From positions 1 to 41,948 of the IMG/VR virus record IMGVR_UViG_3300032320_000899: 41,948 nucleotides of DNA; one strand, 5' to 3'. Source of the stretch: a virus (Duplodnaviria > Caudoviricetes). The notes under the pieces were generated by a model, which saw nothing but the letters and a program-made list of their open reading frames with translations, was not told where the DNA came from and did no database searches. Shown here piece by piece: positions 1 to 41,948 of this stretch. Made by a program: the position numbers and the translations under genes. Positions within the stretch are counted from its first letter, which is position 1; the number at the start of each line of letters is the position of its first letter.

Positions 1-26
1 ACACGTTCCATTTCTTCTACGTTCAC
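1..26 (-). CDS. 5' end of a gene truncated by the window edge (possibly primase, by position only)
   Basis: GTG at 26-24 overlaps the helicase stop (ATGTGA) and reads MNVEEMERV; product is inferred only from its position after DnaB. Confidence 0.3.
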
Positions 27-1252
27 ATGTCATCACTGCTAATCTCACGGAACTCACCTGTGTTCCAGTCCCATACTAGTGAGACCTCTAGAGGACCACA
101 GTTACGACTAGCCATAACCTTTAACAATCTAGTATCGTCTACGTTTTCATCCTCACGCTGCAAACCAAATACAACGTCAGCATCTTGAAAGAATGAGGAA
201 GAATAACCAATAGAGTCTACTGTTACGTTACCCTTGCGCATCTTCCATCCCAAAGCTTGAGTGGTAATAACAATTGGAATCTGATGCTTTTGTGCCAGAC
301 GCTTAAGACTACGTGTGATGTTGGTAAGAGCTAGCGCAGTGTTTGCTTCCCCAGACTGCTCGTCCATCATTAAGTACACGCCGTCAATAAATAAAACGTT
401 AGGTTGTAATTGCTGAACCTTATTTGATATTCCAGAAATTACGGAGGCTCCTGCAGAATCCGTAAGCCAGAACTTATGTTGAAGCATTGTCATACCACGA
501 AGCTTTGCTTGGTAACGCGCTTCTTCCTCTGAGGTAAGAGTTCCTGTGGTTAAGCGGTGGTGTGAAATACGAGCACGCATAGCATCGTAGCGAGTAATTT
601 GTTCTTGGTTACTCATTTCAAATGATTGAAAGACGGGAACCTTTCCCCCACTATGAATGTTATGAGCCATCTGTAATGCAAGAGTTGACTTACCAGTTTT
701 AGGTGGAGCAACAATTACAATCAGCTGACCTGGCTGTAGACCGCTGGTTGCTTGATCAATAGTACTAAACCCTGTTGCCATTCCACGAAGACCTCCTGGA
801 AGGTTCTTGCGCTCAAGGTATTCTTCCCAACGCTGATCAGTGTTCTGGGTAATATCAATGTCACTAACCGCGTGAAATCCGTTGTCGTCAAGTGTGGAGA
901 ACCCGCTTTGTAAAATAGATACAGCGTTTTCGTGGTTACCAAACTTTTCAATCTCTTCAATTGCTTTTCGAATAGAGTTATTAACAATGGCTTTACGTTG
1001 GGCTTTAACTACTTCGTCTACTAAAAAATCAAGAGAGTCACTAACTTCAACAAAAACATATGTAGGAAAGTTATCTTTAATAACTTCCGTGCTGGGAACT
1101 TCGTTGTAGTTGGTGTAATGGTTTCTAATAAAAGACCATACTCTTCGATCCTCATTATTTGAGAACCAAGGCTCAGAAACGCCACGTTCAAGCAAGAAAC
1201 TAATGCTTTTTTCGTTTAATGCTCGGTTTAGTAGTAGGTTTTCGTAGTTCAT
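23..1252 (-). CDS. dnaB: DnaB-like replicative helicase
   Basis: SF4 motifs: TGFSTID..TSGLQPGQLIVIVAPPKTGKS (Walker A), SFEMS, FIDGVYLM, SLKRLAQKHQIPIV..TQ, SSSFFQDADVV, ASRN. Confidence 0.95.
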   Translation of the reverse strand: MNYENLLLNRALNEKSISFLLERGVSEPWFSNNEDRRVWSFIRNHYTNYNEVPSTEVIKDNFPTYVFVEVSDSLDFLVDEVVKAQRKAIVNNSIRKAIEEIEKFGNHENAVSILQSGFSTLDDNGFHAVSDIDITQNTDQRWEEYLERKNLPGGLRGMATGFSTIDQATSGLQPGQLIVIVAPPKTGKSTLALQMAHNIHSGGKVPVFQSFEMSNQEQITRYDAMRARISHHRLTTGTLTSEEEARYQAKLRGMTMLQHKFWLTDSAGASVISGISNKVQQLQPNVLFIDGVYLMMDEQSGEANTALALTNITRSLKRLAQKHQIPIVITTQALGWKMRKGNVTVDSIGYSSSFFQDADVVFGLQREDENVDDTRLLKVMASRNCGPLEVSLVWDWNTGEFREISSDDM

Positions 1253-1261
1253 CTAGTCCCC

Positions 1262-1656
1262 TTAAAAGTCCAATCCCAAGCGACCATACATTAGTTGGTG
1301 CTCTGGGTCAATTACGCCGATTACTTCTGGTCTATATGGTAAGTCTGCAACCAGCTTCTTTGGAGAAGCATAATGGTTATAGTACCTAAATGGGTTGTTA
1401 CCTGCTCTATCAATTTTGTTAAACAAGATTTCAAGTTCAGAGTTTTTGTATTCAAATGAAACTGTTCAAGCGTTACTCCTGCACGAGTAGTGTACAAGTA
1501 AAACTTGTTTAAAAGAAATTTGTCAAATCCAATTTCTTCAGACTTGACGTTAAATATTTTTAATTTCTTTTCTACTACGGGCACTTTAATAAATATCAAA
1601 TTAGCATTTACAAGTACGCGCCGTGGCATGTCGTTGCTTATGTCCCCTTTATACAC
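1262..1656 (-). CDS. Hypothetical protein with an apparent 1-nt frameshift near 1463-1464 (~131 aa if restored)
   Basis: After ...AGVTLE a second frame reads VSFEYKNSELEILFNKIDRAGNNPFRYY...YGRLGLDF and stops at 1262-1264, directly before the helicase RBS (GGGGACTAG ATG). Confidence 0.7.
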
Positions 1657-1659
1657 GGT

Positions 1660-1971
1660 TTAACAAACCTCTATTTTTCCAAATTTAATAATGAACTTCC
1701 GTAATTCTTCTGAAGACTCGTGAGCTCTATCAGTTTCTTCATCAGTTACTTCTGTAGAAATTTGTAATGGGTAAGTACCGTGGTTTTGTTTAACGCGTGA
1801 GGTTACAAATTTAGTGTGCTTGCATGTTCCACGCCCAGCATATCCTGGACAGGTGCAAATAAAATTTCTATCTCTGTTAATGCTTACTTCAAAAATGCCT
1901 GGGCCTGGGGTGCCTGAACCGCCTAAGAAAATCTGAACTAACTTGGTGTCTTCCATAACTCCCTCGCTCAT
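1660..1971 (-). CDS. SWIM-type zinc finger protein
   Basis: FEVSI...FICTCPGYAGRGTCKH fits CxC-x(n)-CxH. Confidence 0.8.
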   Translation of the reverse strand: MSEGVMEDTKLVQIFLGGSGTPGPGIFEVSINRDRNFICTCPGYAGRGTCKHTKFVTSRVKQNHGTYPLQISTEVTDEETDRAHESSEELRKFIIKFGKIEVC

Positions 1972-2663
1972 TTTTTTCGTAAGTCTCCCTTAGTAGATTT
2001 TAGTTCAATTGTGGCAAAAGCTTCGTGTATAAACGACCCAGTTGCTTCGCCATATGCAGCGGACCAGGCATCTATAGGAAGATTTGTGGTAACTATGGTG
2101 GGAAGTCCCAGGTTAAATCTGGTACGCAAGATATGGTGAAGCAAATTCTTATTCCAGCCACTGCCTGATACATGCTCCTTGCCCACGTCGTCAATGACTA
2201 ATACTCGAATGTTATAAGCATCGTCCTCGCACTCACCGTGCATACCTAAAAACAAACGCTCTTGCTCATCGGTTTTATCTGGCCCCATCAATGCACCTTT
2301 AAGTTCAATAATGTCATTGTAGGTAGCAAAGTGACATGGCTTTACAAGAACCCTGCCGCTGTTTACGGCAAAATCTTCTAAGTCAAATGTCCGCATCATC
2401 TCTTGGATAACCGCCAAAGAAAGCGTAGTTTTTCCGTGCCCTGGTTCTCCAACAAGTAATAAACCTTTACCGCAGATAGGGTTACCCTCTGCTCTGATCA
2501 CGTTGCCAGATTTAACTTTCCGTATCCAATTAGACACCAGCTTTAAATCCTGCGCAGATACCTCTTTGCAGTCTGATAACTCCCAGCCCCTGCGGTTTGC
2601 GGGAACGTTAGCAATCGTTAACCACGACTTACGCCGTACAGGTAACTCGCTAACATTAATCAT
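1968..2663 (-). CDS. DnaC/IstB-like AAA+ helicase loader
   Basis: GLLLVGEPGHGKTTL (Walker A), VLVIDDVGKE (Walker B), LRTRFNLGLPTIVTTN; lies between initiator and DnaB. Confidence 0.9.
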   Translation of the reverse strand: MINVSELPVRRKSWLTIANVPANRRGWELSDCKEVSAQDLKLVSNWIRKVKSGNVIRAEGNPICGKGLLLVGEPGHGKTTLSLAVIQEMMRTFDLEDFAVNSGRVLVKPCHFATYNDIIELKGALMGPDKTDEQERLFLGMHGECEDDAYNIRVLVIDDVGKEHVSGSGWNKNLLHHILRTRFNLGLPTIVTTNLPIDAWSAAYGEATGSFIHEAFATIELKSTKGDLRKK

Positions 2664-2823
2664 TTGCTTCCTCTGACTTACCGCAACTGCAATTAGTGCA
2701 CTTACAGTCTGGGTTAGACTTCTCTGCTTTTTGAATCCACTCAGTTATGCGCTGAACGGTTTCTGAAGTTAAACCTGCTTGACGATAATCACGTTCAATG
2801 CTTTCTTCAAAAGCACGCTTCAT
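2656..2823 (-). CDS. 55-aa hypothetical protein with C-terminal CxCxxCxC cluster (not in ORF track)
   Basis: MKRAFEESIERDYRQAGLTSETVQRITEWIQKAEKSNPDCKCTNCSCGKSEEAND; fills the gap between neighbours exactly. Confidence 0.7.
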   Translation of the reverse strand: MKRAFEESIERDYRQAGLTSETVQRITEWIQKAEKSNPDCKCTNCSCGKSEEAND

Positions 2824-2824
2824 A

Positions 2825-3757
2825 TTACTCACTTAACCACTCCTGTGACTTAGCAGCTTGTAAAGCTGATGTTTCTTTTTCTTCTGGTGTTTGTACCATA
2901 CGTTTTGCCTGTACCGCAAGTTCGGGTGAACGAGTAATAAACAACTTCCACATATGTTCTCCGTCATCATATTTTTCAAACTTTGTAGTTTCAAAAAATA
3001 GGTCTAACATTTTGTATTCAATCTCGCCATTAGTCTGGTGCACCATTCGCATTTTAGCAAATGCACCTGTAATCCTGCGTATGGTAATGTTGTTTTTAAT
3101 ATGAAAATACCGAGTTAAACGGTCCATAAATTCATAAGCAACTTCGTTGCTACCCCATTTTTCAACGGCAAGATCATGGCGAGAGCCTAGCTTGGTACGC
3201 TTCGTGGAAGTAAAAGTTGTCTGAGACTCTTGCATTTTGGCATCTCGGTATTTACGCCGTGCTTCTTTAGCATCCTGAGTGTATTCGTCTTCTGACTCAT
3301 TTGCGTTAAAAAACTGATACGGCATTTCTTTCTCCTCTACCGAGATGTTAAACGTCTTGTTTTCGTTACGAGGGTCCTCCCTCGTAACTTCTTTACTAGT
3401 TATACTAGTTATATTATTAGGATTAATTAGCTGGTTCTCACTTAAAAGGACGACGGGTTTTCCGACGGCGGCTACCCACTCCGTAGACGGATTATCCGAC
3501 GGCGGTAACCAGTCTCTAATGTACATCCAACCTAAGTCTGTAATGTCCTCGTAGTGGTTCCATTGCTTGTTTTTACCTGCTTGGTAACTGCCTCTTTTTA
3601 CCATGCCAGAGTCCTCAAGCTCTTTAAGTGCTCCGCCCCAGTAATCTCTGCCAAATCCTGGAAAAGCCTCCATGAGCCCAGGCTTGGTCATGCGGACCTT
3701 ACCTGTAGCTCCTGCCATAAGGGCAACTAGTGCCTTAGGCGATAACGTGCTTATCAT
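2825..3757 (-). CDS. Putative replication initiator (lambda O-like, N-terminal winged HTH)
   Basis: LSPKALVAL...GRDYWGGALKELEDSGMVKR wHTH-like N-terminus; internal iteron-like repeats and AT-rich tract; upstream of DnaC/DnaB. Confidence 0.7.
   Translation of the reverse strand: MISTLSPKALVALMAGATGKVRMTKPGLMEAFPGFGRDYWGGALKELEDSGMVKRGSYQAGKNKQWNHYEDITDLGWMYIRDWLPPSDNPSTEWVAAVGKPVVLLSENQLINPNNITSITSKEVTREDPRNENKTFNISVEEKEMPYQFFNANESEDEYTQDAKEARRKYRDAKMQESQTTFTSTKRTKLGSRHDLAVEKWGSNEVAYEFMDRLTRYFHIKNNITIRRITGAFAKMRMVHQTNGEIEYKMLDLFFETTKFEKYDDGEHMWKLFITRSPELAVQAKRMVQTPEEKETSALQAAKSQEWLSE
3391..3505. repeat. Putative replication origin: iteron-like repeats plus AT-rich unwinding tract inside the initiator gene
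   Basis: gacgggttttccgacggcgg (3452-3471) and gacggattatccgacggcgg (3486-3505), 18/20 identical; CCG-N4-CGG palindromes at 3462, 3481, 3496; AT-rich 3391-3430 with tactagtta twice. Confidence 0.7.
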
Positions 3758-4290
3758 TTCTTTAGCACTCGCTTTAACTCTTTACCAATAGCCTCGGCAA
3801 AAATGTCAGCAATAATGCGAACGGCTTCGTATAGTGGGTCTTCAAACTCTTCCGCGGCGTCTTCCTCTTCAACATCCGCCTCAAGTTCTTCCTCGGTCAT
3901 CTGCTCCTGTTCAGGAATGGCAGGTGCCGTAACGGCTTTGATTGAGTCTTGAGGCACTAGTTCGTTAAGTCCCTCAGTCAAGTCAAACGCTGGTATTCCG
4001 TTTTCCTTAGCAATAGCAAGGCTAGACAAAGACTCAGGATCATCGTCATCCCAAAGAATGAACATAGCTGAGTTTTCCCTTATATCCTCAGGGTTTGAGA
4101 GCTCTGTCTCAAACTCAATTTCCTTATCGGAAAGATATTGTTTAAGCCATACTTGACCTTCAGAAAGTCTGACGGGGTTAGCTAATGTAAATTTAATCTT
4201 TGGATTAGCGTGGATGTAGTCATCTACTAAAGCCTCAACATTTGCACGGCTAGTTTTACCATTTCCCGTGACTATGATGTGGTCGTACAT
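3754..4290 (-). CDS. Hypothetical protein, possibly SLOG/YspA-like fold with acidic tail
   Basis: IIVTGNG N-terminus and FILWD...S..SLAIAKENGIPAFDL resemble SLOG family motifs; strong RBS TAAGGAG. Confidence 0.5.
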   Translation of the reverse strand: MYDHIIVTGNGKTSRANVEALVDDYIHANPKIKFTLANPVRLSEGQVWLKQYLSDKEIEFETELSNPEDIRENSAMFILWDDDDPESLSSLAIAKENGIPAFDLTEGLNELVPQDSIKAVTAPAIPEQEQMTEEELEADVEEEDAAEEFEDPLYEAVRIIADIFAEAIGKELKRVLKK

Positions 4291-4316
4291 AGGTTCTCCT
4301 TATGGGTAGGAAACCT

Positions 4317-4344
4317 ACTATACACGTACTTTAGACTAGGTCAA
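4317..4344 (-). promoter_or_regulatory. Sigma70/SigA-type promoter for the replication operon
   Basis: TTGACC-N16-TATAGT upstream of RBS TAAGGAG; short hairpin GTAGG-TTT-CCTAC at the expected start. Confidence 0.65.
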
Positions 4345-4352
4345 GTGATACG

Positions 4353-6524
4353 TTAATCGTCTCGTGGAACGTAAGGTTGGTTGTACTGATCGTAGTAGAA
4401 ACTAATTCCAATATTATTACTTGGTGTTCCAGTGCCAATGGCATTAACTGCGGATATTCTAATTGCATAATCGCCACCAACGTCTGCGCCAAAAGTGGCA
4501 TTGTTTGTTCCAGCGGGAAAAGATGCATAATATTGCCAAACTCCATAGTTATAGTAATTTAGAGTTTCGTATATGTATCCTGTAATTGCACTTCCGTTAT
4601 TTGCAGGAGTAGTCCATGACACAGAGTAAATTGCTGGACTTTCATTACTTCCACCACTGCTGCTATCTACAGAAATAACTGGAGCACTAGGAACACCAGC
4701 AGTAGTTGATGCGCTAACTACTGCGTTAGGGCTAGTACCTACAAAATTAGTTGCTGAAACAGTGTATGAGTATGAAGTTACAGGACTTAAACCAGTATTG
4801 GTGAATGAAGTGTTTGATCCTGTATAAATAGTGGTAGCCCCGCGCTTTAGTGTGTAGCTTGTGACTATGCTACCGTTGTTTACAGGAGCACTCCAACTTA
4901 AAGCTATGGAAGTTCCACCAGTAAGTGGGATGGCGGTAAACGAAATAGGTTCACTTGGAGCACCATACGTGGTTATAGCTGTAGAAGCAGCAGACCAATT
5001 AGCGGTGGTCAACTCTGCATTTTTTGCTTTAACTTGATACACATATGAAGTATTAGTAGCAACTGTACTGTCTACATAAGGTAACGTAATTGAATAATTA
5101 GTTGCCCCTACAGATACGTACGAAGGAGAGGTTCCAGAAATTGCGCGTTGAATGTTGTAACCAGTAATTGATGGGTTTGCTGTGTATGAACCGCCGCTAA
5201 CTGTAAGGCTTGTAACTGTTGTGCTTGTACGTCCAACTGTTGGGGCGCTTAATGGATCAGCTAAATAGAATGCTTGTATAGAATTGCTTTCTACGTATGC
5301 GCTAGTCAATTGCCCATTTAAAACTCTAATCCTATATTTGTAATAAATAGCGGAAGTTGCCGCAGTATCAGAATACGAAGTTGCGGTAGGAGAACCAAGA
5401 GTTAAGTTTGACCACTCAGAAAAAGTAGAGTTATTGAAAGATGAAGCTCTTTGAAGTTCGTAACTTGTAACAGCTGGGAACGCCGCAGAAACGGCACTCC
5501 ACGATACAAGTAATCTGTTTGCAGTAGAAGCAACTGTAGCTGCAGTAGGAGTTGCTGTAGATATAAAGAATGGGAAAATTGCAGAGCTACTTGTGTAAGA
5601 ACTGTAGATATCTCCACCAGCTCCAGCGGCGTACGCAGCTTTAGCCCTAATTCTATACGTGTAAGCCGTACTTCCATTTGCAGTTGCTGTTGCATCATCA
5701 TAAGAAAAAACAGAGCTTGCTGTAGTAGCTAAAGCTGACCAGGAAGACCCGCCATTAGAACTTCTATCAATTTCATATTGACTTATAGCAGCGTTTGTTA
5801 CAGGGGCGTTCCAAGATAAAGAAACGGTATTTGCTGTATTAGGTTTAGCCACTGCAGTTAAGGCAGATATTGCGTTGATGTATAAAGTAACTATACTAGT
5901 AGTAGCAACTTGACTTAAAATTTCATTAAGTGCGGTGACCCTATAAGTGTAAGTTGTTCCAGCAGTTAAACTTCCATCTAAAACATAAGATGCAGAGGTA
6001 GATACGCTAGTAGCCGCAGTACTAATTACTGTGCTAGTTGTTCCTAAAATTCTTTCAACCAATATTGTTGCTGGAGGGTTAGCTACACCCAGCGCATCCC
6101 AAGTTACAAGAACACCGTTTCCAGAAGCAACTAGTGATATTTCAGGAGAAATAAAATTAAAATACTCTGGTCTAATAATTTTTTCAGGTTGTGCAAACAA
6201 TAACTCCGAAGACATTAACGCACCATTAATTGAATAAACTGTTGCGTCACCACCCACAGCTAATGTTGCTGGAAATGTTCCTGTGTACGTAAAATCAGAA
6301 TTTGGTTTAACACTAAAAGAAGTTGCGTTGTTTACTTTGTATACTAAAGCATTAGTTACGTTTGGTAATACCCCAGTAGTTGCTGTAACGCCTGTTACTG
6401 TTACTTTAGCGCCTTCAAAGATTGAATGCGTATCAGACGTAGTGTATGTAATAAGACTATTAGACTCTACAATAGCAGTAGCTATTTGGGCAGCTGAGTT
6501 TCCCAAACTTGCTTTTTTAAGCAT
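4353..6524 (-). CDS. Fibronectin type III repeat tail fibre / receptor-binding protein
   Basis: About six FN3-like units (VSLSWNAP...YEIDRS...YTYRIRA; SLSWSAP..NGS.VTSYTL...GLSPVTSYSYTVSATN); last gene of the baseplate module. Confidence 0.8.
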   Translation of the reverse strand: MLKKASLGNSAAQIATAIVESNSLITYTTSDTHSIFEGAKVTVTGVTATTGVLPNVTNALVYKVNNATSFSVKPNSDFTYTGTFPATLAVGGDATVYSINGALMSSELLFAQPEKIIRPEYFNFISPEISLVASGNGVLVTWDALGVANPPATILVERILGTTSTVISTAATSVSTSASYVLDGSLTAGTTYTYRVTALNEILSQVATTSIVTLYINAISALTAVAKPNTANTVSLSWNAPVTNAAISQYEIDRSSNGGSSWSALATTASSVFSYDDATATANGSTAYTYRIRAKAAYAAGAGGDIYSSYTSSSAIFPFFISTATPTAATVASTANRLLVSWSAVSAAFPAVTSYELQRASSFNNSTFSEWSNLTLGSPTATSYSDTAATSAIYYKYRIRVLNGQLTSAYVESNSIQAFYLADPLSAPTVGRTSTTVTSLTVSGGSYTANPSITGYNIQRAISGTSPSYVSVGATNYSITLPYVDSTVATNTSYVYQVKAKNAELTTANWSAASTAITTYGAPSEPISFTAIPLTGGTSIALSWSAPVNNGSIVTSYTLKRGATTIYTGSNTSFTNTGLSPVTSYSYTVSATNFVGTSPNAVVSASTTAGVPSAPVISVDSSSGGSNESPAIYSVSWTTPANNGSAITGYIYETLNYYNYGVWQYYASFPAGTNNATFGADVGGDYAIRISAVNAIGTGTPSNNIGISFYYDQYNQPYVPRDD

Positions 6525-9500
6525 AGTAAGTCACATCCGTAATTAATGAGTCTAGTTTACCAAGTGTGGTTACTCTATCGATGTACAAATGGCTAGGGCT
6601 TAACCGAGCCGTAGATTCCCACATAGAGTCTCTGTCATCCGAGTAGTTTTGCCCATCATAATCCCCGTCAAAATAATAATCTAAAAACTCGGATTTTTCT
6701 ACCATTACCGCATCTACTAAAAATGTAGCCGTGTTAGTCATTGCACTTAGTTTTCTAACAGAAACTGCAGCTCTAAAAACGCCACTAGGGGCTGAGCCGC
6801 TAACGGTTAACCTAGTCCATCCACTAGCAGTTGTTATTGTTGTGGGGGTAGCAGCAGATAAAGTACCAATTACTGTTGGGGAAGCTACACTGGAATTGTA
6901 CCAAACCACATTAAGATCATAATTTGCGGAAGCTCCATTTGTTACTTTTACATAAGCACTAAATGTATATGTCTCTCCACTGCTTACTTTTATTGGGTAA
7001 GAAGTGTCACTTGATATAACTGCGCTGTTAACTGCAGCGGCCGACGCTACAACTGCTTGCAAAGAAGCGGAACCTTTATAGAAATCCGAAGTTACTCTAG
7101 AGATTGTTACCGCAGAAGTACTTGCTGCCCAACTAGTAGTATTTGTTTCAAAAGAAGGATTAGGAACTAAGTTATTTCTATTTGACGCTACGGTAATTTC
7201 AGAAGTTCTTGCATCTACAAAATTTGTTGGAATTGATGCAGCATATCCCAAACAAATATTTCCAGCAATATCAGCGTTAGTAGCCGCATAAGTGAACGAA
7301 TAGTCACCTGTAGAAGCATTGTTAGTTACTGCCGTTATAGTAAAAGTACCATCAAAAGGTGCCCCTAAACCAGTAACACTAACAGTACGACCGACTACAA
7401 AATTATTTTCTTCGTTAGTAGACAGCGTAACAAAGTTACTTGCAAGACTTCTGTAAGTTATTTGTATAGGGTGAGTAAATGAAGATGCATCTACGTAATA
7501 ACTTTCGGCAGAGCCCATACTGTTAATAGCAAACGCAGGCTCAGCATAGGCCGCATTAATTGGGCTAACTGCAGTTATATGGTTTAAGTACCAAGTGTTT
7601 GCTGAGGACTGAGTAGCAGATGCCAGCGTTCCCGTAGCTGTAGTTCCTACTGATTCACCCTTTACGTTGTACCAAGATATTCTAACCTCAGTGGTTCTAG
7701 CAGTTCCCCCAGCTTTACTAAAGTACATGCCAAACGCATATGGTTTATTTGACTGCACTGCTTGCCAGGCTGTAGATGCGGCAGGAATATCTGAAGCGGG
7801 AGGTGGGGAAAGAATAACAGTCTGGGCAGACGCTACTGAAGTACTGGTAGGATTAGATATAGATACGGTTGAAGATGAACTTGTAGCAGAAGTTACGTAT
7901 GTTCCTGCCACAATTGCTTCATTTGAATTAGTATGTAAAACGTAATCATTTGTAGCTGCAATATTTGGCTTTAAACTTAATGAGGTAGCTCCGCTACTAG
8001 CCGTGGCAGTTAACTCTGCTCTTTTAGGTCCTGTTGAAAACAATGGAGAACCTGCGGTTGCGGTTGTTATCTTTCCCATTCCAGAAACTATATTGTCTGA
8101 GAATTGAATAGTAGCTCCGCTTAGTGTTGTTCCTGGAGTAAAGTTAACTTTAAAAGTAGTTGAATTTTCAACATATGTAACTACAGTTCCTACAGCAAAT
8201 ACTCCAGTTGGAGCAGAAGAAGAAACCTGAACACGCATACCAGAACGTATTTTTGAAGTATCTGCGCCCGATAAAGTTACAGTCTTTCCCACAGAAGACG
8301 CAGTAGCAAGAGTTAAATTCCAGTTTGAAAACGAAGCTAAGCTGCCATCAACAGGACCCGCTAAAGTTAAAATACTTGAAAAAGGAGCACTAGTCCCATA
8401 CGCAGCAGCGTTCCTAGGGTACCAATCTCCAGTGTTTTCTATAAACGAAGATGTGTTGTAATTGTGTAAGTAATTAGTGCCCGCTTGTATTGAAACTGGA
8501 TATCCACTATGTGATTCAAGTTGATTAGCTACGCCAACAACCGAGCCTGAAGTTGAGTAATTTCTAATAAGGTTTGCTAATAATGTTCTAGCTTGAATTA
8601 AACTACTTACGTTTTCGTAAGAACCGCCAAGCTGTTTTATTAACAATTTTAATAATGGCTCATCAACTGTTTTTGGATTGGACAACTCAAACACAGCTTT
8701 ATTTGAAGTGCGGTATAAGTCTATATGAAAAGCAAACAAACTTAAAAAATCTTTTAAATCTTGGTTGTCTTGACCTTTATCATTAAGTTTATATATTGCA
8801 GGAAGGTGGCGACGAATTGCCTCCGCTGTTCCAACATTAATAATAGCAAAGCTAGATGTTTCACCTAACTTTTTCCACCTACGAGTAGCGCCATCGTTAT
8901 ACTCTGCAAATAATGAGTAATAATATTTTGGAGAATTTAATGAGCTACCAGTAACTCCCTTACCTGGATTGGCGGTTAATGCTGAGTTTGCCCCCGTATC
9001 ATATATATGAAACGAGCCTTCCATGCCAAGTTCAGTTCTGGTTGTTCTACCGCCAATAAGAGATGCAGCTATTCTAACTTTATCTCCTACTTTATAGTTA
9101 GAACCACTATTTCTTAGAGTAACTGTTGTTGTAGCGGTAGTCCCGTTACCTACTCTAGATATATCAAAAGTTGCGCCTTTACCTTTTGATGTTCCTACTG
9201 AAGTTCCCGCTACGTTAGTGTACGTAAAAGTACCGTTATTAGGAATTATTTTTGATTTATCATATGTAGTAGCGCTAAACCCAGTAGCCGTAATTCCTTT
9301 TTGGGTTCCTCCTAAAGCCGTTACGGTTAAAACTAAATCGGTAACTAATGGGGTAGCAGTAGTTGAAACGTATCCAATATTAGCTTTTGGTATCGTTAAA
9401 GTATTGCCAACAGCGTACCCACTACCGTACGAAATAATTTCAACGTCAATCACAGCTCCAAAGTCTGCTAGTGATCGCGTCACATTAAACTTTGCCCCTT

Positions 9501-9837
9501 TAGTATCTCCACTTGCAGTAAGGTTTGTATAGTATGCATAGGTTGTTGATGCTGGTAGCGGAGCATTACCTCCGCCAGCATAAGTAAGGGCTCCAATAGA
9601 GTTTGCTCCAGAAACTGCGCTTACCGTAAGGATTACAGATTCAGGGCCCTCAGAAAATATAGTTACGCCATCATTAATATTTCTAGGGTATCCCGACGTG
9701 TTCCTAATTACTCTTAAGTCTGTCCAATCAACTGCTTCAGAAGGAGGTTCCCAGGCAACGTGATTAATTAGGTAGTTAGATGGCTGCGCAGAAACCTCTG
9801 AAGTAAAAAAAGCGTCAAGGCTATTTACTAAGGGCAT
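6517..9837 (-). CDS. Baseplate wedge / tail protein (P2 gpI-like segment plus carbohydrate-binding-like domains)
   Basis: HLPAIY..DLKDFLSLFAF...LLKLLIKQLG...YSTSGS gpI-like segment; NLVPNPSFETNTTSW...GETYTFSAYVK...WTRLTVSG...VDAVMVEK CBM4/9-like domain; follows baseplate J. Confidence 0.75.
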   Translation of the reverse strand: MPLVNSLDAFFTSEVSAQPSNYLINHVAWEPPSEAVDWTDLRVIRNTSGYPRNINDGVTIFSEGPESVILTVSAVSGANSIGALTYAGGGNAPLPASTTYAYYTNLTASGDTKGAKFNVTRSLADFGAVIDVEIISYGSGYAVGNTLTIPKANIGYVSTTATPLVTDLVLTVTALGGTQKGITATGFSATTYDKSKIIPNNGTFTYTNVAGTSVGTSKGKGATFDISRVGNGTTATTTVTLRNSGSNYKVGDKVRIAASLIGGRTTRTELGMEGSFHIYDTGANSALTANPGKGVTGSSLNSPKYYYSLFAEYNDGATRRWKKLGETSSFAIINVGTAEAIRRHLPAIYKLNDKGQDNQDLKDFLSLFAFHIDLYRTSNKAVFELSNPKTVDEPLLKLLIKQLGGSYENVSSLIQARTLLANLIRNYSTSGSVVGVANQLESHSGYPVSIQAGTNYLHNYNTSSFIENTGDWYPRNAAAYGTSAPFSSILTLAGPVDGSLASFSNWNLTLATASSVGKTVTLSGADTSKIRSGMRVQVSSSAPTGVFAVGTVVTYVENSTTFKVNFTPGTTLSGATIQFSDNIVSGMGKITTATAGSPLFSTGPKRAELTATASSGATSLSLKPNIAATNDYVLHTNSNEAIVAGTYVTSATSSSSTVSISNPTSTSVASAQTVILSPPPASDIPAASTAWQAVQSNKPYAFGMYFSKAGGTARTTEVRISWYNVKGESVGTTATGTLASATQSSANTWYLNHITAVSPINAAYAEPAFAINSMGSAESYYVDASSFTHPIQITYRSLASNFVTLSTNEENNFVVGRTVSVTGLGAPFDGTFTITAVTNNASTGDYSFTYAATNADIAGNICLGYAASIPTNFVDARTSEITVASNRNNLVPNPSFETNTTSWAASTSAVTISRVTSDFYKGSASLQAVVASAAAVNSAVISSDTSYPIKVSSGETYTFSAYVKVTNGASANYDLNVVWYNSSVASPTVIGTLSAATPTTITTASGWTRLTVSGSAPSGVFRAAVSVRKLSAMTNTATFLVDAVMVEKSEFLDYYFDGDYDGQNYSDDRDSMWESTARLSPSHLYIDRVTTLGKLDSLITDVTYYA

Positions 9838-11747
9838 TAACTAGCACCGCCCGTAGTAATAATATTAATGTATGAGCTCTCAAGAATTGGAACTTCATTT
9901 ACAGAGCAAGATAAGTCTGCTACGTTTCCAAAACCTTGAATAACAATAGCTGTTCCGCTACTTACTGTTGAAGATGGCGCAGCACTAATGTTGACTCCAC
10001 CTGTTGTAGCGTTTGCAACAGCAGTAGATGTAGAGCCTCCAGCAGCTGTTGCAACAATGGTAAACTGTGTTGCAGTGGCACTAGCAATTGGTAACGTTAC
10101 GTTATATTGAGTGCTTGTTGCTCCAGTAACTGCTACCGTTTGCCCAGGAACAAACGTGTTGCTTGCCGTGTAGGTAATTACCGTTCCTGCTGAGGTATAA
10201 GAAACTGCTGTAATATTAGCACTGGTTCCAGCTAAGCTAGATATGGTGGCGTTATTAAAAGCCGTTGGAGAAATTATTCTTGGTTTAACTGTTCCAGATG
10301 ACCATAGCCCAGATGTACTATCTACTATCAACACGGTTGATCCCGTAGTAGCGTTAGTTTCTAGAGTTGCGGTTTGGCTGTAGATACCTGAACCACTACT
10401 TGGGTTGCTAATAAACTTTTCAAAATCATTTATAATTACATACTCAACGCCGTCTACTGCATTACAGGTTGCGTAAATATCACCTAAAGTAATTAAATCA
10501 TTAAAGGTAACGTTTGCAAAATTTAATAAAGTTTCTAAAGCATCCCCTACAGCAGCTCCTACAAGCGCTGCGTTGTATTGACTGCGAACCTGTACAGTGA
10601 CCGTTAAGTATGGGTATACTGCAGTAAAATCTTGGATAGACACAGTTGTCCCAGGTGGAATTTTATCAACAAAGTAGTCATACACAGTTTGTTTAAACGC
10701 AGTTGTAGTTAATCTACCACCAGAAGCCGCAATAAATAAAACAATAGAAGCTAGGCTAGTTGCCATAGCATTTGCTTTTTCAACCCCATTAAATTGAACA
10801 GCAAGGCTTGAGTAGTCTTTTAAAGATACCGCTCTATCCAAAGCTCTTAAAGAAAGCGGAGCATTTACTCTAACAGAGTCAGTAGATTCGGCGTCAGTGC
10901 CCCCAGAAAAACCAAGTTCATTAGTTACAGCTATTCCAAATATGTTTATATTTTTTACTGAGTTAGCCGCTACGTTTCCAACAGACCCTGATGTTTCCGA
11001 ATACCTGTACGTTACTGAAATTGACGATCCGTTCGGTGGAATACGACCAGAAATTCCATCACCAAATACTACGTAAGTAATTCCAGCGCCATCAGTATAT
11101 GTGTAGTAAACAGCATCCGTACTATTTGCATCAATAATAAAATTAATTTTACTGTAGGTAATTCCAGCAACAGTAACGGTAATTCCTGCTCCTGTTATTA
11201 CTCCAGTATTTGATAACGGAAATTCTTGGTTAGGAGTTCCAGTAGATGTACCTACAGTCTCTGTTGTACTTTTACCTTGAGTTACTGCAACGGATGCAGT
11301 TCCATTAACAATACCAACTTGTGCTGGAACATTCACTGCTTCATTAAGGGTAAACGTTACAGCGGGGTTAATTCCATCAGCCGTGGTAGAAACCTCAGTT
11401 CCAGCAGCAATTGTTGCTTCTGTAGCCCCAGAGTTGCTAAGTGTTACTGTGCCAGTTGCAGCGTTAACATCGTTTGGAATATAATTTAATAATTTAGCTA
11501 AGTTAAGAACGGTGTCTCTTTGAGTAGCCGTAGAAATAAATGCTTCATTAGCTGCTCTGTCAATTTGGTAGTTAAGGAGGTCACCAAGATAAGCAAACAA
11601 CTCAAGCAATACAATACCAAAGTCTCCCGAGTCACGGGAAGTCCATTGGGGAGCAAAATTTGGAATGAGCGCTTTCAAGTCTTTACTTAAAGACGCGTAA
11701 TCCCTAGATGTGTAGTCTACCTGTGGTAGGTATAAATTGTCAGCCAC
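9837..11747 (-). CDS. Baseplate J / T4 gp6-like wedge protein
   Basis: VDYTSRDYASL, DFGIVLLELFAYLGDLLNYQIDRAANEAFISTA, FGDGISGRIP, GGTDAES..VRVNAP..RAVSLKDY. Confidence 0.92.
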   Translation of the reverse strand: MADNLYLPQVDYTSRDYASLSKDLKALIPNFAPQWTSRDSGDFGIVLLELFAYLGDLLNYQIDRAANEAFISTATQRDTVLNLAKLLNYIPNDVNAATGTVTLSNSGATEATIAAGTEVSTTADGINPAVTFTLNEAVNVPAQVGIVNGTASVAVTQGKSTTETVGTSTGTPNQEFPLSNTGVITGAGITVTVAGITYSKINFIIDANSTDAVYYTYTDGAGITYVVFGDGISGRIPPNGSSISVTYRYSETSGSVGNVAANSVKNINIFGIAVTNELGFSGGTDAESTDSVRVNAPLSLRALDRAVSLKDYSSLAVQFNGVEKANAMATSLASIVLFIAASGGRLTTTAFKQTVYDYFVDKIPPGTTVSIQDFTAVYPYLTVTVQVRSQYNAALVGAAVGDALETLLNFANVTFNDLITLGDIYATCNAVDGVEYVIINDFEKFISNPSSGSGIYSQTATLETNATTGSTVLIVDSTSGLWSSGTVKPRIISPTAFNNATISSLAGTSANITAVSYTSAGTVITYTASNTFVPGQTVAVTGATSTQYNVTLPIASATATQFTIVATAAGGSTSTAVANATTGGVNISAAPSSTVSSGTAIVIQGFGNVADLSCSVNEVPILESSYINIITTGGAS

Positions 11748-12167
11748 TTAAAGCACCTCTAACGTTTCACCCGCATTATTGAGGGAAGATGTTGATATTT
11801 TAACAGAATCTGTATCCCCAGAGGGAAGTGAATAAATTATAGTAAAAGTAACCGCTGCATTGTCTGAGTCAATATCAACAGAAACTTCAGATAGTTCTAG
11901 GTCGGGCAACCAGGATATAAATAGTTGGGAAATAGCTGTTCTTGCATCTTCCACAACTTGAGAACTGGTTTCAAATATTAGACTGTTTAAGTTAGCTCCA
12001 TAAATATAATACCAAACTCGCTCGTTAATTCCCGTTGATAACAAGGCTAAAAGCTTGTTTCTCCAAACTTTTGGAGAGTTGTCAACAATAGAGTTAACCC
12101 TGCCTTTAGTGGATAAATCAAAAGGAAGGTCAATAACATAAGAGTTATCTAGTACCGTTTTTTTCAT
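11748..12167 (-). CDS. gp25/GpW-like baseplate wedge (sheath initiator)
   Basis: LLSTGINERV...YGANLNSLIFE...AISQLFISWLPDLELSEV; directly before J. Confidence 0.85.
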   Translation of the reverse strand: MKKTVLDNSYVIDLPFDLSTKGRVNSIVDNSPKVWRNKLLALLSTGINERVWYYIYGANLNSLIFETSSQVVEDARTAISQLFISWLPDLELSEVSVDIDSDNAAVTFTIIYSLPSGDTDSVKISTSSLNNAGETLEVL

Positions 12168-12168
12168 T

Positions 12169-12900
12169 TTAGAACGCTCCTAGCCATAGTGGGAAATTAG
12201 GGTCTCCGCCTTCAAACATTACCCAGCAGCCATCCCCAGGAACTGGAAGAAAGCCACCAACAAGGGTCGCAGTTACTGTAAATGAAGGGGTTGCTGGGAC
12301 TACTGCGTCTGCAGGTTTAGCAAGTAATTGAATATGAGTGTCTGTTCCTCGCCACCAAAACTCTAAATAGTCACCCGCTTTAACTGTTAGTACATAGTTC
12401 CAAGCAATAATTTGAGGGTTAGCATTAGCGTCACCACTAATAGCTATGCTTCCGTTGCTTCTTAAAACATTTTGAGTTGGCAAACTTCCATTTAGCTTAA
12501 CCCAAATATCCGCAGTATCGTGTCCCTTGTTAGTTCTTTGCAACTGAGCCGAAAACTGAATGTCATATGTTCCAGCATTAGCAAACGTAAGCTTTGAACC
12601 ATCCACAATAGAAACCCTAAAAGCTTCTTCTTTTGTGTTAATGGTTATTACTTGAGGAGTATTAACTGCTGCAATGTCTTGAGTAGTTGAGTCACTAAAA
12701 GAGCCGTAAGGAGCTTTTTTATTTTCAGGTACACCAACAATAGGCCAAGCCCAACCAGTTACCGCATTGCCAAGTATCTGAGGCACTTTCATTTTAATAC
12801 GGTTTAAGTTTTCTGGGTCATTAGTATCAACAACAATGCCACGGTAAATTCCATAAAACCTTTTATCGGCAAGATCACTAGCAAGTAAATTAGATAACAC
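12169..12900 (-). CDS. Gp5/GpV-type spike OB-fold protein with inserted C1q/TNF-like domain (likely GTG start at 12900)
   Basis: FYGIYRGIVVDTNDPENLNRIKMKVP...GWAWP and LPVPGDGCWVMFEGGDPNFPLWLG flank a ~160-aa insert; GGAG 7 nt upstream of the GTG. Confidence 0.85.
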   Translation of the reverse strand: MLSNLLASDLADKRFYGIYRGIVVDTNDPENLNRIKMKVPQILGNAVTGWAWPIVGVPENKKAPYGSFSDSTTQDIAAVNTPQVITINTKEEAFRVSIVDGSKLTFANAGTYDIQFSAQLQRTNKGHDTADIWVKLNGSLPTQNVLRSNGSIAISGDANANPQIIAWNYVLTVKAGDYLEFWWRGTDTHIQLLAKPADAVVPATPSFTVTATLVGGFLPVPGDGCWVMFEGGDPNFPLWLGAF

Positions 12901-14218
12901 CGCGAGACTCCAACCTATTAGCCGCTGCCCGAGAGCGTACTCTTGTGTCACTTGCAGTAGTTGCTTCTGATTTAGGAAGCTTTGCTCTCCATGTTGTTGC
13001 TTTATTAGTAACTGCGCTATTTGGCAAACTTGTGTTTGTTACAAGGGTAAACCCGTCATTAGCTGTTGCTTGAGACCCCGCTGTTAAAACAGACTCTGAG
13101 TTTACTGAAACATTTTTTACTCCAGAAATTAAGACTCTTTCTGGAATATCGTTTGGGGCTTCTACAAGTCCGTCAGACCAAACGGAAGCGGCGCCAATTG
13201 AGTCGGACCCAACTTCTAAAATAGTTGTATACCGTAATATGTTAGGGCTAGTTTCAACTATGTAATGTTTAGCGGATAAAATTATCCAATAACCAGTGTA
13301 GTCTTTGCCAATGCCGCCTAAGTAAATAGGTTTATCAGGCCCTAACGTAGGGGTTCCTAAAACCTCAATCCTAGCTCTGTAAGGAAAACGATTTCTTTGA
13401 TTGACTCCAATAGCTTCATAGTATGCTGCATCATAGCCAGGAGCCACGGTGTCTACGGAATAACTATCAAATAATTCAGTCCTAGACGTTTCTCTTAAGG
13501 TATCTAATCTAGTATCTGTTACTAAACTTGAATTAATATTTTTTGGGTCAACGCCACCGATTTGAGTTGCAGACTTATACGCATCTACGTAACGTACGGA
13601 CTCACCAAGAGTTAAATTAAAGGAGTATAGCGTAGAACCCGCTGGGTCATTAGCCTCTCGCATAATAAAAGACTTAGCGTTTTTTCTTTGGTACGTATAC
13701 TCGCTAGTTAACCCTTGAAAAAATATTGAGGTGTTTTGAACACGGAACGTGTACCCACATTGTTTAGCTAATCTAGTTATTAACTGAAGTTCAGTTTGAC
13801 CAGCTTGAACAACTTGCTCATAAACTCTGGGGTGAGGCTCTACAGTAGCTTGTAATGAATACTCTTGAGCTATTTGTTCTACTATCTGAGAGGCAGTTAC
13901 ATTGGTAAACACTCGTTGTCTAGACTGTTTTAATTTATAAGATGCTCCAATTAGAGTCATTTTTACAAATGCTTTTCCAGGAGTTATCTCAGGATTGATG
14001 TCGTGGATGTACCCAACAAATTCTCTAAGCTCTTCTCGACCTTTAATTACACAACGAACAGGCTCTCCTGGTCTGATATTAGAATACTTTACATCCCAGT
14101 CCCTAAATTTAACAACAGCTACTTCATGCGCGTAGCGCTCTTGGTTTAGGGTAAACGAAAGTAACCGTTGAGGCGGAGATTCTGCCAACGGAAATTCAAT
14201 CGTAACGTAATTAAGCAT
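12890..14218 (-). CDS. Baseplate hub (GpD / T4 gp27 / VgrG N-terminal-like)
   Basis: RVFTNVTASQIVEQIAQEYSL...QAGQTELQLITRLAKQCGY; VLGTPTLGPD..I.LGGIG..YTGYWIILSAKH. Confidence 0.85.
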   Translation of the reverse strand: MLNYVTIEFPLAESPPQRLLSFTLNQERYAHEVAVVKFRDWDVKYSNIRPGEPVRCVIKGREELREFVGYIHDINPEITPGKAFVKMTLIGASYKLKQSRQRVFTNVTASQIVEQIAQEYSLQATVEPHPRVYEQVVQAGQTELQLITRLAKQCGYTFRVQNTSIFFQGLTSEYTYQRKNAKSFIMREANDPAGSTLYSFNLTLGESVRYVDAYKSATQIGGVDPKNINSSLVTDTRLDTLRETSRTELFDSYSVDTVAPGYDAAYYEAIGVNQRNRFPYRARIEVLGTPTLGPDKPIYLGGIGKDYTGYWIILSAKHYIVETSPNILRYTTILEVGSDSIGAASVWSDGLVEAPNDIPERVLISGVKNVSVNSESVLTAGSQATANDGFTLVTNTSLPNSAVTNKATTWRAKLPKSEATTASDTRVRSRAAANRLESRGVI

Positions 14219-14492
14219 TAGGTATTCTTAACTCAGTTCCTGCGGGTATGTTAATAAAATCAGTTACTTCAGGGTTGTACTCAGCGATAGCCCACCATAA
14301 GTCTGGTCGGTTATAATATTTATTTGACAGCCCTTGTAGAGTTTCTCCTTCAATAATTGTATGAAGGCTAAACGATATATTAGATAAAGAGTCAAAAGCA
14401 TAAAAAACAATAGGGTAAGTATTTCCGTTCTCGTCTTTTTTAAAGTAATCGACAACTGAGTTTTCATACCTAGAGCCTGATACGATAGCCAT
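14211..14492 (-). CDS. LysM-like baseplate protein (P2 gpX / T4 gp53-like)
   Basis: HTIIEGETLQGLSNKYYNRPDLWWAIAEYNP...IPAGTELRIP. Confidence 0.88.
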   Translation of the reverse strand: MAIVSGSRYENSVVDYFKKDENGNTYPIVFYAFDSLSNISFSLHTIIEGETLQGLSNKYYNRPDLWWAIAEYNPEVTDFINIPAGTELRIPNA

Positions 14493-15517
14493 TATTTTGT
14501 CACCAATCCTGCGGTAGCCATTAAATTGAATTGAAGAGAAACATCGGTTCTAATTGGAATCATGCTTTTACTAAAAGCTATATGGTTCACCGAAATGTTA
14601 TTTACATAACCTAAATAACTTAAAGGCCCAATATCTATCCGAAGAAGGGTAGGGCTTAAGAAACCAATATCAGAACTATCACGTCCTGTAGCTTGGTTTT
14701 TCCAACCAGGGCCATTAATAGCTTTATATAAGTATTCAATGTCGGCTATGGTTCCAAGTTTTCTAAGTTCTTTTATTTTATTTTTAAAGTAACTTTGGTA
14801 AGAACCAGTAGTGTCAAACGTACCTGCTAAATCGTAATATTGTTTATTTGCAAAAGTGGTAGCAATTGTATCTTCACTTGGGTTACTTCTCTGACTGTCT
14901 CGAATTCCTTGAATACAAGCAAAGTCATTAGTTCTATCTAGACGAATTGTAAATGCAAGCGCTTCACCGCTAGGAAATGCCCCAGCTACATCCACAAATT
15001 TGTCAGCAAATGTAGGAGTAATGTCCAGGTTTACAGCAACTGAAGTAGTAATTGTATCTGGATTCCATAAAAACTGAAACCCATATCTAGGGTCTTGTTT
15101 ATTAGACCCAGTATTAGTAGCGGTTGAAGTTGCGTATTTATTGCCAGGCCTGGCGTACCAGTAAATTCTTCCACGTCGGTACCTATCGGATACGCCAATG
15201 TTTAATTTTCTAGCTTTTTGGTTAACTACGGTATTACCTAGCATAGTAGAAGGCTCAACAGGCATACTCCATTGATGTGGCGGTAAGTTCCATTGGTATC
15301 GATATAAAACATTTGGAGGAGTAGTTAGGGTCTTAGGAACACTAGAGGTAGGGCTAGATGTTAACGCAAGGTTTATTTTACCTGTATTTGTTGTTATAGG
15401 AGCTACGGAGGTAAACGCCGAAGTCTCTACTGCCGAACTACTGTTCTGTGCAATTTGCCTTGAAAGAGATGCGCTAGAACTTGGTAGACTTCCGTCACCA
15501 TTAATAACATTTGCCAT
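14492..15517 (-). CDS. Tail tube initiator-like baseplate protein
   Basis: FQFLWNPDTIT and GYVNNISVNH..FSKSMIPIRTDVSLQF typical of tube-initiator proteins; between tape measure and LysM. Confidence 0.7.
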   Translation of the reverse strand: MANVINGDGSLPSSSASLSRQIAQNSSSAVETSAFTSVAPITTNTGKINLALTSSPTSSVPKTLTTPPNVLYRYQWNLPPHQWSMPVEPSTMLGNTVVNQKARKLNIGVSDRYRRGRIYWYARPGNKYATSTATNTGSNKQDPRYGFQFLWNPDTITTSVAVNLDITPTFADKFVDVAGAFPSGEALAFTIRLDRTNDFACIQGIRDSQRSNPSEDTIATTFANKQYYDLAGTFDTTGSYQSYFKNKIKELRKLGTIADIEYLYKAINGPGWKNQATGRDSSDIGFLSPTLLRIDIGPLSYLGYVNNISVNHIAFSKSMIPIRTDVSLQFNLMATAGLVTK

Positions 15518-15525
15518 TGTGTCCT

Positions 15526-17028
15526 CTAACTCTTAGCTGTCATAGCTTTGTAAATTGCATCCCCAAATGCGTACGGATCATCACCAGTAGTAGTAACGTT
15601 AATTGTTATAGCACCTGTGTACAAAGGTCCAGCCTTTGAAGCCATAGTTGCGCCTGTGGTACTTATACCAGTTGACTCAGGATTAAGGTCTAATTTTCCA
15701 GCCGTTAACGCATCGTTTAAAGTTTTAATTACTGAAACTCCACCAACTGCAAGTGCTCCGTAACCACCAGTTGCAGTATCTGCCAGCAATCCGCCAGCAC
15801 CTCCTCGTATACCAGATAAAGTTTCCATCATGGTAGTTATGTTTAAACCTGCTCTAATTGCCGCGCCCGCTTTAGTGTTTTTATCACCTTCAGAGCCCAT
15901 AAAGTTAAACATTCCTTGAGCTATGTTATTTGCTCTAGTAAGTCCTTGAACAACAGGGTTAGACAATTTTTGTAACATCTGTAACTCTGATGTGCTTCTA
16001 TTGCTTGTAGTCATTGCTCCCTGGGTTAAAGCACCACTTTCTTCAAGCGAGCCTCTTTTAGGATATTTTTTGCTTGTTGTTTTTGCAAAACCCATTCCTT
16101 TTGATTTTTGAATAAGCCCAGCAATAATTGTAGAGCGAATGTTAGGGTCTCCACCAAAATATTGATTAATAATACTGTCTAACGCATTACCAGACATAGC
16201 AGATATAGCAATGTCTCTTTCACTAACAGGTCCGTTTCTAGCTAGTAATGTGTATAACTGGTCAATAATATTACTTAGATCATTCATACCAGTACCATCA
16301 GGAGTTCTAACTTGAACGCCAAACATTTTTAACATGTTTACGTTAGATGCTTGGTTTAATCCAGCCATTACTCCAGCGCCGCCAGTAATTCCTATACCAG
16401 GAGTAAGGTTTGAGGCTAGTGCTGCACCACCAAGAATTCCTGTGTATCCTGTGCCAGCTCTAAAATTTTTTAAACCAGGCATTAATCCCGATGAAACTAA
16501 ACTATTAATTGCAGTAGGGGCATCCAGCGCACTAATTGCAGTACCCATATTTGAAGCCTGCTTTTGAATATTAAAGCCTTCTTTATTGGATATGTTCCCA
16601 TTAGTGTAAAATCTAAGTCTATTTGAAAGTTGCTCTAAGTATACGGACTCTTGAGTAGTTGGCGCTAATGATGCCGCAGCCATTAAATTATTTATCCCAT
16701 AGAGTCCCGCAGCTCCTAGGCCGCTAACAGCTTTACGAAAACCTGTGCGTTCGTCTGCTGACTTAAATCTTTCTGGGGTACTAGGTATTGGAGCGCTTGG
16801 CGCAGTGCTTGTAGGTGCTCCGCCTGCAAATGAAGCAAAACCATTAGAGCCAAAAGTTCCGCCAGGACCAGGTGCGGATGTGCTTACATTAGCTTTAATA
16901 GTAGATGAGGAACCGTTAGGGCGAAGTGCCTCACCTGTGCCTTTGGCTGCATTTTGACCCCGTTCAAGCTCATTCGCTATGTCGGTTACAAGACTCTTAG
17001 TTTCGTTTAAATCATCATTCAGTGCCAT
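15526..17028 (-). CDS. Tape measure protein (short, 500 aa)
   Basis: Ala/Gly-rich; position after the chaperone pair; C-terminal ITINV motif. Confidence 0.7.
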   Translation of the reverse strand: MALNDDLNETKSLVTDIANELERGQNAAKGTGEALRPNGSSSTIKANVSTSAPGPGGTFGSNGFASFAGGAPTSTAPSAPIPSTPERFKSADERTGFRKAVSGLGAAGLYGINNLMAAASLAPTTQESVYLEQLSNRLRFYTNGNISNKEGFNIQKQASNMGTAISALDAPTAINSLVSSGLMPGLKNFRAGTGYTGILGGAALASNLTPGIGITGGAGVMAGLNQASNVNMLKMFGVQVRTPDGTGMNDLSNIIDQLYTLLARNGPVSERDIAISAMSGNALDSIINQYFGGDPNIRSTIIAGLIQKSKGMGFAKTTSKKYPKRGSLEESGALTQGAMTTSNRSTSELQMLQKLSNPVVQGLTRANNIAQGMFNFMGSEGDKNTKAGAAIRAGLNITTMMETLSGIRGGAGGLLADTATGGYGALAVGGVSVIKTLNDALTAGKLDLNPESTGISTTGATMASKAGPLYTGAITINVTTTGDDPYAFGDAIYKAMTAKS

Positions 17029-17037
17029 GCTAATCCT

Positions 17038-17148
17038 TTATCTTCTGGCTCTTCTAAGCCAATTTTGCCTTTCCCTAAAAGAAAGTAAGCGTATGTCGCT
17101 CATGCTCCAACCAGGAAATGCACGGATTAGTACTTCATAGGTGTCCAT
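17038..17148 (-). CDS. Second tail-assembly-chaperone segment (36 aa; probably reached by +1 frameshift)
   Basis: MDTYEVLIRAFPGWSMSDIRLLSFRERQNWLRRARR; GW..S.I..L...ER..WL pattern typical of small pre-TMP ORFs; no RBS; not in ORF track. Confidence 0.8.
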   Translation of the reverse strand: MDTYEVLIRAFPGWSMSDIRLLSFRERQNWLRRARR

Positions 17149-17170
17149 TAAATATTCGTAGTCTTTATTA

Positions 17171-17968
17171 TTATAGGCGAAATAAGTCCGCTAGACTTAG
17201 TGATAACAGAATTTCCGTACCACATGCCTTGCAAGCCTTACTCACCTCCCCAAGGCGTGGGCCTGGGTTTCTTTTGTATATTTCATTTGCAAGAAGCTCT
17301 CGGTCAGCCATTCCCAGTCCTAGAGCAGTACTTCTGCCCATTGAAGGCTCACCGTTTATAGAGATTAAGCACCCTGATAGCAATGCAGTAACAAGCTCTG
17401 GAAGAGCGCTGTTTTCAATTTCTAATAAACGCTTTGTTGTTACGCCATTAGGTAGCCCAACTGTAAACTCCCCAGCTTTTCCTTTTACAGTAAATACTCG
17501 ATCATTAATTGGGTTTTCTAAAAATTCAGTTTTTAAATCTGTTTCTAAATCGAACTCAATATCTTGAAGTTCCCCGCAAGTGCAGGTTACTTTAAACGGA
17601 ACAATGCTGCCAAAAGTAGCAATCCTAATACCTACAAGAATAGATTCTCTATCCCCAGCTAATAAAGTATCTAAGTCTTGTTTTGTAGGAGACTCTTCTC
17701 CCAACGATACAAGACCTCGTTTAAAGATAACTTCTAGCGCACGACCTACAGAAAGTGTTGAGGCAATAACTTCCTCATCAGCTCCAGTAAGCTCACGAAT
17801 AGTAGCAGATTTAATTAATATTCCCTCACTATTAATTAAACCCCCAGGTAAAAATACCTCGTTACTAGTTGGCATTTGCGTAGTAATAGGATCTAGATCA
17901 CTAGACTCGTCCATGAATTGCTTAGCAAGTTCATTAACTTTATCTAGGTCAGTAATTGCTTGTTCCAT
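17171..17968 (-). CDS. Tail assembly chaperone (T4 gp26/gp51-like hub assembly type)
   Basis: ATIRELTGADEE, LLAGDRESILVGIRIATFG, CTCG and CKACG Zn knuckles; between tube and tape measure. Confidence 0.75.
   Translation of the reverse strand: MEQAITDLDKVNELAKQFMDESSDLDPITTQMPTSNEVFLPGGLINSEGILIKSATIRELTGADEEVIASTLSVGRALEVIFKRGLVSLGEESPTKQDLDTLLAGDRESILVGIRIATFGSIVPFKVTCTCGELQDIEFDLETDLKTEFLENPINDRVFTVKGKAGEFTVGLPNGVTTKRLLEIENSALPELVTALLSGCLISINGEPSMGRSTALGLGMADRELLANEIYKRNPGPRLGEVSKACKACGTEILLSLSLADLFRL
17177..17182 (-). other. Putative +1 ribosomal frameshift site UUU_CGC
   Basis: TTA TTT CGC CTA TAA; the +1 frame TTC GCC TAT AAT... runs into the 36-aa ORF and is closed by a TAG four codons upstream of the TTC. 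Confidence 0.65.
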
Positions 17969-18006
17969 TAGTGCTCCTTATTTAGCTCGAAATATTTTAT
18001 CGTAGT

Positions 18007-18630
18007 TTAGGCAAATCCAGCTGGCTTGAAGTTTCCAGTAGTAGCAGTTCCATTTGCGTTAAGCATTGCTACAGATAGGCCTTCATGTACTAATGTCATT
18101 TGCTCAAACATAAGCTCGTTAGCACCAGCGTTTAGATCAGAAAACGCTAGGCTAGTAATCCAAGCATTGTGTAGGTAAAATCCAATTCTTGGAATGTTGG
18201 TTGAAGTCCCAGCATTTGGGTGGTCCATAGCTTCAATAGTTACTTTACAACGAAAATTTCTAGCGTTACTGGTAGTACCTACAGCCAGTCCTTCTCCCGA
18301 TGCTGCGGCAAATAAGCCTCTCATCCAAGTAATCGCACTATCATTTCCGTACAAAGCTCCACGGCTAAACGTTACAGGCGAGAATGTAGCCATGCCAGGA
18401 ACCTGGTGCATAGTAGTGTTGTACCCACCCTCACGGTACGTGATAGGAGCTACCGTAGTATTAAGACCAGATACGGAGTTAAACCCGCCACTAAAGCTAG
18501 TAATAGCGGGACTAAACGCGGTTCCACCAGCAATGTTAAATTTAGCGCGGAATCTAAATGCACGCATTGGGTCAGTTTGAATGGTAGAACGTGAGTCAAT
18601 CACATTCAGATTTTTAGTTGTTTCTGACAT
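18007..18630 (-). CDS. Tail tube protein (T4 gp19 / eCIS tube-like)
   Basis: DPMRAFRFR, GFNSVSGL..ITYREGG...PGMATFSPVTFSRG, HNAWITSLAFSDLNAG..EQMTLVHEG. Confidence 0.93.
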   Translation of the reverse strand: MSETTKNLNVIDSRSTIQTDPMRAFRFRAKFNIAGGTAFSPAITSFSGGFNSVSGLNTTVAPITYREGGYNTTMHQVPGMATFSPVTFSRGALYGNDSAITWMRGLFAAASGEGLAVGTTSNARNFRCKVTIEAMDHPNAGTSTNIPRIGFYLHNAWITSLAFSDLNAGANELMFEQMTLVHEGLSVAMLNANGTATTGNFKPAGFA

Positions 18631-18644
18631 GTTGTGTTGTCTCC

Positions 18645-20675
18645 TTAAATAGAGGTAGTAACGGTGGCTCCACCGTCAATCTGACCAAGTTTAATAATTA
18701 CGAATTCAGCTGGGCGGAGCAACGCTACGCCTACCTCAACCCTAAGTTCTCCAGAAGCAATTACTTGTGCGGTGTTAATGGTTTCATCACACTTAACATA
18801 GAAAGCTTCGGCTTCAGTTGCGCCAAACAATCCACCATCATTCCAGAAGTCTGAAAGAATTCCTCTTACAGTTCCAGTTACGGTGTTCCACAATGTAGGG
18901 TTGTTAGGCTCAAATACTGCAAATGCAGTGGAGTTTTTAAGGGTGTTTGACAAGTAGTTCAAAGTACGACGGATTGGAACATACTTATCTGAGTACAAGC
19001 TGCTAAGAGTTCTAGCTCCCATTACGCAGATTCCTGAGCCTGGCACAAAACGAATAACGTTTAGGTTGCTTTGACTTCCGCTAATTAAATCAAACTCTGC
19101 GCTAGTTAACGCGGGTACAGAGACCGCTGAGCGGACCAATGCGTTTGAACCAGCAGGAGCCTTAAACACGCCTCTAGCTGCGTCTGTGGACGCGTACAGG
19201 GCAGCTACAGCGCCTCCAGGAGCAATAGACTTAGTAGCACCAGTTGTAGACGCTGGGTCAGCAATTACGATGTACGGGTAGTAAGCAGCACCATAATTTA
19301 AATTATTTGCGTAAGAACCAATGCCAGTGGTTGCATCCAGTACGCTAGCCACCGTAGTATTTGCAGCATCAACTACTACAAATGAATCTCCACGAGTTGC
19401 CGCGTAGCTTAACAATCCATTAATTGTTGCACTAGCACTAACAGCTGGGTAATTTATAATAAGCGGAGCAGAGACAGCGTCTAATCTAGCTAATGCCTGC
19501 GAAGTTAAATTAGGGGCAGTAGAACCGTCAGCGCCAGCAACCCCCGCAAGAGTAACAACAGTTGTACCTGTATTTCCAAGTTTTGCTGCAGAAAGAGTAG
19601 TTGTGTTAAAGTTTGCGGTATTCCAAACAAACGATCCGTCTGTAGTGCTAATATTTGCAGACGTAGTTGCAGTTCCCCAGTAACCAGTAAATGCTGGAAG
19701 GTCGTACCGCCCAGTAGTAGCCGCTGCATTATCTGAAACTGTAATCCAATTAGAATTGTTTCCAATAATATTTACAAAATAACGGGAATTTGCTGAATCC
19801 ATACTTAAACTAGTAAATTGTTCAACCCTGTTAGTTGGAGTAAGCTCGGTAGAAGAAAGCGCAGTGGTGCTGAAATAAACAGACAAGTTAAAGAAATTTT
19901 CAGTGCTGTCTGGCTCAATACCAACCCAAATAGATTTAGGGTCCGCGCCACTACCCGCCCAAACGCCGTGGTCTTTTGCTGTTGCGGTAAGCGTAGCTAC
20001 AGAGCTAGGTGCGCCACCACTAAGTGTTACGTTAGTGGTAGTACCAGAAGTCTGTGTTGCAGCTGCAACTGCAGTAGCGTTTACCCATACAACAGAAAAT
20101 CCCGCACCGCTTGATTCAATAGAAGAGACTACCCAAGGCTTGTTATTTAAGAAAGCGTAATTTGTAGCACTAACATTGCTAAAATTAACTAGTCTTCCTG
20201 GCTCAAAAGAAGCAAAAGGAGTACCACTAGTAGCAGTAATAGTTAGTTTATTCGAAGCAATATTTGTGGTTCCGTCAAAAGACCAGTTTACAGATTGTAC
20301 GGTCTGAGCGTTACTATTACGAAATACAGCAGTTGCTTTAGTAGCGTTTGTATTAACAGTGCGTAAGACATAAGCTTGCCCACCACCATTATCAAAAAAG
20401 GTTTTTACTGCGTACTTTAAGTCGTTTGAAGTTGTTGAAACATTAGCTCCGCTAAAAGTATTTACCACATTGTCAAAGCTAAATTGACGAGTAAAATCAG
20501 CAAAACTTGTGACCAAAGTAGGTACAGCAAGAACTGCACCACCTACAACTGTAGTTGGTCCACGGTCAGCAACTCCAATAAATGCAGCAACTGAAGGTGC
20601 TTCAGCTTGAACTACTGGCAAATTAGGCGTAAGAGTCTCTTCGACGTACACACCAGGCTTATTATAGGTAGCCAT
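18645..20675 (-). CDS. Tail sheath protein
   Basis: PGVYVEE, AAFIGVADRGP, FFDNGG, RGVFKAPAG, GARTL, YVPIRR, FEPNNPTLW, RPAEFVIIK. Confidence 0.96.
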   Translation of the reverse strand: MATYNKPGVYVEETLTPNLPVVQAEAPSVAAFIGVADRGPTTVVGGAVLAVPTLVTSFADFTRQFSFDNVVNTFSGANVSTTSNDLKYAVKTFFDNGGGQAYVLRTVNTNATKATAVFRNSNAQTVQSVNWSFDGTTNIASNKLTITATSGTPFASFEPGRLVNFSNVSATNYAFLNNKPWVVSSIESSGAGFSVVWVNATAVAAATQTSGTTTNVTLSGGAPSSVATLTATAKDHGVWAGSGADPKSIWVGIEPDSTENFFNLSVYFSTTALSSTELTPTNRVEQFTSLSMDSANSRYFVNIIGNNSNWITVSDNAAATTGRYDLPAFTGYWGTATTSANISTTDGSFVWNTANFNTTTLSAAKLGNTGTTVVTLAGVAGADGSTAPNLTSQALARLDAVSAPLIINYPAVSASATINGLLSYAATRGDSFVVVDAANTTVASVLDATTGIGSYANNLNYGAAYYPYIVIADPASTTGATKSIAPGGAVAALYASTDAARGVFKAPAGSNALVRSAVSVPALTSAEFDLISGSQSNLNVIRFVPGSGICVMGARTLSSLYSDKYVPIRRTLNYLSNTLKNSTAFAVFEPNNPTLWNTVTGTVRGILSDFWNDGGLFGATEAEAFYVKCDETINTAQVIASGELRVEVGVALLRPAEFVIIKLGQIDGGATVTTSI

Positions 20676-20705
20676 TATTTCTCCTTAAGAGGGTTAATTA
20701 AGTTT

Positions 20706-21341
20706 TTAAACCGTATATTTATCATCGGGGACCGTTGCTTCGACCCAACCACTTGAGTTTCTATTTATGCTTACAACTTCTACGTCTGGTATAGCGGTTG
20801 CTGCACCAGGTGGGGTCATTTCACTTACTACGCGAATTGTGTAAACGTTTCGCAAAAGCCGTTTATTTCCATTCTCTCCCGTAGCAGCGTCGGACTTTAC
20901 GACACCTTCTAGGAACATATGGCGATAAGCGGTTTCTGTAGCCAGATCATTAGGGACAGCTAGCCGACCTCTAAGACCTGGAAACTTTTGGTTTAACTGA
21001 AAAATTATAGCGCGATCATGCCTAGGATGGCGGGCATACGAGGTTACTTGGTAAATTAAATCGTAAGCTACAGGGATTTCGTATTCATAGAATTGCCCGT
21101 TTTGAGCGGCTACGGTACCTTGTCGGTCACTATCTATTATCCATCCAGAAGTTTGACGTTCTGGGGCTTGCCGTACGTTAAGCAAATCAATAGTAATAAA
21201 AGGATAAGTTTGAGTTCTAATTTCTACGTCTGGGTAACCAAACCAAACACCTACTGAACGATTATTGTTTTTTTCGTCAGATACGGTAATGCCCGATAGA
21301 TGGGTTTTTAAAGCAGCGTCCTCGGCTAAAACAAAAGTCAT
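20706..21341 (-). CDS. Tail terminator / sheath cap (Pvc16 / T4 gp15-like)
   Basis: YPFITIDLLNVRQAPER and PVAYDLIYQVT motifs; directly before sheath. Confidence 0.7.
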   Translation of the reverse strand: MTFVLAEDAALKTHLSGITVSDEKNNNRSVGVWFGYPDVEIRTQTYPFITIDLLNVRQAPERQTSGWIIDSDRQGTVAAQNGQFYEYEIPVAYDLIYQVTSYARHPRHDRAIIFQLNQKFPGLRGRLAVPNDLATETAYRHMFLEGVVKSDAATGENGNKRLLRNVYTIRVVSEMTPPGAATAIPDVEVVSINRNSSGWVEATVPDDKYTV

Positions 21342-21652
21342 TTGATCACCTTTGCCGAAGTAAAGAAGTCAGAGATTCCCTTATACACGGCCTTACTAAT
21401 ATCTTCTTTAGAGTCGTAAGAAAGGTCTCTTAGTACAGGTTTAGGAGGTTGGCGCTCAAATCCGTACTCTAAGTTAAAAGCTTGTTCTTTTAATTCTTCT
21501 GGAATTTGAATCTCTAAATCTTCAGAAACAACAATGCTATCAGCAACTTTTGGGTCCCAGCCCTTAGTCTTTGCTGCAGAACGCACGTTTTTAGTAAAGT
21601 CTGCTGCTAGGGTTTTTAAAGAGTTTTTAATAGATTCTTCGGCGGATGCCAT
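21338..21652 (-). CDS. HK97 gp10-like neck / tail-completion protein
   Basis: AFNLEYGFERQPPKPVLR resembles the LEYG....PP.P.LR motif; position before the terminator protein. Confidence 0.55.
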   Translation of the reverse strand: MASAEESIKNSLKTLAADFTKNVRSAAKTKGWDPKVADSIVVSEDLEIQIPEELKEQAFNLEYGFERQPPKPVLRDLSYDSKEDISKAVYKGISDFFTSAKVIK

Positions 21653-21777
21653 TATCCGTTCCGCCTCAAGTAATACCCAAAAAGAAATCCAGCTAACTGT
21701 CCTGCGTATGGATCAGAGAACAGAGCACCATGCAAAAAGTCATAGTTAGAAGGCTCTGACAGTCTATTGTTAGCCAT
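21652..21777 (-). CDS. 41-aa hypothetical protein (not in ORF track)
   Basis: MANNRLSEPSNYDFLHGALFSDPYAGQLAGFLFGYYLRRNG; AGGAG RBS; TAATG-coupled to the next gene. Confidence 0.7.
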   Translation of the reverse strand: MANNRLSEPSNYDFLHGALFSDPYAGQLAGFLFGYYLRRNG

Positions 21778-21851
21778 TTTTCAAAATCTCCTAGGAGGAG
21801 TAGCAGGGTATTAGCAAGAGTTCTTTTAGTTCCTGCAGTGGAACTATTACA

Positions 21852-21886
21852 AGGATAAATGAAAAAGCGGGCTTTCGCCCGCTAAA
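21852..21886 (-). promoter_or_regulatory. Putative late promoter TTTA-N25-TATCCT
   Basis: Same spacing as the motifs at 33161, 35670 and 38315. Confidence 0.5.
21862..21883 (-). terminator. Rho-independent terminator
   Basis: AGCGGGC-GAAA-GCCCGCT followed by TTTT. Confidence 0.8.
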
Positions 21887-21892
21887 TCAATC

Positions 21893-22147
21893 TTAGTTAT
21901 ACTCAACTTCTTTTGAGTTACAGGTCCTACACGGCCTTTTGTCCAAGTCTGGCTTAGGAAAAGTAGAGTCCGCTTTATGGTAAGACTGCATCTTATCTCT
22001 ACCGCAACCCCCGCAGGAAGCCTTTACATAGTCTTTACTGCAGCTATCATCTGCGCACTTGCCAAAGCTATTCCGCCTTTTACTACAAGACGGGCATTTG
22101 GAATTACGGTAGGGGTTGGTATCAAAGTACCCTTCAACGCCAGCCAT
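21893..22147 (-). CDS. 84-aa Cys-rich protein (8 Cys, double zinc-ribbon-like); likely start MAGVEG
   Basis: CPSC, CADDSC, CGGC, CRTC; ATG at 22147 just after the upstream stop. Confidence 0.7.
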   Translation of the reverse strand: MAGVEGYFDTNPYRNSKCPSCSKRRNSFGKCADDSCSKDYVKASCGGCGRDKMQSYHKADSTFPKPDLDKRPCRTCNSKEVEYN

Positions 22148-22149
22148 GA

Positions 22150-22485
22150 CTAAGAGGCGGAACCAGTCTGAACGTAAGAAGACAGCACAATACAAGAAAA
22201 TGTAATAGCAGGTGTAGTTGATGCCATTGCGTAGATAGCATCTCCACCATTTGCCCAAAATTGAATAACATTTGCTGGGCTAGTAGCCGCAGTTCCAACT
22301 ACTGCTGGAATTTTAATGCCGCCATCAGCACTACCAATAGCAGCTAGAGTGCTATCGCCAATAGTAATAGCCGCGCTAGTATCGCGGTTTTGCACAGTAA
22401 TGTATGACTGAGTAGCCCCTTTAGGAACTGTGTAAAGAAGCGTTGGGGTAGTTGCTACCGATACGCTAACGTGGTCAAGCGCCAT
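22150..22485 (-). CDS. Small beta-sandwich virion protein (putative)
   Basis: VSVATTPTLL..ITVQNRD..ITIGD...GDAIYAMA all-beta pattern; TAATG-coupled. Confidence 0.55.
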   Translation of the reverse strand: MALDHVSVSVATTPTLLYTVPKGATQSYITVQNRDTSAAITIGDSTLAAIGSADGGIKIPAVVGTAATSPANVIQFWANGGDAIYAMASTTPAITFSCIVLSSYVQTGSAS

Positions 22486-22697
22486 TACTTCTTACCCTTA
22501 ATCTTCTTGGCAAGAGCGTTGTCTTTTTTAGTGTCTTCCTTGCGGGACATAGGCTTCTTGTCCATCTTTTTATCTTCTTTTTCAAACTTAGCTTTTTGAG
22601 CTGGAGTCATGCCCTTCAGTGCTTTGGCATCTTGCTTCTTGTCCGCAGCCTTAGTTGGGCCACAAGCACACTTTCCCTTACCGCACTTTTTACACAT
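22485..22697 (-). CDS. Lys-rich mini-protein 3 (MCKKCGKGKCACG...)
   Basis: 70 aa, very basic, N-terminal Cys cluster, TAATG overlaps on both sides. Confidence 0.8.
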   Translation of the reverse strand: MCKKCGKGKCACGPTKAADKKQDAKALKGMTPAQKAKFEKEDKKMDKKPMSRKEDTKKDNALAKKIKGKK

Positions 22698-22813
22698 TAT
22701 TTCTTACCAGCTTTCTTAGTAGTAGTTTTTTTAGCAAATTTTTTATTAGCAGCGGCAAGAGTCTTCTGACCGTGCTTGTTCTTTGGGGCTCCACAGCCAC
22801 AGGTTGCACACAT
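22697..22813 (-). CDS. Lys-rich mini-protein 2 (38 aa; not in ORF track)
   Basis: MCATCGCGAPKNKHGQKTLAAANKKFAKKTTTKKAGKK; TAATG overlaps on both sides. Confidence 0.8.
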   Translation of the reverse strand: MCATCGCGAPKNKHGQKTLAAANKKFAKKTTTKKAGKK

Positions 22814-22983
22814 TACTTTTTCTTCTTCCGTAGTGCGGCTAGATCAGCAGCATCAATTTTCTTTGGGTCCCCAGCTTTTCCAGCAATTTTGCTTTGCTTT
22901 GGGGATAGCTTCTTTGATGCTCCCTTACCTTTGCCGTAGCCAGGTTCGCCTTTTTTCTTTCCACATCCACACGGTGCGCACAT
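22813..22983 (-). CDS. Lys-rich mini-protein 1 (56 aa; not in ORF track)
   Basis: MCAPCGCGKKKGEPGYGKGKGASKKLSPKQSKIAGKAGDPKKIDAADLAALRKKKK; RBS TAGGAG. Confidence 0.82.
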   Translation of the reverse strand: MCAPCGCGKKKGEPGYGKGKGASKKLSPKQSKIAGKAGDPKKIDAADLAALRKKKK

Positions 22984-22991
22984 AATAACTC

Positions 22992-23564
22992 CTAGTTTAC
23001 TTGATGCTCTTTAGAGCCTTTTTTAGTATTACATAAGCCATGGGCTGGTCTTATGTTTTCTAGGGTGTTTGACCCACCCTTAGCTATAGATACTAGATGG
23101 TCTAAGTGTAGCCCATTTTCCCAACCATCTTTGTTTGTACGGCGAGGAGAATTTAAATCAATAGGCTGTAAGCAAATATGGCAATTTAAACCGTAAGTCT
23201 CTAAAACCTGGGCTTCAGTGTATTTTTCATTTTCAACTAAATACATGCGAGCACGGCGCCTGTGTTCTTTTAAGCGTCCATATTCGGGGTTACGTTTGCC
23301 CCAAGAATTTTTAGTATTCCTGTTCTTATCGGGATTGGCTTCAATCCATGTTTTGCGATACTCATCCATTTTCTCTGGGTTAGCCTTACGCCAAGCAATA
23401 TGAAGTTCTTTTTCCCGTGTTTTGTTTTTTTGGTATTGATTTTTTCTATACTCACTTTTAGCTTTTTTACAAGCTTCACACGGTTCTTGATTACGTTTAC
23501 AGTGAACTACATAGCCAGATGCGGTACCGCAATTAATTGGCGTACTGTAAGAACTGGCTGTCAT
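22992..23564 (-). CDS. HNH endonuclease (probable free-standing homing endonuclease)
   Basis: CHIC...LHLDHLVSIAKGGSNTLENIRPAHGLCNTKKG; N-terminal CGT..GY..H.....PCEAC Zn finger. Confidence 0.92.
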   Translation of the reverse strand: MTASSYSTPINCGTASGYVVHCKRNQEPCEACKKAKSEYRKNQYQKNKTREKELHIAWRKANPEKMDEYRKTWIEANPDKNRNTKNSWGKRNPEYGRLKEHRRRARMYLVENEKYTEAQVLETYGLNCHICLQPIDLNSPRRTNKDGWENGLHLDHLVSIAKGGSNTLENIRPAHGLCNTKKGSKEHQVN

Positions 23565-24048
23565 TTACTAATTCCTCGGGCATAATTTGCCTACAGTCTA
23601 AAGATACTACAGTAAACTTCTCTAATACGATACCACGTAGCTGTGACAAAAGTGGTCGGTAAACCTGGTCTTGCCAGATAATACGATCACGATTTAATGG
23701 GTCAGGGTTGTTAAATACCGTAGGAAGTAACCTAGAAAGCTCAGACTTATCAATAGTAAGGTGTACGGAGTCAGCGTTGTAGAAACCTTCATGGCTATGC
23801 TCCACAGTTCCATGCTTAATAACTGCCCTAATAACAGGTAGGGTAACTGCGTCATACCATTGGCGGCCTACGCCAGCGCTACTGCCGACATCATAAATTG
23901 GGTCAACTACGGTAGCCGCAGAATTAAATCTGTACCACAAAACCTCAGTACCTACTGGGTTAGTTAGGTCTTTAGTAATGGCATCGTGGATTTCGGAATG
24001 CTCAAAATCGGTATCAAACCTACCGCCAGGTGTAAATGCTCTACTCAT
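23533..24048 (-). CDS. Head closure / neck protein
   Basis: Position between adaptor and tail terminator; DPIYDVG, EGFYNADSVHLTI, RDRIIWQDQVYR beta-barrel pattern. Confidence 0.6.
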   Translation of the reverse strand: MSRAFTPGGRFDTDFEHSEIHDAITKDLTNPVGTEVLWYRFNSAATVVDPIYDVGSSAGVGRQWYDAVTLPVIRAVIKHGTVEHSHEGFYNADSVHLTIDKSELSRLLPTVFNNPDPLNRDRIIWQDQVYRPLLSQLRGIVLEKFTVVSLDCRQIMPEELVNDSQFLQYAN

Positions 24049-24149
24049 TAAGGCCTCAAACTACTCTTATCTATATTAATACGCGCAGAAAATAAACACT
24101 CGCCATAGTCGGCGTGGTCTTGAGTTGGGCATCCTGTTCTACAAGCCAT
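24048..24149 (-). CDS. 33-aa Cys/His mini-protein (not in ORF track)
   Basis: MACRTGCPTQDHADYGECLFSARINIDKSSLRP; TAATG-coupled to head closure. Confidence 0.75.
   Translation of the reverse strand: MACRTGCPTQDHADYGECLFSARINIDKSSLRP
24131..24149 (-). repeat. Junction repeat copy 1 (ATGGCTTGTAGAACAGGAT), start of the intact MACRTG gene
   Basis: 18/19 identical to 25347-25365 and 15/19 to 27646-27664. Confidence 0.85.
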
Positions 24150-24150
24150 C

Positions 24151-24957
24151 TTATCCACCTACTGCTGAGCGTAGATATCTAACAATAACAATTCCAGAGC
24201 CACCAGAACTACGGCTACCGCCAGACCTTCCACCATTACCTGTGTTAGTTGTTCCACTTGCTTGAGTACCACTAGATGTACCGCCAACCGCAAAGGTGTT
24301 AGATACTAAGCCAATAGTGGTTCCAAAAGATAAAGTAATACCAGAACCGCCAGCACCGCCGCTACCTCTAGTACCTGTACCGCCTACACCGCCAGCACCG
24401 CCACCGCCACCGCCACCATATGGTAACCCCTGTGAGGAGCCAAAAGTGCCACTACCACCAAAATTTCCTTGATCAACAATTCTAGTGCCTCCTGATGATG
24501 AGGGAGAAAGTCTTGAAGCACCGCCGCCGCCGCCTGAAGCGCCAAATCCGCCAGGAACGGCGCTTCCACTACTAGAGGTGCCATTACCGCCAGAACCGCC
24601 ACCAGAAGCAGAAGCAGCACCAAATTCACTTGGGTTACCAGTAGTTGTAGAGCCACCACCTACAGTAATATTGGTAACAGAATTAGCAAGAGTTGTTGAG
24701 CCAGTTACATAACCGCCAGCACCGCCACCACCGCCATAATAGGTAATGCCGTTAAAAGTAGTTAAGAAACCTCCACCACCACCACCGCCAATAACATAAA
24801 AAGTAACGTCTAATGGGTCACCAGTAACAGTTAAGACATGGTTTCCAGTAGTAAAAAAGACATTGTAATAATAAGTTGCATCAGAACGTAAACTTCCACC
24901 AAGAACAGTAGGAAAAAGAGTAGCAAACTGTGATGCTGTTGTTCCAAGTACTCTCAT
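24151..24957 (-). CDS. Glycine-rich fibre tip / adhesin protein (likely start MRVLGTTASQ)
   Basis: VIGGGGGGG, GGGGAGGY and terminal GGSGIVIVRY motif; TAATG-coupled. Confidence 0.8.
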   Translation of the reverse strand: MRVLGTTASQFATLFPTVLGGSLRSDATYYYNVFFTTGNHVLTVTGDPLDVTFYVIGGGGGGGFLTTFNGITYYGGGGGAGGYVTGSTTLANSVTNITVGGGSTTTGNPSEFGAASASGGGSGGNGTSSSGSAVPGGFGASGGGGGASRLSPSSSGGTRIVDQGNFGGSGTFGSSQGLPYGGGGGGGAGGVGGTGTRGSGGAGGSGITLSFGTTIGLVSNTFAVGGTSSGTQASGTTNTGNGGRSGGSRSSGGSGIVIVRYLRSAVGG

Positions 24958-25340
24958 TAGGCCGCTAAATCTCCCACTAGTACCCAAGTATTGGCAGCAC
25001 GTTTAATTAGTGTGGCAGATGACCATTGTGTGCGTAGCCTTAGTCCAGGAGTTCCGTTTACTGTAGTAGTTCCAGCACTTACAGCAGCAATAGTAATAAC
25101 ACCAGTACCAATGTTTAGTAAGTTAATTTGGGTTCCAACAAGAAAATTAAAAGTGGCATCAGTAGGAACGCTGACAGTAAACGTACCATTTAATTGAAGT
25201 AGTTTACTCTGGTCACCGTCCGCTACCGTATACGAACCAATTTTAGCGGGGATAACTGTAAGAGTAGGGTCACCATTAGCTCCTTGAGAGCCAACTGCTA
25301 CCCATTGAGTACCATCCCAAACGTATGCTTGTTTAGCCAT
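24957..25340 (-). CDS. Fibre adaptor protein
   Basis: YVWDGTQW N-terminus; C-terminal LRTQWSSATLIKRAANTWVLVGDL paralogous to 28578-29432. Confidence 0.7.
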   Translation of the reverse strand: MAKQAYVWDGTQWVAVGSQGANGDPTLTVIPAKIGSYTVADGDQSKLLQLNGTFTVSVPTDATFNFLVGTQINLLNIGTGVITIAAVSAGTTTVNGTPGLRLRTQWSSATLIKRAANTWVLVGDLAA

Positions 25341-25346
25341 TATTGT

Positions 25347-25365
25347 ATCCTGTTCTACACGCCAT
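25347..25365 (-). repeat. Junction repeat copy 2; start of stub ORF MACRTGYNNG* (25333-25365)
   Basis: ATGGCGTGTAGAACAGGAT; its AGGA is placed as the RBS of the ATG at 25340. Confidence 0.85.
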
Positions 25366-25514
25366 TATATTTCCTCTGGTTCATTACCTTGGGCTAACCA
25401 TTCCAAATAAATAAAATACTCTGGGTTATCTTCATGTAGTGCAATCCAAGTGGTGTCATTTTTAATAATTGCAAATTGATTTTCAAATGTTGGATGTTGA
25501 ACTTTTTTATACAT
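25365..25514 (-). CDS. 49-aa tail-fibre assembly chaperone-like protein (not in ORF track)
   Basis: MYKKVQHPTFENQFAIIKNDTTWIALHEDNPEYFIYLEWLAQGNEPEEI; N..Y..YLEWLA.GNEP motif, typical after ELxLCQRYY fibres. Confidence 0.75.
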   Translation of the reverse strand: MYKKVQHPTFENQFAIIKNDTTWIALHEDNPEYFIYLEWLAQGNEPEEI

Positions 25515-26614
25515 TACAACTCAATCTCCGCTACATACCCAAAGTATAATCCACTGTTTGTTCCTGTAAATAAGACCGTTACTAAAGTTGAATAAGAAGT
25601 TTGAAAACTAGGTATTACGTTATGTGTTACAGTTCCACCAATGTCAAGAGTGCTACAACGACCAGCATTTCCTAAACCGTCAAATGGTGTAAAGTTTGGT
25701 GCAGCCCTCATGGTTGTGGGTAAAGAAGTAGATAGCCATTTTTGTGCGTTTGATGTTGTAAAACCATTTATCGTAGCGAAATCTGTTCGCTTATTTACGT
25801 AGTACCTTTGGCACAGTTCTAGTTCTAAACCAATAGGGCGGTTTTCAAATGGGGTAGCAGTTGAACCTAGTTCTAGTTGCACCCCTGTAATTTCAAACCA
25901 ATCATTAGCACCAGCAGTACCCACAGGGGTACTACTTAAAAGGAAAGCTAAAGAAGACATATTATTTGAAATTACTGCCGTATACGTAAATCTTTGCCAG
26001 GAAGTTGTAAGAGTGGCAGTGCTATTAAGATCGTTTGTTTGACTCGTCATACCTCCGCGCGGTGTTTCATCAACTCCTGTTCCTGTAACAACCCTAACAG
26101 CAAGTAGACCTGAGGCAGCAGAGTAATTAGCGCCCGCACGAGCGTAAAAAGAAACCGAAACAGTTTTTCCACGTAATTTCCAAGCATTACTAGTCTCTAC
26201 TCCCTGAACACAAACAACTGATGCAGTAGAGGTATCGCCAGAAACTCTTTGTACACGAAGAGCGTATCTAAAATCTAATGGAAGGTCTGCCGCAGTTGAT
26301 TGTTGGGACCAAGACGAACCTGTTATAAGGCCAGCGCGGTACACATTCCAACGATCTGCAGTGTATGCATGAGCAGCTCCAATAGCCGTAGGGCTTGCTG
26401 TAGTGGGAGCGCCACGCTGCCAAATATCCATGGCTCCGTTTATAAGTACGTTGCGGTTACCTGTTTGTACTGTGTTATCAAAGCTAACAATGTCTTGAGT
26501 AGAAACCCAAACATCACCAACCGATGGAGCAGTAGGGGCTGTAGCGGCGTAAGTAATGTTCTGGTCGCCAGCTTTTACTTCCCAGTTAGTTCCGTTGTAT
26601 CTTTTAACAGCCAT
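25514..26614 (-). CDS. Fibre protein with carbohydrate-binding-like domain
   Basis: RNVLINGAMDIWQRG..YTADRW...ITGVQLELGSTATPFENRPIGLELELCQRYY. Confidence 0.8.
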   Translation of the reverse strand: MAVKRYNGTNWEVKAGDQNITYAATAPTAPSVGDVWVSTQDIVSFDNTVQTGNRNVLINGAMDIWQRGAPTTASPTAIGAAHAYTADRWNVYRAGLITGSSWSQQSTAADLPLDFRYALRVQRVSGDTSTASVVCVQGVETSNAWKLRGKTVSVSFYARAGANYSAASGLLAVRVVTGTGVDETPRGGMTSQTNDLNSTATLTTSWQRFTYTAVISNNMSSLAFLLSSTPVGTAGANDWFEITGVQLELGSTATPFENRPIGLELELCQRYYVNKRTDFATINGFTTSNAQKWLSTSLPTTMRAAPNFTPFDGLGNAGRCSTLDIGGTVTHNVIPSFQTSYSTLVTVLFTGTNSGLYFGYVAEIEL

Positions 26615-27639
26615 TATAACTCCGCACTAACTGTCCAATGTCCGTACACGCGAGCCAAAGCATTGTTAGCTCCAGATTGCACGTAAGGCGTTGCTGATGT
26701 TTCTCCAGGACCTAATGTTCCTGTAATGGCTACGCCAGGTGTTACAGAGCCAGCCCTTAAAATGTCAAACGTTCCTGCAGCTCCAGTTGAAGGGCTATAG
26801 CCAGTAAGCGTGTAGGTGGATGTTCTTTTTGGAACCTTAAAATTAATTGTTATTCCAATAAATCCATCTGCTTGAGTTGTACCCCAAACATAAGCTACTC
26901 CTAAGTCATTGGACGCTGTTCCAGGCGCGACTGCCTGATTGTATGATTTTTCGTAATATCTCTGACACAGTGATAATTCCGTACCAATAGGACGTTGTTC
27001 AAATGGAGTAACCGTTGAGCCTTCTTCAAGTTGGACACCAGTAATCTCAAAATGGTCTGCAGCACCTGCAGTTCCAACTGGGGTGTACAAAAATTGCACA
27101 CCAACTTGAGTTGCAGAACCTGAGATGTTTCCAGTAATAAAGAATCGTTGCCATGAAGTTGTTAAAGTTACATTTGTAGGAGAAACTTGAGTATACCCAG
27201 TAAATCCACCTCTAAAATTTTGGTCGGTTCCCGTTCCGTATGTAATTGAAGTATTTAAAATAGACGAAGCTGAAGAAAAATTAGCCCCTGCTCTAGCCCA
27301 AAAAGATAAAGTAACAGTTTTCCCGTTAAACCTTGTAGAATTTACACTTTCAAGTGCTTGGCAAAATACCATATTTGCAGTTGAAGTATTTCCAGCATCA
27401 CGTTGTACACGAGCAGCGTAGTTAAATCCTGTTGGTCCTGATGGGCGATAAACGGACATTCCTGCGGCATATCCTGACCTAAACGATTCCCATCTATCTG
27501 CCGTGTACGCTTGGGTAGAAGTTGGGACAATTCCACTAGTGCCACGTTGCCAAATATCCATACCACCATTAATAATGGCATTACGAAAACCAGTAGGAAC
27601 GCCTGGGCCAATGTTGGCTAAGTCTCTTGCTCTAGTCAT
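26614..27639 (-). CDS. Fibre protein, paralog of 25514-26614
   Basis: FRNAIINGGMDIWQRG..YTADRW...ITGVQLEEGSTVTPFEQRPIGTELSLCQRYY. Confidence 0.8.
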   Translation of the reverse strand: MTRARDLANIGPGVPTGFRNAIINGGMDIWQRGTSGIVPTSTQAYTADRWESFRSGYAAGMSVYRPSGPTGFNYAARVQRDAGNTSTANMVFCQALESVNSTRFNGKTVTLSFWARAGANFSSASSILNTSITYGTGTDQNFRGGFTGYTQVSPTNVTLTTSWQRFFITGNISGSATQVGVQFLYTPVGTAGAADHFEITGVQLEEGSTVTPFEQRPIGTELSLCQRYYEKSYNQAVAPGTASNDLGVAYVWGTTQADGFIGITINFKVPKRTSTYTLTGYSPSTGAAGTFDILRAGSVTPGVAITGTLGPGETSATPYVQSGANNALARVYGHWTVSAEL

Positions 27640-27645
27640 TGTCTA

Positions 27646-27664
27646 CTCCTGTTCTACTTGTCAT
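27646..27664 (-). repeat. Junction repeat copy 3 (diverged); start of stub ORF MTSRTGVDND* (27632-27664)
   Basis: ATGACAAGTAGAACAGGAG; AGGAG is the RBS of the ATG at 27639; same 25-nt offset as copy 2. Confidence 0.7.
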
Positions 27665-27669
27665 TGTTA

Positions 27670-28578
27670 TTAACCATATGCAATTACAGAACTGCTTGCT
27701 GCTCCAGCACCAACACCATTTATGTCATATGCTCTAACGTAAGTATAATAATACTGTTGTATTACAATGTATTGAAATGAATTGTTGTTGGGAGGGTACA
27801 AAGGTTCACCATAGAATGCCCAATTTGCATTATCACCACTAGCTTGGACTTGAGTTGAAGTAACCGCACTTCCATTGTTACTACCATGAGAAATATTCAA
27901 TGTATAAAAATTGTAATATATACCATTAGAATTACCTTCTTCGTCTTGACCTAACTCTGTAAAGTTATAAGTAAGACTAATACTTGGAGCATTAGGAACT
28001 GCAGCAGAAGTAGTTGCACTTGCAGATGCAGTCGCACCAGCACCAGCAGAGTTATTAGCAAGAACTGTGTATGAGTATCCTGTTGCTGGAGATAATCCAG
28101 TATCAGTAAATGAAGTTCCTCCGCCACTGTAAATGGTTGTAGCACCACGTTTAAGTGTGTAACTTGTTACTGCAGCACCACCGTTGCTAGACGGTGCACC
28201 CCAACTTAGGTTAATAGAACTAGAACTTGCAGCACTAGCAGAGAACGATGTAGGTGCAGAAGGAACGGTTGCAAGAGTCGTTGTACTAACCGCAGCAGTT
28301 GGTCCATCTCCAGCCGAGTTAGTTGCTAAAACTGTGTATGAATAACCTGTGCCAGCAGACAGACCAGTATCACTAAAAGATGTTCCTGCTCCTGTATAGA
28401 TAGTTGTAGCCCCACGCTTTAGCGTGTAGCTAGTAATAGCCCCACCACCATTGTTAGATGGAGCGGACCAGCTTAAAGACACGGATGTAGTGCTCGGGGT
28501 AGCAGAAAAAGATGTGGGAGCACTCGGAGCAACAACTGCTACTATTCCACTACCCGCTACTACACCTGCAAGAATCAT
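27670..28578 (-). CDS. FN3-repeat fibre tip protein (likely start MILAGVVAGS)
   Basis: Two near-identical FN3 units (SLSWSAPSNNGG..ITSYTLKRGATTIY...YSYTVLA.N) plus a divergent third; TAATG-coupled. Confidence 0.8.
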   Translation of the reverse strand: MILAGVVAGSGIVAVVAPSAPTSFSATPSTTSVSLSWSAPSNNGGGAITSYTLKRGATTIYTGAGTSFSDTGLSAGTGYSYTVLATNSAGDGPTAAVSTTTLATVPSAPTSFSASAASSSSINLSWGAPSSNGGAAVTSYTLKRGATTIYSGGGTSFTDTGLSPATGYSYTVLANNSAGAGATASASATTSAAVPNAPSISLTYNFTELGQDEEGNSNGIYYNFYTLNISHGSNNGSAVTSTQVQASGDNANWAFYGEPLYPPNNNSFQYIVIQQYYYTYVRAYDINGVGAGAASSSVIAYG

Positions 28579-29432
28579 TAGGTCAAGTTTCCAATCAATA
28601 CCCAAGTATCAGTAGCACGCTTGATTAAAGTTGCTGCAGCCCATTGTGCTCTGAGTGTTCGGGTAACGGCACTTGTAGGAGAGTAATAGTTAATAGTAAC
28701 TCCACCAGTAGGTGCAATAGTAGTTGTTCCAGCACCAGTTTGTATTACTGTTATTTGCGTGTTAATAGGGAAAGCAACGCTTGAGTTAAGCGGAACAGTC
28801 AAAGTATTTGCAGAGGCATTGTTCATTTCAACATACTCTCCAACATCACCAAGGACAAGTGTGTAGGTAGTACTTGTTACAGCATTAGTAACTGGATGTT
28901 GCAATGTATATCTAGAATCAGATTGTGCCTGAGTGTAGTAATCCCCATAAACCATGTTGCTGTGAGCAATAATGTCTACAACATCACTAGCGGCAAATGC
29001 AGTTAAACCAGTAATAGTTGTACCCGTAGTAGCAACATAGTCTTGACCGCGAATTTGTAGTACGCCGTTAATGTGTACTAGCTCGTAACCTGGTATGTAA
29101 GAAAGAGCAGTGCTTATATCATCAACACCAGATAAAGAGGTTTCTCCACCAGACATAGTTTTACGCCAACGTAAAATGTTAGATTGAGAGTTGAATCCTG
29201 TGGAGTCTACCCATAAGTCACCCGCAACAGGTCCAGTAGGAGCGGTGTCACCAGTAAATACTCTGCCGCCAATAGCGCCGTCAGTAGCGCGAACGGTTGA
29301 GTTTACCCAAGCATCTCCGTCATGTACCTGAACAGTTTTAGTATCAGTATCAAAGAAAGTATCGCCAGCGGTTCCTGCGGGTGGAGTTGATCCAGTAAGC
29401 AGCTTGATAGCCGATAAAAATCTACGTGCCAT
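28578..29432 (-). CDS. Fibre / adaptor protein
   Basis: MARRFL N-terminus; GDLWVDS; VHINGVLQ..GQDYVATTGTTI; C-terminal LRAQWAAATLIKRATDTWVLIGNL. Confidence 0.7.
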   Translation of the reverse strand: MARRFLSAIKLLTGSTPPAGTAGDTFFDTDTKTVQVHDGDAWVNSTVRATDGAIGGRVFTGDTAPTGPVAGDLWVDSTGFNSQSNILRWRKTMSGGETSLSGVDDISTALSYIPGYELVHINGVLQIRGQDYVATTGTTITGLTAFAASDVVDIIAHSNMVYGDYYTQAQSDSRYTLQHPVTNAVTSTTYTLVLGDVGEYVEMNNASANTLTVPLNSSVAFPINTQITVIQTGAGTTTIAPTGGVTINYYSPTSAVTRTLRAQWAAATLIKRATDTWVLIGNLT

Positions 29433-29455
29433 AGTTAAACTCCTCGGTAACTAGT

Positions 29456-31498
29456 TTACCCTACAATTACGTAAGTGAAGTTAGTTGCCGTAGCACTGGT
29501 AGCAGATACTGTGTAAATTGTGGTTCCACCAGATGCGGATGTGTTTTGAACATCCATGTCAATTAAGAAACCAGAGCCATCAAATGATTGGGCGGTAACC
29601 CAAGTTCCAAGGCCGTGATTAATTGATGCAACAGTTGTGGATGAAAAGTCTAGGTTACCAGTTCTCTTTTGAGCGCCACCAAGAGCGGCAATTGCCAAAG
29701 CCCCAGTTGTAGCGCCAGTACCACCTTGGGCAATAGATAGTGCTGTGGTTAAACCGCCAAGGCTAGTAATGTCAGTATTAGCGCCAGATTTTGCGGCCTC
29801 TAAAGATGCACGAGCTAATGGGGCTGTAGTGGCATTAGTACCACCATTAGCAACCGCAACTACTCCAGTAACATTTGCGGCATTGCCCGTAATATTTCCA
29901 GAGATTACAGAGCCCGCAATTGAGTTAGTAGCAGTAACAGCAGTAGTTCCACCACCAACAAGGAAATGTCCCAAAGTAAATGAGGTTGCTCCAGTACCAC
30001 CTTGAGCCACAGTAAGTGCGGTAGTAAGTCCACTAAGGCTAGTGATGTCGCTGTTAGCTCCCAAAGCTGCTGCAGACAATGCTGTGCGAGCAAGTGGGGC
30101 TGTAGTAGCACTTGTTCCACCTTGAGCAATAGACAAAGCAGTAGTTAATCCGCCAAGACTTGTGATGTCTGTATTAGCACCAGACTTAGCAGCAGATAAC
30201 GCAGTACGAGCAAGAGAATCTGTTGTTGCTCCAGTTCCACCATTAGCAAGGGCTACTACGCCAGTTACGTTAGCCGCATTACCTGTGATGTTTCCAGAAA
30301 CTACAGAACCAGCAAGCGCAGAAATAGTTACCGCGCCAGTTGTAGCAACAGTAAATTGTGCGCTTGGAAATGAGGCAACGCCTACAGCAGATGTAGAAGC
30401 AGGTGCTACAGAAATAATGTTATTAATAAGGTTAATTGGAAGTTCTGCTGTAAGAGTTCCGCCACCAGAGAACTGGGTCCACTTAACAGGGTCAGTGCCA
30501 ATCTTAATAGCGTTTGTTGGAGTACCTGTTCCAGGCGAGTTCATTACAAAACTTTGTCCAGCGTGTGCTGTACCACCTATAACAAAGACAATATCGCCAG
30601 AAGTAAATTCGCCTGCTGGACTATTGTCCATGTCAGTTGCGCGAGTTAATTTCCAAGGGGTTGAGCCAGAGCCAATATCACCAGCAGAGGCAATGTAGTA
30701 CACACCGTTAGCAAGAGAGTTGATACCTGCATCAGCAGTAACACCATCTTTAACAAGAACACGAGAACCAGTAGTAAAAGATACTGGGCTACTTGTAGTG
30801 CTAACAGCATCAATGCTAATAAAACCATTAGAGGATGCTTGAATGTACGCTCCAATACCCGTACCACCAGAAAGGTCAGCAGAACCAGCTGTATAAGTAG
30901 CAGCAAGCGTTCCAGTGGTAGCAGCTTCTACAGCATCATGGGGATTAAGACCTGCAGAGATGTTATCTACGTATGCTTTGTTAACTACGTCAAGGGCGTT
31001 TGAAGGCGCTGTAGCGCGGATAGTAAATCCAGAACCGCTGAAATCAACGTTAGCGCTTAGAGAGTTGCTAAGGTCGCTTAACTTAATTGCTGAGTGGTCT
31101 GCTCCAGCATGGCGGTGAACGTGGTCAGAACGAGAGTAGGTCTCTGCAGAACCAGTTGTGGCTGTAGCTCCAAGGTCAGCAGGTGCAGAAGCGCCAAACT
31201 CATCACTTTGCGCCCAAACAGTTCCATTTGAGTAGTAGATGTGCTTGTTATCTGTGGCGTAAAAGAACGTACCTACGTTACCTGCGCCTGCTGCAGGGCG
31301 AGCAGAAAGCAATCCAGCAGACATACCGCCAGCGCTAACCCAACCTGTGCCATTGTAGAAGTACAGCGCATTAGCCGTGCTGTCGTAGTAAACCTGACCA
31401 GCAACAGGGGACGCAGGAGAGCCAGACAAGTTTTGAATACGGGCATTTTGAAGCTCGTTCTTACCCAGGTCTATGGGGGTTAAAAATTTACGTGCCAT
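29456..31498 (-). CDS. Long fibre protein with internal repeats
   Basis: [17 protein letters not shown]; DVVNKAYVD; repeated GGTGATT..AR..L.AA.SGAN.DITSL.GLTTALS.AQ. Confidence 0.8.
29700..30310 (-). repeat. Intragenic fibre-shaft repeats (approximate limits)
   Basis: [21 protein letters not shown] twice and GAN.DITSL.GLTTAL..AQGGT three times. Confidence 0.8.
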
Positions 31499-31507
31499 TT
31501 ACATCTC

Positions 31508-31864
31508 CTACGATAGGTACGCTACGCCGCTAAAGGCGCCACTAAAAGTAATAGTTAAGTTATTAATGTCAGTCCAAACGGCATTGCCTTCTACCTGAGA
31601 GCCAGCAGAATCAACAACAGAAATATTTGGCCGATAACCAAGACCGTGAGCAATAGTCCAAGTGCTAGCTGGGGAAGCTTGGGTAAACGTAAAGAATCCG
31701 CCAGAGGCTCCTGGGGCTCCATTGGCTCCCGCAGGACCTTGTGGGCCTTGTGGACCAGTAGTAGCGGCATTAATGTCTACAACAGTGTTGGCGCTAGTAC
31801 TACCTACTGGAGGACTTACAATAACGGTATTAACAGGAATTGGGGTAACAATTACATCAGACAT
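31508..31864 (-). CDS. Short collagen-like fibre protein (likely start MSDVIV)
   Basis: GPQGPQGPAGANGAPGASG Gly-X-Y run, then FTQASPASTWTIAHGLGYRPNISVVDSAG. Confidence 0.75.
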   Translation of the reverse strand: MSDVIVTPIPVNTVIVSPPVGSTSANTVVDINAATTGPQGPQGPAGANGAPGASGGFFTFTQASPASTWTIAHGLGYRPNISVVDSAGSQVEGNAVWTDINNLTITFSGAFSGVAYLS

Positions 31865-33128
31865 TGTAGTCCTCCGTAACCGCACGGTTAGCAAACACTA
31901 AACCTCTTACGTACGTCTGATTAAACGTACCAGCGGCGTTATAAACTTGTACATCCCAGAAAGACTTAAGCGGTAGGTCTTGAGTTTGGTCTGAAGTTAA
32001 ACTTAGGGTGACCACTCCAGTAGTTGCGGAAACAGTAGTAACGGTAAACTCTGCAGCAAGCACTGGGGATTCTGGGTAAGTTCGAGCTTGAGCCTTAACA
32101 AGGTAGCCCGTAAGATCAAGTGGGAAATCAAAGTTAGTGCTCCAAGTATCACCTTGAGTAAGCACAATGTCGTAAACGCCAACGTTGCTTGGTAGCGGTG
32201 TACGACCCTTTAGGTTGTTTTCCATGTAAACACGTTCTGGTTTAGTTCTATCGTCTATTTCTTGAGGCATGTAAATAGGCACTAACTTGTTAGTAGTGCG
32301 AGAAATACGGCGAAGAATACCTATTTCAATACGCCATAGACCAACGTTAAGTGCGGCGCAAAGCTCTCGATACTGTTCTTTACGACCATTAATAATGGTA
32401 GATAACTGAGCAAAGCGTTGCGCACGAGGGATCATAACCCCATCAGGAGCAGTAATGTTAATGTCAAAGGCAGCATCTGTAGCAAGCGCCCATAAAGCCT
32501 CCACAGTAGCCAATATAGCCACAGGGTACTCTTCTACGGGCGGAATAGAGGATATGGTTATATTACTACCATAAGCGTCTGTACGGTTGTCTGTGTGCTG
32601 CAGAACGGCTGTATTGAGGAACGTAGTAAGTTCAGCGCTGGTAAAGTATCGGTAATGTACCCCTGTGACCACAATTGCAGCCCCACTTTTTGGCGTTTGG
32701 GTAAATGTAACAGTTCCAGAGACCGTACCAGTGTTAGTAACAGAAACATTAACAGTGTTGGTACCAGTGATAGAAGACACCATAGCGGTTGGGGCAATGC
32801 CTGTGCCCGTTATTGACATACCTACGACAATCCCAGTTGTAGCAGAAACGGTAAAACTTGATGTTCCGTTTCCACCGCCAGAGCCAGTTTTAGTTGTTGA
32901 GGCTGAGTTGAAATGAAGCATTCCCAGGCGTTCTTCAACAGTAAAGTTTGCAGGATTAGCTTGAGCTACGCCGTTTACAGTAACCACAAGATAAGTGGAA
33001 TCTACGGGTTTGACGTCTAAATAAAAATCTTTAGTGGAGCCATCACCAGTTAAATTAGTGGTGAATTGAGTTGCGTTATCCCCAAGCTCTAGGCGAACTT
33101 TAGCCAATAGGTCAGAAAGGACTGCCAC
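31857..33128 (-). CDS. Head-tail adaptor with inserted beta domains and a C-terminal BppU-like domain
   Basis: VRLELGD N-terminus, YRYFTSAEL, ALWALATDAAFDI; C-terminal QGDTWS..F..PLDLTGY..KAQAR...VVTLSLTS.QT..L...WDVQ. Confidence 0.65.
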   Translation of the reverse strand: MAVLSDLLAKVRLELGDNATQFTTNLTGDGSTKDFYLDVKPVDSTYLVVTVNGVAQANPANFTVEERLGMLHFNSASTTKTGSGGGNGTSSFTVSATTGIVVGMSITGTGIAPTAMVSSITGTNTVNVSVTNTGTVSGTVTFTQTPKSGAAIVVTGVHYRYFTSAELTTFLNTAVLQHTDNRTDAYGSNITISSIPPVEEYPVAILATVEALWALATDAAFDINITAPDGVMIPRAQRFAQLSTIINGRKEQYRELCAALNVGLWRIEIGILRRISRTTNKLVPIYMPQEIDDRTKPERVYMENNLKGRTPLPSNVGVYDIVLTQGDTWSTNFDFPLDLTGYLVKAQARTYPESPVLAAEFTVTTVSATTGVVTLSLTSDQTQDLPLKSFWDVQVYNAAGTFNQTYVRGLVFANRAVTEDYNV

Positions 33129-33160
33129 AAACGCTCCCTTGGTAGTTTACACTCTAATAA

Positions 33161-33195
33161 ATAATGCCCTATTTTATAGGCAATTACTGCCTAAA
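33161..33195 (-). promoter_or_regulatory. Putative late promoter TTTA-N25-CATTAT
   Basis: Shared fixed-spacing motif; the TTTA lies in the upstream terminator U-tract. Confidence 0.5.
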
Positions 33196-33222
33196 ACAGA
33201 AATAGCGGGCCGCAGCCCGCTA
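33193..33222 (-). terminator. Rho-independent terminator
   Basis: TAGCGGGC-TGCG-GCCCGCTA then TTTCTGTTTT. Confidence 0.75.
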
Positions 33223-33235
33223 CCTCCGACACTTG

Positions 33236-33607
33236 CTAGATAACTCCAGCTAAGTAACCTTTTTCTTCAAGGTGACGAGCCAAGTCTCGTTGAACTTGGT
33301 ACTTCTGACCTGCTACGAACGTGAACATATTTCCCGCTCCAAAAGTCATGTTTTCAATAGTTTCAACAACGCGAATGGTGACAGTATCGTCACCCTTAGC
33401 TACTACGGTTGCTTCGTCAACTACGACGGTTGCTACCTGAGTTGGCTTGGTTGCGTCAATAATTTCGGTCTCTAGCGCTACTGCTTTTTGTGCAGTTGCC
33501 ATAGCCATGTTGGCTGCAGCTTCTTGCTGTTGTTCAGCAAACTCTGCTTGTTGCTTTTCACGCTGACGACCAGTTGCGTCGGTAGGCTTTGCTTTTGCTG
33601 TTGCCAT
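33236..33607 (-). CDS. Hypothetical capsid-associated protein (likely start MATAKAKP)
   Basis: Directly after MCP; GGAG RBS before the ATG at 33607. Confidence 0.7.
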   Translation of the reverse strand: MATAKAKPTDATGRQREKQQAEFAEQQQEAAANMAMATAQKAVALETEIIDATKPTQVATVVVDEATVVAKGDDTVTIRVVETIENMTFGAGNMFTFVAGQKYQVQRDLARHLEEKGYLAGVI

Positions 33608-33636
33608 GATTGTTTTCTCCAATGTTAGTGTCTGTT

Positions 33637-33669
33637 AAAAGAATGAGGGGGGCCCGAAGGCCCCCCTCA
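33637..33669 (-). terminator. Rho-independent terminator after the major capsid gene
   Basis: TGAGGGGGGCC-TTCG-GGCCCCCCTCA (cUUCGg loop) then TTCTTTT. Confidence 0.9.
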
Positions 33670-33679
33670 AGGGGTCTTA

Positions 33680-34750
33680 CTAGTTGGTTTCTGCAACTAC
33701 GATTGCCTGATCGGTGATAAGGCCCAATCCGAAGATTGAGTACCATGCTAATGCATGCTCACGACCGAAGTCCAGGATACCACCATCACGAAGTTCAACT
33801 GGAAGTGAGATAGCATGACCAAAAGCGTTGTCTCCAATGAAGATAGCGCTGTAGCGGTCAGCTGAACCGTTGCCAGTGAATGTGTTAGGGGTTGTGTAGC
33901 CACCACCAGCAGAAACAACAGGAGTTGAAACTGCAGTGTCAGCGGTGTAGGAAGTGCCTGCACCACCTGGAACCTTGAGAACCTGTGTGGTTTCAATGAA
34001 CACGGTGTCAAACAAACGACCGATTTCACCAAGCATGAAGTTACCAGGAGCGGCATACTTCGATACTTCAATGAATTCAGCGTTGTCACGAAGAGCACGG
34101 CTCTGGTGAGGGTGTACGAATGCAACGTAAGTTTCGCCCAATCTTGGGATATTCTTGGTTGCTAGGGTCTCAACTGCGTCCTTAACGGTTGCGGTTGTTA
34201 GGGAGAAGTTACCAGTCATTGTTGCGCGGCTGGAACCCTTAGTACCCTTGTCGTACCAGTTGTTAACTGCCTGTAGGCCAGTACGGTCGTAACCGTAGAT
34301 TACCGAGGTAGCACCGTAAAGTGTATCGCGGGAAATCTGGTCTAGGTAGATTGCCATGTTGCGACCTAGAAGACGTGAGGCAGAGGCCATTACGTCATCA
34401 AAAGAAGCATTAAGCAGAAGTTCAGATACAGCAAGTGCATAGCCATGCTCTGAAACGGTGATGCTGAACTGCTGTGCAGTCAAAGCATTTGTGGTCATGC
34501 GAACGCCTTCAACCAATGGCTGTGCAAAGCCAAGGTTGTTGTAACGCATGAAATTGATCTGAAGACCAGGTGCAACACCTAGTTCGGTCTTCTTTACTGC
34601 AAACTGCTCAAAGCGTAGAATCGGCATAGCCTGGAAGAGGATTTCCTTCGACCAGATTTGCTGGATTGCTTGAGTCAGTTGGCTGTTTGTGCCTGAATAG
34701 GCTGTTGGGGATGCGGCGAGGTTGCCTGTTCCCGTTAGTGCGCTAGCCAC
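33680..34750 (-). CDS. Major capsid protein (HK97 fold, N4 gp56-like family)
   Basis: LRFEQFA, PLVEGV, YVAFVHPHQSRALRD, GEIGRLFDTVFIET, DFGREHALAWY; follows scaffold; strong RBS and terminator. Confidence 0.92.
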   Translation of the reverse strand: MASALTGTGNLAASPTAYSGTNSQLTQAIQQIWSKEILFQAMPILRFEQFAVKKTELGVAPGLQINFMRYNNLGFAQPLVEGVRMTTNALTAQQFSITVSEHGYALAVSELLLNASFDDVMASASRLLGRNMAIYLDQISRDTLYGATSVIYGYDRTGLQAVNNWYDKGTKGSSRATMTGNFSLTTATVKDAVETLATKNIPRLGETYVAFVHPHQSRALRDNAEFIEVSKYAAPGNFMLGEIGRLFDTVFIETTQVLKVPGGAGTSYTADTAVSTPVVSAGGGYTTPNTFTGNGSADRYSAIFIGDNAFGHAISLPVELRDGGILDFGREHALAWYSIFGLGLITDQAIVVAETN

Positions 34751-34792
34751 GAATGGACTCCTTGTTTGTTGTTTATGGGTTTATGGGTGGTA

Positions 34793-35584
34793 TTAACCGA
34801 ACAAGCCCTTTGACCGACCTTGAGCTTCTGGGCTCAATAGTTGGCTTCTGTATTTTGCGTAATCATTCAACGACATGGATGAAATATCTTCAGCCGTAAA
34901 CTGTCTAGTGCCCGTATTGACGTCCATAGGTCCAGCATCTGGGGGCGTGGTTACCCTCGTCCCAGTCATATCCCTGCGAGCAGCCTGCATTGCTTGCTGT
35001 GCTGATTCAAGGATACGGGACGAGCGGTCTTTTAGTCCCGCGATACTTTGTTCAATTTCTTCTTGCGTGTTGCCGTCAATCAAATCTACAAGTTCAGGAA
35101 TAATGTTATCCCGCTCTTGTTCGACGCGTTGATTGCGGTAGTTAGTTAACTCTGTGAATGCTCTTTCACGATCCAGAAGAGCAAAAGCTCGTTCGCGCTC
35201 TTGGCGCTCACGGTCCAGCTGCTCCATTAGTTCTTGTTCCTTAACCTTTAAAAGGTCACGGACTTCAAGTTCTTCCTCAGCTTTTAGCTTCTTTTCAGCA
35301 GCCTTTGCATCCGCTTCAGCTTGCTTTGCAGCAAGTTCTGCTTCACGATCGCGCTTAATAAGATCAAGTTCTTCCTTGAGCTTATCAATCTGAGGATATA
35401 GTTTTTCTTTTTCTTGACTTCGAACTTTAGCCAAATCTTCTTCAGTGTAGAATTTTGACCTTGTTTCTGAGGTAGCAGCGGGTGCGTCAACGCCCGTTGT
35501 TGCTGCTACTGGAGGTGCGACATTAGAAACCGCTTCCGCTTCAGCGGTAAAAGCTTCCATATCTGCATTTACAGATGTTTCCAT
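34793..35584 (-). CDS. Capsid scaffolding protein
   Basis: Acidic coiled coil with YTEEDLAKVRSQEK; C-terminal ISSMSLNDYAKYR; between portal and MCP. Confidence 0.82.
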   Translation of the reverse strand: METSVNADMEAFTAEAEAVSNVAPPVAATTGVDAPAATSETRSKFYTEEDLAKVRSQEKEKLYPQIDKLKEELDLIKRDREAELAAKQAEADAKAAEKKLKAEEELEVRDLLKVKEQELMEQLDRERQERERAFALLDRERAFTELTNYRNQRVEQERDNIIPELVDLIDGNTQEEIEQSIAGLKDRSSRILESAQQAMQAARRDMTGTRVTTPPDAGPMDVNTGTRQFTAEDISSMSLNDYAKYRSQLLSPEAQGRSKGLFG

Positions 35585-35669
35585 ACTATTTCCTTAGGTA
35601 TTCTCTGGGTCGTTATCCAAATGAGGCAAGCCCCGTATCACGTATGACCGAACAATTGTTTATATATTC

Positions 35670-35704
35670 ATTTTTGTACGAAGAACAGGGTTTGTCTTAC
35701 TAAA
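35670..35704 (-). promoter_or_regulatory. Putative late promoter GTTTA-N25-AAAAAT
   Basis: Shared fixed-spacing motif upstream of scaffold/MCP. Confidence 0.5.
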
Positions 35705-35708
35705 CCCT

Positions 35709-37445
35709 TTAATATCTATCATTTCCTTCGCCTGACGGTGCTCTTCTGTTTGGCAGAGTCGTACCGTAAGCTCTTGTTACCAAGTCAATGCGGAGCTGCT
35801 GTTCAGCCTGCTCAGACGCCATAGTTGCTTGGTCAATAATTGGCATAGGCATTGGAGGTAATCCTTCGCCTTCTTTTCCTGCTGGAGGGCCACCTGGTTG
35901 TCCAGGAGCCATAGGAACTGGTTGACCGCCAAGGCCACCAGAAAGCATGCCAGTAAGTTCAGCAATGGTATTTTCAATCTGAGTTTGTACCAGTTTGACG
36001 GCTCCATCAGCCTTAGCATCAGCTAGGAGTTCAACACGAATCTCATCCAGCTTCTCGTATGGGAATTCTTCACCAAGAGCGCGAAGAGCGCCAGCTTTTG
36101 ATTCTAGACCCAAAGACATCTTAGTTTGCACTTCGTTAAGCACAATTAACTTATCCAAAGGCAATGGTGGCAAGAAATGCACAAAGTTTTGGTAAGTTAA
36201 TGGATCGTTAATATCAAGCATTTGAGCTTCACCTTGAGCAAGGCCACCCTCAAGTAGAGGGTTCCACATCATGGTTTCAGGTTCTTTAATAGCAAGATTT
36301 AAGATAATAAGTTCATTAATACGTTGAATACCACGAGAGTATTGAGTAATCTTTTGATTCCATTTATTCATTAAAGGTTGGAATTGAATAGAAAGTGCAA
36401 CACCAGAAGTGTTAGAAATAGGTTGCGCCATACCTAGAGCGGTTTCTGGAACACCAGTAAGTTCATGCATGGATTTTTTCATAAGGGCTAGGAATTCCAT
36501 AGCACCCTTTAGACCCTGCGCGCCACCTTCAAGATTTTCTACGCGAGCATCTTTAGGAAGGCCGCCCCATACTTTGTTAGCGCCCTTTTCTAGCTGGTTA
36601 GCTTTGGCGCCGATGATGACAGTAACAGGAGCAGCATGATAATTAACAATATCTGCAATATCTGTCGAAACTTCATTGTAGGTGCGGTTAATAGGAATGA
36701 TGTCATGGCAATCAGAAAGCCCCCAAGGGGAACCAGAAACCCGAACATTAGGAATGTGAATAACTGGGATAACTCCGAGTGGGTTTGGGCGTGAGTCAAT
36801 AAGTTCATCGTTAATGTATTCCTCAATAATGTCATCGGTAAGAATTTCAGTATATGTAAAAACCTGCCGAGTTCCTTCAAGCGAGGTGCCCCAGAAACGG
36901 TACTTTAGCTTGAAACGGATTAACCGCTCGCGATCATGCGGGTGGAACTCGGGGAAACAAAACGAGGCATTAAGTGGAAGAATACGAACGTTACCAGCAT
37001 GCGCACGTCCTACGGAGTCTTCATACGCTTCTTCGTAAGCAACTTTAACAAAGCAATCGCCTGAGACTGCGCCTTGCTGGCCCATTTCCCAAAGGACAGT
37101 GCCTTTATCATTATCTTGTGACCAAACGCGCTCAAGCAAATCAGGGACAATTCCCTCAGTTTGCTTAGGGCTGCGGAAATGGCAACCGTGGCTAAACGAA
37201 AAGTTAATAATGTAATCAGTAAAGGCTCGGTAGTAGTTAAATACCATCTGGGTCTCTCCCGCTTGACGGCGGTAAGAAGCATGATGGCCTAGATACATTG
37301 CCCAGTTTAGGGAGTAACGGTTTAGACGAGGACCGTGAACCTCAAACTCTTCATCTGCAAGTTCTACAAGACCAAGAGGAGAAATTGAGATGGTAAGGTC
37401 AGATGACGCCGCCCTATAACTGGGGGGCGAAAAGTCAATACTCAC
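35709..37445 (-). CDS. Portal protein (SPP1 gp6-like)
   Basis: YLGHH, FNYYRAFTD, NPLGVIPVIHIPN, WGLSDCHDII, TGVPETALG..SNTSGVAL. Confidence 0.92.
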   Translation of the reverse strand: MSIDFSPPSYRAASSDLTISISPLGLVELADEEFEVHGPRLNRYSLNWAMYLGHHASYRRQAGETQMVFNYYRAFTDYIINFSFSHGCHFRSPKQTEGIVPDLLERVWSQDNDKGTVLWEMGQQGAVSGDCFVKVAYEEAYEDSVGRAHAGNVRILPLNASFCFPEFHPHDRERLIRFKLKYRFWGTSLEGTRQVFTYTEILTDDIIEEYINDELIDSRPNPLGVIPVIHIPNVRVSGSPWGLSDCHDIIPINRTYNEVSTDIADIVNYHAAPVTVIIGAKANQLEKGANKVWGGLPKDARVENLEGGAQGLKGAMEFLALMKKSMHELTGVPETALGMAQPISNTSGVALSIQFQPLMNKWNQKITQYSRGIQRINELIILNLAIKEPETMMWNPLLEGGLAQGEAQMLDINDPLTYQNFVHFLPPLPLDKLIVLNEVQTKMSLGLESKAGALRALGEEFPYEKLDEIRVELLADAKADGAVKLVQTQIENTIAELTGMLSGGLGGQPVPMAPGQPGGPPAGKEGEGLPPMPMPIIDQATMASEQAEQQLRIDLVTRAYGTTLPNRRAPSGEGNDRY

Positions 37446-37486
37446 CTAATTACCTCAATTCTAATCTAACAAATACTAGCATACTA

Positions 37487-37795
37487 TTAACGATAACGTT
37501 CTCCACGGATAACTCCGCGACCAACATCCTTGGTAACTTTTTCTTTTTTTGCCGCAATCTGAGCATCCATGCGTTCTTGCACGTAATCTCTAAACCGTGG
37601 GTCAATTTGACTTGCCTTATCAACAAACTTTCCACCCACTTGCGCGTAGTGTGAATGAACCCAGTGAGCAGAAGCAGGTGATGGGTAAACACGAAATCGC
37701 GCTTTAGCTTGTGCAACATACATGTTCCACAATTTAGGGTTAGCAGGAAGCTGCTTCGGTCCTTCTTGGACCGCTTTACCTTGAATAAGAGCCAT
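37487..37795 (-). CDS. Basic hypothetical protein
   Basis: PANPKLWN...AKARFRVYPSPASAHWV..Y...GGKF; RBS TAAGGA. Confidence 0.75.
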   Translation of the reverse strand: MALIQGKAVQEGPKQLPANPKLWNMYVAQAKARFRVYPSPASAHWVHSHYAQVGGKFVDKASQIDPRFRDYVQERMDAQIAAKKEKVTKDVGRGVIRGERYR

Positions 37796-37810
37796 AGTAA
37801 GTCCTTAAAG

Positions 37811-37847
37811 ACCTCCCCCCTCCCCGTAAGGATGGGAAGGGGGAAGT
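37811..37847 (-). other. 14-bp intergenic RNA hairpin with an anti-SD loop (AUCCUUACG)
   Basis: ACTTCCCCCTTCCC / GGGAGGGGGGAGGT; two G-U pairs that work only on the minus strand. Confidence 0.7.
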
Positions 37848-37865
37848 TCCTAGGGTAGCGAACGC

Positions 37866-38270
37866 CTAGTCTTGTACAACAGATGGGTTTAGGCGGAACT
37901 GGTGTCCACCATCACGGAAGACCTCTTCAAACACGTTCTGTCCATGATCTGCAAAAGCATTGCTTGCAAAATCTTGAAGAACGGTTGGGGCTTCCACCCA
38001 GGCTGCTGAGCCTACGTGAGCGCGCTCGCGCATTGTTTCTTCAGGGTACTTTTCGAAAACGTTCTGATTATGGTTTGGACGACCAGGGGCAGGAATGTAT
38101 CCCTGCATAGCTCCCTTGGTGAATTCCATTGGAACGTCAGTATCCGTAGCAAGACCTTCTTCAAAACGAAGTGGGCCACGCTGTCCTGGAAGGGCAGGGC
38201 TTACGGTACGGTCGTATACAGTACCTGGACGCTCAGGGAACTGAGGCGTAGGTGCGATGTTCATTGACAT
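37866..38270 (-). CDS. Hypothetical protein between terL and portal (likely start MSMNIAP)
   Basis: RBS TAAGGAG before the ATG at 38270; downstream of a late-promoter motif. Confidence 0.75.
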   Translation of the reverse strand: MSMNIAPTPQFPERPGTVYDRTVSPALPGQRGPLRFEEGLATDTDVPMEFTKGAMQGYIPAPGRPNHNQNVFEKYPEETMRERAHVGSAAWVEAPTVLQDFASNAFADHGQNVFEEVFRDGGHQFRLNPSVVQD

Positions 38271-38314
38271 ATGGAGAATCTCCTTAAAGTTAAGGTTGAG
38301 GTACCTCACTAAAA

Positions 38315-38349
38315 ATTATCCCTGTTAATGAGGCTTTAGTCAGAGTAAA
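38315..38349 (-). promoter_or_regulatory. Putative late promoter GTTTA-N25-GATAAT
   Basis: Shared fixed-spacing motif just after the terL stop. Confidence 0.55.
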
Positions 38350-38355
38350 CTCAAA

Positions 38356-39948
38356 TTACCTAGAGAAAAATGGTGAAGACGAAACTTCGGCTTCTGGCAT
38401 GGTCATATCTAGTGTTAGACAGCACGCAATGGCTAAAGAATCAGCAAAGTCATCATGTGCATGAGCTTCGTCTGGAGCTTGCGCCGTAAAGTTAGGGCCT
38501 TGGAATTTAGTCTCTAAATCGGTCATTTGCTGATAAAAACGTTTATAGGTACGCAATCTACGGGTTTTAGCGTGTGCTGGAAATCCAATCATACGACGGT
38601 CAATAAGAGCTTTTAAGTGCTTCCAACGTTTTGACTGCTCAGATTGGCTACTGCTTAAAGGAACAACTTCTGCTCTTGGTAAAAGAAGCTTAAGGCGCTG
38701 GGCTACTGCGTCACCTACGCCGTTTGCATCAACTCCGACAATTAACACATTGTAGTTGGCAAGGAAGTTTACAATTTGGAAGTACTGGTCTTCCCAGTCA
38801 TCGCCTTGAATCTCAAGCCAGTTAAGTACGCGATGGTCGTAGTAACCAAACTCATCAGGTCGGTCCCAATCAACCCAGACAACGGTAACTACTGTACTGT
38901 CCATCTTTCGAGCAGGGTCAATACCAACTACTACAGGTGTACGGTGCCAAGCACGCACCACTTCTTGACTGGTATCTCCAAGTTCATCCATAACAGTAGA
39001 TGTAACAAACATACCTTTTTCAAGCATCCATTTGCAGTTGTAAGACATCTGGAACTCATCAGAGTCTTCACCAATGCGAAGCATTTCTTTACGGACGAAC
39101 TTGTCGTATTTAGGATTAACCTTAGATACATCTCGCCAGTCCCATTGAAAATGGTTTTGGCGTTTTCCACGGCTAGTTTGGCGTCTTTTATTTAACTGAA
39201 TAGACCGATAAAAGTTATTCTTAACATTAGTAGGGGTTCCAGTTTTAACCATAGTTCCCGAGTAATATGCAAGCATAGGGCTAATAGACTTTGAAACAAT
39301 AAAGTCATCTGCGCCTTGGCACTCATCAATAACAATAAGGTGAAACGACTTAGATTCAATCTTTGCCCGCGGGTTAGCGGTCATCATCATGAGGCTACTG
39401 CCAGACTTTTTAAGTTTGATTTGGCGTGTAATACCTGGTACTTTTCCTAGAGAATCGTCAATCTCTGGATCACCTAATATTTCTTGGGCTCTTTCAGAAG
39501 TAAGGCGATTTACAGTTCTACCAAATAAAGTTTCTACCTGGCCCTCAACAGGAGCAAACATACCAATCCAGATACCGTCTTTAAACTGCCCAAGTAAGTC
39601 TGGGTACATTTGGGCAAGGCGTGGAAGTAAAACCATAAGTGTGGCTACTGTGTTAGCAATGGTCTCTGATTTTCCAGATTGGCGAGCCGCAAGGGCGGTA
39701 ATTTCTTCGCCGTCATTAATAATTACCGATTCCATAATACGACGCGCTAAAGGAAGTTGATAGGGGTGTAAAGAGTGCCCTACAAGAGCGTCCATAAACT
39801 CAAGCATGTTATCAATAAGTTTATTTACAAACTCTTTAGATAGCTCATCCATATCTTCTTCATCAGAAGAGTCTTCAGTAACTAACCCGTCAAGGAATTC
39901 TTCTTCTTCTGAACCCTCTTCATAAAAGAGGTGTTGAGTTTCGCTCAT
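38356..39948 (-). CDS. terL: Terminase large subunit
   Basis: LHPYQ, AARQSGKS (Walker A), LIVIDECQ (Walker B), TGTP, VGIDPAR and HDDFADS nuclease motifs. Confidence 0.95.
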   Translation of the reverse strand: MSETQHLFYEEGSEEEEFLDGLVTEDSSDEEDMDELSKEFVNKLIDNMLEFMDALVGHSLHPYQLPLARRIMESVIINDGEEITALAARQSGKSETIANTVATLMVLLPRLAQMYPDLLGQFKDGIWIGMFAPVEGQVETLFGRTVNRLTSERAQEILGDPEIDDSLGKVPGITRQIKLKKSGSSLMMMTANPRAKIESKSFHLIVIDECQGADDFIVSKSISPMLAYYSGTMVKTGTPTNVKNNFYRSIQLNKRRQTSRGKRQNHFQWDWRDVSKVNPKYDKFVRKEMLRIGEDSDEFQMSYNCKWMLEKGMFVTSTVMDELGDTSQEVVRAWHRTPVVVGIDPARKMDSTVVTVVWVDWDRPDEFGYYDHRVLNWLEIQGDDWEDQYFQIVNFLANYNVLIVGVDANGVGDAVAQRLKLLLPRAEVVPLSSSQSEQSKRWKHLKALIDRRMIGFPAHAKTRRLRTYKRFYQQMTDLETKFQGPNFTAQAPDEAHAHDDFADSLAIACCLTLDMTMPEAEVSSSPFFSR

Positions 39949-39990
39949 GTATCTTCCAAACTAATAAAACCGATAAATAAAGAATACAGG

Positions 39991-40077
39991 AATGAAAGAG
40001 CTCTAGCGTGTAAGAAAGGAGGAAGAAACACGCTAGAGCCCAGTTGCCACCTTAGGAGAGGTAAAGAAGTGAGGCTT
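39991..40077 (-). ncRNA. Candidate sRNA (or structured terL leader) with two anti-Shine-Dalgarno loops
   Basis: Extended -10 TGcTATAGT upstream; hairpin with loop CUCCUA; 14-bp hairpin with a 16-nt loop UUCUUCCUCCUUUCUU; U-rich tail. Confidence 0.6.
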
Positions 40078-40081
40078 TATT

Positions 40082-40090
40082 ACTATAGCA
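40082..40090 (-). promoter_or_regulatory. Extended -10 promoter TGcTATAGT
   Basis: Overlaps the stop of the upstream ORF; expected start falls at the first hairpin of the candidate sRNA. Confidence 0.55.
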
Positions 40091-40334
40091 TAGAGCGCTT
40101 ATTTATCTCAGATGCCAAAGCATGTATAGCTTCAGCACCTAAAGACAAATCTTGTAAACTAACTACGTCGTTAGGGTTTTTTTGGTATCTGCCCAGTGCT
40201 CGGTTAGTCTCTGAAATAGCCTGCTCTGTCCATAGATATAAGTCTGCGGTAGCTAATTTTGCTACTCTATTGGCTACTTTCTCAGAAAAAGGTTTGTCCC
40301 AGTTTTCTTTTTTAACCCAAAACTTTAGTCCCAT
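40083..40334 (-). CDS. Hypothetical helical protein (terminase small subunit candidate by position only)
   Basis: 83-aa ORF overlapping its upstream neighbour, last ORF before terL. Confidence 0.6.
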   Translation of the reverse strand: MGLKFWVKKENWDKPFSEKVANRVAKLATADLYLWTEQAISETNRALGRYQKNPNDVVSLQDLSLGAEAIHALASEINKRSML

Positions 40335-40588
40335 TCCAATAACTCCTCTAGTGGTACGTCTAGTTCTCTACCCCAAATTGCTGCGGTAAGGGCGTCATCC
40401 TCAGTTTGAGCTTCGCCCCATTTTCCTATAACAAACCCTGGCTTGGTAAACGGTACACGAAAAACTAGGCAACTGCCTCGACGATAAGGCTCTTCAATTT
40501 CGTGAGACCATCCCTTTTCAAAAACTGGAAGAACATTCCTATGAGGGTATTTAATTACTTGTCCGTATAGTGGTCCAATTAAATTCAT
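40325..40588 (-). CDS. Hypothetical protein
   Basis: 87-aa ORF, TAATG-coupled. Confidence 0.7.
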   Translation of the reverse strand: MNLIGPLYGQVIKYPHRNVLPVFEKGWSHEIEEPYRRGSCLVFRVPFTKPGFVIGKWGEAQTEDDALTAAIWGRELDVPLEELLEWD

Positions 40589-41121
40589 TAAAGTTTTCCT
40601 CCAAAAGGGGTATTTCTACTGTTGTACCCAGGTACATAAGTTTTGCGCTGAGTTTTTTCCGCTATTTTAGATAGGCCTTTATATGCAGCACTTTGCCTAG
40701 AGCTAATAGAAGCAGGTCCCATACTATCATCAGGCCAACCAGAAAGAGGGCCACTTTCAATAAAGTCATGTTTAGAGGCAGAATCTCTAAAGTCATCCCA
40801 TAATCTAGGGTTTACATCGTAGTAGTTCCACACCGTTCCGTCTCTAAATTGGACGGTAAGAATAAAGTTTTTTGCGTCATACCCAGCAGTTCTTGTTCTT
40901 GGGCGATCAGGATTTGTTGTAGAAGTTTGTGTTGATTGAGGAGCCCAAACAGTTCCATTTCTAGCTTTACTTGGAGTTTTTACTTCAAGGTCCTCGTAAG
41001 CGCGACGCTCATCTTCATACGTGTTTGGATCATCCCTAATGCCTTCAATAAAGGAATCGTACTTAGATTCGGCTTTAGTAGGGTTTAAAGTCCTTCGTAA
41101 ATCATCTGGGTCTGCAACCAT
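40588..41121 (-). CDS. KTSC-domain protein
   Basis: TAGYDAKNFILTVQFRDGTVWNYYDVNPRLWDDFRDSASKHDFI matches the KTSC pattern GYD....L.V.F..G..Y.Y..V....W..F..A.S. Confidence 0.8.
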   Translation of the reverse strand: MVADPDDLRRTLNPTKAESKYDSFIEGIRDDPNTYEDERRAYEDLEVKTPSKARNGTVWAPQSTQTSTTNPDRPRTRTAGYDAKNFILTVQFRDGTVWNYYDVNPRLWDDFRDSASKHDFIESGPLSGWPDDSMGPASISSRQSAAYKGLSKIAEKTQRKTYVPGYNSRNTPFGGKL

Positions 41122-41387
41122 TAGATATCACACTCGTGGAGGTCTAGTTCGTCTTCCCGAACTCTATCATGGCAGTCATAGCATCTATACCATTTGAGCG
41201 GTTCAAAATTATTTTGGGCAGTGGCTCCCATAGGAAAGTTTTCCCCATCTTCACCAAATGCTTGTTCATATTCATAATTAATAGGCTCTTGCCTAAACAA
41301 TTCAGCGGGAAACGGGCCTCGTGGGTTATGTACCGCATTAGGCACGGGGTGACCCTGAAACGTTTGGATTGTTCTAATTACGTGCAT
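41121..41387 (-). CDS. Hypothetical protein with C-terminal CxxC...HxC zinc finger; probably leaderless
   Basis: CYDC...LDLHEC; TATTCT hexamer 6 nt before the ATG and no SD. Confidence 0.7.
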   Translation of the reverse strand: MHVIRTIQTFQGHPVPNAVHNPRGPFPAELFRQEPINYEYEQAFGEDGENFPMGATAQNNFEPLKWYRCYDCHDRVREDELDLHECDI

Positions 41388-41401
41388 AGTCTAAGAATAG
41401 C

Positions 41402-41426
41402 AAAAGGGCGCCCCGTAGGGCGCCCT
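41402..41426 (-). terminator. Rho-independent terminator after the holin-like gene
   Basis: AGGGCGCCC-TACG-GGGCGCCCT then TTT. Confidence 0.8.
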
Positions 41427-41436
41427 AAGCCTAGTA

Positions 41437-41769
41437 TTAGCTAAGGTGTGTGTCTGGAGTAATTGTAGTTCCGTCTTCATCGTAAAGAATTTCTTCAGCT
41501 TTTTCAGCAAGTTCTGCTGTAGATACTGCAGCTACTTCCTCGTCTTTAATCTTAGAAAACGCTGAGTTAATTTCAGCGTCAGTTAAGTTGCCATCTTTAA
41601 GGAAAGCACGCGCTAAATCTTCAGCAACTACAGCTACTGCCATGATTGCTGCAAGTGCTGCAGTTTTCCAAGTTTCAAGACCTATAATTGAGCCAGCACC
41701 AATTGTACCGAGTGCTGTTGCGATTACTACTGCGATCATTCTTGTAGAGATATTTTTTACTTTTTTCAT
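41437..41769 (-). CDS. Holin-like membrane protein
   Basis: Basic N-terminus, two hydrophobic helices (MIAVVIATALGTIGAGSIIG; TAALAAIMAVAVVA), acidic tail. Confidence 0.6.
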   Translation of the reverse strand: MKKVKNISTRMIAVVIATALGTIGAGSIIGLETWKTAALAAIMAVAVVAEDLARAFLKDGNLTDAEINSAFSKIKDEEVAAVSTAELAEKAEEILYDEDGTTITPDTHLS

Positions 41770-41787
41770 TTTAGACCTTTCCTAAGG

Positions 41788-41948
41788 TTATTGTTCGTCT
41801 ACGTGCTGCTCAAACTTGCCTTCAAGTTTGCTCAGTTTTAGTTCTATACGGTTAACCGCATCTCTCATGCTTGAGCCGCCATTTGGTCGGTACTGCTCTT
41901 CTAGTTTTTCCAAACGAGCAGTAATTTTGTTAAAAAATTTAAATCCAC
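41788..41948 (-). CDS. 3' part of an actinophage-type lysis-cassette protein (DUF2746-like), truncated by the window edge
   Basis: ...GFKFFNKITARLEKLEEQYRPNGGSSMRDAVNRIELKLSKLEGKFEQHVDEQ*; NGGSS(M/L)RD motif; not in ORF track. Confidence 0.7.
   Translation of the reverse strand, partial: GFKFFNKITARLEKLEEQYRPNGGSSMRDAVNRIELKLSKLEGKFEQHVDEQ

What the first reader, a model, noticed from the sequence alone, without database searches (positions are those of the whole stretch)
39991..40090. Candidate phage sRNA displaying anti-Shine-Dalgarno loops that mimic the 16S rRNA 3' end
Seen: the ~130-nt gap before terL contains, on the sense strand, an extended -10 (TGcTATAGT, 40082-40090), a first hairpin with loop CUCCUA (ACCU/AGGU, possibly within a larger GCC..CAC/GUGGC stem), and a 14-bp stem (40028-40041 with 39998-40011). 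One G-U pair in that stem works only on this strand. It closes a 16-nt pure-pyrimidine loop UUCUUCCUCCUUUCUU and is followed by UUUCAUU. Known: CCUCCUUUCU is the 3'-terminal anti-SD of actinobacterial 16S rRNA, and C-rich loops of S. aureus RNAIII/RsaE seed pairing on SD sequences. Inference: this is a trans-acting RNA that occludes SD sites, either for host translation shut-off sparing leaderless mRNAs or for timing of phage genes (whose RBSs here are mostly AAGGAG/TAGGAG). It could also attenuate read-through into terL, which has only a weak SD.
Basis: partly seen in the sequence, partly recalled or inferred. Interest (0 to 1): 0.82.

Follow-up and report, generated by a model that had tools for sequence, protein, structure and literature searches.

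The report
Phage small RNA with anti-SD loops
A freshwater actinobacterial phage family keeps, just before its DNA-packaging gene, a conserved 70-85 nt non-coding unit (promoter motif, exposed C/U loop, terminator) whose loops are complementary to ribosome-binding sites and in one branch copy the 16S rRNA 3' tail, so it likely makes a small RNA that would block translation of selected mRNAs, though neither the transcript nor its targets are shown.

Summary
Observation confirmed at the stated coordinates. The element is conserved: 72 of 77 related phage loci carry it. It has a -10 hexamer 6-7 nt before a 5'-GCC (41 of 41 distinct copies), a GCC/GGC-closed C/U loop with an unpaired UCUCC core (37 of 40), a covarying terminator stem, then a second -10 for terL. 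No Rfam match, one copy per genome, no host homologue found.

The 16S-tail mimic in loop 2 is real but limited to one branch: 8-11 nt identity in 6 of 19 copies, a 13-nt match in loop 1 of another, and none in 193 other long-loop hairpins.

Best reading (0.55): a chaperone-independent sRNA that pairs with Shine-Dalgarno regions, working like 6C/B11 or LhrC without belonging to either family. In this phage the best site is the RBS of a holin-like membrane gene 1.7 kb upstream (13 of 14 pairs), but it holds in only 5 of 8 local copies; no universal target emerged. Global shut-off sparing leaderless mRNA and terL attenuation are disfavoured. Expression is untested.

The parts
40082..40090 (-). 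P1, extended -10 motif TGCTATAGT; predicted start of the RNA at or next to G40075
   Evidence: TAnnnT 6-7 nt before the GCC in 41 of 41 distinct copies, 32 with the TG extension; promoter-like hit
39991..40075 (-). Predicted small RNA, about 85 nt (70-80 nt in relatives with a short loop 2)
   Evidence: Fold z -6.75; present in 72 of 77 loci; single copy per record; ends inferred, not mapped
40046..40075 (-). Hairpin 1: GCC/GGC closing stem with a C/U-rich loop; inner ACCU/AGGU mini-stem in this phage
   Evidence: GCC/GGC paired in 96.5% of cells, no double change, in alignment A2; ACC/GGU variant seen in L036 and L073
40053..40060 (-). Conserved seed CUCUCCUA (core UCUCC), complementary to UAGGAGAG
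   Evidence: UCUCC in 37 of 40 distinct copies; predicted unpaired probability 0.83 or more in 38 of 40; invariant in 19 of 19 branch-A rows, 7 of which were retrieved with this motif
39998..40041 (-). Hairpin 2: 14-bp stem, predicted intrinsic terminator
   Evidence: 8 of 10 pairs show changes on both sides, 98.3% of cells paired; relatives have tetraloops plus U-runs
40013..40022 (-). CCUCCUUUCU in loop 2, identical to the 16S rRNA 3' tail (anti-SD); limited to one branch
39991..39997 (-). U-rich tail UUUCAUU
   Evidence: Sequence; stronger U-runs in relatives
39981..39986 (-). P2, predicted -10 hexamer TATTCT for terL, 32 nt before the ATG
   Evidence: TAnnnT at 32-33 nt in 9 of 11 branch-A loci and at 6-10 nt in 26 of 27 other loci
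38356..39948 (-). Terminase large subunit (530 aa), about 54% identical to that of Streptomyces phage BRock
40083..40334 (-). Conserved 83-aa gene of unknown function; its stop overlaps P1
   Evidence: no PHROG, Pfam or Atlas assignment
41775..41788 (-). Candidate target: RBS ACCUUAGGAAAGGU of the 110-aa membrane gene, 13 of 14 pairs with hairpin 1 (ACCUCUCCUAAGGU)
   Evidence: Top of 272 candidate starts in the window; 15 of 15 pairs in L003; fails in L012, L286, L295
41437..41769 (-). 110-aa hydrophobic, holin-like protein (accessory gene)
   Evidence: Atlas feature hit to an r1t-holin cluster at 0.89 (42% of members; lead only); no Pfam hit; the PHROG hit is labelled nuclease

Best explanation
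The element is a conserved stand-alone non-coding unit that likely makes a 70-85 nt small RNA, predicted to repress translation in trans by pairing its exposed UCUCC-containing loop (plus, in this branch, a second loop copying the 16S 3' tail) with the Shine-Dalgarno region of selected mRNAs. Shown: the conserved promoter motif, loop, terminator stem and downstream second promoter motif, single copy, no reading frame. Inferred: host RNA polymerase starts at the GCC; the 5' stem and the terminator protect the RNA; the loop seeds on (U/A)GGAGA and extends where flanks allow, so strong extended RBSs are dampened rather than all translation shut off. In this phage the best predicted target is the RBS of its own holin-like 110-aa gene, which would give lysis-timing control; the target set likely differs between lineages and may include host mRNAs.
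For: Present in 72 of 77 loci with an intact upstream gene. Cleanly absent as a module in L011, L017, L018 (gap 30 nt), L015 and L020. -10 at a fixed 6-7 nt spacing in 41 of 41 copies, also where it lies well past the upstream stop. It stays in place when a gene is inserted before terL (L007, L009). Core UCUCC in 37 of 40 copies and predicted unpaired while the stems and loop 2 diverge. AGGAGA, the complement of the branch-A core, is commoner upstream of starts than AGGAGG: 31 vs 14 among 1,095 genes of Nanopelagicaceae genome G012, 44 vs 8 among 502 phage ORFs. Loop 1 of the window and of L069 pairs with more host RBSs than all 25 shuffles. 16S-tail identity of 8-13 nt in 7 of 19 branch-A copies at two positions. 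13-18 nt pairing to the 110-aa gene RBS in W, L003, L005, L006, L008 despite differing RBS sequences. No conserved reverse-strand ORF behind either SD-like complement. Precedent: 6C/B11 and LhrC repress through C/CU-rich loops without needing Hfq (PMC6486639 abstract; PMC10470900 passages; PMC4132741 abstract).
Against: No universal target. Among 135 gene families in ten records none has a median duplex below -12.2 kcal/mol. The conserved holin-like family reaches -15 in 3 of 30 loci, all one clade. The 110-aa family fails in L012, L286, L295 and in three distant homologues. Four branch-B loops do no better than shuffles on host RBSs (16-25 of 25 shuffles as good); L006 and L016 are not significant (7 and 6 of 25). 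The branch-B complement GGAGAGGAAGAG is in 35 of 151 host-family genomes, near the reversed-pattern control. Hairpin 1 is weak and its stem shows no double change in A2. Duplex energies come from my own simplified nearest-neighbour script and ignore target structure. The host is inferred, not known.
Confidence: 0.55

Rival explanations
1. The RNA is made but acts as a protein decoy. Its single-stranded C/U loop and 16S-tail mimic would titrate a host factor that binds pyrimidine tracts or the 16S 3' end (ribosomal protein S1, Rho, a hibernation or maturation factor, or a MazF-type RNase cutting UCCUU-like sites; these protein preferences are recalled, not from a call), or would bind the neighbouring phage KTSC-domain protein.
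For: Tract length and CU-repeat number vary (13-22 nt) around an invariant pentamer, as expected for a protein site. Branch-B loops are not tuned to host RBSs. No universal mRNA target. L069, L286 and L302 extend the 16S identity into (A)UCACC. A KTSC-domain gene lies about 0.5 kb upstream.
Against: The shared mimic is the SD-pairing part (CCUCC), and extended RBS complementarity exists in some lineages. A 15-20 nt tract is short for Rho loading and a cleavable RNA is a poor decoy for a nuclease (general knowledge).
Confidence: 0.2
2. The element acts in cis. It is an insulator or attenuator: an intrinsic terminator with a C/U tract that ends transcripts from the upstream genes or gates read-through from P1 into terL; any short RNA is a by-product.
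For: It is always between the 83-aa gene and terL: 41 of 42 pattern hits are beside terL or the 83-aa gene and the other is a chance match. Hairpin 2 has terminator anatomy. In L011, L017 and L018 the P1-like -10 directly precedes terL, so P1 can serve as a terL promoter.
Against: terL has its own downstream -10 in 35 of 38 loci at a fixed distance. An inserted gene with its own leaderless -10 separates the element from terL in L007 and L009. A plain terminator needs neither a promoter 6-7 nt before it, nor an invariant unpaired UCUCC, nor a 16S-tail loop. Minimum-energy folds keep the terminator and show no shared antiterminator.
Confidence: 0.17
3. It works in packaging, either as a DNA site (pac or terminase-binding polypyrimidine tract) or as a pRNA-like motor RNA.
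For: Fixed position just before terL.
Against: Absent from close relatives with terL about 85% identical (L011, L015, L017, L018, L020), from 80 of 80 sister-clade loci and from BRock and GiJojo, so it is not needed for packaging in this family. G-U pairs and compensatory changes point to RNA on one strand. Both loops are pyrimidine-only and cannot pair with each other as pRNA loops do (pRNA mechanism recalled). No Rfam hit.
Confidence: 0.08

Closest known systems
6C / B11 sRNA of Actinobacteria (Rfam RF01066)
   Same: Small two-hairpin RNA with C-rich loops that pair with RBSs and repress translation without a chaperone (PMC6486639 abstract; PMC10470900 passages); same host phylum.
   Different: No Rfam match. 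Loops are C/U tracts and a 16S-tail copy, not runs of C. Phage-encoded, single copy beside terL; the second loop is an optional terminator loop. 6C itself was not found in 61 Nanopelagicaceae genomes.
LhrC (Listeria) and RsaE / RNAIII / RoxS C-rich-motif sRNAs
   Same: CU-rich single-stranded sites that block translation; LhrC uses three redundant CU-rich sites without needing Hfq (PMC4132741 abstract). RsaE, RNAIII and RoxS details are recalled.
   Different: Firmicutes chromosomal RNAs; no Rfam match. The window's copy has UCUCCU and CCUCCUUU rather than UCCC (branch B has UCCC).
Phage-encoded regulatory RNAs: PAK_P4as15, sar, PreS, VpdS
   Same: Phage RNAs acting by base pairing; PAK_P4as15 is proposed to delay lysis by repressing the endolysin gene (PMC12197685 passages).
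   Different: PAK_P4as15 is a cis-antisense RNA of about 550 nt; PreS and VpdS need Hfq. The passages read describe none with anti-SD or 16S-mimic loops and none from actinophages.
Candidate structured RNAs upstream of terminase genes in IMG/VR (Fremin et al. 2023, PMC10690425)
   Same: Computational motifs from the same database; about 35 rows list terminase domains within 25 bp downstream.
   Different: Their alignments and position files could not be read, so whether this motif is among them is unresolved; the passages read propose no anti-SD function.
Intrinsic (Rho-independent) terminator
   Same: Hairpin 2 plus U-run, canonical in relatives.
   Different: Explains neither P1, hairpin 1 nor the 16-nt mimic loop.

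Membership tests
6C / B11 (RF01066) | Covariance-model match at the gathering score (47 bits) | tested here: not met
   0 hits in the window at gathering; not among the 2 weak hits up to E 10 in 39800-40300
6C / B11 (RF01066) | Two hairpins each with a run of cytosines in the loop | tested here: not met
   The window's loops have at most two C in a row; most relatives have only one pyrimidine loop
6C / B11 (RF01066) | Represses mRNAs by loop pairing to the RBS | not testable with these tools
   Only predicted duplexes
LhrC / RsaE / RoxS C-rich-motif sRNAs | Rfam family match | tested here: not met
LhrC / RsaE / RoxS C-rich-motif sRNAs | Unpaired UCCC motif as seed | tested here: inconclusive
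   Unpaired UCUCCC in branch B, UCUCCU in branch A and the window
Trans-acting sRNA gene (general class) | Own promoter, own terminator, no reading frame | tested here: met
   As sequence motifs only:
Trans-acting sRNA gene (general class) | Discrete transcript detected | not testable with these tools
   See Tried and rejected
Type I antitoxin / antisense to a holin | Encoded antisense to, or with conserved extended complementarity to, the membrane-toxin mRNA in all members | tested here: not met
   Not overlapping. Pairing at -15 kcal/mol or better in 5 of 8 local copies of the 110-aa family and 3 of 30 of the conserved holin-like family
Intrinsic terminator | G+C-rich stem followed by a U-run | tested here: met
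   the 16-nt loop is outside the scanner's 3-8 nt limit
phi29-type packaging RNA | Mutually complementary loops; required in all members | tested here: not met
   Both loops pyrimidine-only; element missing in 5 close relatives and 80 of 80 sister loci; no Rfam hit

The most novel reading that the evidence does not exclude
Lytic actinophages encode a small RNA that mimics the 16S rRNA 3' tail and competes with the 30S subunit for Shine-Dalgarno sites, retuning which host and phage mRNAs are translated; in this lineage it doubles as a trans-encoded 'RNA antiholin' that delays lysis. The mimic appears at two different positions in the RNA (loop 2 in six copies, loop 1 in L069), suggesting repeated selection for rRNA mimicry.
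Probability: 0.3. Interest if true: 0.85.

Novelty: new variant of a known kind. Interest (0 to 1): 0.62.

Why it matters
Phage sRNAs with defined mechanisms are few and mostly from Hfq-containing hosts or cis-antisense (PMC12197685 passages). This is a compact RNA family, not in Rfam, in an abundant group of freshwater actinophages, with natural loop-2-plus, loop-2-minus and element-minus variants that serve as built-in controls. If it represses by anti-SD pairing, it shows that a lytic phage can regulate translation by copying the ribosome's own mRNA-binding tail, and it offers a minimal chaperone-free sRNA scaffold for Actinobacteria. A trans-acting RNA timer on a holin-like gene would be a new form of lysis control. 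The reporter tests are simple and need no cultured phage.

Tried and rejected
Expression: no RNA holder was listed for window 39300-40900, which says nothing either way; no reads could be laid.

Rfam: 0 hits at gathering, 2 chance hits up to E 10. No blastn match in 50,697 GenBank phage records.

Host homologue: model R1 on 141 Nanopelagicaceae genomes gave 14 genomes with hits of at most 29.5 bits; the six best were plain terminators.

Extra copies: none above 24 bits in 741 kb of phage records; none in BRock, GiJojo or DSL-LC01; 0 of 80 sister-clade loci.

The G-run before the 102-aa gene (about 37810-37830), top hit, is the 3' arm of its own stable hairpin and does not covary with the loop: rejected as target.

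Reverse-strand gene using the loops as RBS: the GTG frame is 106 aa in the window but 2-30 aa or missing in relatives (25 copies examined before the script stopped): rejected.

Universal holin target: rejected (3 of 30). CACAC motifs before lysis genes in L021, L026, L034 and L041 read better as -10 variants (my reading).

Host targets: ranking 1,095 genes of G012 with ten loops gave recurring but unremarkable candidates (by sequence recognition an EF-G, an RsmH-like and a glycine-dehydrogenase-like gene; labels recalled). Conserved TAGGAGAG RBSs in the host family precede a 415-aa protein and a peroxiredoxin-like gene, with 8-nt pairing only.

RNAalifold found no consensus on the loose alignment A1. 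My first structure string was mis-indexed (redone: 74% paired, hairpin-1 columns misaligned in branch B). A terL tree to map gain and loss was not obtained, so 'branch A/B' rests on sequence type and terL identity, not on a tree.

Earlier scan findings: nothing shown.

Literature: eight searches listed no paper on this element or on a phage anti-SD mimic RNA; subscription papers are not covered.

Full report
Context. The window is a 41.9-kb virus record holding the packaging, head and contractile-tail genes of a myovirus, all on the - strand. Its terL is about 54% identical to that of Streptomyces phage BRock and relatives. A WhiB-like hit, 43% GC and one relative binned in a Nanopelagicaceae MAG (L170) point to a freshwater actinobacterial host. 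This is inferred: the other genome hit is binned as Saccharimonadales, so binning is unreliable. WhiB as an actinophage marker is from PMC10202952 (first part of the text read).

Observation. The 86-nt unit folds with z -6.75, driven by the long stem; hairpin 1 alone (z 0.16) and the promoter motif alone are not above chance. The 16S tail of a Nanopelagicaceae MAG reads GGATCACCTCCTTTCTA. The 10-nt identity in loop 2 is the only match of 7 nt or more among 194 long-loop hairpins in ten phage records.

Conservation. A terL scan returned the best 80 of 596 loci (83-100% identity). Of the 77 with the upstream 83-aa gene, 72 carry the element and 5 lack it: L011, L017 and L018 have a 30-nt gap with the -10 directly before terL; L015 and L020 have overlapping genes. 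A sister clade lacks it in 80 of 80 loci, as do BRock and GiJojo. In those Streptomyces phages a short reverse-strand gene fills the slot (annotated as a membrane protein in GiJojo and Alone3). There is one copy per record and no homologue in 141 host-family genomes.

Anatomy. (i) TAnnnT lies 6-7 nt before a GCC in 41 of 41 distinct copies, 32 with TG. The copies were first located without requiring the -10, though one search did require it. (ii) GCC...GGC closes a 13-22 nt tract that is 84-100% pyrimidine, with UCUCC in 37 of 40 copies and predicted unpaired probability of 0.83 or more in 38 of 40. (iii) A terminator-like stem follows, with 8 of 10 pairs changed on both sides and 98% of cells paired in the 19-row branch-A alignment; slid controls reach at most 53%. 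This shows an RNA hairpin, as any terminator would. (iv) A second TAnnnT sits 32-33 nt before the terL ATG in 9 of 11 branch-A loci and 6-10 nt before it in 26 of 27 others; in L007 and L009 it heads an inserted gene 6 nt from its ATG. TAnnnT is a loose motif, so the fixed spacing is the evidence. There is no start codon at the 5' end and no conserved reverse ORF. The simplest reading is a separate short transcription unit.

Which loop matters. Loop 2 is 3-9 nt in all branch-B copies and in many branch-A copies. In the 19 branch-A rows it matches the 16S tail over 10 nt (W, L005), 9 (L016, L302), 11 (L286) and 8 (L295), and over 6 in L296; it is long but degenerate in L003, L010 and L013; L069 carries a 13-nt match in loop 1 instead. 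L286, L295, L296 and L302 were retrieved by a loop-1 pattern, so their loop 2 was not selected for. The mimic is therefore retained across diverged stems but dispensable, and the core of loop 1 is the family trait.

What it could pair with. AGGAGA outnumbers AGGAGG upstream of starts in host genome G012 (31 vs 14 of 1,095 genes) and in phage ORFs (44 vs 8 of 502), so UCUCCU fits the SD actually used. On 350 sampled host RBSs, loop 1 of the window and of L069 beat all 25 shuffles, L006 and L016 did not (7 and 6 of 25 as good), and four branch-B loops were no better than shuffles (16-25 of 25). Loop 2 paired with 10.9% of RBSs against 19.4% for the true 16S tail.

Candidate phage target. In the window the best of 272 candidate starts is the RBS of the 110-aa hydrophobic gene 1.7 kb upstream (13 of 14 pairs). 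It is 15 of 15 in L003 and strong in L005, L006 and L008, but absent in L012, L286 and L295. The protein is holin-like only by a weak Atlas lead. The conserved holin-like family pairs strongly in 3 of 30 loci, and no family among 135 in ten records is a universal target. Host pattern searches were uninformative. Energies are from my own simplified script without target accessibility.

Mechanism. I commit to a trans-acting, chaperone-independent sRNA that occludes the SD region of selected mRNAs (0.55). Architecture, conservation and complementarity are shown; transcription, pairing and repression are inferred. Global shut-off sparing leaderless mRNA is unlikely, because the capsid, sheath and tube genes use AAGGAG and only 1 of 40 window genes looks leaderless. 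Rivals are a protein decoy (0.20), a cis insulator or attenuator (0.17) and a packaging role (0.08).

Comparison. It would work like 6C/B11 (PMC6486639, abstract and outline; PMC10470900, passages) and LhrC (PMC4132741, abstract and outline) but fails their membership tests. A review of phage sRNAs (PMC12197685, passages) names a cis-antisense lysis delayer, PAK_P4as15, and nothing like this in the passages read. PMC10986025 (passages) reports highly transcribed non-coding regions in a Rhodococcus phage without this anatomy. Eight literature searches listed no description of the element. The catalogue of Fremin et al. (PMC10690425; passages and supplement files 3 and 5 searched) lists candidate RNAs upstream of terminases, but its alignments and position files were unreadable and file 4 was not searched, so prior computational listing cannot be excluded.

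Verdict. Novelty: new variant of a known kind. Interest 0.62; the boldest reading (16S-mimic competitor and RNA antiholin) has probability 0.3 and interest 0.85.

Noticed in passing
window 37810-37845 (-): A strong C-run/G-run hairpin without a U-run sits just before the RBS of the 102-aa gene in nearly all relatives, with variable loop and stem; it may be a processing or stability element for the portal-capsid mRNA.
   Followed up: partly
window 40588-41121 (-): 177-aa KTSC-domain protein (Pfam PF13619), present in 35 of 35 loci examined; KTSC is recalled as a possible nucleic-acid-binding domain, so it is a candidate partner of the RNA.
   Followed up: no
window 22992-23564 (-): 190-aa protein with a weak WhiB-like N-terminus fused to an HNH/endonuclease VII domain.
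   Followed up: no
L081-L083, about 2560-2850: In Streptomyces phages BRock, GiJojo and Alone3 the pre-terL slot holds a short reverse-strand gene (annotated membrane protein in GiJojo and Alone3, unlisted in BRock). In GiJojo its RBS reads CTCTCC on the terL strand about 90 nt before terL, hinting that the element could derive from a reversed RBS (speculation).
   Followed up: partly
L007 2314-2990; L009 from 2319: A roughly 224-aa gene, resembling a glycosyltransferase by eye (label recalled, not scanned), is inserted between the element and terL with its own leaderless -10.
   Followed up: partly
L042, L053, L060, L064, L068 and others, 15-30 nt upstream of the element: Branch-B copies often have TTGTCGAC or TTATCGAC just upstream of the P1 -10, too close for a -35: a possible regulator site.
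   Followed up: no
window 39949-39975 (-): The branch-A terL leader is conserved (CG.TTT...AGTTTGGA..A.ACATG), also in phages lacking the element, and has no clear SD.
   Followed up: no
G001, G002, G003, G004, G009, G010 (for example G002:C1:74132): A roughly 180-aa gene with a signal-peptide-like start keeps the RBS ACTGAGAGGAG in branch-B records, an 8-12 nt complement of their loop 1 (about -11 to -13 kcal/mol): a weak candidate target.
   Followed up: partly
G006:C1:22037 (-) and G007:C1:10798 (-): Top-ranked RBSs in two other branch-A records are an 80-aa unknown gene (15 nt, -20.4) and a WhiB-like gene (10 perfect pairs, -14.6), not the holin-like genes.
   Followed up: partly
L170, L171: Phage terL contigs lie inside MAGs titled Nanopelagicaceae and Saccharimonadales; at least one is probably mis-binned.
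   Followed up: no
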